Shown here piece after piece: positions 1 to 64,000 of a DNA stretch of 64,000 nucleotides. The stretch's first letter is position 1; each line of letters starts with the position of its first letter. The notes below the pieces were generated by a model that was not told where the DNA came from, did no database searches, and saw only the letters and a list, made by a program, of their open reading frames with translations. This stretch comes from Spirochaetia bacterium (GTDB taxonomy: Bacteria > Spirochaetota > Spirochaetia > SZUA-6 > Bin103). The DNA lies in assembly GCA_965203905.1 (NCBI GenBank), contig CBDBDQ010000005.1:6304001-6368000 (forward strand), written 5' to 3'. The position numbers and the translations under genes are program-made.

Positions 1-5
1 AACTG

Positions 6-962
6 ATGGACCTGGTGGACGCCCCGTTTCCGGAGGCCAATCGTGACGCCGAGCTGATGGCGCGGCTGGCCGCCACCGGCTACACCGAGCTTGGGTTCGA
101 CACCATCATGCCGGTGTTCACCATCATCCAGGACTCCTCCGCCCTGGGCTGCAAGATCCAGTGGGAGCAGAAGGACAACTGGCCCACGGTGAAGATGCGC
201 GAGCCGATCTGGCAGGACGCGGACGAGATCCGCATTCCGCCCGACTTCCTCACCCACCCCGACACCGCCTGCGTGATGGAGGCGATCACGCTCCTGAAGC
301 GCGACTACGGCGACGAGGTGGCGGTCATCGGCAAGACCATGGGGCCGTGGTCGCTCGCCTACCACTGCTTCGGCGTGGAGATGTTCCTGCTCCTGTCGCT
401 GGACGATCCCGGCAAGACCAAGCTGATTCTGGACCGCCTCAAGAAAGCCACGATCGACTTCGGGCTGGCCCAGATCGAAGCCGGGGCCGACGCCCTTACC
501 CTGCCCGATCATGCCACCGGCGACCTGGTGAGCGGCGAGTGGTACAGCCGCTACCTGCGCGACCTGCACCAGGAGTTCGCCGTCGAGTTGCCGGTGCCCC
601 TGATCATGCACATCTGCGGCAAGACGCTGGATCGGATGTCCGCGATCGCCGAGACCGGCTTCGCCGCCTTCCACTACGACTCCAAGAACGATCCGGCGGA
701 GGCGATGGAGATCGTGCGCGACCGGATCGCCCTGGTCGGCAACATCAACAACCCGGAGACCCTGTTCGCGCGCGGCCCGGAAGAGGTGCGCGCCGAGGTA
801 TTCGAGAACCTGGATGCCGGCGTGCCGCTGATCGGGCCCGAGTGCGCCATTCCACTGCAGACCCCGCTCGACAACCTGCGCGCGATTCCCGCCGCGGTGC
901 GCGCGTGGCACGACGAACACACCAATGGCAACGGCAACGGCCGTGGCCCACAGGACGGATAA
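6..962 (+). CDS. MtaA/CmuA-family methylcobamide methyltransferase (URO-D fold); may begin upstream of the window
   Basis: GPWSLA, HICG, GNINN and IGPECAIP motifs; directly upstream of a corrinoid protein. Confidence 0.85.
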   Translation: MDLVDAPFPEANRDAELMARLAATGYTELGFDTIMPVFTIIQDSSALGCKIQWEQKDNWPTVKMREPIWQDADEIRIPPDFLTHPDTACVMEAITLLKRDYGDEVAVIGKTMGPWSLAYHCFGVEMFLLLSLDDPGKTKLILDRLKKATIDFGLAQIEAGADALTLPDHATGDLVSGEWYSRYLRDLHQEFAVELPVPLIMHICGKTLDRMSAIAETGFAAFHYDSKNDPAEAMEIVRDRIALVGNINNPETLFARGPEEVRAEVFENLDAGVPLIGPECAIPLQTPLDNLRAIPAAVRAWHDEHTNGNGNGRGPQDG

Positions 963-969
963 CCGATCG

Positions 970-1725
970 ATGGCAGAGCTGAGCGACGTAGGCAACGACT
1001 TCATCCGCGAAGAGATCGAGCAGTTCGTGGAACGCCCCGACGAGCGGCAGCGGATGATCGACATCTTCGCGGCGGTACGGCCGGAGCTGCAGGAAATATC
1101 CGCCGGCCTGATCGAGGGCGACGACGACGTGGTGGACACGATGACGCGGCAGCTTCTGGAGCGTGGCGTCGAAGCCACCGAGATCATGGACGACGGCCTG
1201 ATCGCCGGCATGGGCATCGTTGGCATCAAGTTTCGGGAGAACATCATCTTCGTGCCCGAGGTGCTGTCCTGCGCGCGGGCGATGAAGGCAGGCATGGCGC
1301 ACATCGAGCCGATCCTGTCGGCGTCCGGCATCGAGTCGATCGCCAAGGTGATCATGGGCACGGTGAAGGGCGACCTGCACGACATCGGCAAGAACCTGTG
1401 CATCATGATGCTGCGCGGCGCCGGCTTCGAGGTGATCGACCTGGGAGTGGATACCGCGCCCGACGAGTTTCTCGATGCGGTCGAGGAGAATGATGCCGAG
1501 TTGATGGGGATGTCCGCGCTGCTCACCACCACCATGCCCAACATGGGGCGGACCATCGAGGCGTTCATCGACGCCGGCATGCGCGACGACGTGCAGATCA
1601 TGGTGGGCGGGGCGCCCGTGACCCAGGAGTTCGCCGACGACATGGGCGCCGACGGCTACGGCAAGGACGCGGTCGCGTGCGTGGAGCTTGCCAAGCGCCT
1701 GCTGGCGGAGAGTCAGGATGACTGA
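970..1725 (+). CDS. Corrinoid (B12-binding) protein, MtaC/MttC-like
   Basis: GTVKGDLHDIGKNL B12 motif, SALLTTT, VGGAPV; ATG at 970. Confidence 0.92.
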   Translation: MAELSDVGNDFIREEIEQFVERPDERQRMIDIFAAVRPELQEISAGLIEGDDDVVDTMTRQLLERGVEATEIMDDGLIAGMGIVGIKFRENIIFVPEVLSCARAMKAGMAHIEPILSASGIESIAKVIMGTVKGDLHDIGKNLCIMMLRGAGFEVIDLGVDTAPDEFLDAVEENDAELMGMSALLTTTMPNMGRTIEAFIDAGMRDDVQIMVGGAPVTQEFADDMGADGYGKDAVACVELAKRLLAESQDD

Positions 1726-1737
1726 GGCGGGAGCGTT

Positions 1738-2028
1738 GTGAGTGAGCACTCACCCGGTGACGCGCGCGTGGACGCCGCGGCCTGGGAGCGCCGCCGCGAA
1801 CGGCTCAGCACCATCCTCTCCGCCATGGCCGACCACGCCATGGTGCAGGCCACCTTCCGCTGCCCCTACAAGAACCGCCACGATGAATGCACCGCCAAGT
1901 TCGGCTGCCGCAACCAGCGCCGTCCGCGTCCCGGGGGCAGCCTGTTGATGTGTGGCGGCGACGACAAGCTCGACTACCGCAGCGCATGGGAGAGCGCGGA
2001 CGCGGACTCTCCCGTAGACCCGGCCTAG
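1738..2028 (+). CDS. Small Cys-rich hypothetical protein
   Basis: GGGAG upstream of GTG; fills the gap in the operon; four Cys (RCPYKN, ECTAKFGC, MCGGDD). Confidence 0.65.
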   Translation: MSEHSPGDARVDAAAWERRRERLSTILSAMADHAMVQATFRCPYKNRHDECTAKFGCRNQRRPRPGGSLLMCGGDDKLDYRSAWESADADSPVDPA

Positions 2029-2042
2029 ACCTTCCGCTGTCC

Positions 2043-3695
2043 ATGGGCACCATTTCCCACGACGGCGAGGTACGCGCGCTGGCGCGCGGCAAGACCGTGT
2101 TCGACTACGCCGACGAGCTGGCCGTGCGGGTGGCGACCTCCTGCGGGCGCGCCGGCACCTGCCACGAGTGCGTGGTGCAGGTCGAGGGCGGCATGGAGGC
2201 GCTGTGCGGGCGCACCGACGCCGAACGGTTTCTGAAGGATCCGTTCCGCCTGGCGTGTCAGGCCACGGTGGAGGATCCATCCATCGACGTACACTTCGCC
2301 CCGCTGCGGCGCCAACCGCGAGTGCTCACTTCGGGAATCTCCGCGCCGTCTCGGGCCGATGGACCGGCGGCGCTGGATCCCGCGGTGACGCGCCGCGGAG
2401 ACGGTGTCTACCTGGACGGCGAACGCATCGACCGCTACCACGGGCGCATCCTCGGCCTGGCCGTGGATGTCGGCACCACCACCGTGGCGATGGAGCTGGT
2501 CGACCTGGAGAGCGGGGCCACGCTGCAGGTCAGCTCGTTCGGCAATCCGCAACTGTTCGCCGGCAGCGACATCATGAACCGGGTCTCCTACGACGACGGC
2601 GAGTTTCGCGGCGAGCTGCAGGCGGCGATCGTCAGCGGCATCAACAGCGCCATCCTCGACCTCGGCAGGGAGCTGGGCACCAAGCGCCGCCAGATCTACG
2701 AGATCGCCATCGCCGGCAACTCCACGATGCGCGACCTGGTGTTCGGCTTCGACGTGCAGACGCTCGGCCAGAAACCCTACAAGTCGCAGATCGAGCACCA
2801 GTACCGGGCCGGTGAGCGGGCCACCACCGCGCTCTCCAGCCTGCCGCGGCCGTTGGGGCTGACCATCCACCCGCAGGCGCGTGTCTACGGCCTGCCGCTG
2901 ATCGCCAGCCACGTCGGGGCCGACACCGCGGCGGACCTGGCGGCGATGGACATGGCCGCCCAGAGCGGCCTGGTGATGCTGGTGGACGTGGGCACCAACA
3001 CCGAGGTGGTGGCGCGCCGCGACGGGCGCATGATCGCCGCCTCCTGCCCCGCCGGGCCGGCGTTCGAGGGTGGCCTGGTGGGCTACGGCATGCCCGCCTA
3101 CGAGGGCGCCATCGAGCGCCTGCGCTGGTGCGACGGGGGGTTTCGCTATCACACCATCGGCGACGCTCCGCCGGAGGGCATCTGCGGGTCGGGCCTGATC
3201 GACCTGCTCGCCGAGTTGCGCCGTCACGGCAAGATGACCGCCAAGGGCGTGTTCACCCACGACCGCCGCGCCAAGGAGATCGCCGTGGTGCCGGAGCACG
3301 GCATCACCTTCTCGCGCCTGGACGCCAGCAACCTGGCGCAGGCCAAGGCCGCCAACTACTGCGGCCAGCTCATCGTCACCCGCGCCCTGGGCGTGGCGCC
3401 GCACGAGGTGGACCGCCTCTACCTGGCGGGGGGCTTCGCCAACTACGTCGACTCCCAAAGCGCCATCGACATCGGCTTCCTGGCCCCGGTGGCAGAGGAA
3501 CGCATCGTCAAGCTCGGCAACGCGGCGCTGCGCGGCACCCGCGAGGTGCTGCTGTCGGTGCGCAAACGGCGCGCCCTGGAGGCCATGGTCGCCGCGATCG
3601 AGCACGTCGAGCTGGAGACCGCCCCCGACTTCTTCGAAGTATTCGTCGACGGCTGCCGCCTGGAGCCGATGGGCGCCGCCGCTCGTTCCGCCTGA
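2043..3695 (+). CDS. ASKHA-type reductive activator of corrinoid proteins (RACo/RamA-like) with N-terminal 2Fe-2S domain
   Basis: CGRAGTCHEC...RLACQ ferredoxin motif; DVGTTT, DVGTNTE, AGPAFEG, GICGSG. Confidence 0.9.
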   Translation: MGTISHDGEVRALARGKTVFDYADELAVRVATSCGRAGTCHECVVQVEGGMEALCGRTDAERFLKDPFRLACQATVEDPSIDVHFAPLRRQPRVLTSGISAPSRADGPAALDPAVTRRGDGVYLDGERIDRYHGRILGLAVDVGTTTVAMELVDLESGATLQVSSFGNPQLFAGSDIMNRVSYDDGEFRGELQAAIVSGINSAILDLGRELGTKRRQIYEIAIAGNSTMRDLVFGFDVQTLGQKPYKSQIEHQYRAGERATTALSSLPRPLGLTIHPQARVYGLPLIASHVGADTAADLAAMDMAAQSGLVMLVDVGTNTEVVARRDGRMIAASCPAGPAFEGGLVGYGMPAYEGAIERLRWCDGGFRYHTIGDAPPEGICGSGLIDLLAELRRHGKMTAKGVFTHDRRAKEIAVVPEHGITFSRLDASNLAQAKAANYCGQLIVTRALGVAPHEVDRLYLAGGFANYVDSQSAIDIGFLAPVAEERIVKLGNAALRGTREVLLSVRKRRALEAMVAAIEHVELETAPDFFEVFVDGCRLEPMGAAARSA

Positions 3696-3758
3696 TCTGT
3701 CGCACCGGCGGCACCGGCGCGGCGGATGAAGCGGCGCCGACCGTGCGTCGTTGACGCC

Positions 3759-4817
3759 CTACCGAAAGCTGAGAGGAGCGGCGCCTACTGAGGCGGCGGT
3801 GTCCTGCAGCGCCTGCCACACCTCGGCCGGCAGGGGGATGCCGTCGCGGGTGCGGGCCAAGCGCGTGCGCCTCTCCGGGTCACCCGGTGCCAGCACCTCG
3901 GCCACCCCCGGCGCCGGCCGCACCGCCCGCAGCGCCTCACCCAGCTCCCCCACCCCCGCCTGGTAGTCGGCCGCCGGCCGGAACAGGTCGGGCCGCAGCA
4001 ACAGCATGCACACCCCCTGGTGACCGTACACCGGGCCGCCGCGGCCCGCCTCGGCGTAGTCGTCGCCCCCCATCACCAGGCGCGTCAGCACCTCGATGAG
4101 CGTCATCAGGGCGTAGCCCTTGTGGCCGCCGAACGGCAGCAGCGCGCCCCCGGCGGCCACCTCCTCGGCGTCAGTGGTGGGGCGGCCCTCGGCATCGACG
4201 GCGAATCCCTCCGGCAGCGGCTCGCCGCGCTCGCGGGCCATCATCACCCGCGCGTTGGCGCCGGCGGTGGTCGCAAAGTCGGCCATGATGCGGCCGTCAG
4301 GTGCCGGCGCGGCGTAGGCCAGTGGATTGGTGTTGAAGATCGGATCGCGGCCGCCGAAGGGGACGGTGATCGGGCTGCCGACGCCATACCCGCCGCCGCA
4401 CACCAGGGCGATGGCGCCCTGCGCCGCGGCCAGCTCGGGGTAGTGCCCTACCCGGCCCAGGTGGTGACACTGCACCACACCCGCCAGCACCACCGCCTGC
4501 TGCTCCAGCCGTTTCAGCCCCTCGGTCACGGCGAACTCGGCAGCCACCTGGCCGAAGGTCCAGCCCCCGGCCACCAGCAGCCCGCCGGGATGCTCACGCA
4601 CCACCCGTGGCTCCGCATCCGGCAGCAGCCAACCGCGGCGGATGTCCTCCACGTAGCCGGCCACCTGGCGCGCGCCGTGGGTGTCCACCCCACACAGGCT
4701 GGCGCCCGCGATGTGGGCCGCGGCGATACGTGCGTTGGCCTCGCTCGCCCCGGCGCCGACGAGGATGCGCGCGATGAAGTCGCGCAACTCGGCAAAGCTC
4801 ACTACCCGGTCAGCCAT
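3759..4817 (-). CDS. Ldh_2-family (malate/L-lactate/ureidoglycolate dehydrogenase-like) oxidoreductase
   Basis: GVDTHG, HHLGRVGHY, NTNPLA, PFGGHKGYAL motifs. Confidence 0.88.
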   Translation of the reverse strand: MADRVVSFAELRDFIARILVGAGASEANARIAAAHIAGASLCGVDTHGARQVAGYVEDIRRGWLLPDAEPRVVREHPGGLLVAGGWTFGQVAAEFAVTEGLKRLEQQAVVLAGVVQCHHLGRVGHYPELAAAQGAIALVCGGGYGVGSPITVPFGGRDPIFNTNPLAYAAPAPDGRIMADFATTAGANARVMMARERGEPLPEGFAVDAEGRPTTDAEEVAAGGALLPFGGHKGYALMTLIEVLTRLVMGGDDYAEAGRGGPVYGHQGVCMLLLRPDLFRPAADYQAGVGELGEALRAVRPAPGVAEVLAPGDPERRTRLARTRDGIPLPAEVWQALQDTAASVGAAPLSFR

Positions 4818-4927
4818 GGTGCCTCGCACGATCCCCGTAGGTGGCCACGTTCGTCAACTACTGCACGGGCGGCGCGGCGATCGCGGATCTCTTTTTTCAT
4901 CGCCGCCAGGATGGTTCAATGGAGGCG

Positions 4928-5704
4928 ATGAAACTGCACAACAAGGTTGCGCTGGTGACCGGCGCGGGGCGCGGGATCGGACGCGCCGTCGCGTTGGCGT
5001 TCGCCCGCGAGGGCGCCGACGTGGTGGTGACTGCGCGTACCACCGCCGAGATCGAACGGGTGGCCGCGGAAGTCTCCGCCCTGGGCCGGTCGGCGGTAGC
5101 GCTGGCCGTCGATCTGAGCGATCGGGCGGCGACGACCGGGCTGCCGGAGCGGGTGTCCCGCCACTTTCCGGCGCTGGACATCCTGGTGAACAACGCGGGG
5201 ATCGGCAGCAATGCGAGCCCGCACCGCATCGTGGACTACGACGACGACTTCTGGGACCTGAGCATCGCGCTCAACCTCTCGGCGCCCTACCTGCTGACCA
5301 AGGCCCTGGTGCCGGGAATGATCGAGCGCGGCTGGGGGCGGGTGATCAACATGGCCTCGGTGGTGGGAAAGCGCGGCCTGGTGGCCGCCGGCGCCTACAC
5401 GGCGACCAAGCATGGCCTGATCGGCCTTACCCGCACCGCGGCCCTGGAAACGGCCGGCACCGGCGTGACGATCAATGCCATCTGTCCCGGCGCCACGCGC
5501 ACCGTCATGCTGCAACGGCGGCTCAAGGTGGACGCCGAGCTGCGCGGCGAGTCCGTCGCCGATGTCGAGGCCAACATCAACCCGATCGGCCGTCTGCTGG
5601 AGCCCGAGGAGATCGCCGAGCTGGCGGTGTATCTCGCCTCCGACGACGCCCGCGGCATGACCGGCCAGGCCCTCAACCTATCCGGCGGCTCGACCATGCA
5701 CTGA
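4928..5704 (+). CDS. Short-chain dehydrogenase/reductase
   Basis: TGAGRGIG, NNAG, YTATK; GGAGG before ATG. Confidence 0.9.
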   Translation: MKLHNKVALVTGAGRGIGRAVALAFAREGADVVVTARTTAEIERVAAEVSALGRSAVALAVDLSDRAATTGLPERVSRHFPALDILVNNAGIGSNASPHRIVDYDDDFWDLSIALNLSAPYLLTKALVPGMIERGWGRVINMASVVGKRGLVAAGAYTATKHGLIGLTRTAALETAGTGVTINAICPGATRTVMLQRRLKVDAELRGESVADVEANINPIGRLLEPEEIAELAVYLASDDARGMTGQALNLSGGSTMH

Positions 5705-5813
5705 CAGGACACGACCGCCTTGCCAGATGCCGGCGGGCACCGCATCATCCGCGCATACGCGGTCGCGGTCCGCATGGCGGCGGGTTCCGTGCCCACACCC
5801 CGGAGGTGAAGCG

Positions 5814-7076
5814 ATGCGGGTGCTGTCCAGAGTCGTCGACAGCCTGATCAAGCCGGTGGCCATGCGCGCGCTGTTGGCGTGGGAGCGGCGCGAGTCGGGC
5901 GTCGCCTACGATCCCACCTCAGCGGAAGTCAGGAGCGACCCGTACGCGACCTACCGCCGGCTGCGGAGCACCGATCCGGTCCACCGCATGCGGCTGGTCA
6001 ACGCCTGGGCCCTGACCCGGTACCGCGACGTGGAGGCGGTGTTGCGCGATCACCGCCGCTTCGGCAACGCCGACCGGATCTTCGTCGAGACCGTACCGCT
6101 GAGCCTGCTCGACATCGACCCTCCCGCACACACCCGCCTGCGGCTGCTTGTCTCCAAGGCGTTCACGCCGCGGGCGGTCGCACGGCTCGACGCACGAGTG
6201 CAGGAGATCACGGCGGCTCTGCTGGACCGGGTGTCCGGGCAGGAGCGATTCGACCTGGTCGCCGCGCTCGGGTATCCGCTGCCGGTCACCGTGATCGCCG
6301 AAATGCTCGGCGTTCGGGCCGGCGATCAGGATCGGTTCGAGGAATGGTCGAACGCCCTGGCGCTCAGCGTCGATCCGATCCTCGGGGCCGATCAGGTGGA
6401 CGCCGTCAAGCAGGCCACCGACGAGGCGTACGCCTATTTCGAGACCATCATCGAGGAACGGCGGCGGGCGCCGCGGGAGGACCTGGTAAGCGCGCTGCTG
6501 GCCGCCGAGGAGGAAGGGGATCGGCTCAGCCACGAGGAGATGCTCGCAGTCATGCTGCTGATCCTGGTGGCCGGCAACGAGACCACGCGCAACCTGATCG
6601 GCAACGGCATGCTCGCGCTGCTGCGCAACCCGAGCCAGCTCCAGCGCCTCCGAGACCATCCGGATCTGCTGGACGCGGCCGTGGACGAGATGCTGCGTTA
6701 CGACAGTCCGGTGCAACTCAACGGCCGCTTCGTGCGGGAAGACGTCGAAATCGGTGGCAAGCGTTTCCGCGCCGGACAGCGGGTGATCACGATGATCGGC
6801 GCCGCCAACCGCGACCCCGAGGTATTCGATGATCCCGAGACCATGGACATCTGCCGGCCCGAGAAGAGCCATCTGTCGTTCGGGCGCGGCATCCACTACT
6901 GCCTCGGCGCAGCGCTCGCCGTGCTGGAGGCGCGGACCGCCTTTGCCGCCCTGCTCGACCGCTTCAGCGCCATCCGGCTGGCGGAAGAACCGCGGCATCG
7001 GGAAGGTATGGTCCTGCGCGGCGTCGAACGCCTCTGGATCGAGGTGGAACGTAACCCGACCCGTTCCTCACGGTAG
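5814..7076 (+). CDS. Cytochrome P450
   Basis: AGNETT I-helix, EMLR, FGRGIHYCLG heme motif; GGAGG RBS. Confidence 0.95.
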   Translation: MRVLSRVVDSLIKPVAMRALLAWERRESGVAYDPTSAEVRSDPYATYRRLRSTDPVHRMRLVNAWALTRYRDVEAVLRDHRRFGNADRIFVETVPLSLLDIDPPAHTRLRLLVSKAFTPRAVARLDARVQEITAALLDRVSGQERFDLVAALGYPLPVTVIAEMLGVRAGDQDRFEEWSNALALSVDPILGADQVDAVKQATDEAYAYFETIIEERRRAPREDLVSALLAAEEEGDRLSHEEMLAVMLLILVAGNETTRNLIGNGMLALLRNPSQLQRLRDHPDLLDAAVDEMLRYDSPVQLNGRFVREDVEIGGKRFRAGQRVITMIGAANRDPEVFDDPETMDICRPEKSHLSFGRGIHYCLGAALAVLEARTAFAALLDRFSAIRLAEEPRHREGMVLRGVERLWIEVERNPTRSSR

Positions 7077-7184
7077 AAGGCGCCAATCTTCTTCGCCGTA
7101 GACCAGCCAGGCCGGTGGGGCTAGCGGATGCTGGGATACCCGATGCCGTTGCTCGCGTGGTTCGAGCGCAGATCACGGGCCAGT

Positions 7185-7420
7185 TTATTGCGCGGCCACC
7201 CAACTGGTGCCCGGCCCGGAAACGCGCGGTCCCGGCGGCACCAGATGGACGGCCCCGATCGCGTCGCGCACCCGCGGTTCGGCCTTGGCTTCCGCGGCCG
7301 CGATCAACTCCCCAGTCGGCGGGATCGGCGATGTCCTCGAACAGGGGGAACCGGGGGGGTAGAGCGCTCGGATCAGGCGACCGTCCTCGGCCAAAGCACG
7401 TGGCTCACAGGCGGAATCAC
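7185..7420 (-). pseudogene. Frameshifted, truncated RES-domain toxin
   Basis: Starts GTG overlapping the antitoxin stop; RES-like pieces in different frames: MIPPVSHVLWPRT, RLIRALYPP, LFEDIADPADW, EPRVRDAIGAVHLVPPGPRVSGPGTSWV. Confidence 0.7.
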
Positions 7421-7836
7421 CAAGCGCCGCGTTCCACATCGAGCAAAGCGCGCACGGCCGCCAAGTCCTGTATCGAGCCCGCCAGCAGCCGTTGCAGCGC
7501 CGTCTGCCCGCCAAGTGCCTCATTCGGCTTGCGGAGCCAGCGGTACCCTCGCGACGGATCTCGGAACAGGTATCGCAGGTTCTTGTGAATCCCCATCAGG
7601 ATGGAGAGGCGCTCGCGGGTGTCGCGCGAGATCCGCGACGGCACCAAGTGGCCCGCCTTCCAGCGTGCAAGGGTTCGCGCCGCCGGAGCTCCCAGGAGGA
7701 CCCGCGCCTGCCGATCGCTGAGGTCCCAGCGCTCCGCCAAGTTGAAGAACGCGCGCACCATGGCGGCTGTCTCGGCGTCGCTGATCTCTGCGGCGAGCGG
7801 ACGGACATCGTCATGCACGGCGACGGATGATGCCAC
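7417..7836 (-). CDS. Xre/MbcA/ParS-type antitoxin
   Basis: N-terminal HTH (ERWDLSDRQARVLLG) and C-terminal WLRKPNEALGGQTAL motif. Confidence 0.85.
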   Translation of the reverse strand: MASSVAVHDDVRPLAAEISDAETAAMVRAFFNLAERWDLSDRQARVLLGAPAARTLARWKAGHLVPSRISRDTRERLSILMGIHKNLRYLFRDPSRGYRWLRKPNEALGGQTALQRLLAGSIQDLAAVRALLDVERGAW

Positions 7837-7916
7837 ATGACACAGAATAGTGCTTCATAGCCTGAGGCATGCAATTCATAGGGTTAGATTCCTCGTGAGG
7901 CAATCGTGAGGCAATG

Positions 7917-8141
7917 GGGTGCATTCTTTCTCTGTGGCACCTGCGGCATCTGTGGTACGGGAAATAGAGACCCCTCCCAGAGATTCGATGATGTGGTAAG
8001 CATCTACCCCGGTGATGAGTCGTCGCTTCTGGGACGACTACGAAAGCCTGCTTCCCGCATCGCCCACCCCAGAATCCACCCAGACCCAGCCAGACCCAGC
8101 TCGAGGCGGCCTGACCGCTACCACACTGACGGAATGCACCC
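7917..8141 (+). mobile_element. Internally deleted ISKra4-like copy (MITE-sized)
   Basis: Imperfect ~21-bp inverted ends (GGGTGCATTC.../...GAATGCACCC); 8073-8141 is repeated at ~15997-16055. Confidence 0.65.
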
Positions 8142-8156
8142 CAGCGGCACCTTGCC

Positions 8157-8234
8157 TCACGTCACCGAGTCTCGCGGTGCGGAGTGCTGCCGGCGCTGGT
8201 GGCGGTAACGGTGGTGAGCCGCGCAGCGCTGGAC
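8157..8234 (-). pseudogene. Detached 3' end of the HNH gene at 14183-15451
   Basis: Reads VQRCAAHHRYRHQRRQHSAPRDSVT*, matching the C-termini of the paralogues (CAAHHRLRH...DGAT*). Confidence 0.85.
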
Positions 8235-8442
8235 TAATGCGAAGCGTCACATTACGCCTTTAGAACTAAACCGCTTCGCGGTAGGGGTGGCGTCGGCCGT
8301 CTCGAGGCGCGGAGCCCTTCCCACGTACAACCCCTATATGGTGTCTGACCTCTACTAACGGGAGATGGGTGGTTGCCCCCGGAGCGTAACGGCGCTCCGG
8401 GGGCTGATGGACCACGCGTCTCTACACCAGGAGGAGTCCATC

Positions 8443-9285
8443 ATGACACCACTGCGCCAGAGAATGATCGAAGACATGCGGGTGCGCAACCTGTCCCCGC
8501 ACACCATCGAGTACTACGTCCGCCAGGTCGCGTTGTTTGCGCGCTACTTCAACCGCTCTCCGGAACTGCTCGGGCTCGACGAAATACGAGCCTATCAACT
8601 GCATCTGGTGCAGGAGCGAAATCTGGGCTGGGGCAGCTTCAATCAGGCGGTCTGCGCTCTCCGCTTCCTGTACCTCAAGACCCTCGGCAAGGACTGGCAC
8701 ATCGAGTCCATCCCGTTCGCCAAGCAGCCCAAGAAGCTGCCGCTGGTCTTGAGCCAGGACCAGGTGCGCGCCGTACTCGATGCGATCACCAACCCGCAGC
8801 ACCGCGTCATTGCCATGACCCTGTATGCCGCCGGGCTGCGCGTTTCCGAGGCGGTCTCCCTGCGGATTACCGATATCGACAGCGAGCGGATGCTGCTGCA
8901 CGTCGTGCAAGGCAAGGGCCGCAAGGATCGTTTGGTGACCTTGGCGCCGCTCCTGCTGCACCACTTGCGCTGCCACTACCGACGCTATCGGCCCCGCCAC
9001 TGGCTGTTTCCCAGCAGGACCTATCGCGACCGCCACGTCACCAGGGATGCGGTGGCGCAGGCCATCGCCAAGGTGCGCCACGTCGTCGCCGGCAAGCCCG
9101 TATCCCCGCATACCTTGCGCCACTGTTTCGCCACCCACCTGCTGGAATCCGGCACCGATCTGCGCACCGTCCAGGCGCTGCTCGGACATGCCTCGATCAG
9201 GAGTACCGTGATCTATACCCACGTCACCCGCAAGCGCATCAGCGCAGTCGAGAGCCCACTGGAGTCGTTGCCACCGCTGCGCTGA
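8443..9285 (+). CDS. Tyrosine recombinase of the IS91-associated type
   Basis: MTPLRQRMIEDM start, GLRVSE, GKGRKDR, HTLRHCFATHLLE, LGH, Y; GGAGGAG RBS. Confidence 0.93.
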   Translation: MTPLRQRMIEDMRVRNLSPHTIEYYVRQVALFARYFNRSPELLGLDEIRAYQLHLVQERNLGWGSFNQAVCALRFLYLKTLGKDWHIESIPFAKQPKKLPLVLSQDQVRAVLDAITNPQHRVIAMTLYAAGLRVSEAVSLRITDIDSERMLLHVVQGKGRKDRLVTLAPLLLHHLRCHYRRYRPRHWLFPSRTYRDRHVTRDAVAQAIAKVRHVVAGKPVSPHTLRHCFATHLLESGTDLRTVQALLGHASIRSTVIYTHVTRKRISAVESPLESLPPLR

Positions 9286-9292
9286 GCGATCC

Positions 9293-10507
9293 GTGCACCA
9301 GCCACCCTTCGAGGTGGCCGACGTCATCCGTACCCTGGCCACTACCGACGGTCGCGTGCCAGGCTTGCGGGTGTCGCAGGCACAACAGCGCGTCATGCGC
9401 GACCTCACAGCCTGCCGTACTGCCAAGCTCGGCGGCCACGTCGATGCTTGCGACGCCTGTGGTGAACTACGCGTATCGTACAACTCCTGCCGCAATCGTC
9501 ACTGTCCGAAGTGCCAGGCGCAGCAGCGCGCCAAGTGGCTGGAGAAGCGCTGCCAAGATCTCCTGCCGGTCCCCTATTTCCACGTCGTCTTCACCCTGCC
9601 GGCGGAACTGGCGCCGCTGGCGCTGCAGAACCAACGCGAAATCTATGGCGCCCTGTTCGCTGCCACCGCCGCTACCCTCAGGACCATCGCCGCCGATCCC
9701 AAGCATCTCGGCGCTGACATCGGCTTCATCGCCGTGCTGCACACCTGGGGCCAAACGCTGCTGCACCATCCTCATATCCACTGCGTCATCCCCGGCGGTG
9801 GGTTGGCACCTGACGCGGCCACCTGGATATCCTGCCGCGACGATTTCTTCCTCCCGGTCCGAGTCCTCTCACAGCTGTTTCGCGGCAAGATGCTGGCGGC
9901 GCTCAAGCAACGCTTCGCTGCCGACCAGCTCCAGTTCCACGGTGCCCTTGCCGAGTTGGCTGATCCCGCTCGCTTCCGCGCACTGTGCCAGCAACTGCGC
10001 GCCAAGCAGTGGGTGGTGTATGCCAAGCCTCCCTTCGGCGGCCCCGAGCAGGTGCTGAAGTATCTCGCCCGCTACACCCATCGCGTCGCCATCGCCAACA
10101 GCAGAATCACCGCTGCTGACGCGGACTCGGTGAGCTTCCGCTACCGGGACTATGCCCGTGGCCGCCGGCACCGGATGATGAAACTTGATGCGGTCGAGTT
10201 TCTGCGTCGTTTCCTGCTGCACGTCCTGCCCGATCGCTTCGTCCGCATTCGTCACTACGGCTTTCTTGCCAATCGTGCACGCAAGGAAAAACTGCCGCTG
10301 TGCCGCTATCTGATTGCCCAAGCCTCCGGCCAGGACCTGATCACTGCACCTGATCTCTCAGTTTCTCTCGAACCTCCCGGCGACGATCACCAACGCTGTC
10401 CGGTGTGCCATGCAGGAACCATGCGCCGCATCCAGGACTTCTGCTCTCAACCCACCTGGGAGTATGAGTACCTGCCTGGTCGCCGCGCTCCCCCTGAGGC
10501 CGCATGA
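9293..10507 (+). CDS. IS91-family rolling-circle (Y2/HUH) transposase with zinc-finger N-terminus
   Basis: YNSCRNRHCPKCQ, HVVFTLP, LHTWG...HPHIHC (HUH), YLARYTHR, RIRHYG. Confidence 0.93.
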   Translation: MHQPPFEVADVIRTLATTDGRVPGLRVSQAQQRVMRDLTACRTAKLGGHVDACDACGELRVSYNSCRNRHCPKCQAQQRAKWLEKRCQDLLPVPYFHVVFTLPAELAPLALQNQREIYGALFAATAATLRTIAADPKHLGADIGFIAVLHTWGQTLLHHPHIHCVIPGGGLAPDAATWISCRDDFFLPVRVLSQLFRGKMLAALKQRFAADQLQFHGALAELADPARFRALCQQLRAKQWVVYAKPPFGGPEQVLKYLARYTHRVAIANSRITAADADSVSFRYRDYARGRRHRMMKLDAVEFLRRFLLHVLPDRFVRIRHYGFLANRARKEKLPLCRYLIAQASGQDLITAPDLSVSLEPPGDDHQRCPVCHAGTMRRIQDFCSQPTWEYEYLPGRRAPPEAA

Positions 10508-10767
10508 CTCAATCTCCAGAACACCGTCGGTTCGATCTCATCACGCATCCCTTCGCGCCGCCGTGCCGTTGCTCCTGCGCACCCCTGCGCGGCGCCGGTC
10601 GCGATCTGCCCGTCAACCGCTCGTCGCCGCCTTGTCATGCGGCGCTGTCACCCAGCTCCCCGTTCTGCTCCGCGAGTTCCCGCCTGCCCGAGCACGCCCA
10701 GCACTCCGCCGCCACCGGAATACCGGCGTTCCAATCTCCATAGGCGCGCGGTTTAGTTCAATCAACC

Positions 10768-10837
10768 CTATCCGAACTGGCCCCGGCCACGGGGCAACGG
10801 CCAGCGCGCCAGCCGTTCACGCGGCCAGCTCGGATAG
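10768..10837. repeat. Long hairpin at the 3' end of the IS91 unit
   Basis: CTATCCGAACTGGCC / GGCCAGCTCGGATAG, 14/15 inverted match. Confidence 0.7.
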
Positions 10838-10980
10838 ACTCCTTCTCATAATGTAAAGTGCGGGATTATGTGAAGTAGATGGCAGGACGGGTCCATTTGA
10901 TGGGCTCCAGGCAGCATTAGCGGGTAGTTGCGGTAGCCAGGACTTCGCATTATCGCGCTCCTTCAAGCAAGGAGGCATCC

Positions 10981-12210
10981 ATGCTTGAAGACCATCTCAA
11001 GTTGGCGAGCACTTGTCGCAGACTCCGTCGTGGGCCCGCGTGCGCGTATATAGACGGCTTCGCCGACTGGCTCCATGAGCGCGGCTATCAAGCCAAGTTT
11101 GTCCTGCGTACGTTGGCGGGATGGACCGACTGGCTCACCGCGAAATCGTTTACTGATGAGGCTTTCGTAGCCGGGTACGAGGCGTGCCGGAAGGAGTTGT
11201 CTGAGCGAGGCCGTGTCCGCTATCAGCGGGGACCCAACCGAAATTCACTGTGGGCCGCCACGGTGTTCATCCGGTTCTTGCGGGAGCAGGGCGTCGTGGC
11301 CGTCGAGCAGCGGCTGATTCTGAGCGAACGCTGGCCACTGCTGAAGCAGTTTCGGCAGTGGATGCTGCAACACCGAGGCGTGACACACAGCACCATGGAC
11401 GGCTACGAGCGCTACGTAGCCGATTTCATCGAGGCTCTGGGAGTTGTTCCGGCGCACTACAGCGCCGCTGCGGTGCGCGGCTTTGTGATCAAGCGCTGTG
11501 ACGGTCATAAGGTCAAAACGGCTCAGTCGATCACCACGGCGGTGCGTGCCTTCTTGCGGTTCCTCGCCGCCACCGGGCAGTGCTGCGACGGCCTGCGGCA
11601 CGCGGTGCCACGCTTCGCGTGCTACCAGCTCGCCGCCACGCCGCGGTTCCTTGAGCCTGAGGATCTGGAGAAGGTAGTCGCCAGTTGCACCGATGAGGAT
11701 GCAGTTGGGGCCAGAGATCGGGCGGTAGTCCTGCTGCTCGCTCGGCTAGGCCTGCGCGCCAGCGAGGTCGCCGAGCTGACCTTCGATGCGGTCGACTGGC
11801 AGCACGGGCGCATCGCCGTCTGCGGCAAGGGTCGGCGCCAACACTGGCTGCCGCTGCCGCAGCAGGTCGGCGACGCCATCGTCACCTATCTGCGCCGCGG
11901 ACGCCCGCCGTTGCCGGTGCCACAGGTGTTCATCTCGGCTGTGGCGCCGCGTCGCCCGATGACTCGACAAGCCGTGTCCGGTGTCGTGTGCAAAGCTCTC
12001 CGTCGCGCAGGCATCAAGGCGCCCCACCACGGTGCACATCTGCTGCGCCATTCGGCCGCCACCGCCATGCTGCGCAACGGGGTGTCCCTGGCCGGTATCG
12101 GCAGTGTCCTGAGGCACCGCTCCCCGCAGACCACCGCCCACTACGCCAAGATCGACTTCGAGCTGCTGGGCGAAATCGCCCAGCCGTGGCCGGAGGCACC
12201 ATCATGCTGA
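10981..12210 (+). CDS. RIT tyrosine recombinase A
   Basis: RLGLRASE, GKGRR, HLLRHSAAT, LRH...TTAHYAK, ends AQPWP. Confidence 0.9.
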   Translation: MLEDHLKLASTCRRLRRGPACAYIDGFADWLHERGYQAKFVLRTLAGWTDWLTAKSFTDEAFVAGYEACRKELSERGRVRYQRGPNRNSLWAATVFIRFLREQGVVAVEQRLILSERWPLLKQFRQWMLQHRGVTHSTMDGYERYVADFIEALGVVPAHYSAAAVRGFVIKRCDGHKVKTAQSITTAVRAFLRFLAATGQCCDGLRHAVPRFACYQLAATPRFLEPEDLEKVVASCTDEDAVGARDRAVVLLLARLGLRASEVAELTFDAVDWQHGRIAVCGKGRRQHWLPLPQQVGDAIVTYLRRGRPPLPVPQVFISAVAPRRPMTRQAVSGVVCKALRRAGIKAPHHGAHLLRHSAATAMLRNGVSLAGIGSVLRHRSPQTTAHYAKIDFELLGEIAQPWPEAPSC

Positions 12211-13115
12211 ACGACCACGTAGAGCGCTATCTCATGCTGCGGCGATCCCTCGGTTACAAGCTGCGGGACACAGCCCGCCATCTCCAGGCGTTCGCAGGTT
12301 TCGCCAGCGACAGGGGCGATACCCATGTCCGCGCCGCTACCGCCGTGGAGTGGGCAGCGCAGGCGTCCTCGCCGCTCATGCGCCATGTTCGACTCCATGA
12401 CGTCGTCCTGTTGGCCCGCTTCTTGTACGCCGAGGACGCGACCCACGAGATACCCCCAGCTCGCTACTTCCAGGTCCGTGTGGTGCGCCAGCCGCCCTAC
12501 ATCTACACGCCGGCTGAGATCGGCCAACTGCTGGTGGCGGCGCACCGTCTGCCCTGCTCCTACGCGCTGCGCCGGCCCGTCTATGCGACCCTGATCGGGC
12601 TCATCGCCGCCACCGGACTGCGGGTCTCGGAGGCGCTCGACCTACGCTTCGACGACCTGCTTCCCAACGCCGTTCTGCGCATCCGCCAAACCAAGTTCGC
12701 CAAGAGCCGACTGGTGCCGCTGCATGCGACCTCGGTCGACGCACTGACCGCGTACTTGCAGGAGCGGCAGCGCTTCGCCAGCGCCGACGACCATCTGTTC
12801 GTGTCAGCGAACCGCCGGCGCATCCCGACACCAATGGCCAGTACTACCTTCCAAAAAGTGATCCGGCTCGCAGGCATCGCTCCTGGCCGCCAGCGCCGCC
12901 CCCGACTGGCGGATCTGCGTCACACCTTTGCCACCAGATCCCTGCAACGCTGTGCGGTCCAGCGCGATTCGGTGGCGCGCCACTTGGTCGCGCTCTCCAC
13001 CTACCTCGGTCACGCTAGCCCCGCCTACACCTACTGGTACTTGGAGGCGACCCCGGAATTGATGGCCGACATCGCCACGGCCGGCGAGAACCTGGTTGCC
13101 GGGAGGTTGGCATGA
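12204..13115 (+). CDS. RIT tyrosine recombinase B
   Basis: RRSLGYKL, TGLRVSEAL, TKFAKSRLVPLH, DLRHTFA, YLGH...TYWYL. Confidence 0.9.
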   Translation: MLNDHVERYLMLRRSLGYKLRDTARHLQAFAGFASDRGDTHVRAATAVEWAAQASSPLMRHVRLHDVVLLARFLYAEDATHEIPPARYFQVRVVRQPPYIYTPAEIGQLLVAAHRLPCSYALRRPVYATLIGLIAATGLRVSEALDLRFDDLLPNAVLRIRQTKFAKSRLVPLHATSVDALTAYLQERQRFASADDHLFVSANRRRIPTPMASTTFQKVIRLAGIAPGRQRRPRLADLRHTFATRSLQRCAVQRDSVARHLVALSTYLGHASPAYTYWYLEATPELMADIATAGENLVAGRLA

Positions 13116-14104
13116 CTCCCATCGCACCCCTGATCACCCACTTCCTGCGCGACTACCTCCCTGTGGAGCGCGGCTATAGCCCGCATACCTGCGAGAGCTA
13201 CGCCTATGCCTTCCGTCTGTTGTTCACCTTTGCCGCCGAACGCCTCGGCGTCAGACCGTCGGCGCTTCACCTTGAACATCTCGACGCACCGCTCATCGTC
13301 GCTTTCCTGACCCACTTCGAGGTGGATCGTGGTGGCAGCCCCGCCAGCCGCAACGTCCGCCTGGCAGCAGTGAAAGCCTTCATGCGCTATGTCGAGTTCC
13401 GCCACCCGGCGGCACTGGAGCAAGCCAGGCAGATCCTCGCCATCCCCTCCAAGCGCCATGATCAGCCGCTCGTCCGCCACCTCACCATGGACCAGATCAA
13501 CGCGATTCTGGACGCTCCCGATACCTCCACCCGGTTCGGCATCCGCGACCGCGCCATGCTCCATCTGTGTTTCGCCGCTGCGCTGCGCGTGTCCGAACTG
13601 GTGACGGCGCAGGTAGCAGATCTGTCGCTGCGCGGAACTGCGAGTATCCGAGTCCTTGGCAAGGGCCGCCGTGAGCGCTGTCTCCCGCTGTGGAAGCAGA
13701 CCACCGCTGACCTGCGCGCTTGGCTCGCCGTGCGCGGAGAGGTTTCCACGCCTGAGCTGTTTCTGAACGCTACCGACAGGCCGATGGGTCGCGCCGGGTT
13801 CAAGCACCTCCTGAACAAGCATGTGCGCGCTGCCGTAGCGGACTGCCCCTCGCTGGCCGGACGCTCGATCTCGCCTCACCAGCTCCGCCACAGCTGCGCC
13901 GTCATCATGCTCCAGGCTACCGGTGATATCCGCAAGGTGGCACTGTGGTTGGGGCATGCCGATGTGCGCACCACCGAAGTCTATCTACGCGTCGATCCCA
14001 CCGAGAAGTTGGAGGCCGTCGAAGCCGTGCTGCCACCGGAACTGCGTCGCGGTCGTTTCAAAGCCCCGGACGCTCTGATCGCCGCGCTCCTGGACCCGAG
14101 ATAA
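13112..14104 (+). CDS. RIT tyrosine recombinase C
   Basis: SPHTCESY, RNVRLAA, LRVSEL, SPHQLRHSCA, WLGHA...TEVY. Confidence 0.9.
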   Translation: MTPIAPLITHFLRDYLPVERGYSPHTCESYAYAFRLLFTFAAERLGVRPSALHLEHLDAPLIVAFLTHFEVDRGGSPASRNVRLAAVKAFMRYVEFRHPAALEQARQILAIPSKRHDQPLVRHLTMDQINAILDAPDTSTRFGIRDRAMLHLCFAAALRVSELVTAQVADLSLRGTASIRVLGKGRRERCLPLWKQTTADLRAWLAVRGEVSTPELFLNATDRPMGRAGFKHLLNKHVRAAVADCPSLAGRSISPHQLRHSCAVIMLQATGDIRKVALWLGHADVRTTEVYLRVDPTEKLEAVEAVLPPELRRGRFKAPDALIAALLDPR

Positions 14105-14182
14105 TGTGCAGCGATCTTGGACACAACTTACTTTCCTGGCAGGAGTTAAGTAGCGCTACTTTACATAATCCCGCACTTCACA

Positions 14183-15451
14183 TTACAAGACCAGGTTCCC
14201 CGGCTCCGCGCCGCCGCCCACCGCGACCGGAACGATGTGGTCCATCTCGAGGCAGAAGCGCGAGCCGCAGCGCCGCCCGCTGTCCCGGTCGACGAAGGTG
14301 CAGCAGCCCTGGTCGCGCCGCCAAACCTCTCGTTTCACCGCAGCCGGAATCGATCTGCCCGACGATCTGGCGGACTTCTCCACCGAAGTCGGCTCCCCTG
14401 CGCCGCCGGTCCTCCGTTCCGGTGTCGAACTACCGGTTGCCACGCGGGACTTCGCCGCCGAAGTCGGCTCCGCCGATCCTGCGCCCCCCGTGCTCCGCTC
14501 CGAAGTCGAATCGCCGGCTGCCACGCGCGGCTTCGCCGCCGAAGGGGACACCGCCGCCGCCGCGGACTTCCCGGGCCGGTCCGGGTTCTCCGCCGCCGCC
14601 GCGACGCGATCTGCCGTCTCCCGCCCCGCTGTCCCGGACGGACGCTCGTCACTGATAGAGTCTGACTTCCGCTTCCGGCGGCGCGGCCGGCTCGGATCGT
14701 AGCGCTCCAGTCCCTCCCGCACCAGCCGCCCGACGAGTTGCCCGACCGTCAGGTGCGGATCCACGTGCGACAGCAGCTCCCGCAGCTGCTGCAGTCCACG
14801 CTGGCACTCGGCGTCGATCACCGCCTTCAGCTCCCAGCGCCCGTCCCCCAGCGCGCGCAGCCGCTCGGCCGGCGCCGCCGCCTCGGGATCCACCTCCGCC
14901 AGCATCTGCTGCACCTGCCGCGTGCTCTTGCCCACCGCCTGCTCCACCAGCTGCTGCCGGGCGTGCGCATCCAGCACCGGCGATGGCGCACCCTGCGCCT
15001 CGCCCGCCGGCGCGGATGGAGCCGAGCCGACACGCGGCGCGGCGCTGGTGCCGGCTCCCGGCGATCCGGTGGCGGCCCGTCCGCCTGCGCTGCGGTCCCA
15101 GCGCTCGAAGGAGTTCTGCAACAGGGCCGCGTTGCTCAGGTTCAGCGAGCCGTCCTGCAGCCACGCGCGCACCCCGCGGGTCTCGCGGCACAGGCGCATG
15201 GCCTTGATACGCCGCCAAGCGGCTGCCTCGGTATAGTGCAGCTCGCGCACGGTGTAGTCGAACAAGCTGGAGTAGCCGAGGCGCAGGTACAGGCGCCGCG
15301 CCTCGATTTCGCGCAGGTGGTCGAGGACGCTGAGCTGCAGCGCCTGCTCGTGGCGGGCGAGCATTCTGGTCCGCTCCAGCAGCACCTGGTCGGGGAGCAC
15401 GGCGACCGTGGAGAGGAGCTCTTCGGAGGCTGCTTCGGTCACGTTCGTCAT
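14183..15451 (-). pseudogene. HNH endonuclease (DUF222-like N-terminus), copy 1, interrupted in its HNH motif
   Basis: Same N-terminus as copies 2 and 3 (LGYSSLFDY...AAWRRIKAMRL); ends DHIVP...GNLVL* at the RIT repeat; remainder lies at 8157-8234. Confidence 0.85.
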
Positions 15452-15789
15452 GGCGTAAATATACTACTGAATTGAAAATGCCTCGAACTTACAGGTCTCG
15501 GACAGGCGTCGGAGATGGCTCAGGACGGGCGTAGCAGGGCGCTATCGAGCCAGCGGGCGCGAAGTGTTCTCTAGAAAGTCGGAAGCGCCGCTACGGCCCG
15601 TAGAGGGCCGTCATGAGCGCATCAGAATGCGTCAAGTGTTTTCTTGCGAATTTTGGGGTTTTTTGGATCGTCAGCCGGCAGCATCGGCCGGGACATCTGC
15701 CGCACCGCCGCCTGCTGCGATGCCGTCAGAGCCGCCTCGACGTTCACGGCAAAGACCTCCCGCCACGTCTTTCAACGAGACGGCCGACA

Positions 15790-15990
15790 CCCACACCTCC
15801 GGCGCCAGATCCACGACGTCGCCCATGTTCTCGACGACGCCCACCGCTACAGCAAGCAGCAGTGCTACGACCTCCAGGGCGAGATCAACTACTTCACGGC
15901 CAACCAGCAGCGCATGGACTACCCGCTGTATCGGTCGTGCGGTCTGCCGATCGGCAGCGGGGTCAGTCGAGGGGGCCTGCAAGAAACGTG
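15790..15990 (+). pseudogene. C-terminal fragment of an ISKra4/ISLre2-type transposase
   Basis: YFTANQQRMDYPLYRSCGLPIGSG then frameshifted VEGACK; boundaries approximate. Confidence 0.75.
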
Positions 15991-16076
15991 GTCGCCAATC
16001 CACCCAGACCCAGATCGAGGCTCACTGACCGCTACCACAGTGACGGATTGCACCCGAGGCAATGTGTGATCCCAGG

Positions 16077-17960
16077 TGCCTCATCGAAAAATCCACTCGA
16101 GATGAAGCCGATGACTCATCCAAATATCCACTCAAAGCAGGTGGCGGTAAAGGGGGGTGGGGGTGCGGGGGCGGGGGGTGTCCTGACCTGTGGATATGTG
16201 GACAAGTCGGTACTTTGAGATGACCGGTGGAAAGCCACCGTGGACGGCGCGTAGCAGTCGACGCGGGCCTTTGTAGCGGTATTCTGAACGGGCGTTCCAT
16301 TCTCAGTGCTTCCAGAAACACTGTGTCCAAAACGTGCCGGTCCTGGGACACCCCCGGAGTCCGGCCCGTAGCGGCTTGGCACGCGGCGTTGGTCTGGCCC
16401 TGGCGGCGCCGCGGCGCGCACTCTGGCCACGGCGCGAGGCACCTCGCAGCGGGTGGTGCAGCGCGTGCCTGAGGTGCAAGCCACCCATGGTCCCGTGGTG
16501 CGGGCTGGATCGCGTACTCGCAACTTGATCGTGCCACCAGCGCAGCAACCGCGCCGTTGGCAGGCGGCTGGCCCGCTGAGCGCCCGCGGTGTGCAGCAGG
16601 TGTGGCCCACGACGATAAGCATCCCTATCAGCCGGCCTTCTTCAGCGCCGTGGAGTGCTGTGCAGCCAAGCGCAGCAAGCGGCGTTGCAGGTGCACGATC
16701 TGATCATTCACGGCGATCGGGTCGAGCGCCGCGAACTGCTGCCGCAGGCGCTGCTTGGCCGCCTCGGGTACCTCGGCACAGGCCAGTACCCGCTGATACG
16801 GAGTCTGCGGGCGATCATAGCGCCGCCTGACCCGTGCCCCATGGCGGGTCTTCTCGATCAGCTTCGCGCACGGGCGCACGAAGTTGACCATCAGCCGCAG
16901 CCGGTCATACAGTTCGTTGAGCAGTGCGACCGCCTCGGGAGTGTCGTAGCGGACGTAGCCGACATGCTTGCGCACCACGTCGAAGTTCTTCTGCTCGGTG
17001 AAATTGTTGTCGTTCTTGCGATACGCGCGCCCACGCGTGAAGTCGATCTGCTGCTCCTCGCAGTAACGGACCAGATGAGCATTTATGAACTCGCTGCCGT
17101 TATCCGAATGCACCGCCAACAGCTCGAAGGGGAGCAGGTGGCGCACTACCAGGAGTTGCTGGAACACCCATTTCTGGGCCTTGTTGGGCACCGCGCGGAA
17201 CTCCGTCCACTGGGTGCGGCGGTCCGTGGCCAGCAGCGTGTAGGCAAACTCACCGCTCGTGGTGCCGCCGTCGTGGCCGACCAGATCAAGACCCAGGGTG
17301 CCGAGCGCGACACCCTCCCACTCGCTGAAGGTACGGATCGGGATCTGCAGCATCAGGCTGCCGGTGGGCCGCTTGGTGTGACTGTGCCCGCGCAGCGTCA
17401 GCTTGCGTTTCTCGGTGCGCAGCAGCCGGTCGATGGTTGCCGGGCTGATGCGCACCAGCTTGGCGCGCACCTCGGGGGTGAGCGCGATCTTGCGCTTGCT
17501 GCGTGCCTCCCAACGCTCGTAGTTCGGTAACCACAGGCGCAGGGTAGCCGCCAAGCGTTTGCCACACAGGTAGCCGAAATGGTGCCATAGCTTGATCAGA
17601 GCGGCGACCACCTCCTGATCGTAGACGCGTGGCGTACGCCGCCGTGCACGGCGCTGACCGACCACGATCTTGACCGGCCGCCCGCCGCGCTGATCCCACA
17701 CGCTGGTACCCCAGCAGCGCAGCAGCCAAGCGGCATGGTGGCGGGTGCAGCCGGTCAGATCCATGTACTCCTTGATGAGCTGTCCCTTCTCCTTCTTCGA
17801 TGCCTTCCGATAGCGTCTCGCCTTCTCCCGAGCGACCCCTTTCTGCTCATTCATGGTGAGCCCCATCTCCTCCGACCTCCGGCCCTACAATGGCCAAGTC
17901 GTTCGAGTGGATTTTTCGATGAGGCATCAGTTTCCGTTCGAGTGGATTTTGAGTGAGGCA
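16077..17960 (-). mobile_element. Insertion sequence with rve-type DDE transposase
   Basis: Perfect 24-bp inverted repeat TGCCTCATCGAAAAATCCACTCGA (16077-16100 vs 17903-17926) and a second variant at 17938-17960. Confidence 0.8.
16628..17866 (-). CDS. DDE integrase-core (rve) transposase
   Basis: RYRKASKKEKG, ISPATIDRLL, LDLVGHDG, HSDNGSEFIN, KNDNNFTEQKN. Confidence 0.9.
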   Translation of the reverse strand: MGLTMNEQKGVAREKARRYRKASKKEKGQLIKEYMDLTGCTRHHAAWLLRCWGTSVWDQRGGRPVKIVVGQRRARRRTPRVYDQEVVAALIKLWHHFGYLCGKRLAATLRLWLPNYERWEARSKRKIALTPEVRAKLVRISPATIDRLLRTEKRKLTLRGHSHTKRPTGSLMLQIPIRTFSEWEGVALGTLGLDLVGHDGGTTSGEFAYTLLATDRRTQWTEFRAVPNKAQKWVFQQLLVVRHLLPFELLAVHSDNGSEFINAHLVRYCEEQQIDFTRGRAYRKNDNNFTEQKNFDVVRKHVGYVRYDTPEAVALLNELYDRLRLMVNFVRPCAKLIEKTRHGARVRRRYDRPQTPYQRVLACAEVPEAAKQRLRQQFAALDPIAVNDQIVHLQRRLLRLAAQHSTALKKAG

Positions 17961-18006
17961 ATTCGTGATCTTGTAAGTTTCGGATCAAACTGATACGGTA
18001 GGTGAC

Positions 18007-18258
18007 ATGGAGCTGGATCGGTCACAGATCCTTGCCGATCTCACACTGTTCGAACGATCCGTTAAGGCGGTAATCGACCAATTCGACGACCTTATCTCTA
18101 AGTACAACAACCAGTGGATAGCCGTGCATGACGGGATCGTGGTCAGCAGCAGCCCGAGCCACCAGAGAGTACTAGAGGACGTTGACCGAAAGGGGCTCAG
18201 GCGCTCGCAGGTCAACATTCAGTACCTGACCGATACCCCGCCGGTCATGGTACTATGA
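18007..18258 (+). CDS. DUF5678-like small protein
   Basis: KYNNQWIAVHDGIVVSS motif; AGGTG RBS. Confidence 0.65.
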   Translation: MELDRSQILADLTLFERSVKAVIDQFDDLISKYNNQWIAVHDGIVVSSSPSHQRVLEDVDRKGLRRSQVNIQYLTDTPPVMVL

Positions 18259-18332
18259 TCAGCGGTTCTATCGATCCAACTGGAATCCCGATTCTCCCAG
18301 GCTTTATCAGATCCCGCGCCTAAGTCCCCGGT

Positions 18333-18396
18333 CCAGCCGCACAAACGCCGCAGCGTCCGATCAATCGCCAGCCGCTCGATCAGCGCTCGGCAGAAA
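18333..18396 (-). pseudogene. Short transposase remnant (IS5/DUF772-like)
   Basis: RALIERLAIDRTLRRLCGW. Confidence 0.5.
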
Positions 18397-18465
18397 AGCG
18401 AGTAGCGACCGGCATCGTGGCTGACGCGGTGCGCCGGATGTGCCAATGTGGCGCCGGGAAGCAGG

Positions 18466-19147
18466 ATGAGAGCAGCGATCATGCACGGGTTCAACCGCGA
18501 GTTGACCATCGAGGAGATCGACCTGGGCGGGCCGCGCGCGGGAGAGGTGCTGGTGAACCTCAAGGCCAGCGGGGTGTGTCACTCCGACTGGCACGCGCTC
18601 AAGGGGGACTGGGGCGATTTCCCGCTGCCCCTGGTGCTCGGCCACGAGGGAGCCGGCGTCGTGGAGGAGGTGGGCGCCAAAGTCACCGCGGTGAAGCCCG
18701 GCGACCACGTCATCCTGGCGGCGCTTCGGCGCCACCCACACCGTCAACGCCGCGCGCGACGACGCGCTCGATGCGATCCTCTCACTGACCGGCGGCGCCG
18801 GCGTGCACTACGCCTTCGAGGCGATCGGGGTCGCCTCGGAGCCGTACCTGAACAGCGTGCGCTGCACCCGCCGCCGCGGTGTCACCGTGTGGGTGGGGCA
18901 CGCGCCGCTGAACACGCCGGTGCAGCTCGACGCGCGCGACCTGTTCTTCGAGAAGACGGTGATCGGCTCCTTCTACGGTAGCGCCCGCACCCACGTCGAC
19001 TTCCTGCGTATCCTCTCCCTCTACCGCGAGGGCAGGCTGCTGCTCGACGACCTGGTCAGCAAGCGCCTGCCGCTGGAACAGGTCAACGGCGCCTTCGAAT
19101 CGCTGGCGCAGGGCGACGTGGCGCGCAGCGTGCTGGTGATGGAGTAG
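18466..19147 (+). pseudogene. Zn-dependent alcohol dehydrogenase with internal deletion and frameshift
   Basis: GVCHSD and LGHEGAG in one frame, YAFEAIG...GSFYG...RSVL in another; structural Zn lobe and Rossmann start absent. Confidence 0.8.
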
Positions 19148-19180
19148 CCGGCGGGTCCCGCGGCCGGCCCGCCGCCGGCT
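19146..19180. terminator. GC hairpin between convergent genes
   Basis: AGCCGGCGG...CCGCCGGCT inverted repeat. Confidence 0.5.
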
Positions 19181-19182
19181 GG

Positions 19183-20142
19183 CTACGCGGCGCGGCGGGC
19201 CACGTCGATCAGCGCACGGATGTAGCCGATGGCGTAGGCGCGCCCGCGGTGGCCCCAGTCGGTATCGTCCATCATGCGCGGCACGTGGTCGGTGATCATG
19301 AAGCCGCCGAAGCCCACCTCCAGCAGCGCCTGCACCACGGCAAAGGTGTCGACGTTGCCCTCGTCGATGAAACACTCGTTGAAGCACGGCACCTGCCCCT
19401 GCACGTCGCGGAAATGCACGTACACGATGCGGCCGCGGCCGCCGAAGTGGCGCACCGCGTCGAGCACGCCGGACGGCCCCATCTCCGACCAGCAGCCCAT
19501 GCAGAAGTCGAGGCCGTGGTGTGGGCTGTCGAAGGTGTCGATGGCGCGCTTGAAGCCGGCAAAGTTGCGAAAGATGCGCGCCACGCCACCGAGCGCCGGC
19601 ACCGGCGGGTCATCGGGATGGACCGCCAGCGTGACCCCGGCCTCCTCCGCCACCGGCAGCACCCGGCTCATGTAGTAGTCATAGTTGTCCCACATCTCCT
19701 CTTCGCCGAAGACGCGGCCATGGGTGAGCGGCGCATCGGTGTGCTCGGCCAGGTCGAACCGGGTGCCGCCGGCACCGCCGCGCAGCGGTGCCAGCCCCGG
19801 GGTACGCCACACCGCATTGGGCATCCAGTGATACCCCAGGATCGGGATCCCGGCGCGCCCCATGTTGCGGATGGTGGCCTGCATGTGCGCGATCTGCTCG
19901 TCGCGCCCGGGCAGGCCGAGCATCGCCTTGTCGTAAAAGCTCACCGGCACGTTCTCCAGGCACATCAGGCGCAACTCCGCCGCATCGGCGCGCTGCCGCA
20001 GCGCCAGCAGGTCCTCGTACTCCCAGCGCTGCTCTCCGGGCAGGTTGGGCGTGTTCATCAGGAAGTCGTCGGCGCCGAGCTGCTTGATGAAGGCCAGCTT
20101 CTCGTCCGTGAGCTCGCTGAACTGGCCGAGCCCGATCCGCAT
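19183..20142 (-). CDS. uxuA: Mannonate dehydratase (UxuA family)
   Basis: GYHWMP, AVHPDDPP, LDFCMGCWSE, VHFRDV, DHVP. Confidence 0.75.
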   Translation of the reverse strand: MRIGLGQFSELTDEKLAFIKQLGADDFLMNTPNLPGEQRWEYEDLLALRQRADAAELRLMCLENVPVSFYDKAMLGLPGRDEQIAHMQATIRNMGRAGIPILGYHWMPNAVWRTPGLAPLRGGAGGTRFDLAEHTDAPLTHGRVFGEEEMWDNYDYYMSRVLPVAEEAGVTLAVHPDDPPVPALGGVARIFRNFAGFKRAIDTFDSPHHGLDFCMGCWSEMGPSGVLDAVRHFGGRGRIVYVHFRDVQGQVPCFNECFIDEGNVDTFAVVQALLEVGFGGFMITDHVPRMMDDTDWGHRGRAYAIGYIRALIDVARRAA

Positions 20143-20502
20143 CTCATTCCGGTCCCGCACGGTGCACCTCCGGCGTCCAGCGTAGCGCAGAACCGCCGCG
20201 CGAGGAAGTTGCGCTGTGGACCGACCACGCACGACATTGACACGCTCTCCAAGTGTGCGCGATGCTCATCCTTTCCGGCTGGTGACTGTCAGGACATCTG
20301 TTGCCCAAGCTGGGAGGTGTAGAGTGATGGTCAAAGTGCCGCAGGCGCGCGGCGCAAGCCGGGGTGAACCCGGCGCAGTCGTCCGCCGCGCACTCGACGA
20401 AACCTGACTGCGACTGGCCGCCCGCGTTGCGGGCGCGAGAGACGCCAGGGAGCGGCAGGGTCCCTCCGCAAGACTCTCAAAACTCAACCTGAGGAGTTTC
20501 GT

Positions 20503-22290
20503 ATGCAGATTGTACGAATGAGCATGACCTGCGCGGTGGCGTTGGTCCTGGTGCTGACCGCGACCGGCCTCTGGGCCGCTGGTGAGGACGAGGCGCCGGC
20601 CGCGGCCGACGACAAGAGGTACGTGACCGACCCGGTCACCGGCAAGGTGTACACCGCGCACGAGTACGGCGGGTCGCTGACCTTCGTCAAGGGCAACGAT
20701 GGCGGCTGGATCGACGCCTACAAGGAAAACGCGGTGTCCATGTGGAGCCTGGTTTACGAGAAGCTGGGCAAGCTGGACTGGGCGCTGGACCGGGACGCGT
20801 ATCCGTTCACCGGCGGCTACATGACACCGCTCTACGCGCTGAGAGGGGCGCTGGCGGAGAGCTGGGAACAGCCCGACGACACCACCATCGTCATCAACGT
20901 CCGTCAGGGCGTTCACTGGCACGACAAGGCGCCGATGAACGGTCGCGAGCTCACGGCCGAGGATATCGAACATGCCTTTCAACGTTATCTGGGTCTGGGC
21001 CGGTTCAGTGGCAACGACCCGTCCCCGGGCGGAGGTGAGCTGGTATCCGTGCCGTGGGAATCGGTCGAGGCGACCGACAGATATACGGTCGTTTTCAAGC
21101 TGCAGGAGCCTAGACTCCGTGCCCTCAACCTCATCCTGGACTGGTACCAGATGCTGATCCAGCCCCCCGAGGTGGTCGACGAACATGGCGGCATTACCGA
21201 CTGGCGGCAGGGAGTCGGCACCGGGCCCTACGAGATGACCGACTGGGTTCTGGGCAGTTCCTTCGAATACACCAGGAACCCCAACTACTGGGCTTTCGAC
21301 GAGAAATGGCCGGAGAACCGCCTGCCCTACATCGAAAAGATACACGGCCTGGTCATCGTGGAGCATGCAACGCGCATCGCGGGGCTGCGCTCGGGCACCA
21401 TCGACTTCATCGGTCATCCGGGCTCCACGCAGATCTTCGATATCAACCAGTCCCTGAGTCTGCAACGGACCAACCCCGAAATCAATCAGTACCCGTGGTC
21501 ACAACGATCGGACAACTGTGCCGGCATCAACACCACCGTGGCGCCCTTCGATGACGTCCGAGTGCGCCGCGCGATGCAGATGGCCCTGGACCTCGACACC
21601 ATGAACGATTCCTACTACAAGGGGCTGGGAGGAACGATTCCTCGGGGATTCGTCGGCCGCAAGTTTCCGGCCTACATGACCCCGTACGAAGACTGGTCCG
21701 AAGAGCTGAAGGGATACTACAGCTACGATCCGACCGGAGCCGAGGCGCTCCTCGATGAGGCGGGGTATCCGCGCGGCGCCGACGGCATCAGGTTCAAGAC
21801 CGAGTACATGCACTTCGACCGATTTCCGGTCAGCTGGTCGGAGTTCATGGTTTCGTACTGGCGGCAGATTGGCGTCGAGATCGACATCCTGACCCCGACT
21901 CAGGCGGAACATACGGCCAGGCGTAACGCTGGCGATTGGGCACTGACGTCGGAAGCATGCGGCACCGACGCTGATCCAATGATCATTGCACCTGGTTTTC
22001 GCTCAACAGTTGCTCGCTCGGGAGTCCACGACGCTCAATACGACGCCTGGTTCGAAACCGCTGTGAACGCCTCGACCATCGAGGAACAGCAGAGGATCAT
22101 CAAGCAGATGGACATGCGGTACATCGAGCAGCACTGGATGATCTGGGGTCCCTGGGCGCCGCAGTACAACGTGGCCCAGCCCTGGATCATGGGTTACAAC
22201 GGCGAGGGCATCATAGGCGGAAATACCACCCATACGGTCTTCTCGCGCCTCTGGATCGACAGTGAAATGAAGGAGGCAATGGGTTACTAA
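20503..22290 (+). CDS. ABC transporter substrate-binding protein, family 5 (peptide/nickel type)
   Basis: Signal peptide, LAESWE, GTGPY, PFDDVRVRRA. Confidence 0.92.
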   Translation: MQIVRMSMTCAVALVLVLTATGLWAAGEDEAPAAADDKRYVTDPVTGKVYTAHEYGGSLTFVKGNDGGWIDAYKENAVSMWSLVYEKLGKLDWALDRDAYPFTGGYMTPLYALRGALAESWEQPDDTTIVINVRQGVHWHDKAPMNGRELTAEDIEHAFQRYLGLGRFSGNDPSPGGGELVSVPWESVEATDRYTVVFKLQEPRLRALNLILDWYQMLIQPPEVVDEHGGITDWRQGVGTGPYEMTDWVLGSSFEYTRNPNYWAFDEKWPENRLPYIEKIHGLVIVEHATRIAGLRSGTIDFIGHPGSTQIFDINQSLSLQRTNPEINQYPWSQRSDNCAGINTTVAPFDDVRVRRAMQMALDLDTMNDSYYKGLGGTIPRGFVGRKFPAYMTPYEDWSEELKGYYSYDPTGAEALLDEAGYPRGADGIRFKTEYMHFDRFPVSWSEFMVSYWRQIGVEIDILTPTQAEHTARRNAGDWALTSEACGTDADPMIIAPGFRSTVARSGVHDAQYDAWFETAVNASTIEEQQRIIKQMDMRYIEQHWMIWGPWAPQYNVAQPWIMGYNGEGIIGGNTTHTVFSRLWIDSEMKEAMGY

Positions 22291-22308
22291 GAGGTTCGCT
22301 TTCGGAGC

Positions 22309-22339
22309 GGCCCCGCAAGACCTCCGGTTTTGCGGGGCC
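22309..22339 (+). terminator. Intergenic stem-loop after the SBP gene
   Basis: GGCCCCGCAAGA...TTTTGCGGGGCC. Confidence 0.55.
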
Positions 22340-22361
22340 CTCTAAGGGAAACCGGGACTAG

Positions 22362-23366
22362 ATGAGAACCTACATCATCAGGCGACTGTTACTGATGATT
22401 CCGACCCTCCTGCTGCTGACCATCCTGGTCTTTCTGCTGGTCCGTTTCATTCCCGGGGATGTCGTCGACGCGATCGAGGCACAACTGGAATCCTTTAGCC
22501 CCGGCACCGAGGTAGACCGTGAGGTCGTCATGCGGCTGATGGGTCTGGACGTCCCCGTCTACGTGCAGTACGGACGCTGGATAGGGGTGCTGCCGACGCC
22601 CGACCCGCTTACCGGCGAGTCCGAGTTCAGAGGCCTTCTCCAGGGCAGCCTTGGCCGATCCCTGTTCGGCCACTTTCCGATAGAGGCCGAAATACTGCGC
22701 AGGCTGCCGCTCACAATCGAGCTGGGCGTCATGGCCATCATCATTGGTCTGTTAATAGCGCTGCCGGTCGGCATCTACTCGGCGATCCGTCAGGACACGG
22801 CCGTCGACTACGCCGGGCGCACCGTCGCCGTCATCGGCCTGGCGACGCCGAACTTCTGGCTCGGCATCATGGTCATGATCTACCCGGCGATCTGGTGGGG
22901 CTGGTCACCGTCGATGAAGTTTATTCCGTTCCTCGAAGACCCGCTGGGAAATGTCGGGATGTTCATCATTCCCAGTGCGATTCTGGGGACGGCCCTGTCC
23001 GCGGGCACCATGCGGATGACCCGCACCATGATGCTGGAGGTGCTCAGGCAGGACTACATCAGGACGGCCTGGTCCAAGGGCCTCAGGGAGCGGGTGGTGG
23101 TGATCAGACACGCCGTCAAGAATGCCCTCATCCCCATTGTTACCGTGGTAGGCATGCAGTTGCCGCTGGTGGTGGGCGGCTCCGTTATCATAGAGAGCAT
23201 ATTCAACTTGCCGGGGCTCGGTCGTTTCCTGCTGGATGCCCTGAACAGCCGCAACTACCCGATAGTGTCCGGAGTGAACATGTTCTTCGCCGGCGTCGTC
23301 CTGTTGAACAATCTACTCATCGACCTGATCTATCCGTACCTGGACCCTAGAGTACGTTACCAATGA
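22362..23366 (+). CDS. ABC permease, DppB/OppB-like
   Basis: YIIRRLL, PGD, EVLRQDYIRTAWSKGL, DPRVRY. Confidence 0.93.
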   Translation: MRTYIIRRLLLMIPTLLLLTILVFLLVRFIPGDVVDAIEAQLESFSPGTEVDREVVMRLMGLDVPVYVQYGRWIGVLPTPDPLTGESEFRGLLQGSLGRSLFGHFPIEAEILRRLPLTIELGVMAIIIGLLIALPVGIYSAIRQDTAVDYAGRTVAVIGLATPNFWLGIMVMIYPAIWWGWSPSMKFIPFLEDPLGNVGMFIIPSAILGTALSAGTMRMTRTMMLEVLRQDYIRTAWSKGLRERVVVIRHAVKNALIPIVTVVGMQLPLVVGGSVIIESIFNLPGLGRFLLDALNSRNYPIVSGVNMFFAGVVLLNNLLIDLIYPYLDPRVRYQ

Positions 23367-23390
23367 GCGTGAGCGGAGAAGTCCCGGGAT

Positions 23391-24338
23391 ATGAGTGATA
23401 CGACGAGAACGGCGGTCGCCCGCAGTGAGCCCAAGAGACGGGGCGCCGTGGCCGACTTCTTTGTCAGATTGTGGAGAGAGAAGCCGCTGGGCACGGCCTG
23501 CGGGATCATCATTCTGCTGTTGATCGTGGTGGCTATCTTTGCCGATGTTCTGTCGCCCTATCCATACTGGGAGGTTCATCCGGCAGACATGCTGCTCGGC
23601 TCATCAACCCGCTATCTGCTTGGGACCGATCAGTTGGGACGCGACTTTCTGAGCCGTATCATGTACGGTGCTCGTCTTTCGTTGTTTGTCGGCCTGTCGG
23701 CGACCGCGATCAACGTGGTGGTCGCTGTCCTGATCGGGGGCACCTCGGGATTCGTCGGTGGCAAGCTGGACCTGGTGGTGCAGAGATTTGTCGATGCCTG
23801 GATGGCGTTCCCGGGACTGCTCATCCTGCTGTCGGTGATGTCCATAGCGGGCAAGGGTTTGCTGCAGATAATTCTGGTCCTGGGGATATCGGGTGGCATC
23901 GGCGGCTCCAGGATAACGCGCGGCGCCGTCATCGCGGTCAAGGAGAACCTCTATTTTCAGGCGGCCCACGCGGTTGGCGCCTCGCGGTGGACCGTTCTGA
24001 TCCGCCACGTGCTGCCCAACATTGCGGCTCCGGTAATCATCCTGTTCAGCATCAACATCGGTGGGGTGATCATTGCCGAATCTTCCTTGAGCTTCCTGGG
24101 ATTCGGCCTGCCCGCCCAGATTCCAAGCTGGGGAGGTATGCTCAGCCGGGAAGGGCGGGTGTTCATGGAGACCGCGCCGTGGCTGGCGCTCTGGCCCGGC
24201 CTGTTCCTCACGGTTACCGTCTACAGCCTGAACATGTTCGGCGACGCCGTGCGCGATCTGCTCGACCCGCGGCTGCGGGGTAGCGCAACCACGCTCCTGG
24301 GTGGCGGTGCTCGGCTCGGTGCGGACCGCGTCAAGTAG
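23391..24338 (+). CDS. ABC permease, DppC/OppC-like
   Basis: LGTDQLGRD, HVLPN, SLSFLGFG, PSWGGML, GDAVRDLLDPR. Confidence 0.93.
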   Translation: MSDTTRTAVARSEPKRRGAVADFFVRLWREKPLGTACGIIILLLIVVAIFADVLSPYPYWEVHPADMLLGSSTRYLLGTDQLGRDFLSRIMYGARLSLFVGLSATAINVVVAVLIGGTSGFVGGKLDLVVQRFVDAWMAFPGLLILLSVMSIAGKGLLQIILVLGISGGIGGSRITRGAVIAVKENLYFQAAHAVGASRWTVLIRHVLPNIAAPVIILFSINIGGVIIAESSLSFLGFGLPAQIPSWGGMLSREGRVFMETAPWLALWPGLFLTVTVYSLNMFGDAVRDLLDPRLRGSATTLLGGGARLGADRVK

Positions 24339-24516
24339 CCCGACAACGTGCCGCGTGCAGATCCCGGTAGTAGTAGATACCGGTTGCCTTCAGTGCCGCG
24401 GCCGCCCGGGAGCGCTGCTCGGCGATCGGCCATCGGCAGCGCGACGCGGGCGCCCGTGAGCTGCGCCGCGTAGGGTGCGAGCACCATACTCCAGAGCGGT
24501 TTACCAGCTCGCTCGC

Positions 24517-26621
24517 CAGGCCATCCCACCCCTGAACGACGTCTGCATCCCGTGTGGCGGAACCTGCCAGATCGCCGCCTTCACGTGCGTCGGTTCGTTC
24601 GCTGTACGAGGTGTCCAGGAATGATCGGGAAGCCGCCCACCCGCAACGCCGGGCTGGGTGGATGCGTTGCTGCCACGTTTGGCGCCGCGGTGCTGGATTC
24701 TGCGAAAGTGCCAAAAAAATTGCGCTAGGCACTTGACGGGTCTGGCGCTGCTCGTATCGGCCTCCTGCCGCACGTTCGGGCCCCTCCGACCCTGCGAACA
24801 TCCCGCCATGCGCCCCAGGCCCTTCAGCACCCACCAGCGCCGGCCTGCACCCTTCCCGGGGCCGGTCCCGGGACTCGCCGAAACCGTTCATTTCTCATCC
24901 ATGCTTATATTTACGCCATGGATACCGCGACCGCTACCGGCTTCATCTCCTCGCTCTCCGGGCTCCCCGACCAGGTGCTGCTGGCGCATACCAGGTCCCT
25001 CGTCCTGCACGAGCAGGCGCTGCAGCTCGCCGTCCTCGACCACCTGCGCGAGATCCACGCCCGCCACCTCCACCTGCGCCTCGGGTTCTCCAGCCTGTTC
25101 GACTACGCGGTGCGCGAACTGGGCTACAGCGAAGGTGCCGCCTGGCGCCGTATCAAAGCCATGCGCCTGTGCTCCGATACCGCCGGGTCACGCGAGCGGC
25201 TGCAGGACGGCTCGCTCTCCCTGAGCGCGGCGGCGCAGTTGCAGAACACCTTCGATCTCCTGCAGCGCACGGCGACCGCCGCCGCGGACCCCGGCGCGGC
25301 ACCCACGGCACCGGAGCTGCTGCCGCTCGGCACGGGGACGGCGCGGGGGCCTGGGGCTTCGGGGGCCGGGGCAGCGGCGCCGGCGCGACCGGTGCCGGCG
25401 CTGAACGCGGCGCAGCGGCAGGAGCTGGTGGCGCAGGCGAGCGGCAAGAGCACCCGCGAGGTGAAGCAGTTGTTGGCCGGGGTGGCTCCCGAGCTGGCGC
25501 GGCCGGCCGATCGCATGCGGGCGCTGGGCGCGGGCCGCTGGGAGCTGAAGGTGGTGATCGACGCGGCGTGTCAGTGCGGGATCGAGCAGCTACGGGCACT
25601 GCTGTCACACGTGGACCCGCACCTGACGCTGGGGCAGCTGGTAGAGCGGCTGGTGCAGGACGGCCTGCAGCGCTACGACCCGGGACGACCGCCGCGCGGG
25701 CGCAGAGGCGGGCGCCGGGAGGCAAGTGCGGGCCAGGCGCCGGAGCCGAAGGCGCAGCAAGGGCCAGCGGGCGGGGCGGCTTCGCCGGCGAAGCGGGACG
25801 CGCAAGAGCAACCCGTAGTGCCGACGCCGCCGGAGGGCACGAGCGGCGGTGGCAGCACCCCGGCGCCGGCAGCGCTGTCCGCAGAGGAACCCGCGCGCGG
25901 GATTGGCGGCACCGGCACCCCGGCGGTGGCAGCGCTGCCCGCGTCGCCGTCGGGGCGCGAGACTTGCGGCGGCGGCACCCCGGTGCGTGCCAAGCCAGCG
26001 GCGGCGGCGCCCGGCTCCGCTGCTTCGGCGGCGAAGTCGGTGGCAGATCGTGGGTCCCACGCCACCGTAACGACGCCACGGCCGGCGCCGCCGCCAGACC
26101 AGAGCATGCCGACCGCGCTGGCAGCGGAGGATCGCGGTCGCAGGGCTTCTTCGCCAGCGAAGCGGGCGGGGGCGGCGATGCGGGCAGGAGCGGCGCAGCT
26201 CGATGGCCGTTCGCGGCCGCAGCCCGAGGCAGCCGGCACGTCCGGAGGCAGCGCGCAGCCGCCCCACCGGGCGCCCCGGTCCCGGTATATTCCGGCACCA
26301 GTGCGGCGCGAGGTGTGGCGCCGCGACGGCGGCTGCTGCAGTTACGTCGATCCGCACAGCGGGCGGCGCTGCGGCTCCCGCTTCCTGCTGGAGCTCGACC
26401 ACATCGTTCCCTTCGCGCTTGGCGGCAGCGCCGAACCGGCGAACTTGTCCTTGTCGTGTGCTGCCCACCACCGTCTCCGGCATCGGGAGTACGGATCGTC
26501 GCCAGACGGGGCCACGTGATCGCCGCTCGCCCGGGGTGCGAGTTGGGCGGTTGGGCGTCGATCCAAGGGCAACGGAAGTAACGATAGCAGCCGGCTTGTC
26601 GCGCAGCGTGGGATAGTCCTG
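24517..26621 (+). mobile_element. HNH-carrying TIR element, copy A
   Basis: Ends CAGGCCATCCCACCCCTGAACGAC and GTCGCGCAGCGTGGGATAGTCCTG; flanked by GCTCGCTCGC at 24507-24516 and 26622-26631. Confidence 0.85.
24918..26519 (+). CDS. HNH endonuclease with DUF222-like N-terminus and Ala/Pro-rich linker, copy 2
   Basis: RREVWRRDGGCCSY...RCGS...LELDHIVP...NLSLSCAAHH. Confidence 0.88.
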   Translation: MDTATATGFISSLSGLPDQVLLAHTRSLVLHEQALQLAVLDHLREIHARHLHLRLGFSSLFDYAVRELGYSEGAAWRRIKAMRLCSDTAGSRERLQDGSLSLSAAAQLQNTFDLLQRTATAAADPGAAPTAPELLPLGTGTARGPGASGAGAAAPARPVPALNAAQRQELVAQASGKSTREVKQLLAGVAPELARPADRMRALGAGRWELKVVIDAACQCGIEQLRALLSHVDPHLTLGQLVERLVQDGLQRYDPGRPPRGRRGGRREASAGQAPEPKAQQGPAGGAASPAKRDAQEQPVVPTPPEGTSGGGSTPAPAALSAEEPARGIGGTGTPAVAALPASPSGRETCGGGTPVRAKPAAAAPGSAASAAKSVADRGSHATVTTPRPAPPPDQSMPTALAAEDRGRRASSPAKRAGAAMRAGAAQLDGRSRPQPEAAGTSGGSAQPPHRAPRSRYIPAPVRREVWRRDGGCCSYVDPHSGRRCGSRFLLELDHIVPFALGGSAEPANLSLSCAAHHRLRHREYGSSPDGAT

Positions 26622-26917
26622 GCTCGCTCGCTGCGCCAGCTTGTCATGCTTCCGCGGGTCTGCTATCATCGTGGCGAGACCAGGGAGTCTCGCCGGGACC
26701 TCTCTCCTCTCGGAGAAGCTGCCCGGAAAACACCATGCTCAATTGAGAGCATGCTCGACGGAGATGCTGGGCCGATGGACAGTCCGCGGGTCGCTCGTTG
26801 AAGCGACCGCAGCAGGTACATTTCCGATCCACTGACTCGCGCTTCCCGGCAACCGGGAACGGCGACGAGTTCGAGCTCAGCAGGTCCGGCGAGCTCCCTG
26901 ACTCCCTGCTTCGGCTC

Positions 26918-27940
26918 TTAGTGCCACACCTTCTCCCAACGACCTGATTGCGCCGAGCGGTAGATGGCCAGCGCCGTCCGCAGCTCGCCGAGCGACGCTT
27001 CCGCCGGGGCGGCCGGTTGCCTGCCGTCCAGCACCACCGCTTCGAAATCCGCCATCTCGGGCGCGAAGGACGCGGCATAGCCGTGTTCTCCCGCGATCGG
27101 CCGTCCCTCGGGATGCTCCCGGTCCACCAGCGTCATGCCGCCGTCGAAGCCGCCGTGAATGACGATCTCGCCCTCCGTGCCGGTGAGCCGCCACCATGGC
27201 CCTGCCCACAGCGGCGCGTCGCTGGTGATTGCCTGGAAGCTTGCCACCACGCCGGAGCGGAACCGCAGCAGGGCATGGGCCAGTGACTCGCCCTGCATCA
27301 CCGACAGCAGCCGGGAGGTGGTCGCTACCACCTCCTCCACCTCGCCGAGCCACATCCGCAACGGGCGGATCCAGTGCGCGCCGCCGTCCACCACGACGCC
27401 GCCACCGGTACGGGACACCTCGTAGCGCCAGGAGTCGGACGGGTACCAGAACGGATCGTGCGACGCCTCGAACGAGGCCCGCGCCGTGACCGCCTCGCCG
27501 ATCGCCCCCTGCGCGAGCAGCTCGCGGGCACGCACCACGTCGGGCCAGTACTGGGAGTTCTCGGCCACCATGAAGACGGTGCCGGCGCGGCGCGCCGCCT
27601 CCTGGATGCGCGCGCAGGCGTCCAGCGTCAGTGCCATCGGCTTCTCCAGCAGCACGTGCTTGCCGGCCGCGAACGCCCGCGTGGCCAGTTCCTCGTGCAG
27701 GTCGTGTGGCACCATGATGTCGACGGCGTCGAAGTCGCCGGCGGCGAGCGCCGGCTCCAGGGAGGCGTAGGTACGCGCCCCGGTGCGGGCGGCGATCGCC
27801 GCCGCGGCGTCGGGGTCGGGGTCCACGGCCGCGGTCACCCGGGTGCGCGGTGCCGCCTGCTCGATGCCGTCGAGATGAAAGCCTGCGATGCGGCCGCAGC
27901 CGACGAAGGCCAGCCGCAGCTCGGGCGCGTCGTTTGCCAT
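26918..27940 (-). CDS. Gfo/Idh/MocA oxidoreductase
   Basis: VGCGRIA, HVLLEKP, GGGVVVDGGAH. Confidence 0.9.
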   Translation of the reverse strand: MANDAPELRLAFVGCGRIAGFHLDGIEQAAPRTRVTAAVDPDPDAAAAIAARTGARTYASLEPALAAGDFDAVDIMVPHDLHEELATRAFAAGKHVLLEKPMALTLDACARIQEAARRAGTVFMVAENSQYWPDVVRARELLAQGAIGEAVTARASFEASHDPFWYPSDSWRYEVSRTGGGVVVDGGAHWIRPLRMWLGEVEEVVATTSRLLSVMQGESLAHALLRFRSGVVASFQAITSDAPLWAGPWWRLTGTEGEIVIHGGFDGGMTLVDREHPEGRPIAGEHGYAASFAPEMADFEAVVLDGRQPAAPAEASLGELRTALAIYRSAQSGRWEKVWH

Positions 27941-28018
27941 GGCGGCGATTCTACGCGCGGCGCCGCGGCAGTGTCAGCCGTGGAGGTGGTATGGTGTCCC
28001 CGTACGGGAGGTGCGGTG

Positions 28019-28999
28019 ATGCAGTACCGGCTATTGGGTGCGAGTGGGGTGCGGGTGTCCGAAATCGGGATCGGGGCCTTCCCGCTGTCGGGCTACTCGG
28101 TCGACGCGGACGGCCGGCGGACCGGCTGGAGCGGGTCCAGCGATGCGCAGGCGGTGGCCCTGATCCACCGTGCCGAGGAACTGGGCATCAACCTGATCGA
28201 CAGCGCCGAGTCGTACGGCAACGGCCACAGCGAAGAGGTGGTGGGAGGCGCGCTGCGCGGACGCCGCGACCGCTGGCTGATCGCCACCAAGGTGTCCACC
28301 AACCTGGGCCTGAGCGCGGGGACGGCGGACCTTGCCGGAGCGGCGCGGCGGCGCATACATGCTGCCGCCGAAGCGAGCCGGAGGCGTCTCGGCAGCGACT
28401 TCATCGACGTGTACCAGCTCCACGCCCTGCCGCTGGCGGGTGCCGAGGCGGCGGTCATGGAGGCGCTCATGGAGCTGAAGCGGCGTGGCGTGGTGCGCCT
28501 GATCGGCATCTCCAGCAACGACGTGGCGGCGATCCGCCGTCTTGCGGCACTCGGCGACGTGGACGTGCTGCAAGTGGGCTACAACCTGATTGAGCGCCAG
28601 GGAGCGGCAACCCTCGACTACGCCCGCGGCGCGGGCATGGGCACCCTGATCCGGGTGCCCCTGGCGAAGGGCATGCTCAGCGGCAAGTACTTCACCGACT
28701 GGGAAGTGCCGGGCGACGACGTGCGCCACGAGCGGTTCTCGCACGCCGACACGGTGCGCGCCTTCCGGCGCCTGCCGGAGCTGGCGTTCCTCGCCGAGGA
28801 CCGCACCATGCCGCAGGCCGCGCTGCGCTTCACCCTCGACCACCCCGGCACGAGCTGCGTGATCGCCGGCGCCAAGACGGTCGCCCAGATCGAGGAGAAT
28901 GCCGCCGCGGCTGAGGTGCCGGCGCTCTCAGGCGCCGAGCTGCAACGCGCGTTTCCCATCGTGGAAGGTCTCTCGGTCCCCAACTGGGCGGGTAACTGA
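28019..28999 (+). CDS. Aldo/keto reductase
   Basis: VSEIGIG, DSAESYG, IATKV, IDVYQLH, PLAKG. Confidence 0.9.
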   Translation: MQYRLLGASGVRVSEIGIGAFPLSGYSVDADGRRTGWSGSSDAQAVALIHRAEELGINLIDSAESYGNGHSEEVVGGALRGRRDRWLIATKVSTNLGLSAGTADLAGAARRRIHAAAEASRRRLGSDFIDVYQLHALPLAGAEAAVMEALMELKRRGVVRLIGISSNDVAAIRRLAALGDVDVLQVGYNLIERQGAATLDYARGAGMGTLIRVPLAKGMLSGKYFTDWEVPGDDVRHERFSHADTVRAFRRLPELAFLAEDRTMPQAALRFTLDHPGTSCVIAGAKTVAQIEENAAAAEVPALSGAELQRAFPIVEGLSVPNWAGN

Positions 29000-29003
29000 A
29001 GCC

Positions 29004-29435
29004 GTGGTACAGGAGACGCCGCGGGGCCGGTTCGGCGTAGCCGTCAAGGCGGCGATCCTGCGCGGTCGCCGGCTCCTGGTCCTCTACAAGAGCGTCGCCG
29101 AGGCCGGCTCCGATCCCGATCCCGCTGTCAGGATCGATCTCCCCGGTGGACGGATCGAGTTCGGCGAGTCACCGGTCGAGGCGCTGCGCCGGGAGGTCGC
29201 CGAGGAAACCGGGCTGCAGGTCGAGCCGATTGCCCCGCTCCAGGTCTGGCACTACGTGAAGCAGCGATTCCAGCTCGTCGGGATCGACTACCGGTGCGAG
29301 TGCAGGTCCGGCGAGGTAGCGCTGAGCGATGAGCACGATGGGTTCGCTTGGCTGACCGAGGAGGAACTGCGCCAACTCCATCCAGAGGAGCAGCAACAAT
29401 TCGCCGCGGCCTTCCAGAGCGATCTCGGCCCCTGA
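29004..29435 (+). CDS. NUDIX hydrolase
   Basis: PGGRIEFGESPVEALRREVAEETGL Nudix box. Confidence 0.88.
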   Translation: MVQETPRGRFGVAVKAAILRGRRLLVLYKSVAEAGSDPDPAVRIDLPGGRIEFGESPVEALRREVAEETGLQVEPIAPLQVWHYVKQRFQLVGIDYRCECRSGEVALSDEHDGFAWLTEEELRQLHPEEQQQFAAAFQSDLGP

Positions 29436-29442
29436 CCCCGAC

Positions 29443-30072
29443 ATGCCGAAAGGACATGCCTCCGACGAGGTTCGTTTGCTGCTGGGAAGCTCGAACCGAC
29501 ACAAGGTCCGGGAGTGGCGGGCCATGCTGCAGCATCTGGCGATCGACCTGGTGGACCCGGTGCAGTTGCGGCTCGCGGTAGACGCGGTCGAGAACGGAGC
29601 GACCGCCGAGGAGAACGCGCGCATCAAGGCACAGGCATACCTCGATGCTGCCGGCATTCCGACGTTCTCGCTCGATGCCGCCCTGCGCATAGACGGTCTG
29701 CCGCCCGAGGAACAACCCGACGTTTGGGTGCGTCGCATCTGCGGTCGCGGGGAGCAGACCACCGACGCCGAGATGGTGAGCCATTACCGCGACCTGCTGC
29801 GGCGGCTGGGCGGACGCGCGACGGGCGAATGGACCCTCGGTATCGCCCTGGCGCCGGCACCCGGACGCATCCTCTCGGCGCGGCGGGTGCACCGCACGCA
29901 GTTCGTGGCCACGCCAAGCCCAGTGCTGATCCCCGGCGCGGCGCTGCAGTCGCTGCAGGTGAATCCGGCGACCGGCCGTTACTTCTCCGAGATGACCCCG
30001 TCCGAGCATGCCGACCGGCTGCGGGAACGGGCACGCTGGATCGTCGGCTTCGTGATTCGCGGTCTGCTCTGA
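29443..30072 (+). CDS. Ham1/ITPase-like NTP pyrophosphatase (divergent)
   Basis: SSNRHKVRE, ENGATAEENARIKA, YFSEMT. Confidence 0.75.
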   Translation: MPKGHASDEVRLLLGSSNRHKVREWRAMLQHLAIDLVDPVQLRLAVDAVENGATAEENARIKAQAYLDAAGIPTFSLDAALRIDGLPPEEQPDVWVRRICGRGEQTTDAEMVSHYRDLLRRLGGRATGEWTLGIALAPAPGRILSARRVHRTQFVATPSPVLIPGAALQSLQVNPATGRYFSEMTPSEHADRLRERARWIVGFVIRGLL

Positions 30073-30256
30073 TAATCGTCCTTCAACACATCTAATTTGA
30101 TTTACAATACGATATTTGTGCTATTAACTAGCAAATAAGATATATAAACGGATCAAAGTAGTTGACCGAACTCCGGCTCCTTCTCCACTATATAAACATC
30201 AATTACTGATTGCTAAGTCACTCATCAGGCGAATAAGCAATCAAAGTTGGAAGGTT

Positions 30257-30613
30257 ATGAGGATCACTCACCTTACTACCGACAGCGCAGCGATGCAGGA
30301 GTTGGGCACCCGAATCGCGCGCCAGCGCCTGAACCGCAATCTCACGCAGGCAACGCTCGCGGCCGAGGCTGGGGTTTCCGTGCCCACCGTGCAGCGCCTG
30401 GAGCAGGGCAAGTCGTGCCAGACCTCCAGCCTGATCCGGATCCTGCGCGCCCTCAAGTTACTGGAGCATCTCGACGGCCTCGTCCCCGAGCCGCCGGCGA
30501 GCCCGATGCAGCAGCTCAGAACGCGCGGCAAACTACGCCGGCGCGCCTCCTCACCGGCCGGTACTCGCATTCGCGAGCGCCCCCCGGCATGGACCTGGGG
30601 CGATGAGCCATGA
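30257..30613 (+). CDS. XRE-family HTH antitoxin (HipB-like)
   Basis: RLNRNLTQATLAAEAGVSVPTVQRLEQG; ATGA overlap with hipA; AT-rich upstream region. Confidence 0.85.
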   Translation: MRITHLTTDSAAMQELGTRIARQRLNRNLTQATLAAEAGVSVPTVQRLEQGKSCQTSSLIRILRALKLLEHLDGLVPEPPASPMQQLRTRGKLRRRASSPAGTRIRERPPAWTWGDEP

Positions 30614-31914
30614 CGGTGGCCGAGGCAAGAATGTGGGGTACCACGATCGGGGCCGTGAGTTGGGATGACGACCGTGGCTACGCCGCCTTCGAGTACGCCC
30701 CGGCCTTCCGGCCAAGCGGTCGGGAGGTTGCCCCGCTCACGATGCCGCTGGGCGACGCGATCTACTCCTTCCCGGCACTGGCGCGGGAGACGTTCCACGG
30801 GCTTCCGGGGCTCCTTGCCGACTCGCTCCCAGACCGCTTCGGCAACGCTCTCATCGACGCCTGGCTGGCGGCGCAGGGCCGCAGTCCGGGCGATTTCAAT
30901 CCGGTGGAACGGCTCTGTTACGTCGGCGAGCGTGGCATGGGAGCCCTGGAGTTCGCGCCCGCCACCGGCCCCGACCATCGACAGTCCGCAATGGAAGTGG
31001 CGGCACTCGTCGAGCTTGCCAGTGAGATACTCACCAACCGAGGGAGACTTGCCGGCTCCTTCGAGGCACCCCGGCGACAGCAGGCACTGCAGAGCATCCT
31101 CCGGGTCGGCACCTCGGCCGGCGGCGCCCGCGCCAAGGCGATCATCGCCTGGAATCCCGCCACCGACGTGGTGCGCTCGGGGCAGATTTCCGCCGGCGAC
31201 GGATTTTCCTACTGGCTGCTCAAGTTCGACGGGGTAGCCGGCAACCGCGACCGCGAGCTCGACGATCCGCAAGGCTACGGACTGATCGAGTACGCCTACC
31301 ACCTGATGGCTCGGGCCGCGGGCATCACCATGGCCGACTCCCGCATCCTGCACGAAGGCGGGCGCAACCACTTCATGACCAGACGCTTCGACCGAACCGC
31401 GGCAGGCGACAAGATTCACCTGCTGTCGCTCGGCGCCATGGCGCATTACGACTTCAACCAGGCCGGCGCCCACTCCTACGAGCAGGCGCTCCGCGTGATC
31501 GAACAACTCGATCTCGGCAAGGATACGGTGGAAGAGCAGTTCCGCCGCATGGCGTTCAACGTCGTCGCGCGCAACCAGGACGACCACGTCAAGAACATCG
31601 CGTTCCTGATGGATCGGTCCGGGCGCTGGTCGCTCGCACCGGCATTCGACGTAACGTACAGCTACAATCCGGGGGGACGGTGGACCGGCGCCCACCAGAT
31701 GTCCCTGAACGGCAAGCGCGAAGGCTTCGTCGCCGATGACTTCGACGCCTGTGCGCGCACCGCCGCCATGAAGCGCGGCCGCGCAACCGAGATCCTCCGC
31801 CAAGTCCAGGGCGCAGTATCACACTGGCCCGAGTACGCGGCTCAAGCCGGCGTACCGGAGGAAACCACTCGCCGCATCGGCTCCACTCAGCGCACAGAAA
31901 CTCTCGTTCCCTGA
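30610..31914 (+). CDS. hipA: HipA-family kinase toxin
   Basis: DSLPDRFG, GTSAGGARAK, RRFDR, NQDDHVKN, LAPAFD. Confidence 0.9.
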   Translation: MTVAEARMWGTTIGAVSWDDDRGYAAFEYAPAFRPSGREVAPLTMPLGDAIYSFPALARETFHGLPGLLADSLPDRFGNALIDAWLAAQGRSPGDFNPVERLCYVGERGMGALEFAPATGPDHRQSAMEVAALVELASEILTNRGRLAGSFEAPRRQQALQSILRVGTSAGGARAKAIIAWNPATDVVRSGQISAGDGFSYWLLKFDGVAGNRDRELDDPQGYGLIEYAYHLMARAAGITMADSRILHEGGRNHFMTRRFDRTAAGDKIHLLSLGAMAHYDFNQAGAHSYEQALRVIEQLDLGKDTVEEQFRRMAFNVVARNQDDHVKNIAFLMDRSGRWSLAPAFDVTYSYNPGGRWTGAHQMSLNGKREGFVADDFDACARTAAMKRGRATEILRQVQGAVSHWPEYAAQAGVPEETTRRIGSTQRTETLVP

Positions 31915-32000
31915 TCGATTGCCCGTGCACCTCGTTACCCGATGCCTTGCCGGCGTCTTGGCGGGTAGCAGCGCAGTAGATGGTGATCGCGCCGAACCTG

Positions 32001-32045
32001 AACGGGCATCGGTAGCAAGGACCGAGCGCGCTACCGATGCCCGTT
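32001..32045. repeat. Perfect 16-bp inverted repeat
   Basis: AACGGGCATCGGTAGC / GCTACCGATGCCCGTT. Confidence 0.8.
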
Positions 32046-32063
32046 ACGGGTACAGGTGGAACG

Positions 32064-32140
32064 AAAAAAAGGGGCTCTACAGGTAGCTGCAGAGCCCTTG
32101 ATCGGCCCCCGGCCAGCTTGTGACGGCCGACCGAGGAACG
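32064..32140 (-). ncRNA. Candidate small structured RNA downstream of pemK, ending in an intrinsic terminator
   Basis: Minus strand: GTCGGCC/GGCCGAT stem, then GGGCTCTGCAG-CTAC-CTGTAGAGCCC plus T7. Confidence 0.5.
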
Positions 32141-32197
32141 CTATCCACCAAAAAGGGGATAGTCTTCCAAGCCCGACTTAACGGGATACAGTCGAAA

Positions 32198-32555
32198 TTA
32201 TGCCGGCTCTTTGCGGATTACGTCAAGCCCCAGTGCCTTGATCACGCCGGCCCGGATGGCCTCAAGGACGTCGGGCGGTACCCGTGGCGTCCCGTACTTC
32301 GGCTTACCGCCCTTCTTGACCCTTACCCGGTCAAGTCGGTCCACAGATACTGTGTACAGCATGTCGCACTTCGCCCAGGAACCTCCTCGGCGGCGAAGAG
32401 TACGCGGCAAGGACTGGCGACCTATCCGACAATGAAAGGGCTGCACTGGTCGCGGAGCAGCAGAGCTCAGCGATACGACGGTGCACAGCCGAGCTCCTGA
32501 CCTTCCGCTCGGGCGGTATGACCACAATGGGTCTCACCTTGACCATTTCTGGCGG
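32198..32555 (-). pseudogene. PemK/MazF-family toxin, frameshifted and apparently 5'-truncated
   Basis: PPEMVKVRPIVVI in one frame; LCTVVSLS...WAKCDMLYTVSVDRL in another. Confidence 0.75.
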
Positions 32556-32946
32556 ATTCCAGCTTAATCTGTGTCCGTTGTCCGAACTGCGTGTATCTCA
32601 GCCTACGTGACGTTGCTCTCTGCCCGAGTCCACGCGAAAAAGGAACGGACGTTTGTGGAGTAGTTGATGCATTTCGTCCGTAACGAGGCAGCAGTGAACG
32701 CCGAGAACACCCGCACGTGGCGCCTAACCGCTGACACCATGTCGTCAATCCGTGGCAGCCACGCCCTTCGCCGTATCGGTCGCGCCGGTTGACGGTGCGG
32801 ACAAAGTGGGGATAGTCTCCTCGTGCGCTTCAAGCGCACTCTTGCTCGACTCCCAATCGGCGGGTGCACTTGCCCCCAACGTGTGACTTGGTTCCCAACA
32901 CCAGCGTGCTTGCACGTCTTCGTCGAGTGGGTCGGCACATCACGAG

Positions 32947-33618
32947 ATGAGCATGGAGATGGAAGCTGACTTTCACGACGAGATGCTGAGCCTATATCGC
33001 CGTACGGGCGTGGCGACCGGGGTCTGGCACAACTACTTCCTCCGATCCGTGCACAGGGAAGGAGGACTTGTCTTTGCGAAGAAGCTTCTTGCTCCGACAA
33101 AGACGAGCACAGGTTTCGATTCGCTGGTGAAAGCACAAAGAGCGGACCTGTCCGTCGAGGCGCTCGTCGTCAAGCAGCGTTACGCCCATCTCTTCGGACC
33201 GGACGAACTTGAAGAAGCTCAACGCCGTTTGACTCAGGTTCCCGACTCCGGCTTCCCCAAGGAGTCGGATGGACCGGAGACGCTAGGTGAGATAACCGAC
33301 GGCGAAACATACCAAGAAAAGTCCGTCCAACATGTATTGGTAAACCGTCACGAACGCAATTCAAAGGCGAGAAAGAAGTGTATTGAGCACTTCGGGGCGC
33401 GTTGCAAGGTGTGCGATCTTGACTTCGAGCGGCGCTATGGCGAAGTCGGAAGAGGCTTCATTCACGTACATCATCTACGCCCTCTCGGGCGACTAAAGTC
33501 TTCGTATCGACTCGATCCACTCAAGGACCTGATTCCTGTATGTCCAAACTGTCACGCCATGCTACACCGTCGGAATCCGCCGTACGACGTTGAGCAGTTG
33601 CGCGGTCAATTGCGATAG
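32947..33618 (+). CDS. McrA-like HNH endonuclease with helical N-terminal domain
   Basis: HERNSKARKKC, CKVC, FIHVHH, DLIPVCPNCHAMLH. Confidence 0.88.
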   Translation: MSMEMEADFHDEMLSLYRRTGVATGVWHNYFLRSVHREGGLVFAKKLLAPTKTSTGFDSLVKAQRADLSVEALVVKQRYAHLFGPDELEEAQRRLTQVPDSGFPKESDGPETLGEITDGETYQEKSVQHVLVNRHERNSKARKKCIEHFGARCKVCDLDFERRYGEVGRGFIHVHHLRPLGRLKSSYRLDPLKDLIPVCPNCHAMLHRRNPPYDVEQLRGQLR

Positions 33619-34137
33619 AGTCTTCTGCGGACTATCGCCTGGAAGAAACGCGGCGAAGGAGGTAGCATCCATGTTGAGAACGAGTAAGCTGATGGCACCT
33701 ATAAGTGCCGTCAGCGGTCGGACCAATGGCTGACCTTCTGACCGAACACTTGGACCCGCTTCTAACCCGAACACGTGCACTCCGCCATAGCCTCGAGCTT
33801 CGCCTGATTCTTGTGATCAACGTACCCGGCCTGACCCTACACCTATCCGCTCGTTCGGAACTGCGTACGTTCGGCGTGCCGGCCCTGTACGTGTCACAGT
33901 TCCATCTATGGGCGAAGCGTGGCACTAAAAAATCCAACCAAAACAGTAGCCCATAGACCAAGTGCAAACGACCAACCGATACGCCAACCCACCTATCGAT
34001 GCAGCAAAGGAACAAGACTAACGGACAAAGTAAAACCTGCTCCATGGCTCCGCCAAGCGCGCCACATGCACAAATCGTACAAACCGCCCTATCCGTGGCT
34101 ACGACAGGTTAATCGATGATCCTTTTACCATAGTGAT

Positions 34138-34968
34138 TCAGACTGGATGTTGTCGCGGTCTCTCCTCATAGCCGATATTCACAAAGTTAAAACACTTCCC
34201 CAGAATGTCGATCAATTCCTCGTCGTATACACGGCGCGAGTTACTATGAGCGATCTGCTGGCTTCTATTTAGGAAATACGCAACAAAGTCAGCCAGCTGA
34301 ATTAGACGACAGATCTTGGAGTCTTCAAAATGAACTCGGATAAGGTCGGACTCTTCCCATCGCAGGGGAACGAGACCTGTTCGGCCTGGTTTCTTCTTAC
34401 CGGCGTCGGAAAATATCTCCCATTTGGTGCTTGGAAATTCTTCCGTGATGTAATCTCTACATCTCCGTATACAGAGAAGAAATGCTGCATCCTTCGGTGA
34501 CTCCAAATCTATTCCGAATTTCTGACGAATGAATCCTACATTCTTCTCTGATCCCATATTAACTAACTGCTGATGACTCTCATTACCCTTCCATAGAGTC
34601 TGAACAATGATCGGAAATTTCATGATACGAAAGATCTCAGCAACACCGGCTATCACTCCCTTCAAGGCTCCTATAGGCACCTCAGCCCAGCAGTTCTGTC
34701 TCTGAAAGATTTCGTAGGCATGTAGTTCAGCAGCCCCAAACCGCGCCTTTACTTCGTCGTGTATGCCATCCATCTGTGAGATGGCGTACTGCGATAGTGA
34801 AGGGGGAACCAACACAGCAATCCATGTTTGTCTGTCCTGTGACCCATTCCGCGTTTCGATTTTCGAACCGCCATCATCCATCAGGACAAGTCCAGTTCCA
34901 TCCAGGCCAGAAGATCTCTGAAGATTTAGGAAATTGCTGGAAATCGTATTCACTTTACAGACCTCCAA
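34138..34968 (-). CDS. DUF3800-like protein; start uncertain
   Basis: MDDGG, ELHAYEI, DSK...IQLADFVAY; AT-rich. Confidence 0.7.
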   Translation of the reverse strand: MEVCKVNTISSNFLNLQRSSGLDGTGLVLMDDGGSKIETRNGSQDRQTWIAVLVPPSLSQYAISQMDGIHDEVKARFGAAELHAYEIFQRQNCWAEVPIGALKGVIAGVAEIFRIMKFPIIVQTLWKGNESHQQLVNMGSEKNVGFIRQKFGIDLESPKDAAFLLCIRRCRDYITEEFPSTKWEIFSDAGKKKPGRTGLVPLRWEESDLIRVHFEDSKICRLIQLADFVAYFLNRSQQIAHSNSRRVYDEELIDILGKCFNFVNIGYEERPRQHPV

Positions 34969-35661
34969 GTGAAAGCTATCTCAGTGCACTGTGAATTTGC
35001 ATACGAAGTGCGCAAGTTCATGGTGGCCAGTCAGTATCTCTCAACGAAATCGATTCATTTCCATTCCTCAAGCTGCTGATCATGTTTCAGTTGCGTCCTG
35101 TGAATGGTAAGATCAACGTCGACCACAATTCATCGAAGCCGACTCCCAACCACTCGAAATTGTCAATCCAGCCGCCGCCCGCTTCGAACAAATTGGTTTC
35201 CCGCGTCTGAAAGTCCAAGCCCTCGTCGGGGAAACAGAACATACCAAGCCCAATATACGCTGGATAGACTACGGCGTCAATGGCAATCGAGAGAGCATCC
35301 ACGCTTTCGTCGGATTGCAGTTGATCCTAACGTCCATCCGACATTCGATCTGGTTTCGGTTTGGGTTGGGAAAGTGGGTGACCGGAACCCTGCTTTAGGA
35401 CGTGCACCCCAGGTGGCTCGACGGTAGTAGCGGGTTCGTTTTGTGAGAGTAGTCGTATGTCCGCGCGCGCTCTTTAGTCGAATCTGGATTTGGTACGGCT
35501 CGCCCTGCCGGATCTACTAAGTGCGGTTCACGCAGCTTTCGCAGGTTGTGCACTTTCGTTTCGCGAAACGGAACGAACGCATTGTTCGAAGCGCGCATTG
35601 TCACAGCACTGGCGGGTAGCGGCTCCATCCCGTACCATGCGGGCGGGGAGGAGCGCAGGCG

Positions 35662-36651
35662 ATGGCGGAGGCGATGTGGCGGGCGGCGAAGGGAGCGGGA
35701 GTCGGCAACGTCTTCCTGGAGCGGGTGCCGGTACCCGAACCGGGGCCCGGCGAAGTACTGAGCCGTACCCGGGTGAGCCTCATCAGCCGCGGTTCGGAGC
35801 TGTGGCGCCGCTACGTGCTGGAGGAAGCCGTCAACCCGGACATCATGGGCTACTCCACCGCCGGGGTGGTGCAGCAGGCGGGTGCGGGCGTCACCGGTTT
35901 CGCCCCCGGCGACCGGGTCGCGGTCACCGCGCCGCACGCCGAGTACTCGCTGCGCGCGGTCAACGCCGAGGAGTCGGACCCGCGCGTGATTCATCTGCAC
36001 TCCGAGCTTTCCTTCGATCAGGGTACGTTTCGTCCCCTGGCGACGAGTGGCGCCTGTTGGGCACAGGCGCTCGGCATCACCGCGCAGGATCGGGTTGCGG
36101 TGCTGGGACAGGGCCTGGTGGGTAACCTCGTGATGCAGTTCGCGCGCGGCTACCGCCCTGCCCAACTGATCGCCGTTGACAGCCTCGAACTGCGCTGCCG
36201 CGTGGCCCGCGAGACGGGGGCGCCGGAGGTGGTTCACGCCGGCGAGGAGGATCCGGTTGCGGCGGTGCGGCGGCTGACCGGCGGCGCCGGCGCCAGCATC
36301 GTCGTGGACTGCGTGGGCGGGCCGCCGGGCGTAGCCTCGTTCGAGCAGGCGCAGCGGATGGTCAGCGACGGCGGCCTGATTCAGGTCAACGCCAAGTACC
36401 ACAAGCAGCCGCTGCCGCTGCACGTGGACCGCTTTCAAGGCAAACGGATACTCGTCAGCTATCCGGCAAACATCGACCGCGCCGCGCTGGGCAGGGCCGC
36501 GCTGGCGGCGCTGGCGGCGGGAGAGGTTCGGGTCGAACCGCTGGTCACCCACCGCTTCGAGGCCAAGGACCTGAAGGCGGGCTTCGACTTCCTCTACCAC
36601 CACCCGGAGCGCGCGCTGGGGATCCTGGTCGAGTGGCCGCGCGGGAGCTGA
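35662..36651 (+). CDS. MDR-superfamily (zinc-binding dehydrogenase-like) oxidoreductase
   Basis: SLISRGSE, GYSTAG, GQGLVG, DCVG. Confidence 0.85.
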   Translation: MAEAMWRAAKGAGVGNVFLERVPVPEPGPGEVLSRTRVSLISRGSELWRRYVLEEAVNPDIMGYSTAGVVQQAGAGVTGFAPGDRVAVTAPHAEYSLRAVNAEESDPRVIHLHSELSFDQGTFRPLATSGACWAQALGITAQDRVAVLGQGLVGNLVMQFARGYRPAQLIAVDSLELRCRVARETGAPEVVHAGEEDPVAAVRRLTGGAGASIVVDCVGGPPGVASFEQAQRMVSDGGLIQVNAKYHKQPLPLHVDRFQGKRILVSYPANIDRAALGRAALAALAAGEVRVEPLVTHRFEAKDLKAGFDFLYHHPERALGILVEWPRGS

Positions 36652-36657
36652 GAGACC

Positions 36658-37749
36658 GTGGCACGCAACTCGTACCTCCGCTTCGTCGGAGTGGGAGACG
36701 TCAATCTCCAGCACCGCGCCGACCCGGGCGGGGCCTTTGCCCGGGTGGCTGCGGAGCTTTCAGCCGCCGACGTGCTCTACGGCAACCTGGAGGGACCGCT
36801 GGCGGGCAGCGCCGACCCCAGCCCGATCCCCCACAAGCGCGGCTGGGTGCACTCCGATCCCGCCATGGTCGCCGGCCTGGAAGCCGCCGGCTTCGCCTTC
36901 GTGTCCTGCGCCAGCAACGTCACCTACCCGCCCAGCGCCGCCCTGCGTTCGCTGCAAGTGCTGGACGCCCACGCCATCCCGCACGCCGGCGCCGGCCGTA
37001 CCCTGGCCGAGGCGCGCCGTCCGGCAATCGTGGAGCGCCGCGGCCTGCGTTTCGGACTGCTCTCCTACACCTCGGTGTTCTGGCCCCATGGCCATGCCGC
37101 CGGACCCGACTCGCCCGGCGTCGCCACGGTACGCATCGACACCGCCTACGAGCCGGGACCGCGGGTGCTGGAGATGCCCGGCGCGGCCCCGGTGGTACGC
37201 ACCACGCCCGATCCTGAGGAACTGGCGGCATGCGTCGGTGACATCATGGAACTGCGGCCGAAGGTGGACCTGCTGGTGGTTGCGATGCACTGGGGCATCT
37301 CGGGGAGCACCGAGCTCGCCGAGTATCAACGCACCGTCGGCCGCGCCGCGGTGGACGCCGGGGCGGACCTGGTGCTCGGCGCCCACCCGCACGTACCGCA
37401 GGGCATCGAGATCCGCCCGCGGCCGGAGCCGGCGGCGCCCGGCATCATCTGCTACAGCCTGGGCAACTTCACGTTCGACTGGCCTGCCATGCACGGCCGC
37501 GCCGACGGCCTGCTGCTGCGCTGCCTGCTCGACCCCGAGCGGCGGTCACCGGTGCACGTCTCCTGCGTGCCGGTGGGGCGCAACGACGCCGGTCAGCCCG
37601 CGCTGCTGTCACCGCGCAGCTCACCGGGCCGGGACCTGGCGCGTTCGGTGAGCGCCCTGTCGCAGCCGTTGGGCACCGCGCTCCGCATCGACGACGCCGC
37701 CGATGACCTGGTCATCTGGTCGGCGCTGGAGGGACCTCCGGCCTCGTAA
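36658..37749 (+). CDS. CapA-family metallophosphoesterase
   Basis: VGDV, NLEG, MHWG, GAHPHVPQG, YSLGNF. Confidence 0.88.
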   Translation: MARNSYLRFVGVGDVNLQHRADPGGAFARVAAELSAADVLYGNLEGPLAGSADPSPIPHKRGWVHSDPAMVAGLEAAGFAFVSCASNVTYPPSAALRSLQVLDAHAIPHAGAGRTLAEARRPAIVERRGLRFGLLSYTSVFWPHGHAAGPDSPGVATVRIDTAYEPGPRVLEMPGAAPVVRTTPDPEELAACVGDIMELRPKVDLLVVAMHWGISGSTELAEYQRTVGRAAVDAGADLVLGAHPHVPQGIEIRPRPEPAAPGIICYSLGNFTFDWPAMHGRADGLLLRCLLDPERRSPVHVSCVPVGRNDAGQPALLSPRSSPGRDLARSVSALSQPLGTALRIDDAADDLVIWSALEGPPAS

Positions 37750-37754
37750 ACCGG

Positions 37755-38861
37755 CTACGTCGGTCCGGCACCCTGTGCGGCGCTTATCTCGGCGCACATA
37801 CGGGCCAGTTCCAGCACCCGCTCGTCGGGGGTGCCCGATTCGATGTCGGCGAACACCAGGTCGCAGGGGCCGTACCGCTCCGCGGTCTGCTCCAGGTCGG
37901 CGCGCAACTCCGCGCTCGCCTTGTCGCGCACGTCCATCGGCGTGTACATGAGGGCGCGGCGGCCGCCGGGAAACAGGGTGCGCGCCTTGTCCAGGTCGGA
38001 GTCGATGCCCATGTCGACGTAGGCTACGTCGGGGATGGAGGCGTAGTGCTCCAGGTAGGGGTTGGCGTTCCAGGCGCAGTTGTGGATGCCGATCAGCCCG
38101 AACGTCTCCGCGATGCGCAGGTCATGCGCCAGCAGGTACTCCTGGTAGTGCTGCGGCGACACCATGTTGACCAGGCAGTTGCTGACCGTGAAGTGACGGT
38201 TGTCCACTCCCGCCTCACGCTGCCGCGCATACAGCCGCTGCGCGCCGTCGATCATGGTGGTGGCGACGCAGGACAGCAGGTGGTGCACCCGGTCCGGCTC
38301 CCGCACCATCTCCAGAAACAGGTCCTCGCCGCGGATCCGATAGGCGCTGTTCAGCACCCCCTGCCAGTTGAGGTAGCCGCGCACGGTCCCGGTCTCGCGT
38401 TCGATCCAGTCGAGCTGCTCCATCAGCGCCGCGAACGCGGCACTGCGATCCAGGTCGGGCGGCTCCAGCCGGTCCACGGCCGGCCCGTCCAGGTGCTGGC
38501 GCGCGCTCCAGGGCCAGTTGTCTTCCTGATACTCGATGGGGATGCCGTACAGCAGCGCCACGAACGAGGCGCCGTGGACCCCGGTCAGCAGGTCGGTGGG
38601 CGCCTCCGGATCCTCCACCTGGCCGATCGGCAGCGCCGGGAACCGGCGCCGGACCTCGCGCGCCATGGTCACCAGCGCGTCCCGTCGGTATCCGGGATCC
38701 AGATGCCAGCGCTCGCCGAAGTCGACCCCGACCGCATCGCGGTACCACTTGGGAGTGAAGCCGAACTCGGGACGCAGAAACGGCTCCTCGCCGCTTCCCG
38801 GCCGCCGCGTCGCGGGAGCGGACAGGGCGATGTAGCTGACCAGCTCGTCGTAGGCGCGCAT
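37755..38861 (-). CDS. URO-D/methylcobamide methyltransferase-fold protein
   Basis: RIRGEDLFLEM...P, VSPQHYQEY, IHNC. Confidence 0.65.
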   Translation of the reverse strand: MRAYDELVSYIALSAPATRRPGSGEEPFLRPEFGFTPKWYRDAVGVDFGERWHLDPGYRRDALVTMAREVRRRFPALPIGQVEDPEAPTDLLTGVHGASFVALLYGIPIEYQEDNWPWSARQHLDGPAVDRLEPPDLDRSAAFAALMEQLDWIERETGTVRGYLNWQGVLNSAYRIRGEDLFLEMVREPDRVHHLLSCVATTMIDGAQRLYARQREAGVDNRHFTVSNCLVNMVSPQHYQEYLLAHDLRIAETFGLIGIHNCAWNANPYLEHYASIPDVAYVDMGIDSDLDKARTLFPGGRRALMYTPMDVRDKASAELRADLEQTAERYGPCDLVFADIESGTPDERVLELARMCAEISAAQGAGPT

Positions 38862-38871
38862 GGCGCCGGCC

Positions 38872-39648
38872 TCAGCCGCGGCCGATGTAGGGCATCTTGT
38901 TCGCCATCACCGTGAGGAAGGGCACGTTGGCATCGAGCGGCAGGCTCGCCATGTAGAGCACCGCGTCGGCCACGTGCTGCACGTCCATGGTCGGCTCCAC
39001 CATGGTGGTGCCGTTGGCCTGCGGTACGCCCTCGGACATGCGTGCGGCCATCGGCGTGTGGGCGTTGCCGATGTCGATCTGGCCGCAGGTGATGTCGAAA
39101 GGACGCCCATCCAGGGACGTGGCCCTGGTGAGCCCGGTGACGGCGTGCTTGGTGGCGGTGTAGGCCACCGAGTCGGGCCGCGGCACGTGGGCGGAGATGG
39201 AACCGTTGTTGATGATGCGGCCCCCCGCGGGCCGTTGCGCCTTCATGATCCGGAACGCCTCCCGGGTGCAGAGAAAGGAACCGGTCAGGTTGGTGTCGAC
39301 CACCTGTTGCCAGTGCTCGAGGCTGAGGTCTTCGAGCGGCACCCGTGGGGCACCTATCCCGGCGTTGTTGAACACCAGGTCGACGCGGCCGAAGGTATCA
39401 CAGGCCGCGTCGAACAGCGCCCGTACCGACTCCTGGTCGGCGACATCCGTCGGCACCACCAGGGTCCTCGCCTCCCCCTGCGCGTCGGTCGCCTGTGCCA
39501 CCATCAGCGCGACGCTTTCCTCCAGCGCCGCCCGCCGCCGCCCGGCCAGCGCCACGGCATACCCGTTGGCGTGCAAGGTCACCGCCGTCGCGCGCCCCAC
39601 GCCGCTCCCGGCGCCGGTCACTACAGCCACTCTCATCTGATCCGCCAC
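38872..39648 (-). CDS. Short-chain dehydrogenase/reductase
   Basis: [27 protein letters not shown]. Confidence 0.9.
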
Positions 39649-39651
39649 GTT

Positions 39652-40329
39652 CTACAACGGTTCGTCGACGCGCACGTAGCGCGCCAGGTCCTGGGAGATC
39701 ACCACCGAATCCTGTGCGTCCTCGCGCTCCAGGATCAACTCTTCGTCGTTCACGCTGGTCAGCTTGATCGCCACGCCGGGCAGCAGCCGGTTCTCGTGCA
39801 GCAGGTGCATCAGGTCGGAGTTCTCCTCCGCCTCCTCGGTGATGCGTAGAATCCGGGTCTCCTCACCCTCCTCCACCTCCGTCAGGCGCCGTGCGTCCAG
39901 CAGCCGCCGCTCGTCACGGGAACCGGGAAAGGGATTGCCGTGCGGACAGGTCGTGGGCCGCCCCAGGCGTTCGAACAGGTGTTCCTCCAACCGCGACGAC
40001 AGCGAGTGCTCCAGCCGGTCGGCTTCCTCGTCCACGTCGACCCAGTCGAACCCCAACTCGTCGACCAGCAACCGCTCCAGCAGGTAGTGACGCCGGATGG
40101 TACGCTCCGCCTGCTTGCGGCCACGCGGGGTCAAGCGCAGTCCGTCGTCCGGGTCGAGCACGGCCAGACCATGTTGCGCCAGGCGCTTCATCGCCTGAGT
40201 CACCGCCGGGGGCGACACTCCCACGCGTTCCGCGATGCGGGCCCCGATCACCGGGCGTCCCTCGCGCAGCAGCAGATAGAGCTGTATGAGGTATTCGTTT
40301 TCGGTAGCGGATGAGCGTCTCGCAGTCAC
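39652..40329 (-). CDS. DtxR/MntR-family metal-dependent regulator with FeoA-like domain
   Basis: ENEYL, VSPPAVT, RRHYLLE, LEH, CPHGNPFP. Confidence 0.92.
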   Translation of the reverse strand: MTARRSSATENEYLIQLYLLLREGRPVIGARIAERVGVSPPAVTQAMKRLAQHGLAVLDPDDGLRLTPRGRKQAERTIRRHYLLERLLVDELGFDWVDVDEEADRLEHSLSSRLEEHLFERLGRPTTCPHGNPFPGSRDERRLLDARRLTEVEEGEETRILRITEEAEENSDLMHLLHENRLLPGVAIKLTSVNDEELILEREDAQDSVVISQDLARYVRVDEPL

Positions 40330-40440
40330 AACAGCAGTACCAGTCGACCCTGCAGCATGATAGCCGCCAGCCGAGCGGGGGTCAAGGAATCCAAAGCTGC
40401 CGGTAGCTGCCGGCCTGCCAGCGGCAGCCGCGGCCGCGAC

Positions 40441-42828
40441 TCAGGCCCTGGCTGCCTGGTAGCGCAGGAACGCCGGCAGCACCACCAGCGAGCCGACCGC
40501 CGCGGCCACGATGGTCACCGCCAGCAGTGCGCCCAGCCTGGCCACGGGAGCGAAGCTGGACAGCGCCAGCACCAGCAGTCCGGCCGCCAGCGACGCCGTG
40601 TTGATCAGGATGGCGCGCCCGGAGGTCGTCATGGTTGCCCGAATGGCGGCCTCTGGCCCGCCGTTGCCGCCGGAGCGCAGGCGTCGCGTGACGCCGACGA
40701 TCACGTGCACCGCATAGTCCACACCGGCGCCCACCGCCACGCTGGTGAACATCATCGTCAAGGTGTCGAGGGCGGTCCCGGTCAGCGCCAGGGAGGCGAG
40801 AATTACCACGATGCCCAGGGCCATGGGCAGCAACGCCAGGGCGCCCAGGGTCGCGGAGCGGAAGCCAAGGGCCGCGATCAGGAACACCAGCGCCACGGAC
40901 ACCGCAATCGATATCACGTGATCGCGCGCCAGCACCTCGGTGAGGCGCAACGCCGCCACGCTGCCGCTCCAGATGTGAAACGTGACGCCGGCCGGAAGCA
41001 GCTCGCGCGCAAGTCGCTCGACATGCTCCAGAAACTCCCGGAATCGGCCCTCCAGGAAGAAGGTCCCATGCTCGGCGTCGAACACCCGTGCGTTCATATG
41101 CAGCTGGGACCCGTCGAGGTCGAGCGGCGACGGCCCCTGCGCCACTCCCGCCGTCCGCCGCGCCGCCATCAGCCGTGCCAGCAGCAGCACGGCGGCGCGT
41201 CGTTCCGGAACCGCATGGCTGCCGGTCAGCGCCTGATTCATGCGCTGCAACTCGGACACGAAGGAGTAGCTCCAGCTCACGCCGGGCAGGGCCCGCACCT
41301 CCCGCTCGAACCGCTCCACCGCCTGCAGCCGCTGGGGATCGAGGAAGAAACCGGCCGGCACCGCACCCGACGCATCGCGCGGACCGGTCATGGTGACGTT
41401 GAAGTCCACGAACCCGCCGAGTCGGCGCTGCACGTGCAGGTTGCTGTCCATCACCGAGTCGGCGCCGCGGAAGAAGCGCGTGAAGTCGGTCTCGTAGCGC
41501 AGCCGGAGCGTCGCGAACCCGAGCAGGAGGAATGCCGCCGGCACCACGATGGCGATGGCGCGGCGGTGGCGCAGCACCCACGCCGCCAGCGCTGCCAGCA
41601 GCCGCGGCCGCCCGGCTGCCGCGGTCCGTGCCGCGGGCGGCCGCACCCGCAGCACCTGCAGGCAGGCGGGGAGAAACACCAGCGCCAGGATGGCGCAGTA
41701 GGCGATTCCCAGGCCGGTGATCACGCCGAATTCCCGCACCGCGGCAACGGAAGCGGTGGCCAGACCGCCGAATCCGGCCGCGGTGGTGACGGCAGCCAGA
41801 ATCACGGTCGCCGCCACTCCGGAAACGGCGGTGACCGGTGCCGCGAGCCGCCGCCCGACTGCGGCCGCGCTGGGCGGCGTGCCGGCGCGCGCCGTCGTGT
41901 CAGGCAGCAGGTATGCGGTGAGGACGTGAACGCTGTAGGCGCTGCCGAGGGTCATCACGAACGGCGGCGTGGTCACACTCACGATGGTGAAGTCGAGTCC
42001 CAGCACGCTCATGCTGCCGACCGTCCACACCGTGGCGATACCTACCACCAGCACCGGCAACATCATTGCCGCCAGCGAGCGAAAGCTCAGGTAGTAGGTG
42101 GCCATGATCACCAGCACCGACACCACCAGGAGCAGCGGCAGATCCGCGGTCAGGTGGTCGCGCGTCGCGGCGTCGATGGTCTGCATGCCGGCCAGCCACA
42201 CCTCCAGCCCCAGCTCGCGCAGCGGTCGCACCGCCTCCCGCACCGCCGCCAGCAACTCACCGTAGTCGCTGCGCAACGGCACGTTGAACAGCACCCCCAG
42301 CGAGGCCCCGTCCTCGGACACCACCAGGCCGCGGGCCAGCGGATCGGCCATCAGGCGGCGACGGAACTCCTGTGCCGCCGCCGCGTCCGCCGGCGCCCTG
42401 CCCTCCGGAGCAAGCCGCTCGACGCGCAACGGACCGTCGCGCGCGGTGAAGAAGAGGAACCGAAACGGGTCTACCGTTGCCGTGACCTCGGGCCGCGCCT
42501 CGATCCGCTCCATCGCGGCGTACAGCGCGGCCAGGCTCGCGGGCCCGTAGGTGTCCTCGCCTTCCAGCAACAGCACCAGCCAGTCGCGCTGCGCCCGGCT
42601 CTGCCCGTGGGCCTCCATCAGGCTGGTGATCTCGGAATCCTGTGGCAGCAGCTCGTCGAGGTTCGCGCGCACCCCTACCCGGGTCGCCTGCCACGCGGCC
42701 AGCAGCGTGAGCAGCGCCACCAGGGCGATGATCGGCAGCGGATAGCGGCCCGCGACATCCAGGCCCTTTTGCACCGCGCGCTCCAGCCACCCAGCGCCGC
42801 GAGAGGCGCGCGGCTCAGGACGCGGCAC
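40441..42828 (-). CDS. MMPL/RND-family lipid exporter
   Basis: Two repeats of periplasmic loop plus TM bundle; GAGVDYAVH; GGAG before GTG at 42828. Confidence 0.85.
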   Translation of the reverse strand: MPRPEPRASRGAGWLERAVQKGLDVAGRYPLPIIALVALLTLLAAWQATRVGVRANLDELLPQDSEITSLMEAHGQSRAQRDWLVLLLEGEDTYGPASLAALYAAMERIEARPEVTATVDPFRFLFFTARDGPLRVERLAPEGRAPADAAAAQEFRRRLMADPLARGLVVSEDGASLGVLFNVPLRSDYGELLAAVREAVRPLRELGLEVWLAGMQTIDAATRDHLTADLPLLLVVSVLVIMATYYLSFRSLAAMMLPVLVVGIATVWTVGSMSVLGLDFTIVSVTTPPFVMTLGSAYSVHVLTAYLLPDTTARAGTPPSAAAVGRRLAAPVTAVSGVAATVILAAVTTAAGFGGLATASVAAVREFGVITGLGIAYCAILALVFLPACLQVLRVRPPAARTAAAGRPRLLAALAAWVLRHRRAIAIVVPAAFLLLGFATLRLRYETDFTRFFRGADSVMDSNLHVQRRLGGFVDFNVTMTGPRDASGAVPAGFFLDPQRLQAVERFEREVRALPGVSWSYSFVSELQRMNQALTGSHAVPERRAAVLLLARLMAARRTAGVAQGPSPLDLDGSQLHMNARVFDAEHGTFFLEGRFREFLEHVERLARELLPAGVTFHIWSGSVAALRLTEVLARDHVISIAVSVALVFLIAALGFRSATLGALALLPMALGIVVILASLALTGTALDTLTMMFTSVAVGAGVDYAVHVIVGVTRRLRSGGNGGPEAAIRATMTTSGRAILINTASLAAGLLVLALSSFAPVARLGALLAVTIVAAAVGSLVVLPAFLRYQAARA

Positions 42829-43098
42829 GGGCGCTCCATGACGGCACCCGAGGCACACTCGGGAGCGGTCGATCGCCGCGGTCGGTGAAGGGCACGGTGA
42901 TGCGCGGTTCGTGTCGCTGAGCAGGTGACGGCAGGGCGGGCACAGTGTCACCCGATCACGGCCGGCGTGGCAAGGGATGGCGCCGGCCGGCCCGCCGGAG
43001 GCGCCGCCCCGCCACCCCGCCCCGCCGAACGAACGTTGCCACGGTCCCGCGGCAGGGCATATACTGCGTGCCTGCTCGCTCGGCGAGCGCTCTGTTTC

Positions 43099-44382
43099 AT
43101 GCGCATCTGCGTGGTCGCCCTCGGCACCCAAGGCGATGTCCGGCCGCTGCTAGCCCTCGCCGCCGGGTTGCGGGCCACGGGCGAGCGCGTCACGGTCGCC
43201 ACTCACCGCTACTACGAGCAGATGGTTGCCGCGCGCGGCCTCGACTTCGAGCCGATCGAGGGGAACCCGCGGGACATCATAGACAGCCGACTGGGCCGGG
43301 GCTGGGTGCAAACCGGCACCAATCCGCTGCTGTTCACCCGCTACCTGCGCGCGCTTGCCGGCTCGCTAGGGCAGGAGCTGATGGTGGATTGCTACCGGGC
43401 GTGCCGCGGCGCCCAGGCCATCGTGACCGGACTGCTCGGCTACTTCGCCGCCTGCCACGTGGCGGAGCGGCTCGAGGTACCGTTGGCCGCGGCGTTCCTG
43501 CAGCCGGTCACCCCGAGCCGGCACCTGCCGTCGGTGTTCTTCGCCGACATCCGCGCACCCGCCCCGGCCCGGCGCTGCTACAACTTCGCCAGCCACTTCC
43601 TGGTCGAGCTGATGATCTGGAGCGTGCTGCGGCGCGAGGTGAACCGCGCCCGCGCCAACGTGCTCGGGCTGCCGGAAGTACCCCGGCTGAGCACCTTTGC
43701 GCGCTACCTGCGCGACCACCTGGTGCTGTACGGGTTCAGCCCCACCGTGCTGAGCCCGCCTGCCGACTGGCCGGACGGGGTACGGGTGACCGGTTACTGG
43801 TTTCTCGATGAGACCGGCTCCGACTGGCGGCCCGACGCTGCGCTCACGGCGTTCCTGCAGCGCGGAACGCCCCCGGTCTACGTCGGTTTCGGCAGCATGA
43901 GCGGCGCCCAGGAAGACGCTCTCACGACCATTGTGCTCGCCGCGCTGCGACGCTGCGGGCTGCGCGGGGTCCTCGCCACCGGCTGGGGCGGACTCGGGGC
44001 CGCACAGCTCCCGGACGACATGCTGATGCTGGACTGGGTGCCTCACGACTGGCTGTTTCCGCGCACCGCCGCCATCATCCACCACGGCGGAGCGGGTACC
44101 ACTGCCACCGGACTCCGCTGCGGCGTGCCTCAGGTGATCGTGCCGTTCTTCGGCGACCAGCACTTCTGGGGGCAGCGCATCAGGGAACTGGGGGTGGGGC
44201 CGGCCCCGGTGACCCGGCGCCGGCTGACCGCCGACCGCCTGACCGCCGCACTGACCGAGGCCACTACCGATCCCGCGGTGCGGGAACGGGCCCGCGCCGC
44301 CCGCACCCGCATCCGCGCCGAGGACGGTGTGCGGACCGCGGTAGCGGTGTTCCGCAATTCACTGCAAGGAACAAGACGGTGA
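43099..44382 (+). CDS. Family 1 glycosyltransferase (sterol/lipid glucosyltransferase-like)
   Basis: GTQGDVRP, VGFGSM, VPHDWLFP, HHGGAGTT, PFFGDQHFWG. Confidence 0.9.
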   Translation: MRICVVALGTQGDVRPLLALAAGLRATGERVTVATHRYYEQMVAARGLDFEPIEGNPRDIIDSRLGRGWVQTGTNPLLFTRYLRALAGSLGQELMVDCYRACRGAQAIVTGLLGYFAACHVAERLEVPLAAAFLQPVTPSRHLPSVFFADIRAPAPARRCYNFASHFLVELMIWSVLRREVNRARANVLGLPEVPRLSTFARYLRDHLVLYGFSPTVLSPPADWPDGVRVTGYWFLDETGSDWRPDAALTAFLQRGTPPVYVGFGSMSGAQEDALTTIVLAALRRCGLRGVLATGWGGLGAAQLPDDMLMLDWVPHDWLFPRTAAIIHHGGAGTTATGLRCGVPQVIVPFFGDQHFWGQRIRELGVGPAPVTRRRLTADRLTAALTEATTDPAVRERARAARTRIRAEDGVRTAVAVFRNSLQGTRR

Positions 44383-45389
44383 TACTGGTTACCGGCGCCT
44401 CCGGCATGATCGGCGGTGAGCTGGCGGCACAGCTCGCCGCCGCCGGCGTGCCGGTGCGCTGCCTGCTGCGCCCGTCGAGTGACAGCTCGCGGCTCGCGGA
44501 TCTTGGGGTGGAGGTGGTGCGCGCCGACCTCGACGACCCGGCCGCCATCGCCGCGGCGGTGGCCGGAGCGTCCCGCGTGTACCACGTCGCCGGTTATCTG
44601 CACGCCGGGGCGCCGTTCAGCGCCGGCGAGGACTATGCGCCCTATCGTGCGGCCAACGTCGACCTCACCGCCCGCCTGCTGGCCGCCAGCGCGGATGCCG
44701 GTGTCGAGCGGTTTCTGTTCGCCAGCACCGTCGGCGTCTACGGGTCCGCGGCCGTTTCGCCGGTCGCTGAAGACAGCCCCACCGAGCCGTTCTCCGCTTA
44801 CGGCCGCTCGAAGCTGGAGGCGGAGGGACTGGTGCGCGACTACGCACGCCGCGGCCTCGACACGACCATCGTACGTCCCAGCGCCACCTACGGGCCGGGG
44901 GACCGCCACTTTCTGCCTGCCGCGTTGGCGCTGGCACGCAAGCGCCGAATCCCGCTGGTCGACGGCGGGCGCCACCTGGTGGACTTCGGCTACGTCACCG
45001 ACGTCGTGCGCCTGATGGTGCTGGCAGGCGACTCGGCGGCGGCCAGCGGCAGGACCTACAACGCCGCCTCCGGGGCTCCTCAACCCCTGCGCGACCTGTT
45101 CGCGGCGTACGCCTCCCTGACCGGGCAGCGGCCGCCCGCCATCATTCCCGTGCCGGCCGGCGTGTGCCGCGCGTTGGGTCCGCTGCTGCATGCCGCCGTG
45201 CGCCTCGTCGCACCTGAAATGAGCGCCCTGGTGACGCGTGAGGGGCTGGGCTACCTGGCGCGGGACGTCAGCTACGACATGACACGGGCGCGCGCGGACC
45301 TCGGCTTCCACCCGCAGGTCGACTTCCGCACCGGGCTGGCCCTGACGCTGGAGTCACCAAGGACACTCCGTGACACGGAAAGACCATGA
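44379..45389 (+). CDS. Extended SDR (NAD-dependent epimerase/dehydratase, 3-beta-HSD-like)
   Basis: VTGASGMIG, YGRSK, RPSATYGPGD; GTGA overlap with the GT gene. Confidence 0.88.
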   Translation: MILVTGASGMIGGELAAQLAAAGVPVRCLLRPSSDSSRLADLGVEVVRADLDDPAAIAAAVAGASRVYHVAGYLHAGAPFSAGEDYAPYRAANVDLTARLLAASADAGVERFLFASTVGVYGSAAVSPVAEDSPTEPFSAYGRSKLEAEGLVRDYARRGLDTTIVRPSATYGPGDRHFLPAALALARKRRIPLVDGGRHLVDFGYVTDVVRLMVLAGDSAAASGRTYNAASGAPQPLRDLFAAYASLTGQRPPAIIPVPAGVCRALGPLLHAAVRLVAPEMSALVTREGLGYLARDVSYDMTRARADLGFHPQVDFRTGLALTLESPRTLRDTERP

Positions 45390-45471
45390 GAACGGCGCGT
45401 GGGGCAGTGCACGGTGGCCGCCACTTTCGCGTTAGGCCGCCCGCGCCTGACGCGGCGGGAACGGGGCGCCG

Positions 45472-47508
45472 TCAGAACCGGTAACTGGCGCAGGCGACCT
45501 CGATGCCCGGCCCCACCGCCAGAAACAGACCCAGAGCTCCGGCCGGCATGGCGCGCCCCCGAATTGCTTCCCAGCCGGCGGCGGCCGCCGAGGTGAACAG
45601 ATCCTCCGTCCCACAGGCCACCAGCCGGTCGCGCTCCACCTCCAGAGCGGCGGCGAGGCGGGTCAGGAACTCGGGCGAGAGTTGTGGCGGAAAGATCACC
45701 GCGAAATCGTCCAGGGTGCGCTGCTCCCGCCGCAGCATGGCGTGTACGCTCTCGACCAGCGCCTCCAGGTAGCAGTCCTGCAGCCCGGCGTCGCTGACGA
45801 TCCGCAACCGCGGCGGTCCGGAGGTATCGGTCTGCGCGGAGGAGCGAAACCGTTCCAGGTCCTCTGGACGACTGCCGAAGTAGAAGCTGCAAAACCCCGT
45901 CGCATCCCCACTACGCTCCAACACCAGGGCCGCCCCCGCGTTGGCAACAGGCAACGGAGGCTGTCCGGACACCGGCGTCTCGCCGAACTCCGAGGCAGTC
46001 ACCACGCCGACCCCATCGCGGGACAGCAGCAGGCGGCCCGCCACCTGACATGCCATCAGCACGCCGGGCGGGCCGTTCATCAGGTCGAACGCCAGCACCG
46101 GTCGCGTGCCCGCGTCGGTGCAGGAGCCCCTGAGCCCGAGTTCACGCGCCACCAGCGTCGCCAGCGCGGGCTCGGAAACGAACGCCTCGCGATAGATGCC
46201 GGAGTACAGCAGCAGGCCGAGGTGCCGGTCGCCGGCCGCCGCCGCGTCCAATGCACGTGCCACGGCGCTCGCCGCCAGCTTCACATTGCCGCGCTCCGCG
46301 GAGTCTGCACCGGTGGCCGTCGCTGCCGCCCCGATGCGTACCCGTTCCCCGACGGGTATCGCCTGGTAGTAGCCGCCGCCGGTCGTGTCACCCGCTTGTT
46401 GCGCCGTTGCGGGCGACTGCTGCGAAGATCGTCCATTGGCGCTTCCGGCGGCGAAGCTGCCCACCCGATACTGCGCCAGGCCGATGGTGATGCCGGAGGC
46501 CTGGATGCTGAACAGCACCCGCTGGCCGGGCTGTATCGCGGTGTCGTCGATCAGATCCTTGAGCGCCACCCAGTGCGATGTCGTCGCCGTGTTCCCCCGG
46601 TGCTTGAGGTTGTCCACCATGTTGCCCGTGTGACACACCGTGCGGCCGAAGCGGCGGTTGGTCATGCGCGTAGCTTCCTTGATGGAGTTGGACGAAGTCT
46701 GATGCGGTATGAAGTACCGCGGATCGTCCACCACCCGGCCGCCGGTCACCAGCGCGTGATAGTGTGCCACGATGTCGCTCAGCGCGGCCCGCGCCAGGGC
46801 CACCGAATCGGTGAACATGATGGCGCCGTGGGTCTCCGCGGAATGGGCGATGCACAGGTCGGCGTGCTCCGGCACGGTGTACAGATCGAGGAACTCGAAC
46901 CCCTCCCCCTGCTCCAGGAGCAGGCAGATGCCCGCGTCGCCCAGCGTCAGGCACGCCAGGCGCTGGTCCTGAACTCCGCTCAGCTCGCGCTGGGCGGTGT
47001 CCGTGAGATGGGTGATATACTCCCCGCTCACCACCAGGGCGCGGCGCACGTCGCCGCGACGGATCAGCTCATCCACCACCAGGATCGCCGTGAACACTCC
47101 GGCGCAGGCGTTGCTGAGGTCGAACGCCAGGGCGCCGTGCAGCCCCAAGTGCTTGCGCAACAACGTTGCCGCGGCCGGCTCGAGGTTGAAGGTATCCGGC
47201 GAGTCCTGCTTGGAGATGTTGGCTGCGACGATCAGATCGATGGTGGACGGATGATGGCGCGACTGCGCCAGGCATCTGGCGACCGCGTGCTTGGCCAGGT
47301 CGAACGAGAACTCGGTCTCCCCCGCCATGCGCCGGCTGCGGATGCCGGTCATGCGCTCCAGCGGCACCAGCACCCGGCGCCGGCAGCCTTTGACCACGGC
47401 ACGGGTAGTTACTTCCCGCTCCGGCAGATAGACGCCCAGGCTCTCGACGCTCGTATTCGCGGATACACCCCAAGTCCCAGGCTGGCCCTTCATGAATGGG
47501 TCGACCAT
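45472..47508 (-). CDS. Di-domain 3-oxoacyl-ACP synthase III / OleA-like condensing enzyme; start uncertain
   Basis: Domain 1: FDLSNACAG, IPHQ, GNT; domain 2 homologous but FDLMNGPPG and FPPQ. Confidence 0.82.
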   Translation of the reverse strand: MVDPFMKGQPGTWGVSANTSVESLGVYLPEREVTTRAVVKGCRRRVLVPLERMTGIRSRRMAGETEFSFDLAKHAVARCLAQSRHHPSTIDLIVAANISKQDSPDTFNLEPAAATLLRKHLGLHGALAFDLSNACAGVFTAILVVDELIRRGDVRRALVVSGEYITHLTDTAQRELSGVQDQRLACLTLGDAGICLLLEQGEGFEFLDLYTVPEHADLCIAHSAETHGAIMFTDSVALARAALSDIVAHYHALVTGGRVVDDPRYFIPHQTSSNSIKEATRMTNRRFGRTVCHTGNMVDNLKHRGNTATTSHWVALKDLIDDTAIQPGQRVLFSIQASGITIGLAQYRVGSFAAGSANGRSSQQSPATAQQAGDTTGGGYYQAIPVGERVRIGAAATATGADSAERGNVKLAASAVARALDAAAAGDRHLGLLLYSGIYREAFVSEPALATLVARELGLRGSCTDAGTRPVLAFDLMNGPPGVLMACQVAGRLLLSRDGVGVVTASEFGETPVSGQPPLPVANAGAALVLERSGDATGFCSFYFGSRPEDLERFRSSAQTDTSGPPRLRIVSDAGLQDCYLEALVESVHAMLRREQRTLDDFAVIFPPQLSPEFLTRLAAALEVERDRLVACGTEDLFTSAAAAGWEAIRGRAMPAGALGLFLAVGPGIEVACASYRF

Positions 47509-47681
47509 AGCATAGTCGGCGCCTGCGGGACAGTCCCGCCGGCGTGCCCGGCGTGCCATCGGGGTTGGCGATCGGGTCCCGTTGCGTGCGGTTCGGGTCC
47601 GTTCCGTTTCCGTTCCGTGCTGCCCCATTGACCGGGAGCGGCAACGAGTGTAGCGTGACGCCCGCCCCGAAACCGCGGCCG

Positions 47682-49094
47682 ATGTCTGACTATCCAGCCC
47701 GCATTCGCGCCCTCCACGACCAACTCAGCGGCATAGCCGTCGACTGGGCCCTGGGCAGACCGGTCGACGAGGCGGCCGCCCGTAGCGTGCGCGGTGCGGT
47801 GATCGCCGCCAATCACCGCCACTACTACGAGCGGATTCCCATCTACCGCAAGCTCGCCACCCAGGCCGGGATCGGCGCCGAGGCGACCATCGAGCAGATC
47901 ATCCGCGAGATGATGTCCACCGATCACATCTTCAAGTCCTATCCGCAGGCGCACCTGGACAACAACGACTACGGCGCCATGAACGAGTGGCTGCGGCAGG
48001 TGTTCGACCGGCAGGTTGCGGTGCCGGTCGCCGACGTCGATTCGGTGGACGCCTGGTTGCAGCGGCTGCAGGAGGCGGGGATCCACACGGTATTCAGCTC
48101 CGGCACCAGCGGCCACATCTCCTTCGTACCGCGCGACGCGTATACCTGGTCCCAGCTCACCGGTTTGAGTACGTGCTACATCCCGCTGTTTCAGATGCGC
48201 CAGGGCATTGCCCGCGGCTGGGAGCGCGTCGCCGCCCGTACCGCTGCCCGGGTGCTGTCGCCGGGCGGGTTCGCGCAGTTCTTCCAGCGCCACGGGCTGC
48301 GCAGCTTCGACGGGTTCTTCCTCTCCTTTTCCGGCGGCACCCAGGGGACCCAGGTGGTGGGACAGGTAATCGCCCGCATGGTCCGTCGTGCCACCTTCCT
48401 GTTCGACCTGCGACTGTCGGCCACGGCGGTGCGCGCGCTGGTGCGCGGGCCGGCCGATGAACGGGAGCAGCGCCTGGCCGATGCGTTCGTGGAAGCCACC
48501 GTGCAACGCCGGGAGGAGAATTACCGCCGGGTGCTGGCGGCAATGCGCGACTCGGTCGCCGCCCGCCGGCGGGCGCTGGTGTTCGGCGCGCCGTTCATGA
48601 TCAAGGAGTTCTGCGACTGGCTGGTCGCCGCTGGCGAGGAGCTTGCGCTGCGGCCCGGCAGCATGCTGTTTCACGGCGGCGGCTGGAAGAGCTTCGAAGG
48701 CGACCGCATCGACGAGCCGGCGTTCCTCGCATTGGTGGAGCAGGCCACCGGAATCACCGCCGGCAACGTCAGCGAAGGTTACTCCATGACCGAGGCGCAG
48801 GTGGTGTTCCCGCGTTGCCGCGAGGGACGCTTCCACGTTCCGCCGATCACCGAGACGGTGATCTTCGACGACGCGCTGGAGCTCCTGGAGGGTGACGACG
48901 TGTACGGCGCGCTCGGGTTTCTCGACCCCTTCGCCGCCTGCTATCCGGGCTTCATCATCACCGGCGACAACGTGCGGCGACGGACCGATAAGTGTCCCTG
49001 CGGCGTTGGCGGGGTCACCATCACCGACATCGGGCGCGTAGCCGGCCGCGAGGTGAAGGGGTGCGGCGGCATCATGGCCGCCATGCAGGGCTGA
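47682..49094 (+). CDS. LuxE-like acyl-protein synthetase
   Basis: SSGTSG, FGAP, HGGGWK, YSMTE, FHVPP, YPGFIITGD, GR...EVKGC. Confidence 0.82.
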   Translation: MSDYPARIRALHDQLSGIAVDWALGRPVDEAAARSVRGAVIAANHRHYYERIPIYRKLATQAGIGAEATIEQIIREMMSTDHIFKSYPQAHLDNNDYGAMNEWLRQVFDRQVAVPVADVDSVDAWLQRLQEAGIHTVFSSGTSGHISFVPRDAYTWSQLTGLSTCYIPLFQMRQGIARGWERVAARTAARVLSPGGFAQFFQRHGLRSFDGFFLSFSGGTQGTQVVGQVIARMVRRATFLFDLRLSATAVRALVRGPADEREQRLADAFVEATVQRREENYRRVLAAMRDSVAARRRALVFGAPFMIKEFCDWLVAAGEELALRPGSMLFHGGGWKSFEGDRIDEPAFLALVEQATGITAGNVSEGYSMTEAQVVFPRCREGRFHVPPITETVIFDDALELLEGDDVYGALGFLDPFAACYPGFIITGDNVRRRTDKCPCGVGGVTITDIGRVAGREVKGCGGIMAAMQG

Positions 49095-50693
49095 ATGACG
49101 ATCACGGTAGACTCGGCGGGCGTGATCCGGCTGCCCGCCCTGGTGCGCGGCACGCTGACCCTGCCGCCCGCGCTGCCGAAGCAGGAGATCGAGTCCGCCT
49201 TCGCCCGCGCCGACGGCGAACGCGCCGGCTCCGATCCGGCGTCCCTGGTCAAGTTTCCCGAGGCGTGGGTGCTGCGCGAGCCGATCCTGGAGCGCGACTC
49301 GATGCGCGCCAGCGGCGAGTACCAGTACCAGGTGATGCCCGCGCCCAACCCGCTGCAGTTGATCGAGGATGATCTCGACGCCCTGGCCGGCGAGCTGTAC
49401 GACCTCTCCTTCGCCAAGGTCCTGGACTACCTCGAGGGCCTGCAGCAGGCGTATGCGGGCGACGCCGCCATGCTGCACCAGGTCAAGACACTGATGCGGC
49501 AGACCTCGGAGGCTCCCGACCCCTACGTCGACGCCGGCCTTGCGGTGTTTCCGATCATGCTCGGGCGCGACGTGGCGGAGTCGATGGTGGATACCGACCT
49601 GGCCGCCTGGCAGGTACCGGGGCGCCGCTTCCTGGATGGCTGGGTGGAAGTGCCCGGCACCCAGTACCCGGCGCCGGTGCACCTGATACATGCCCAACAC
49701 CTGCCGCCGATCGCGGACTACGACCCGACCCGGGCGACGCCACGGATCCGCGCGCTGCCTACCCGCCAGCTCCACATCACCGCCGGCAACTCGCCGCTGG
49801 TGCCCCTGGCATCGCTGCTGCGCGCCATCTGGACCAAGTCGGCGGCCACCATCAAGCTGCCCTACGGTGCCACCCTGGCAGGTGCCTACCTGGCCCAGCT
49901 GGCGGCCAACACCTTCCCCGACCATCCCCTCACCCGCCACCTGTCGGTGCTCTACTGGCCGGGCGGCGACCGGCAGTTCGAGGCGCCGCTGTTCCTGCCC
50001 GGCCGTTACGACCGCATCGTCGTGTGGGGCGCCCCCAACGCGGTGCTGTCGGTTACCGAGCGTGCCGCCTTCACCAAGACCGTGACCTTCAACCCCCGTT
50101 ACGGGGTGAGCCTGATCGGGCGCGAGGCGTTCGACCACCTGGAGCAGGTGGTGAGCCGCGCCGTGTGCGACACCCTGATCCAGAGCCAGAAGGCGTGTAT
50201 CGCGTCGCAGATCCACTACCTGGAGGCGGACCAGGCGCAGGCGGAACGGTACGCCGCCGCGCTGCGCGATGAGCTGGGACGCTGGGACGGTTTTGCGCCG
50301 GCGGCGTTGAGCCGGCCGCAGCAGGGCCAGCTCCGGCGCATGAAGCGGGGCAGCTTTCTGGGAGCCACGTGGTTCGAGAACCAGTCCGGCGGCCAGTATC
50401 GCTCCGCCGTGGCGGTGATGCCCGACGAGTTCAACATCATGGAGCACCCGCTGTGCCGGCTCATCGTGGTGCGGCCGGTGCCGAGCCTGGAGCGGGCGCT
50501 GCAGTACCTCCATCCGGGAGTGGCGACCGCCGGCGTGTTCCCCGAGGCGCGGCGCCATGCGCTGAGCGTCCGCATCGGGGCGCGCGGGGTCAGCAACGTG
50601 CCGCCGCTGGGCCAGGCCGGCTACACCTACCCCGGAATGCCGCACGACGGCATGCTGGTGCTCAGCGAGCTGGTGGACTGGAAGACCGGTTGA
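49095..50693 (+). CDS. LuxC-like acyl-CoA reductase
   Basis: HITAGNSP, YWPGG, VVWG, QKACIAS, HDGMLVLSELV; abuts the luxE-like gene. Confidence 0.82.
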   Translation: MTITVDSAGVIRLPALVRGTLTLPPALPKQEIESAFARADGERAGSDPASLVKFPEAWVLREPILERDSMRASGEYQYQVMPAPNPLQLIEDDLDALAGELYDLSFAKVLDYLEGLQQAYAGDAAMLHQVKTLMRQTSEAPDPYVDAGLAVFPIMLGRDVAESMVDTDLAAWQVPGRRFLDGWVEVPGTQYPAPVHLIHAQHLPPIADYDPTRATPRIRALPTRQLHITAGNSPLVPLASLLRAIWTKSAATIKLPYGATLAGAYLAQLAANTFPDHPLTRHLSVLYWPGGDRQFEAPLFLPGRYDRIVVWGAPNAVLSVTERAAFTKTVTFNPRYGVSLIGREAFDHLEQVVSRAVCDTLIQSQKACIASQIHYLEADQAQAERYAAALRDELGRWDGFAPAALSRPQQGQLRRMKRGSFLGATWFENQSGGQYRSAVAVMPDEFNIMEHPLCRLIVVRPVPSLERALQYLHPGVATAGVFPEARRHALSVRIGARGVSNVPPLGQAGYTYPGMPHDGMLVLSELVDWKTG

Positions 50694-50874
50694 CGGTACT
50701 TGGGGCGTTACACGGTGGGCGCTCAGTCCGGCGTCGAAACGCGCTCGTTATTCTCCATGACTCCAACTATCTCGCGTGCGGTACAGTTAGTCCACCGGGC
50801 CACGCCTTCGTCGATTTCTCCTTGACGCAGCCACTTGTCGCATCGTTAGTGCATCAACACCGTTTGCAGGATCC

Positions 50875-51921
50875 TCAGTCAGGGCGCGGTTCGTAGGCAT
50901 CGTCCGGACTCGCGGCTACCCGGTTGGCGGGGTCGCAGCCCCACGAGTGCGCCAGACGCTGCAGGCCCTCGGCGACCGACACCGGCGGCGCGTAACCCAG
51001 GTCGCGGCGCGCGGCGCTGATGTCGAACCAGTGGGACGAGGAGATCTCGCGCACCAGGAACCGGGTCAGCGGCGGTACCGCGTCCGGACGGAACAGACTG
51101 CAGGTTCCCTCCACCACGCCGGCGGCTGCGAGCGCCAGCCAGCGCGGCACGCGGCGGCGCACCGGCGGCGCACCCGCCAGCTGCAGCAGGCGGCCCACGA
51201 ACTGCCAGAGATCCACCGGCTCGCCCTGGGAGATGAAGTAGGCGCGGCCGGCGGGCGCGGCGCCGGGCACGAGCCGCTCCACGGCCAGCGCGTGGGCCTC
51301 GGCGGCACTGTCGATGTAGGTCACGTCGATACGGAACGGCCCGCGTCCTATCCGTACCAGCCGCCCGCGACGGGCGCGCGCGAGCAGCGCCGGTACCAGG
51401 TGCGGGTCTCCCGGGCCCCAGATCAGGTGCGGGCGCAGCGCCGTCGTGGCCAGTGCGCCGTCGTTGGCCGCCAGCACCGCCTGCTCGGCCAGCGCCTTGG
51501 TGCGCGAATAGGGAGAGTCGTAGTGGTCCGGATAGGGCACCGTCTCGTCGACGCCGCACAGGTCGGTGCCGGCGAACACCACGCTCGGTGAGCTGGCATA
51601 CACCAGCCGCTCCACCCCGTGGACCCGGCAGCCGGCGATGATCGCCTCGGTCCCGGCGACGTTGACCGCGTGGAACCGCTGCCCGGAGCCCGGCATGCCC
51701 GGTATCAGCGCTGCCGCGTGCACCACCGCACCGCAACCTGCGCAGGCCGCGGCGGTGGCACGCGGATCGGTCAGGTCGCCGCGCACCGTCTCCACGCCGC
51801 GCGCCGCCAGCGCCGGGTAGTCGCCGCGTGCGTAGCTGCGCACCTGGTGGCCGCGCTGCAGCAGCCGCTCGACGATGGCGCCTCCCAGGAAGCCGCCGCC
51901 GCCGGTTACCAGGATCCTCAC
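50875..51921 (-). CDS. OleD/3-beta-HSD-like NAD(P)-dependent reductase
   Basis: VTGGGGFLG, SSPSVVF, YSRTKALAE, LRPHLIWGPGD, HWFDISAARRDLGY. Confidence 0.85.
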   Translation of the reverse strand: MRILVTGGGGFLGGAIVERLLQRGHQVRSYARGDYPALAARGVETVRGDLTDPRATAAACAGCGAVVHAAALIPGMPGSGQRFHAVNVAGTEAIIAGCRVHGVERLVYASSPSVVFAGTDLCGVDETVPYPDHYDSPYSRTKALAEQAVLAANDGALATTALRPHLIWGPGDPHLVPALLARARRGRLVRIGRGPFRIDVTYIDSAAEAHALAVERLVPGAAPAGRAYFISQGEPVDLWQFVGRLLQLAGAPPVRRRVPRWLALAAAGVVEGTCSLFRPDAVPPLTRFLVREISSSHWFDISAARRDLGYAPPVSVAEGLQRLAHSWGCDPANRVAASPDDAYEPRPD

Positions 51922-52352
51922 GCGGCGCCGGGCGGGGCGGGCGACCGTACGCTGCCTGCCATCCTGCGCCAGGTGGCGAACAGGAACCAGCAGATGAGCA
52001 GGTTGGCCGGCAGGGTGACGAGCAGCGCGACGGTGCCGAATGGGGTCTTGCTGGCGGCGAACACCAGGTAGGTCCAGTCGGCGAACATCTCGCTGAGGCG
52101 GATGCCGGTGACCAGCAGCAGCCAGTGCGGGGCGCCGCGCCAGCGCGGCAGCGCCAGGATCTGCAGCACCGAGAAGGCCACCCAGATGGCGCCGGTACGG
52201 CGCAACAGCCCCTGCGGATCGAGGTAGTCGGCGTCGTGCAGGATCCGGAACCAGAGCTGTGGCAGCAGGAACGCTCCCACGGCGACAAGCAGGTCGAAGA
52301 TCACCAGCGACCACAGCACCACGTCGACCAGCCGCCCGCGCGCCGCGCTCAC
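51918..52352 (-). CDS. Small integral membrane protein (about 4 TM)
   Basis: Hydrophobic segments; GTGA overlap with the reductase gene. Confidence 0.7.
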   Translation of the reverse strand: MSAARGRLVDVVLWSLVIFDLLVAVGAFLLPQLWFRILHDADYLDPQGLLRRTGAIWVAFSVLQILALPRWRGAPHWLLLVTGIRLSEMFADWTYLVFAASKTPFGTVALLVTLPANLLICWFLFATWRRMAGSVRSPAPPGAA

Positions 52353-52665
52353 GGGGGTTGGGTCGGGTCGTTCGTCCGCCCTGAGCGATGTAGTTCGGTT
52401 TCCGCTACGGTCCGGCATCTGCAGCAGTATACGCCGGTTCGCGGCCTGGCAGCCCGTGGCGAAACTCCGGCTGCATTCGAGCAGCGATCCATCCCGGCTG
52501 CTTGCGTTGCTCCTCGCTCACACATGCTCTGATATGCTCGTTCGTCGCGCCTTGCCAGTCCGGGCGCCTCGCCGCTCGCTGCGACGCCGGGTTCCGCCAC
52601 AGGCTGCTGGCGGCCCCGGTACGGTGCATCTGCACCGGTCCGGCGGGAGCGTACTGCCGCACACC

Positions 52666-54744
52666 CAGGACTGTCCCACGCTGAACGACGTCTGCATCTC
52701 GTGTGTGAGCGAGCTGCGGTGATGGCCCCGGCGCGGCGCCTGCCAGATCGCCGCCTTCAGGGTGCGTGGCTCGTTCGCTGTACGACGTGTCCAGAAAAAG
52801 GGCGTAGCCCGCACCGGCAAACACGCCGGTCTCCGCCGATGCGTTGCTGGGCTTGTCGGCGCCGCGGTGCAGGATTCGCAGGATTCTGCGAAAGAGTGCC
52901 AAAAAAAGTACGCTGAGCACTTGACGGGTTTGGCGCTGCTCGTAACGGCCTCCTGCCGCACGTTCCAGCCCCTCCGACCCTTCGAACATCCCGCCATCCC
53001 CACCAGGCCCGTCAGCACCCCGCCTGCGCCGGCCTGCACCCTTCCCGGTGCCGGTCCGGGACTTGCCTAAACCGGATATTTATCAGCCATGTTTATATTT
53101 ACGGCCATGATCACCCCCTTGACCACCGCGACCCCTACCGGCTTCGCCTCCTCGCTCTCCGGGCTCCCCGACCAGGTGCTGCTGGCGCATACCAGGTCCC
53201 TCGTCCTGCACGAGCAGGCGCTGCAGCTCGCCGTCCTCGACCACCTGCGCGAGATCCACGCCCGCCACCTCCACCTGCGCCTCGGCTTCTCCAGCCTGTT
53301 CGACTACGCCGTGCGCGAGCTGGGCTACAGCGAAGGCGCCGCCTGGCGCCGTATCAAAGCCATGCGCCTGTGCTCCGATACCGCCGGGACACGCGAGCGG
53401 CTGCAGGACGGCTCGCTCACCCTGAGCGCGGCGGCGCAGTTGCAGAACACCTTCGATCTCCTGCAGCGCACGGCGACCGCCGCCGTGGACCCCGGCTCGG
53501 CACCCGCGGCACCGGAGCTGCTCCTGCGCGGTGCAGAGACGACGCCGCAGGATGGGGCTTCGGGGACCGCGGCAGCGGCGGCAGCGCGACCGGTGCCGGC
53601 GCTGGACGCGGCGCAGCGGCAGGAGCTGGTGGCGCAGGCGAGCGGCAAGAGCACCCGCGAGGTGAAGCAGTTGTTGGCCGGGGTGGCTCCCGAGCTGGCG
53701 CGGCCGGCCGATCGCATGCGGGCGCTGGGCGAGGGCCGCTGGGAGTTGAAGGTGGTGATCGACGCCGCGTGTCAGTGCGGGATCGAGCAGCTACGGGCAC
53801 TGCTGTCGCACGTGGACCCGCACCTGACGCTGGGGCAACTGGTGGAACGGCTGGTGCAGGACGGCCTGCAGCGCTACGACCCGGGGCGGCCGCCGCGCGG
53901 GCGCAGAGGTGGTCGCCGGGAGGCAAGCACGGGCCAAGCGCCGGAGCCGAAGGCGCAGCAAGGGCCGGCGGGCGGAGGGACTTCGCCGGCGAAGCGGGAC
54001 GTGCAAGAGCAACCCGGAGGTCCGGCGCCGCCGGAGGGCACGACCGCCGGTGGCAGCACCCCGGCGCCGGCAGCGCTATCCGCGCCGCCGCCGGGGCGCG
54101 AGACTTGCCGGGGCAGCAACCCGGTGAGTGCCAAGCCGGCGGGCGCGGCGCCCGGCACCGTCGCTTCGGCGGCGAAGTCGGTGGCCGATCGTGGGTCCCG
54201 CGCCACCGTACCGACGCCACGGCCGGCGCCGCCGGCGGACCAGAGCTTGCCGACCGCGACGGCACCGGCGGATCGCGGTCGCAGCGCTCCTTCGCCAGCG
54301 AAGCAGGCAGGAGGGGCGCAACTCGATGGCCTTTCGCGGCCACAGTCAGAGGCAGCCGGCCCCTCCGGAGGCAGTGCGCAGCCGCCCCACCGGGCGCCCC
54401 GGTCCCGGTACATTCCGGTACCCGTGCGGCGCGAGGTGTGGCGCCGCGACGGCGGCTGCTGCAGTTACGTCGATCCGCACAGCGGGCGGCGCTGCGGGTC
54501 CCGCTTTCTGCTGGAGCTCGACCACGTCGTTCCCTACGCGCTCGGCGGCGGTGCGGAGCCCGCCAACTTGCGCCTCCGCTGTCGAGCCCACCACCGCTTC
54601 CGGCATCGTGAGGACGCGCCGTCGCCAGACGGGGCCACGTGATCGGCGCTCGCCGAGGTGCGAGTTGGGCGGTCGGGCGCGGGTCCGAGGGCAGCGGGAG
54701 CAACGACTTGCAGCCGGCGTGTCGCGTAGCGTGGGATAGTCCTG
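52666..54744 (+). mobile_element. HNH-carrying TIR element, copy B
   Basis: 24-bp TIR CAGGACTGTCCCACGCTGAACGAC vs reverse complement of 54721-54744 (20/24); CCGCACACC duplicated at 52657-52665 and 54745-54753. Confidence 0.88.
53107..54642 (+). CDS. HNH endonuclease with DUF222-like N-terminus, copy 3
   Basis: Close paralogue of 24918-26519; LELDHVVP...NLRLRCRAHH. Confidence 0.88.
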   Translation: MITPLTTATPTGFASSLSGLPDQVLLAHTRSLVLHEQALQLAVLDHLREIHARHLHLRLGFSSLFDYAVRELGYSEGAAWRRIKAMRLCSDTAGTRERLQDGSLTLSAAAQLQNTFDLLQRTATAAVDPGSAPAAPELLLRGAETTPQDGASGTAAAAAARPVPALDAAQRQELVAQASGKSTREVKQLLAGVAPELARPADRMRALGEGRWELKVVIDAACQCGIEQLRALLSHVDPHLTLGQLVERLVQDGLQRYDPGRPPRGRRGGRREASTGQAPEPKAQQGPAGGGTSPAKRDVQEQPGGPAPPEGTTAGGSTPAPAALSAPPPGRETCRGSNPVSAKPAGAAPGTVASAAKSVADRGSRATVPTPRPAPPADQSLPTATAPADRGRSAPSPAKQAGGAQLDGLSRPQSEAAGPSGGSAQPPHRAPRSRYIPVPVRREVWRRDGGCCSYVDPHSGRRCGSRFLLELDHVVPYALGGGAEPANLRLRCRAHHRFRHREDAPSPDGAT

Positions 54745-54801
54745 CCGCACACCGGCGCCGCGGGGGACGGTCTCGGAGCGCTGGTATAGAGTACCTGGGC
54801 T

Positions 54802-55821
54802 ATGTTCGCATGGGTATTGCACGGCCAACGTGACCTGCGCCGCGAGCGGCGCGCCGATCCGGTGCCGGCGGTGGACGAGGTACTGCTGCGGGTGGAGCGG
54901 GTCGGCATCTGCGGCAGCGACGTCCACTACTACCGCGACGGCCGGGTGGGAGCGTTCGTGCCGTCGCAGCCGTTCGTGATCGGGCACGAGGTCGCTGGCG
55001 ACGTGGTCGCAGCCGGGGCGGCCGTGGATCACCTGCGGGTCGGCGACCGGGTGGCGGTGGACCCGTCGCAGGCGTGCCGGCGCTGCACCTGGTGCCGGGA
55101 CGGGCGCAGCAACCTGTGCCCGGAGATGCGCTACTTCGGCAGTGCCGCCACCGATCCACCCACCGACGGCGCCCTGTGCGAGCTGAAGGCGGTGCCGGCC
55201 GCCAACTGCCATCGTCTCGGTGACGCGCTGAGCTATGCCAGCGGGGCATTGCTGGAGCCGCTGGCGGTGGCCTGCCACGCCGTGCTGCGCGCGGGCAGAA
55301 TGGCCGGACGCCGGGTCGCGGTGAGCGGGGGCGGCACCATCGGTCAGCTCGTGGCGACCGTGGCACGCGCCCTCGGCGCCGGCCACGTGGCCGTGGCCGA
55401 CCCGCGCCCGGCGGCGCGTGCGGCGGCGGCGGCGCGCGCGGATGAAGTGCTCGATCCGGGCGGCGGCAGCACCCGGCTGGCGGACGGGCCGGCGCAGGTT
55501 ACCTTCGAAGCTGCAGGGGCGGCCGACTCGTTGCGCTGGGCGCTGGAGCACACCACGCGCGGCGGCACCGTGGTCCAGATCGGCACCCTACAGCACCAGT
55601 TCAGCGCACCGTTGAACCTGGTCATGGCCAAGGAGCTGCAGGTGCTCGGGTCGTTCCGTTTCGCCGATGGCTTCCAGGTCGGAGCGGCACTGCTGGCGGC
55701 CGGACGGATCGAGGTCGAGTCTCTGATCACCGCGGTGCTGCCGCTGGCACAGACCCCGGCGGCGCTGGAACGCGCCGCCGCCGATCCGACCGCGCTCAAG
55801 CTGCAGGTCAGCAGGAGCTGA
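54802..55821 (+). CDS. Zn-dependent sugar-acid dehydrogenase (L-idonate 5-dehydrogenase-like)
   Basis: GICGSDVHYY, GHE, CRRCTWC...C, MRYFGSAA, EPLAV, GSFRF. Confidence 0.85.
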   Translation: MFAWVLHGQRDLRRERRADPVPAVDEVLLRVERVGICGSDVHYYRDGRVGAFVPSQPFVIGHEVAGDVVAAGAAVDHLRVGDRVAVDPSQACRRCTWCRDGRSNLCPEMRYFGSAATDPPTDGALCELKAVPAANCHRLGDALSYASGALLEPLAVACHAVLRAGRMAGRRVAVSGGGTIGQLVATVARALGAGHVAVADPRPAARAAAAARADEVLDPGGGSTRLADGPAQVTFEAAGAADSLRWALEHTTRGGTVVQIGTLQHQFSAPLNLVMAKELQVLGSFRFADGFQVGAALLAAGRIEVESLITAVLPLAQTPAALERAAADPTALKLQVSRS

Positions 55822-55896
55822 ATCCCACGCATCGCGCCGGCCCATCCCGGCAGGATGTTGCCGGCCCCCTTGGCGGGCGGTAGATTGACGCTCGAT

Positions 55897-56607
55897 ATGC
55901 GCCGTCTGGTCTCGCTCTGCACCATCGCCCTCGGCATCACTATCGCCGCAACGGCGGTGGCGGACGGCCCCTACGTCAGCGCCGCAGGGGGCGTGGCTCT
56001 GGTCCCCGGCTTCAACGACACTCCGCACGACTTGGGCAGGGGACTTGCCGCAAGTGGTACGGCCAGCGGTACCGTCACCGACGACGGGGTAGACATCAGC
56101 TTGCGCAAGGGCGATGCCGACTGGGCGTTCGACGTCGGCTTCGTCGCCGGGGGAGGCCTTGGCTACGCGTTCGGTCCGGCACGCATCGACGTCGAGTTCT
56201 CCTACCTCAGCGCCAACTTCGAATTCGCCAGTGAAGGTGATGACGGGGCGGAGACACCGAACGACAACTTTACCGCTCTGTCGTTGCTGGCCCAGGCGTG
56301 GTACGACATCGACATCGGAAGTTTCGTTACGCCCTACCTCGGCGTGGGCGCAGGCGCCACCAACCTCGCGGTGAAGCTGATCTCCGCCGACGACACCTGG
56401 TTCGACGGCGCCGGATGGGGGTTCGCCTACCAGGCGGGCGCCGGCATCGGCTTCCGAATTCTGGCGGGCTTCTCCCTCGACATCGGCTACCGGCTCTTCG
56501 GCACGCTGCAGACCGAGGTGTTCGACGACGCCGATCCCGACCTCAGCAGCGTCAGTCCCGCGGTCATGGCCCACCGCATCCAGCTCGGCCTGCGCTTCCC
56601 CACCTGA
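55897..56607 (+). CDS. Outer-membrane beta-barrel protein (Opacity/OmpA-TM-like)
   Basis: Signal peptide, GLGYAF, TPYLGVGAG, FAYQAGAG, C-terminal LGLRF. Confidence 0.82.
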   Translation: MRRLVSLCTIALGITIAATAVADGPYVSAAGGVALVPGFNDTPHDLGRGLAASGTASGTVTDDGVDISLRKGDADWAFDVGFVAGGGLGYAFGPARIDVEFSYLSANFEFASEGDDGAETPNDNFTALSLLAQAWYDIDIGSFVTPYLGVGAGATNLAVKLISADDTWFDGAGWGFAYQAGAGIGFRILAGFSLDIGYRLFGTLQTEVFDDADPDLSSVSPAVMAHRIQLGLRFPT

Positions 56608-56744
56608 GCCGCCCGCCATTCGTGTACGCGGCGGCGCGGCCTCATCCGCTCGCTGCCGACCATTGCGTCGGCACTGCCACGGCATGGCTTGTTTCCGCCC
56701 CCCTGACGCACTATATTGCAGACTCGAATCGACCCAAGTGAGGC

Positions 56745-57482
56745 ATGTACATGCGTTCTAGCGCCGTTCTTCTTTCTCTCGTGCTGCTGGCCGCTTCCGC
56801 GGTAGCCGCCTTTTCCCAGAGCCCCATGATGATGGAGAGCTCCGGCGTCTACGTGAACCTCGGTGGCGGCCTGGCCATCCTGCCCGGCACGACGGACACT
56901 CCGCACGACAATCTCCCTGACACCCCAAAGGGCAACATGCCCATGGACTCAAATGAAGCGAGCTGGGACTTCGATCTCGGGTTCGGTATCGACGGTGCGC
57001 TGGGCTACGACTTTGGCAGCTTTCGTACCGACCTCGAGTTCACCTTTCTGTCCTCCAAGGCAGTCTTCGATGTGGACCCGGACGATCGCCGCGAAGACGA
57101 CGTGGATGCCGACGACACGCTCACCATCCTGGCGCTGACGGCCAACGCGTGGTACGACCTCTATACCGGCACCGCGTGGACGCCGTACATCGGGATCGGG
57201 ATCGGAGGCACCAATCTCTCGGTGCAGCTCTCCGAGGGTACGGATGACGACGACCTGTACTTTGACGGCACCGGCTGGGGCTTCGCCTACCAGGCCGGCG
57301 TCGGCGTCGCCTTCGAGGTGCTGAGCGGGTTTTCCCTCACGGCTGGCTATCAGTTCTTCGGAACCCTGGAAACCGAGGTAAGGGACGACGCTGGGACCTC
57401 TGACGATGAGGACGACGACTACACCGTGGCTCCGACCCTCATGGCTCACGGAATCCAACTCGGAATGCGCTTCCTGTTTTAG
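56745..57482 (+). CDS. Outer-membrane beta-barrel protein, tandem paralogue
   Basis: Signal peptide, LGYDFG, TPYIGIGIG, FAYQAGVG, ends GMRFLF. Confidence 0.82.
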   Translation: MYMRSSAVLLSLVLLAASAVAAFSQSPMMMESSGVYVNLGGGLAILPGTTDTPHDNLPDTPKGNMPMDSNEASWDFDLGFGIDGALGYDFGSFRTDLEFTFLSSKAVFDVDPDDRREDDVDADDTLTILALTANAWYDLYTGTAWTPYIGIGIGGTNLSVQLSEGTDDDDLYFDGTGWGFAYQAGVGVAFEVLSGFSLTAGYQFFGTLETEVRDDAGTSDDEDDDYTVAPTLMAHGIQLGMRFLF

Positions 57483-57508
57483 CGGGACAACGGCACCGCT
57501 ATCCACCG

Positions 57509-58510
57509 CTATCCGCGGCAGGCTACGACCGGCAGATCCTTCATCGCATAGAGACCGGGCGCCGCGGCGACCACCGCCGGGGCGCTGTTGACCACGATCG
57601 CCGCGGTGGCCACGTCCCCCGGCGTGCCCCCTGGAATGGTCACTTCCAGGTTCGGCGTACCCGTCAGCGTCACCGTATCGAATGAGCGCGGCGCGCCGAC
57701 GTAGGCCTGGAACTCCAGTTCCACCGCCACGCGGCCGGCGCAGGTGGCGACGGCGACCTGCTTCAGGCCGGCTACCGTTCCCACCGGCACCGTAGCGTAG
57801 TCGCTGCGCACCTCGTGGTCGAGCAGCACCGGATCGAGCGTCACGCTGATCTCATCCAGCTCCCAGCCGAGTCCCGCCGCCAGCAGCGCCGCCGACTCCT
57901 CCAGGCCGACGTGCCCGAAGCCGCCACCGGCCGCCGCGGCGGCGAACTCCTGCGGCGACAGCCCGGCCCCGATCTTGCGCTGAAACGGAATCCGGCGGGT
58001 GGATGCATCCTGAATCCGCGTCACCCGCACCGCGCGCAGATCGGCACACAGGGTCGACATGAACAGCGGCCAGGTATCCATCAGGAAGCCCGGATTGACC
58101 CCGGTGCCGAGTATCGAGACGCCGTGGCGACATGCCAGCTCATGCAGCCGGGCCGCCGACCCGGGGTCGCGGTACGCGGGAAAGGCCAGCTCCTCGCAGG
58201 TGGATACCACGTTCGCCCCCGCCGCCGCGATCATCGCCAACTGGTCGAATACGTCGCCAACGCGCGAGCCGGTGGTATGGAACACCACCTGCGGCTGCAG
58301 CTCACGGAGCGCGGCAGCGGCATCGGCGTGCACCACCGCTTCGAGGCGACCACCCACCTGTGCCACCTCGCCCAGGTCGCGCCCCGCGACAGCGGGGTCG
58401 ATGTCGATGCCCCCCAACACCGTCAACTCCGGCCGCTGCGTCGCCAGCCGCGCGATGCTGCAACCGATGGGGCCACAGCCGAATTGCACTACGCCAATCG
58501 TTCCACCCAT
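57509..58510 (-). CDS. Dihydrodipicolinate-reductase-like / 2,4-diaminopentanoate dehydrogenase-family protein
   Basis: QFGCGPIG, VSTCEEL, GTGVNPGFLMD, QRKIGAG, GDVATAA. Confidence 0.82.
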   Translation of the reverse strand: MGGTIGVVQFGCGPIGCSIARLATQRPELTVLGGIDIDPAVAGRDLGEVAQVGGRLEAVVHADAAAALRELQPQVVFHTTGSRVGDVFDQLAMIAAAGANVVSTCEELAFPAYRDPGSAARLHELACRHGVSILGTGVNPGFLMDTWPLFMSTLCADLRAVRVTRIQDASTRRIPFQRKIGAGLSPQEFAAAAAGGGFGHVGLEESAALLAAGLGWELDEISVTLDPVLLDHEVRSDYATVPVGTVAGLKQVAVATCAGRVAVELEFQAYVGAPRSFDTVTLTGTPNLEVTIPGGTPGDVATAAIVVNSAPAVVAAAPGLYAMKDLPVVACRG

Positions 58511-58603
58511 GGGCCGGCAGCATACCAGTCTCCGCACGCGCGTTGAACAGGCAACGACCGGCGCCGTACTATGCCGGGCACCGGTATGAGGCCGCCCGTC
58601 GCA

Positions 58604-59962
58604 ATGCGCGCACCCACCACTTCCGCGGCGGCCACCCGGCTCGCCCTCCACGGCGGTCCGAGGGCGGTCACCCTGGAGCCGGACGACCTGTTCGCCTGGC
58701 CGATCGTGGACCAGGAGATCGAGGACGCGGTGCTGGCCGTGCTGCGCCGCGGCGCCATGTCGGGCCTCGACCAGACCGTGGAATTCGAGAAAGAGTTCGC
58801 CGCCTGGCAGGGGCGCCGCTACGCGCTGGCCCATAACACCGGCACCAACGCCATTCAAGCGGCGATGTGGGCCTGCGGCGTGCGCGTCGGCGACGAAGTG
58901 ATCTGCCCCAGCATCACCTACTGGGCCTCCGCCCTGCCCGCGTTCGGGCTCGGCGCCTCCCCGGTGTTCGCGGAGATCGACCCCACTACCCTGTGCCTGG
59001 ATCCGGCCGATCTGGAGCATCGCATCACCGGTCGCACCAGGGCCCTGGTGGTGGTTCACTACTGTGGTCATCCGGCGGAGCTGGAGCCGATCATGGAGCT
59101 CGCCCGCCACCACCGCCTCAAGGTGATCGAGGACGTGTCGCACGCCCACGGCGGCCTCTACCGCGACCGCAAGGTGGGCAACTTCGGCGCCGTGGCCGCC
59201 ATGTCGCTGATGAGCGGCAAGTCGCTCGCCATCGGCGAGGGCGGCATGCTCGTTACCGACGACCGCGAGATCTACGAGCGCGCCCTCGGCTGGGGCCACT
59301 ACGCGCGTTTCCACGGCCCGGTAGCGAGTGCCGAGCTGCAGCCGCTCCTGGGGCTGCCGATCGGCGGCTACAAGAACCGCATGCACCAGCTCAGCAGCGC
59401 CGTCGGCCGCGTCCAGCTGCCGCGCTACGACACCCAGGCCGCCGAGATCCGCCGCGCCATGAACTACTTCTGGGACCTGCTGGAGGGCGTGCCCGGCATC
59501 CGCCCGCACCGCGTGGCCGAGGCCGCCGGCAACAGCATGGGCGGCTGGTACGCGGCCCACGGACGGTACGTGCCGGAGGAGCTGGGTGGTCTCTCGGTAA
59601 CCGCGTTCGCCGCGGCGTTGCGCGCCGAGGGCAGTCAGTGCGGGCCCGGCACCAACCCGCCGCTGCACCTGCATCCGTTGTTCAACGATTACGACATCTA
59701 CGGCCACGGCACCCCGACCCGCATCGCCCACAGCGAGCGCGACCTGCGCCAGCCGCGTGGCAGCCTGCCGGTCAGCGAGGGAATCGGCGCGCGTGCCTAC
59801 TCGATCCCCTGGTTCAAGCACTACCGTCCGCGGATCATCGAGCAGCACGCGGCCGCCTACCGCAAGGTCGCCGCCGCCTACCGCGACCTGTTGGCCGACG
59901 ACCCCGGCAACCCGGAGACCCTCGGAGCGTGGGGCTTCTCCAGCGACCCGACCACGCGCTAG
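58604..59962 (+). CDS. DegT/DnrJ/EryC1/StrS PLP aminotransferase; start uncertain
   Basis: NTGTNA, VHYCG, IEDVSHAHG, SLMSGKSLAIGEGG. Confidence 0.88.
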   Translation: MRAPTTSAAATRLALHGGPRAVTLEPDDLFAWPIVDQEIEDAVLAVLRRGAMSGLDQTVEFEKEFAAWQGRRYALAHNTGTNAIQAAMWACGVRVGDEVICPSITYWASALPAFGLGASPVFAEIDPTTLCLDPADLEHRITGRTRALVVVHYCGHPAELEPIMELARHHRLKVIEDVSHAHGGLYRDRKVGNFGAVAAMSLMSGKSLAIGEGGMLVTDDREIYERALGWGHYARFHGPVASAELQPLLGLPIGGYKNRMHQLSSAVGRVQLPRYDTQAAEIRRAMNYFWDLLEGVPGIRPHRVAEAAGNSMGGWYAAHGRYVPEELGGLSVTAFAAALRAEGSQCGPGTNPPLHLHPLFNDYDIYGHGTPTRIAHSERDLRQPRGSLPVSEGIGARAYSIPWFKHYRPRIIEQHAAAYRKVAAAYRDLLADDPGNPETLGAWGFSSDPTTR

Positions 59963-59981
59963 CGCCGCAAGGAGGAATGGA

Positions 59982-61040
59982 ATGAGCATCGGTTTCGGCA
60001 TCGTCGGCCTGGGGATGATCGCGGACTTCCACGCCCGCGCGCTGCACGCGGCAACCGGCGCCGAGCTGGTGGCGTGCGCTTCGCGCAGCGCCGCCAAGGC
60101 GCAGGAGTTCGCCGCCGGGCACGGCTGCGCCGGCTATCACGACCTGCAGCAGTTTCTGCGGCACCCGGGGCTGGAGGTGGTGTCGATCGCCACCCCGTCA
60201 GGGGCCCACCTGGAGCCCGCCCTGGCCGCCATCGAAGCGGGCAAGCACCTGATCGTGGAGAAGCCGCTGGAGGTAACGGCCGAGCGCTGCGCCCGCCTGC
60301 TGGAGGCGGCGGCGCGCCGCGGCGTGGTGGTGGCCGGCATCTTCCCGTCGCGCTTTCTGGAGGTATCACGGCTGATCAAGCAGGCGATCGACGGCGGCCG
60401 GCTGGGACGGATCGTGCTCGGCGACGCCTACATCAAGTGGTACCGCACGCAGCAGTACTACGACGAAGGCGGCTGGCACGGCACCCGCCGGCTCGATGGC
60501 GGCGGTGCATTGATGAATCAGTCGATCCACGCCATCGACCTGCTGCAGTGGTTCATGGGGCCGGTGCAGCGGGTGCTGAGCGCCAGCGCCACCCTGGGAC
60601 ACCGCGACATCGAGGTGGAGGACACCGCCGCCGCCGTGGTGCAGTTCGCCAACGGCGCCCTGGGCACGATCGAGGGCAGCACCGCGGCCTACCCCGGGTT
60701 TCCCAAGCGGGTCGAGATCTACGGCACCGCCGGCAGCGTGGCCTCGGTGCAGGATCGGCTGGAGACCTGGACCTTCGCCGAGGAGCGGGCGGAGGACGCC
60801 GCCATCCGCGCCGAGTGGGGCCAGGTCGAAGCCAGTGGCGGCGGCGCCTCCAACCCGGCCGACATCGGCATCGAGGGCCACCAGGCGCAGTTCGAGGACC
60901 TGGTGCAGGCCCTGGACGGGGGCCGTGCACCCGCCATCGACGGTGCCGAGGCCTGCAAGGCGGTGCACCTTATCCTGGCGATCTACGAGAGCGCGGCGCG
61001 CGGCCAGCCGGTGGAACCGGCGCCGGTCGGCTCCGGCTGA
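59982..61040 (+). CDS. Gfo/Idh/MocA oxidoreductase
   Basis: VGLGMIA, VEKP, DGGGALMNQSIH; GGAGG RBS. Confidence 0.9.
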   Translation: MSIGFGIVGLGMIADFHARALHAATGAELVACASRSAAKAQEFAAGHGCAGYHDLQQFLRHPGLEVVSIATPSGAHLEPALAAIEAGKHLIVEKPLEVTAERCARLLEAAARRGVVVAGIFPSRFLEVSRLIKQAIDGGRLGRIVLGDAYIKWYRTQQYYDEGGWHGTRRLDGGGALMNQSIHAIDLLQWFMGPVQRVLSASATLGHRDIEVEDTAAAVVQFANGALGTIEGSTAAYPGFPKRVEIYGTAGSVASVQDRLETWTFAEERAEDAAIRAEWGQVEASGGGASNPADIGIEGHQAQFEDLVQALDGGRAPAIDGAEACKAVHLILAIYESAARGQPVEPAPVGSG

Positions 61041-61192
61041 TGCGCGCGCAACCTGCGCGAGTTCGCCGCCTTCGCACCGTTCCACGAGCGCCAGATGGCG
61101 CGGGTGCTGCGCGCCTTCCTGTGCCAGGCGGGAATCGGGGGGGTATTGACCAGCGTCTCTTGCTGGGCAACGGTGAGGGTATGGAAGGTGTG

Positions 61193-62845
61193 ATGTCACG
61201 GTCGCCGGTGCTGCTCAGCGCAGAGCAGGTTCGCCAGTTCATCGCCGACGGCTATCTGGTGTTGCAGCCGTCGCTGCCGGCCAACCTGCATCGGGCCATC
61301 TGCGGCCGGCTGGCCGCGGCGATTCCGGGGTCCGACAATCCCGGCAACAACGTCCTGCCGCTGGTACCCGAGATGCGCCACGTGCTGGAAGCGCCGGAGG
61401 TGCACGGCGCCCTGCTCAGCCTGCTCGGTCCCGGCTACCTCGAGCACCCGCATCGCTTCTGCCACATCGAGGCTCAGCAGTCCACGGAAGGGCTCGACTA
61501 CCCCGCCAAGCTGGCCGGCAACTGCCACCAGGACTCCTACACTCCCCTCGGCCGCCCGCGTCACCACCACATCCGCTACCTGCGTCTCATGTACTACCCG
61601 CAGGACACTCCGCAGGAGCTGGGGCCCACCCACGTCATTCCCGGCACCCACCTCAACGGCGGGCTGGACGACTCCGAACGGGCGCGGCCGTTGCCGGTGC
61701 GCGGCGGCGCCGGCACGGTGAGCCTGACCCACTTCGACCTGGGCCATGCCGCGGGTGTCAATTACAGCGCGCAGCGGCGCTTCATGGTGAAGTTCATCTT
61801 CATGCGCGCGACGGCGCCGCAGGCGAACGGCTGGTCCGGTCCGGACCAGGCCTGGGCCAACCCCGGGCAGATCGCCGGGCCGGATCGGCTGGAGTTGGCC
61901 TGGTCGCACCTGTGGGACTGGGTGCGAGGTGCGCAGCGCTACGCCAGCCTGGCCGCGGGGGCGCTGGCGCAAGACCCCCTTCCGGCGGCCAACGGTACGA
62001 GCGTGGCCGCGCTGCGCGAGCAACTGAACGCCGCCACGGACTCCACTGCGCGAGTTGCGGCCGCACACCTCCTGGCGGCCCGGGGCGCGGAAGCCGTAGC
62101 GGCGGTACCGGACCTGATTGCAGTCCTCAATCGCGTCCCCGATCCGGTGCGCATCGCCGCCACCTATGCCCTGGGCGCGATCGGCGCGCCGGCGGTGGAA
62201 CCGCTGGCCGCCGTACTGCGCGGCTCCCGCGATGCCCTGCCGCAGTTGCTGCGGGGTGTCGGTCGCTCCAAACGGCCGGTGTGGCGCGAGCAGGCGCTGG
62301 TGATGGACGACGCGGGGCACGCTCTGGGGGCGATGGGTGCTACGGCGCTGCCGGTCCTGATCGACCTGCTACGGGACGCCAGCGAGTGGGCCCGGGTCAA
62401 CGCCGCCTTTGCCCTGGGAGAGATGGACGCCGCCGCCCGCGACGCCGTTCCCGCGCTGGCAGCCGCGCTGGACGATCGGTCACACTTCGTGGTGCGCACC
62501 GCGGCGGACGCACTGGGTGCGATCGGAGCGGCTGAAGCCGCGGCTCCGCTGGGTGCCCTGCTGCACCAGGAACGTCCCGGCTGGGACGAACCCCAAATAC
62601 GCGGCTGGTGCCTCCGCGACCAGGTACGGGTCAATGCCGCCACGGCGCTGGCACGCCTGGGCACCGGTGCCGCCGCCGCCGAAGCCGACCTGATCGCCGC
62701 CCTTGACGACCCCTGCGGTCAGGTGACCAGCTTCGTGGTGACCGCGCTGCACCGCCTCGGCTCCCCCTCCGCCGCGGACGCCGCCCTCAGCATGCTCAGC
62801 GCCCAGCGCTGGGACCCCTCGCTCACCGGCGCCCACCGCTTCTGA
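61193..62845 (+). CDS. PhyH-type Fe(II)/2OG dioxygenase fused to HEAT/PBS-lyase repeats
   Basis: QFIADGYL, HQD, GPTHVIPGTH, distal His; repeats of R..AA.ALG. Confidence 0.82.
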   Translation: MSRSPVLLSAEQVRQFIADGYLVLQPSLPANLHRAICGRLAAAIPGSDNPGNNVLPLVPEMRHVLEAPEVHGALLSLLGPGYLEHPHRFCHIEAQQSTEGLDYPAKLAGNCHQDSYTPLGRPRHHHIRYLRLMYYPQDTPQELGPTHVIPGTHLNGGLDDSERARPLPVRGGAGTVSLTHFDLGHAAGVNYSAQRRFMVKFIFMRATAPQANGWSGPDQAWANPGQIAGPDRLELAWSHLWDWVRGAQRYASLAAGALAQDPLPAANGTSVAALREQLNAATDSTARVAAAHLLAARGAEAVAAVPDLIAVLNRVPDPVRIAATYALGAIGAPAVEPLAAVLRGSRDALPQLLRGVGRSKRPVWREQALVMDDAGHALGAMGATALPVLIDLLRDASEWARVNAAFALGEMDAAARDAVPALAAALDDRSHFVVRTAADALGAIGAAEAAAPLGALLHQERPGWDEPQIRGWCLRDQVRVNAATALARLGTGAAAAEADLIAALDDPCGQVTSFVVTALHRLGSPSAADAALSMLSAQRWDPSLTGAHRF

Positions 62846-63009
62846 TTCGCTCCGCCGCCCGGCGGCGGCCGGCACCCGGAGGAGCGACTCCAGGCTCGGG
62901 GCACGGCACGGGACGGTTCTGGACTTGCGATGGCCGTTGAACGCGCGGCGCGGGTGGCCCCGGATCCCGGAGCACCGCCGGCCGCACGGGTGCTCACGGT
63001 GGCGATTCG

Positions 63010-63771
63010 ATGAACGAGCTGCTCGGCCTGCTGCCGGTGCTGAGCCCGCTGCAGTGGGCCGGTTACGGCACCGGCGCGTTGCTGGTGGGAATCACCAAGA
63101 CCGGCATCCCCGGCCTCGGTCCGCTGGTCGTGCCGCTGCTGGCGAGCGTGTTCCCGGCGCGCGCCTCCACCGGCGTGCTGCTGCCGTTGCTGATCGCGGC
63201 CGACGTGTTCGCGGTGCTCCGCTACCGGCGCCACGCCGTGTGGCGCCACCTGGTGCGCATGCTGCCCTGGACCCTGGGAGGGGTGGTCGCGGGCTGGCGC
63301 GTGCTGGGCGCCGTCAACGACCGCCAGCTGGAGGTGATGATCGGCCTGATCGTGCTCGCGATCCTGGCCGTCGGGGCGGCGCGCGAGCGCTGGCCCGATG
63401 CCGGCGGCACCGTGTTCAGCTCCTGGTGGTGGGCGGCCCTGGTGGGGCTTGCGGCGGGCTTCACCACCATGGTCTCCAACGCCGCCGGGCCGATCATGGT
63501 CGTCTACCTGCTGGCGATGCGGCTGCCGAAGCGCGCGTTCGTCGGCACCGGCGCCTGGTACTACTTCCTGCTCAACCTGGTGAAGGTGCCGTTCAGCGTC
63601 AACCTGGGGCTGATCACCGGCGCCACCCTGCTCCTCAACGCGCTGGCCCTGCCGGCCATCGCGCTGGGCGCGCTGCTGGGCATGGTGGCCCTGGAACGCA
63701 TTCCCGAACGTGGCTTCACCCGCTCCATGCAGGCGCTGGCGGCGCTCGCGGCACTGAACCTGCTGCTCTGA
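63010..63771 (+). CDS. TauE/SafE (TSUP) family transporter
   Basis: GITKTGIPG, STGVLLPLL, GFTTMVSNAAGP, NLVKVPF. Confidence 0.88.
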   Translation: MNELLGLLPVLSPLQWAGYGTGALLVGITKTGIPGLGPLVVPLLASVFPARASTGVLLPLLIAADVFAVLRYRRHAVWRHLVRMLPWTLGGVVAGWRVLGAVNDRQLEVMIGLIVLAILAVGAARERWPDAGGTVFSSWWWAALVGLAAGFTTMVSNAAGPIMVVYLLAMRLPKRAFVGTGAWYYFLLNLVKVPFSVNLGLITGATLLLNALALPAIALGALLGMVALERIPERGFTRSMQALAALAALNLLL

Positions 63772-63824
63772 CGCGTGCGCGCGCGGTGGGCGCATCCGCC
63801 ACCCGCAAGATATATTGCGCGCGC

Positions 63825-64000
63825 ATGCATCGAACTCGCAGCACAATCGCCGCCGCCGCACGGCGGCGGTGGCGGCGACTGCAGTCGTCCACGGCTCTGG
63901 TACTGTTGCTGGCCGGTGCGGCCGCCTCTGGGTACGCCCAATCGTTGTTCGATCCCAGCGACCGTATCTACCGCCATCTGGCGATCTGGGAACAGCGCGG
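63825..64000 (+). CDS. Secreted protein, 5' part only (runs off window)
   Basis: Signal-like ALVLLLAGAAASGYA then QSLFDPSDRIYRHLAIWEQR; frame open to the end. Confidence 0.55.
   Translation, partial: MHRTRSTIAAAARRRWRRLQSSTALVLLLAGAAASGYAQSLFDPSDRIYRHLAIWEQR

Follow-up and report, generated by a model that had tools for sequence, protein, structure and literature searches.

A 2.1-kb unit in the window, i.e., the whole 64,000-nucleotide stretch of Spirochaetia DNA that was analysed, is in all likelihood a mobile insertion cassette on ISAs1-type ends, with a transposase acting in trans and an HNH nuclease gene as passenger. The family of this unit (copy A) is a real mobile element: unit-specific duplications, an empty site and a mini copy were observed. 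Trans-mobilised transposase-less cassettes are an already known kind of element, and the sequence-only reading that had called the unit the best candidate for an undescribed system was therefore too strong.

Copies A and B and their family

Copy A is an HNH element of family 1, 2105 bp in length (24517–26621, forward strand), and was recognised as a transposase-less cassette between ISAs1-type ends by direct reading, comparison of copies and comparison with the ends of insertion sequences (ISs). Its ends are inverted (CAGG...CCTG). The left terminal inverted repeat CAGGCCATCCCAC (24517–24529, forward strand) is a degenerate form of the family consensus CAGGGCCATCCCATGCT, likewise departing from the family-1 consensus given as CAGGGCCATCCCATGCTGAACG, and the right one GTGGGATAGTCCTG (26608–26621, forward strand) has the reverse complement CAGGACTATCCCAC. 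A 10-bp target-site duplication GCTCGCTCGC was read directly at 24507–24516 on the left and at 26622–26631 on the right, with 10/10 positions identical. The sole conserved ORF (24918–26519, forward strand) encodes 533 amino acids and is followed by a 102-nt trailer. Direct reading confirmed the length, ends and duplication first noted for this unit, and the claims that similarity between copies A and B is bounded by the ends and that both have 102-nt trailers were also borne out.

Copy B (52666–54744, forward strand; 2079 bp) contains an ORF at 53089–54642 (517 aa) with its 102-nt trailer. By end pairing and flank comparison, copy B was found to lie between 9-bp duplications CCGCACACC at 52657–52665 and 54745–54753. 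Four same-genus genomes (G001, G004, G006 and G007) have no element at the copy B site: the flanks are 50–170 bp apart there, and one single target-like stretch was observed in G007. The search for empty sites that had been proposed thus succeeded for copy B, but not for copy A, for which none was found in relatives, synteny being broken at the insertion point.

In the genome under study (G000; coordinates on its contig C5 are prefixed C5:), approximately 45 near-full family-1 copies were found, many with their own 9–10-bp duplications, and similarity among the copies ends at the inverted ends. A script that joined left and right ends yielded 30 units, namely 29 full-length copies and one 247-bp mini copy consisting of two family-1 ends joined together (C5:5072023–5072269). 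The 9-bp flanks of these paired units are identical in six cases and match at 8/9 positions in three, a 10-bp duplication matches at 10/10 positions in two and at 9/10 in two, and a clear duplication is absent in the remaining 17; among non-self flank pairings, used as a control, only 0.34% reach 8/9. This pattern of ends and duplications is far beyond chance, and the unit-specific 9–10-bp duplications answer the earlier call for genomic copies with inverted repeats and distinct duplications. The duplication length of 10 bp proposed at first holds for copy A, but the usual length in family 1 is 9 bp. Duplications of interrupted copies were read by eye (AGCGCCCGT, TTCTCGCTT, GCATCGCCAT, AAGGCTCAC, CCACCGCGC and TCACATCAA). 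Family-1 copies are approximately 10% diverged from each other, and the ORF is intact in 25 of the 29 full-length ones.

Insertion has occurred at numerous sites, and the 9-mers duplicated there vary without a common sequence, which argues against a homing site at the insertion points. A homing endonuclease gene, with one specific target and insertion by repair without duplication, was ruled out by the varied duplicated 9-mers and the many sites. A transposase within longer family-1 copies was also considered and rejected: two copies do contain 2.6-kb inserts, but these represent an unrelated IS whose ends are GTAAACATTCGG and which is present in six identical copies and, by its protein motifs, is presumably IS66-like. 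Separately, an integrase-bearing island was found inserted inside a family-1 HNH gene.

The HNH protein

The copy A protein comprises HTH-like helical N-domains (aa ~11–125 and ~160–255), disordered linkers rich in P, A and G, and an HNH nuclease domain (aa ~450–526). Pfam detected HNH only (PF01844, 23.9 bits against a cut-off of 21.4, aa 484–523), and NCBIfam only a weak IscB-HNH stretch (NF040563, 19.9 bits against a cut-off of 175). In the AlphaFold2 model, residues 18–123 and 164–253 are predicted to be helical except for a beta hairpin at 199–211, the linkers to be disordered, and residues 460–526 to adopt an HNH fold. Foldseek against the PDB gave no match at E ≤ 0.001, and the top matches, all short of this threshold, were HNH domains and, for the N-domain, a weak ParB/Noc helix-turn-helix. 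Pfam, NCBIfam and AlphaFold2 agree with the gene content originally described (a helical N-domain, a linker and an HNH domain, with no transposase motif), and the suggested fold prediction returned a helical N-domain with that weak ParB/Noc likeness. The ISAs1 transposase domains (NF033564; DDE_Tnp_1_assoc and DDE_Tnp_1) did not match the copy A ORF, and DUF222 (PF02720) gave no Pfam match to its protein at E ≤ 0.1. A G006 relative on the same type of ends scored 73.7 bits for DUF222 and another protein (P0243) 22.9 bits, the cut-off being 24.4. An RNA-guided nuclease of the IscB/TnpB type was ruled out, as RuvC is lacking and positions 23500–27500, including the 400-nt leader and the trailer, gave no Rfam match to a guide RNA or other known RNA at E ≤ 1; an RNase-H-like domain is absent from the predicted fold.

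The dN/dS of the HNH protein was found to be 0.17–0.29 in the folded domains (N-domains and HNH) versus approximately 1.1–1.25 in the linkers, and diversity by codon position in the first N-domain was 0.038/0.016/0.109. Judged from these substitution patterns, the HNH protein was under purifying selection in the past. Singleton changes, which are mostly recent, number 29/25/42 by codon position in the N-domains and 37/34/51 in the neutral linker. This similar spread suggests that the present copies drift, and ongoing purifying selection on them was rejected on the same grounds. The low dN/dS and the retention of the ORF in 25/29 copies are not expected of a purely neutral passenger.

Copy numbers of HNH elements vary widely among sister genomes. 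The HNH protein had no match at E ≤ 1e-10 in a sample of 300 further genomes of the phylum, and a plasmid search returned one weak, unrelated match. A metagenome scan for distant relatives gave nine loci, six of which were searched for inverted repeats with no convincing ends. The HNH element had no match in PADLOC.

Ends in common with insertion sequences

Family-1 ends match those of ISAs1-family ISs from the same-genus genomes G001, G004 and G010 at 16/17 to 19/20 bases, the consensus end CAGGGCCATCCCATGCTGA corresponding to CAGGGCGATCCCATGCTGA in G001, CAGGGCGATCCCATGCT in G004 and CAAGGCGATCCCATGCTA in G010. The likeness is confined to the terminal ~17–20 bases. Duplications are 8–10 bp long for the ISs of these three genomes and 9–10 bp long for the cassette, and a pattern scan detected family-1 ends in 10/10 same-genus genomes searched. 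Three G010 elements between family-1-type ends (L155–L157) encode proteins with DDE_Tnp_1_assoc and DDE_Tnp_1 that score 150.7–152.1 bits on the ISAs1 transposase model NF033564 (cut-off 70), and their duplications are GCGTGCCATC, CCGCCATCG and CGCTGGGTG. The G001 IS lies at L162:1204–3367 with the duplication GCTCGGCGGC, four copies of identical score being present for its transposase, and a similar IS lies at L161:862–3031 in G004. The anticipated IS with the same ends and a transposase was thus found in three sister genomes, but the genome under study has only relics of this transposase, at C5:4758225–4758631 and, adjoining an end-like site, at C5:4213316–4213408, with no intact ISAs1 transposase above the cut-off. 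When this genome was searched for an IS sharing the 45-bp ends, HNH elements alone matched, and a scan with shorter end motifs detected an Rpn-type unit and some end relics. No transposase-gene leftover was detected inside family 1, the ISAs1 transposase search having matched none of its copies. In the same-genus genome G008, an 88% complete assembly of 340 contigs, 104 family-1-type ends were found and the ISAs1 transposase was not found with the query used.

The genome also contains another HNH family, family 2 (approximately 74% nucleotide identity), which differs in its ends and likewise has 9-bp duplications. Its element in the window lies on the reverse strand in two parts. The left part (14186–16055) has ISKra4-type ends GGGTGCAATCCGTCACTGTGG and the duplication CATTGCCTC at 16056–16064, and the right part (7917–8229) terminates in ...CCACAGAGAAAGAATGCACCC, with CATTGCCTC again at 7908–7916. 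The HNH ORF (14183–15451) is truncated by a later insertion, and a leftover of the 3′ end of an ISKra4-like transposase gene is present at ~15827–15967. An intact ISKra4-like IS was found in this genome at C5:2122481–2124038 (duplication CCAGGATTG), with its transposase at C5:2122522–2123913. Of such an IS, family 2 retains 59 bp at the left end, ~95 bp at the right end and a collinear stretch from the 3′ part of the transposase gene, most of which is replaced. In G010, HNH elements have GGGCGCACTTCCAATTTGT ends in common with a nine-copy IS (five copies aligned), the ORF of which scores 216.8 bits on the ISKra4 transposase model NF033572 (cut-off 205). The existence of DDE ISs with the same ends and duplication length, of the ISAs1 family in G001, G004 and G010 and of ISKra4 type for family 2, supports the earlier suggestion of a non-autonomous cassette, a cognate transposase being the kind of finding that had been named beforehand as counting against a new element class. 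Cassettes and intact autonomous ISs number ~45 versus 0 in family 1 and ~12 versus 1 in family 2. Other cargo is also present: between family-1 ends, a 1290-bp unit carries a gene for a YhgA/Rpn-type protein (PF04754, E 1.1e-15), and ISKra4-type ends enclose a gene that is Uma2-like, with 26.5 bits where the cut-off is 27.

Mode of spread and relation to known systems

As a mobile insertion cassette, copy A would be a non-autonomous ISAs1-family derivative that keeps the inverted repeats recognised by an ISAs1-type DDE transposase, the place of the transposase gene being occupied by an HNH gene with a DUF222-like, putative DNA-binding N-domain. An ISAs1-family transposase supplied in trans would have excised or copied the cassette and inserted it at staggered cuts 9–10 bp apart in unrelated GC-rich sites, with approximately 45 copies as the outcome. 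The autonomous partner would later have decayed in this genome and left relics, which is consistent with the divergence of the copies from each other. Since no intact ISAs1-family transposase is present here, the case for trans-mobilisation draws on the relics and on the sister species, and these copies were presumably moved by an ISAs1 transposase. For the HNH protein, the role of a selfish passenger is our best guess.

The low dN/dS of the folded domains gives indirect support to the earlier idea that the nuclease may confer drive or retention. The contrast between constrained domains and unconstrained linkers would also fit a scenario in which the IS transposase moves the cassette and the HNH nuclease boosts the cassette's own success, so that the HNH gene would be a hyperparasite of insertion sequences. 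Cuts in the transposase-bearing parent IS or at empty sites might, for instance, be repaired with the cassette as template, or cells that lose the cassette might pay a price. The codon-position diversity of the first N-domain, homologous HNH genes on both ISAs1-type and ISKra4-type chassis, the replacement of most of the transposase gene in family 2, the very unequal copy numbers between sister genomes and the excess of cassettes over autonomous ISs all point in this direction. However, no cleavage target is known, the duplications have no common sequence and hence indicate no homing site, the singleton changes look neutral, and neither a PADLOC match nor a guide-RNA-like Rfam match was obtained; we consider this scenario unlikely. 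Past purifying selection could instead have acted through the host, if the HNH gene serves the host or its defence and merely happens to travel on IS ends, and Rpn, described as a nuclease gene kind linked to defence (PMC10400941), uses the same ends. Approximately 45 redundant copies would be hard to maintain by host advantage, however, and with no PADLOC match and recent changes that appear neutral, a host benefit is very improbable. Finally, the HNH protein as the transposase of a new class of element with terminal inverted repeats and target-site duplications, its N-domain binding the ends and its HNH domain cutting, is close to refuted: although no other ORF is present and most copies retain this one, three end sets pair with three HNH protein lineages and no intact IS with family-1 ends is present in this genome, every end set is common to ISs of known DDE-transposase families with the same duplication length, family 2 carries a leftover of an ISKra4-like transposase gene, the same ends bound an Rpn-type gene and gene-less mini copies, and we know of no HNH nuclease that catalyses strand transfer.

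With the cassette reading preferred, a candidate "new transposon class" becomes an explained case, in which HNH repeats probably spread on ordinary DDE IS ends, and for this lineage a concrete answer is offered to how multi-copy DUF222-like HNH genes travel. Before a lone nuclease gene flanked by inverted repeats is called autonomous, those repeats ought to be compared with the ends of resident and sister-genome ISs. The remaining puzzle is that related nuclease genes on two unrelated chassis outnumber their autonomous partners and show signs of past purifying selection; their presence on both chassis hints at more than chance capture. Somewhat speculatively, DUF222-type HNH genes might repeatedly seize unrelated IS chassis (ISAs1, ISKra4) and replace the transposase, the nuclease helping them to multiply more, or persist longer, than the parent IS. 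This, if true, would be how REP13E12-like HNH repeats spread in general, and PD-(D/E)XK nuclease genes of the Rpn and Uma2-like kinds may share the route.

How does copy A compare with known systems? None of the papers listed by the literature search was found to describe an element that encodes HNH alone between inverted ends and duplications. One known mobile insertion cassette is MIC231, which belongs to IS231 of Bacillus cereus. Cassettes that lack a transposase and lie between IS ends are also described in the account of the qnrS2 mic (PMC4444841), and no feature of the present element requires the HNH protein to aid its own mobility, as the proposed new class would have it. To judge from that account, IS-type inverted ends, target duplications, a passenger replacing the transposase gene and, as proposed here, dependence on a transposase in trans are common to both, whereas the chassis here are of ISAs1 and ISKra4 type, the passenger is an HNH gene, copies number ~45 and related passengers occupy two unrelated chassis. 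As for a cognate transposase in the same cell, family 1 has relics only and family 2 an intact ISKra4-like IS. The ISAs1 family is characterised by CAGGG ends and 8–10-bp repeats (ISfinder); the CAGG(G) start, the 8–10-bp duplications in G001, G004 and G010 and the nearly identical terminal 17–20 bases are similar, but the ISAs1 transposase is missing from this element. DUF222-HNH genes and mycobacterial REP13E12 likewise occur in multiple copies and encode a helical N-domain followed by HNH at the C-terminus, although DUF222 is recognisable in the G006 relative and not in the copy A protein. phiRv1 is inserted in REP13E12, resembling the integrase island within the family-1 HNH gene. TnpB/IscB of IS200/IS605 and IS607 are also transposon-carried nuclease genes distinct from the transposase, but the present element has inverted ends and duplications and is without RuvC, a guide-RNA match, or an HUH or serine transposase. 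In the eukaryotic KolobokP transposons, as described in PMC9587614, a His-Me finger endonuclease is encoded together with a DDE transposase. A His-Me/HNH-type nuclease is thus aboard a DDE-type element with terminal inverted repeats in both cases; on that description, KolobokP retains its own transposase, whereas in this element the nuclease travels alone.

Copies, target duplications and empty sites

Copy A was read directly at window positions 24517-26621 (2105 bp), between two copies of the 10-bp duplication GCTCGCTCGC (24507-24516 and 26622-26631). It starts with CAGGCCATCCCAC, finishes with GTGGGATAGTCCTG, and contains a sole long ORF (24918-26519, 533 aa) with a 102-nt trailer, confirming the span, duplication, inverted ends, single ORF and trailer described in the sequence-only reading. 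Copy B, at 52666-54744, has its ORF at 53089-54642, the duplication CCGCACACC and a trailer of the same 102 nt. Just left of copy B lies a repeat of ~170-190 bp (52432-52620), present in many copies in the study and sister genomes (80-95% identity) and missing at relatives' empty sites; this repeat probably represents a further miniature mobile element.

The window lies at C5:6304001-6368000 of the study genome (8.0 Mb, 66% G+C, five contigs). A BLAST search of this genome with the unit returned 98 pieces, with ~45 near-full copies of 85-92% identity (family 1) and a second HNH family (family 2) that matches parts of the ORF at ~74% identity. Pairing of left and right ends by a script yielded 30 units, namely 29 full-length copies and a 247-bp mini copy sharing the family 1 ends, and left 11 left ends without a partner. 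The consensus ends are CAGGGCCATCCCATGCTGAACG (left) and CGCAGCGTGGGATAGTCCTG (right). Divergence among copies is star-like, with a median pairwise identity of 0.90, nearest neighbours at ~0.91 and a single pair at 0.967.

The genomic copies were found to carry inverted ends with distinct duplications of 9-10 bp in 13 of the 30 paired units: the 9-bp flanks are identical in six and agree at 8/9 in three, and a 10-bp duplication matches at 10/10 in two and at 9/10 in two. The duplication is not clear in the other 17. Only 0.34% of non-self pairings reach 8/9, and no common motif was found among the duplicated 9-mers. Further duplications were read by eye at interrupted family 1 copies. The flanks of copy B were found 50-170 bp apart and element-free in four same-genus genomes (G001, G004, G006 and G007), with a single target-like stretch at the site in G007. 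No empty site was found for copy A, where synteny with relatives breaks off at the insertion point. From the paired ends, the duplications and the copy B empty sites, it follows that the HNH unit is a true transposable element.

The HNH protein

In Pfam the copy A protein matched only HNH; its sole NCBIfam match was weak and covered an HNH stretch of IscB. No RNA family match was found in the copy A region. An AlphaFold2 model built from 57 homologues has pLDDT >90 at aa 11-125, 160-255 and 450-525, joined by disordered linkers. Foldseek against the PDB gave no match at E <= 0.001; the top sub-threshold matches were HNH domains, and the N-domain weakly matched the ParB/Noc helix-turn-helix. 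No part of the protein looks like a DDE, HUH or recombinase domain, in line with the sequence-only reading. Its superfamily is large: at E <= 0.001 it spans 14,933 representative clusters, many being linker-free and 300-350 aa long, and some relatives touch Pfam DUF222.

The ORF is kept in 25 of the 29 full-length copies. Its P/A/G-rich linkers (aa 120-150 and 270-450 of the ORF at 24918-26519) differ in length between copies, giving ORFs of 482-551 aa. The dN/dS values are 0.17 and 0.29 for the first and second N-domains and 0.22 for HNH, versus 1.1-1.25 for the linkers. Singleton changes, taken as mostly recent, are distributed over the codon positions much alike in the N-domains (29/25/42) and the neutral linker (37/34/51); therefore, selection dates to the period of spread and not to the present copies.

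Insertion sequences and other cargo on the same ends

ISAs1-family IS have CAGGG ends and 8-10-bp repeats. Scanning 20 relatives for CAGGRCNATCCCAYGCT revealed ends of this type in all 10 same-genus genomes searched, and transposase-bearing IS with copy A-type ends, which the first reading had proposed to look for, were found in G010, G001 and G004. G010 loci L155-L157 hold 1.7-2.1 kb between such ends, encode DDE_Tnp_1_assoc and DDE_Tnp_1 (ISAs1 transposase model NF033564, 150.7-152.1 bits, cut-off 70), and have the duplications GCGTGCCATC, CCGCCATCG and CGCTGGGTG. The G001 element (L162:1204-3367, 2164 bp; ends CAAGGCGATCCCATGCT and CAGGGCGATCCCATGCTGA, duplication GCTCGGCGGC) occurs in four identical-scoring copies, and its transposase, like that of the 2170-bp G004 element (L161:862-3031, duplication CAGGCGCA), is 69% identical to the G010 transposase. 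An N-terminal extension of the transposase at G010 L155:460-2268 and its G001 and G004 homologues has a Pfam match at 75.3 bits to DruA, a Druantia protein, and the shorter 411-aa transposase of L157 is without it. G006 has a 2231-bp unit between ISAs1-type ends with a DUF222 and HNH ORF. In the draft of G008, also of this genus, 104 ISAs1-type end sites, many paired ~125-140 bp apart, suggest that mini elements without genes spread in a large burst; ISAs1 transposase was not found there with the query used.

The likeness between family 1 and the ISAs1-family IS is limited to ~17-20 terminal bases. No ISAs1 transposase above the cut-off was found in the study genome, only fragments, one adjoining an end-like site, and an intact partner for family 1 was seen only in sister species.

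Family 2 has other ends (GGGTGCATTCC...GAATGCACCC), likewise with 9-bp duplications, and HNH elements of G010 have a third set (GGGCGCACTTCCAA...). Searching by pattern for the G010 ends turned up 30 sites, of which nine lie away from HNH copies. Five of these nine were extracted and are near-identical copies of an IS of ~1523 bp that shares the G010 ends and makes 9-bp duplications; its 467-aa ORF scores 216.8 bits on NF033572 (ISKra4-family transposase; cut-off 205). The one intact homologue of this IS in the study genome (54% identity, C5:2122481-2124038) is bounded by ends of the family 2 type and by the duplication CCAGGATTG. Family 2 retains the left 59 bp of this homologue, followed by a collinear 3' stretch of its transposase gene and its right ~95 bp, and is therefore an internal-replacement derivative of it.

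In the window, one family 2 element is split by a 5.96-kb insertion (8230-14185), portions of which are repeated elsewhere in the study genome at 99% identity; it contains a tyrosine recombinase adjoining an IS91-type Y2 transposase (8365-10507) and three further tyrosine recombinases in tandem (10981-14104). A 2918-bp IS with GGGTGCGGCTCTTTT ends (C5:5005554-5008473 and four more near-identical copies; 9-bp duplications AAACGAAAA and AATTCAATT) has a 537-aa ORF 32% identical to the ISKra4-family transposase. Two HNH elements hold an insertion of a 2.6-kb IS with GTAAACATTCGG ends, itself present in six identical copies.

Both types of ends bound other cargo. A 1290-bp unit (C5:5515052-5516341) has nearly the ends of the HNH element (CAGGGCGATCCCATGCT... 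and CAGGACAATCCCATGCT...) and encodes a YhgA/Rpn-type PD-(D/E)XK protein (PF04754, E 1.1e-15); its flanks agree at just 6/9, and its remaining copies are partial. ISKra4-type ends bound composite units of ~1.2-1.5 kb (C5:1243292-1244796, 1213860-1215070, 1865991-1867300 and others) whose nuclease gene is Uma2-like (26.5 bits, cut-off 27). This gene has the same 9-mer, CTCGATGAT, on both inner sides, plus two small end-to-end mini elements, and one entire unit is flanked on the outside by the duplication CCGCTCGCT. Such an arrangement is typical of a cointegrate, or of a composite assembled from two mini elements.

Origin of the element and known systems

The simplest account of these sequences is that copy A and family 1 are cassettes of an ISAs1-family IS with no transposase of their own; they would have been moved in trans by the transposase of that IS and would have outlived a parent that later decayed in the study genome. 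We infer trans-mobilisation from the common ends and the duplication length; the star-like divergence and the decay of many duplications fit this account. Related HNH genes on two unrelated chassis, that is, IS types whose ends bound the cassette, and the great excess of HNH elements over autonomous IS leave room for the nuclease taking an active role as a parasite of IS, although this is unlikely. That the HNH protein is itself the transposase of an autonomous element was favoured at first, given 45-bp ends confined to HNH copies in the study genome, the failure of any ISAs1 transposase to reach the cut-off there, the different ends of family 2 with 9-bp duplications and the third G010 set, but became very unlikely once the G010 ends proved to belong to an ISKra4-family IS and the copy A ends to ISAs1-family IS of sister genomes. 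Of the two possibilities in the sequence-only reading, the transposase-less cassette is supported, and the new class whose HNH protein takes part in its own mobility is not.

Three family 1 elements are split by inserts of ~67-70 kb (C5:1893371-1962267, C5:4748141-4817856 and C3:28092-100410) at the same ORF site (element positions 576-592, ~15-bp overlap), with intact outer 9-bp duplications (AAGGCTCAC, CCACCGCGC). One insert encodes a tyrosine integrase on its minus strand (L167:4082-5287), ~170 bp away from one of the junctions, and carries a DNA methylase gene and McrBC-like genes at the opposite end. The inserts look like an integrative island using the repeated HNH gene as attachment site. 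This arrangement resembles that of phiRv1 in REP13E12.

MIC231 is an example of a mobile insertion cassette. Family 1 would belong to this known kind of transposase-less cassette, which PMC4444841 describes.
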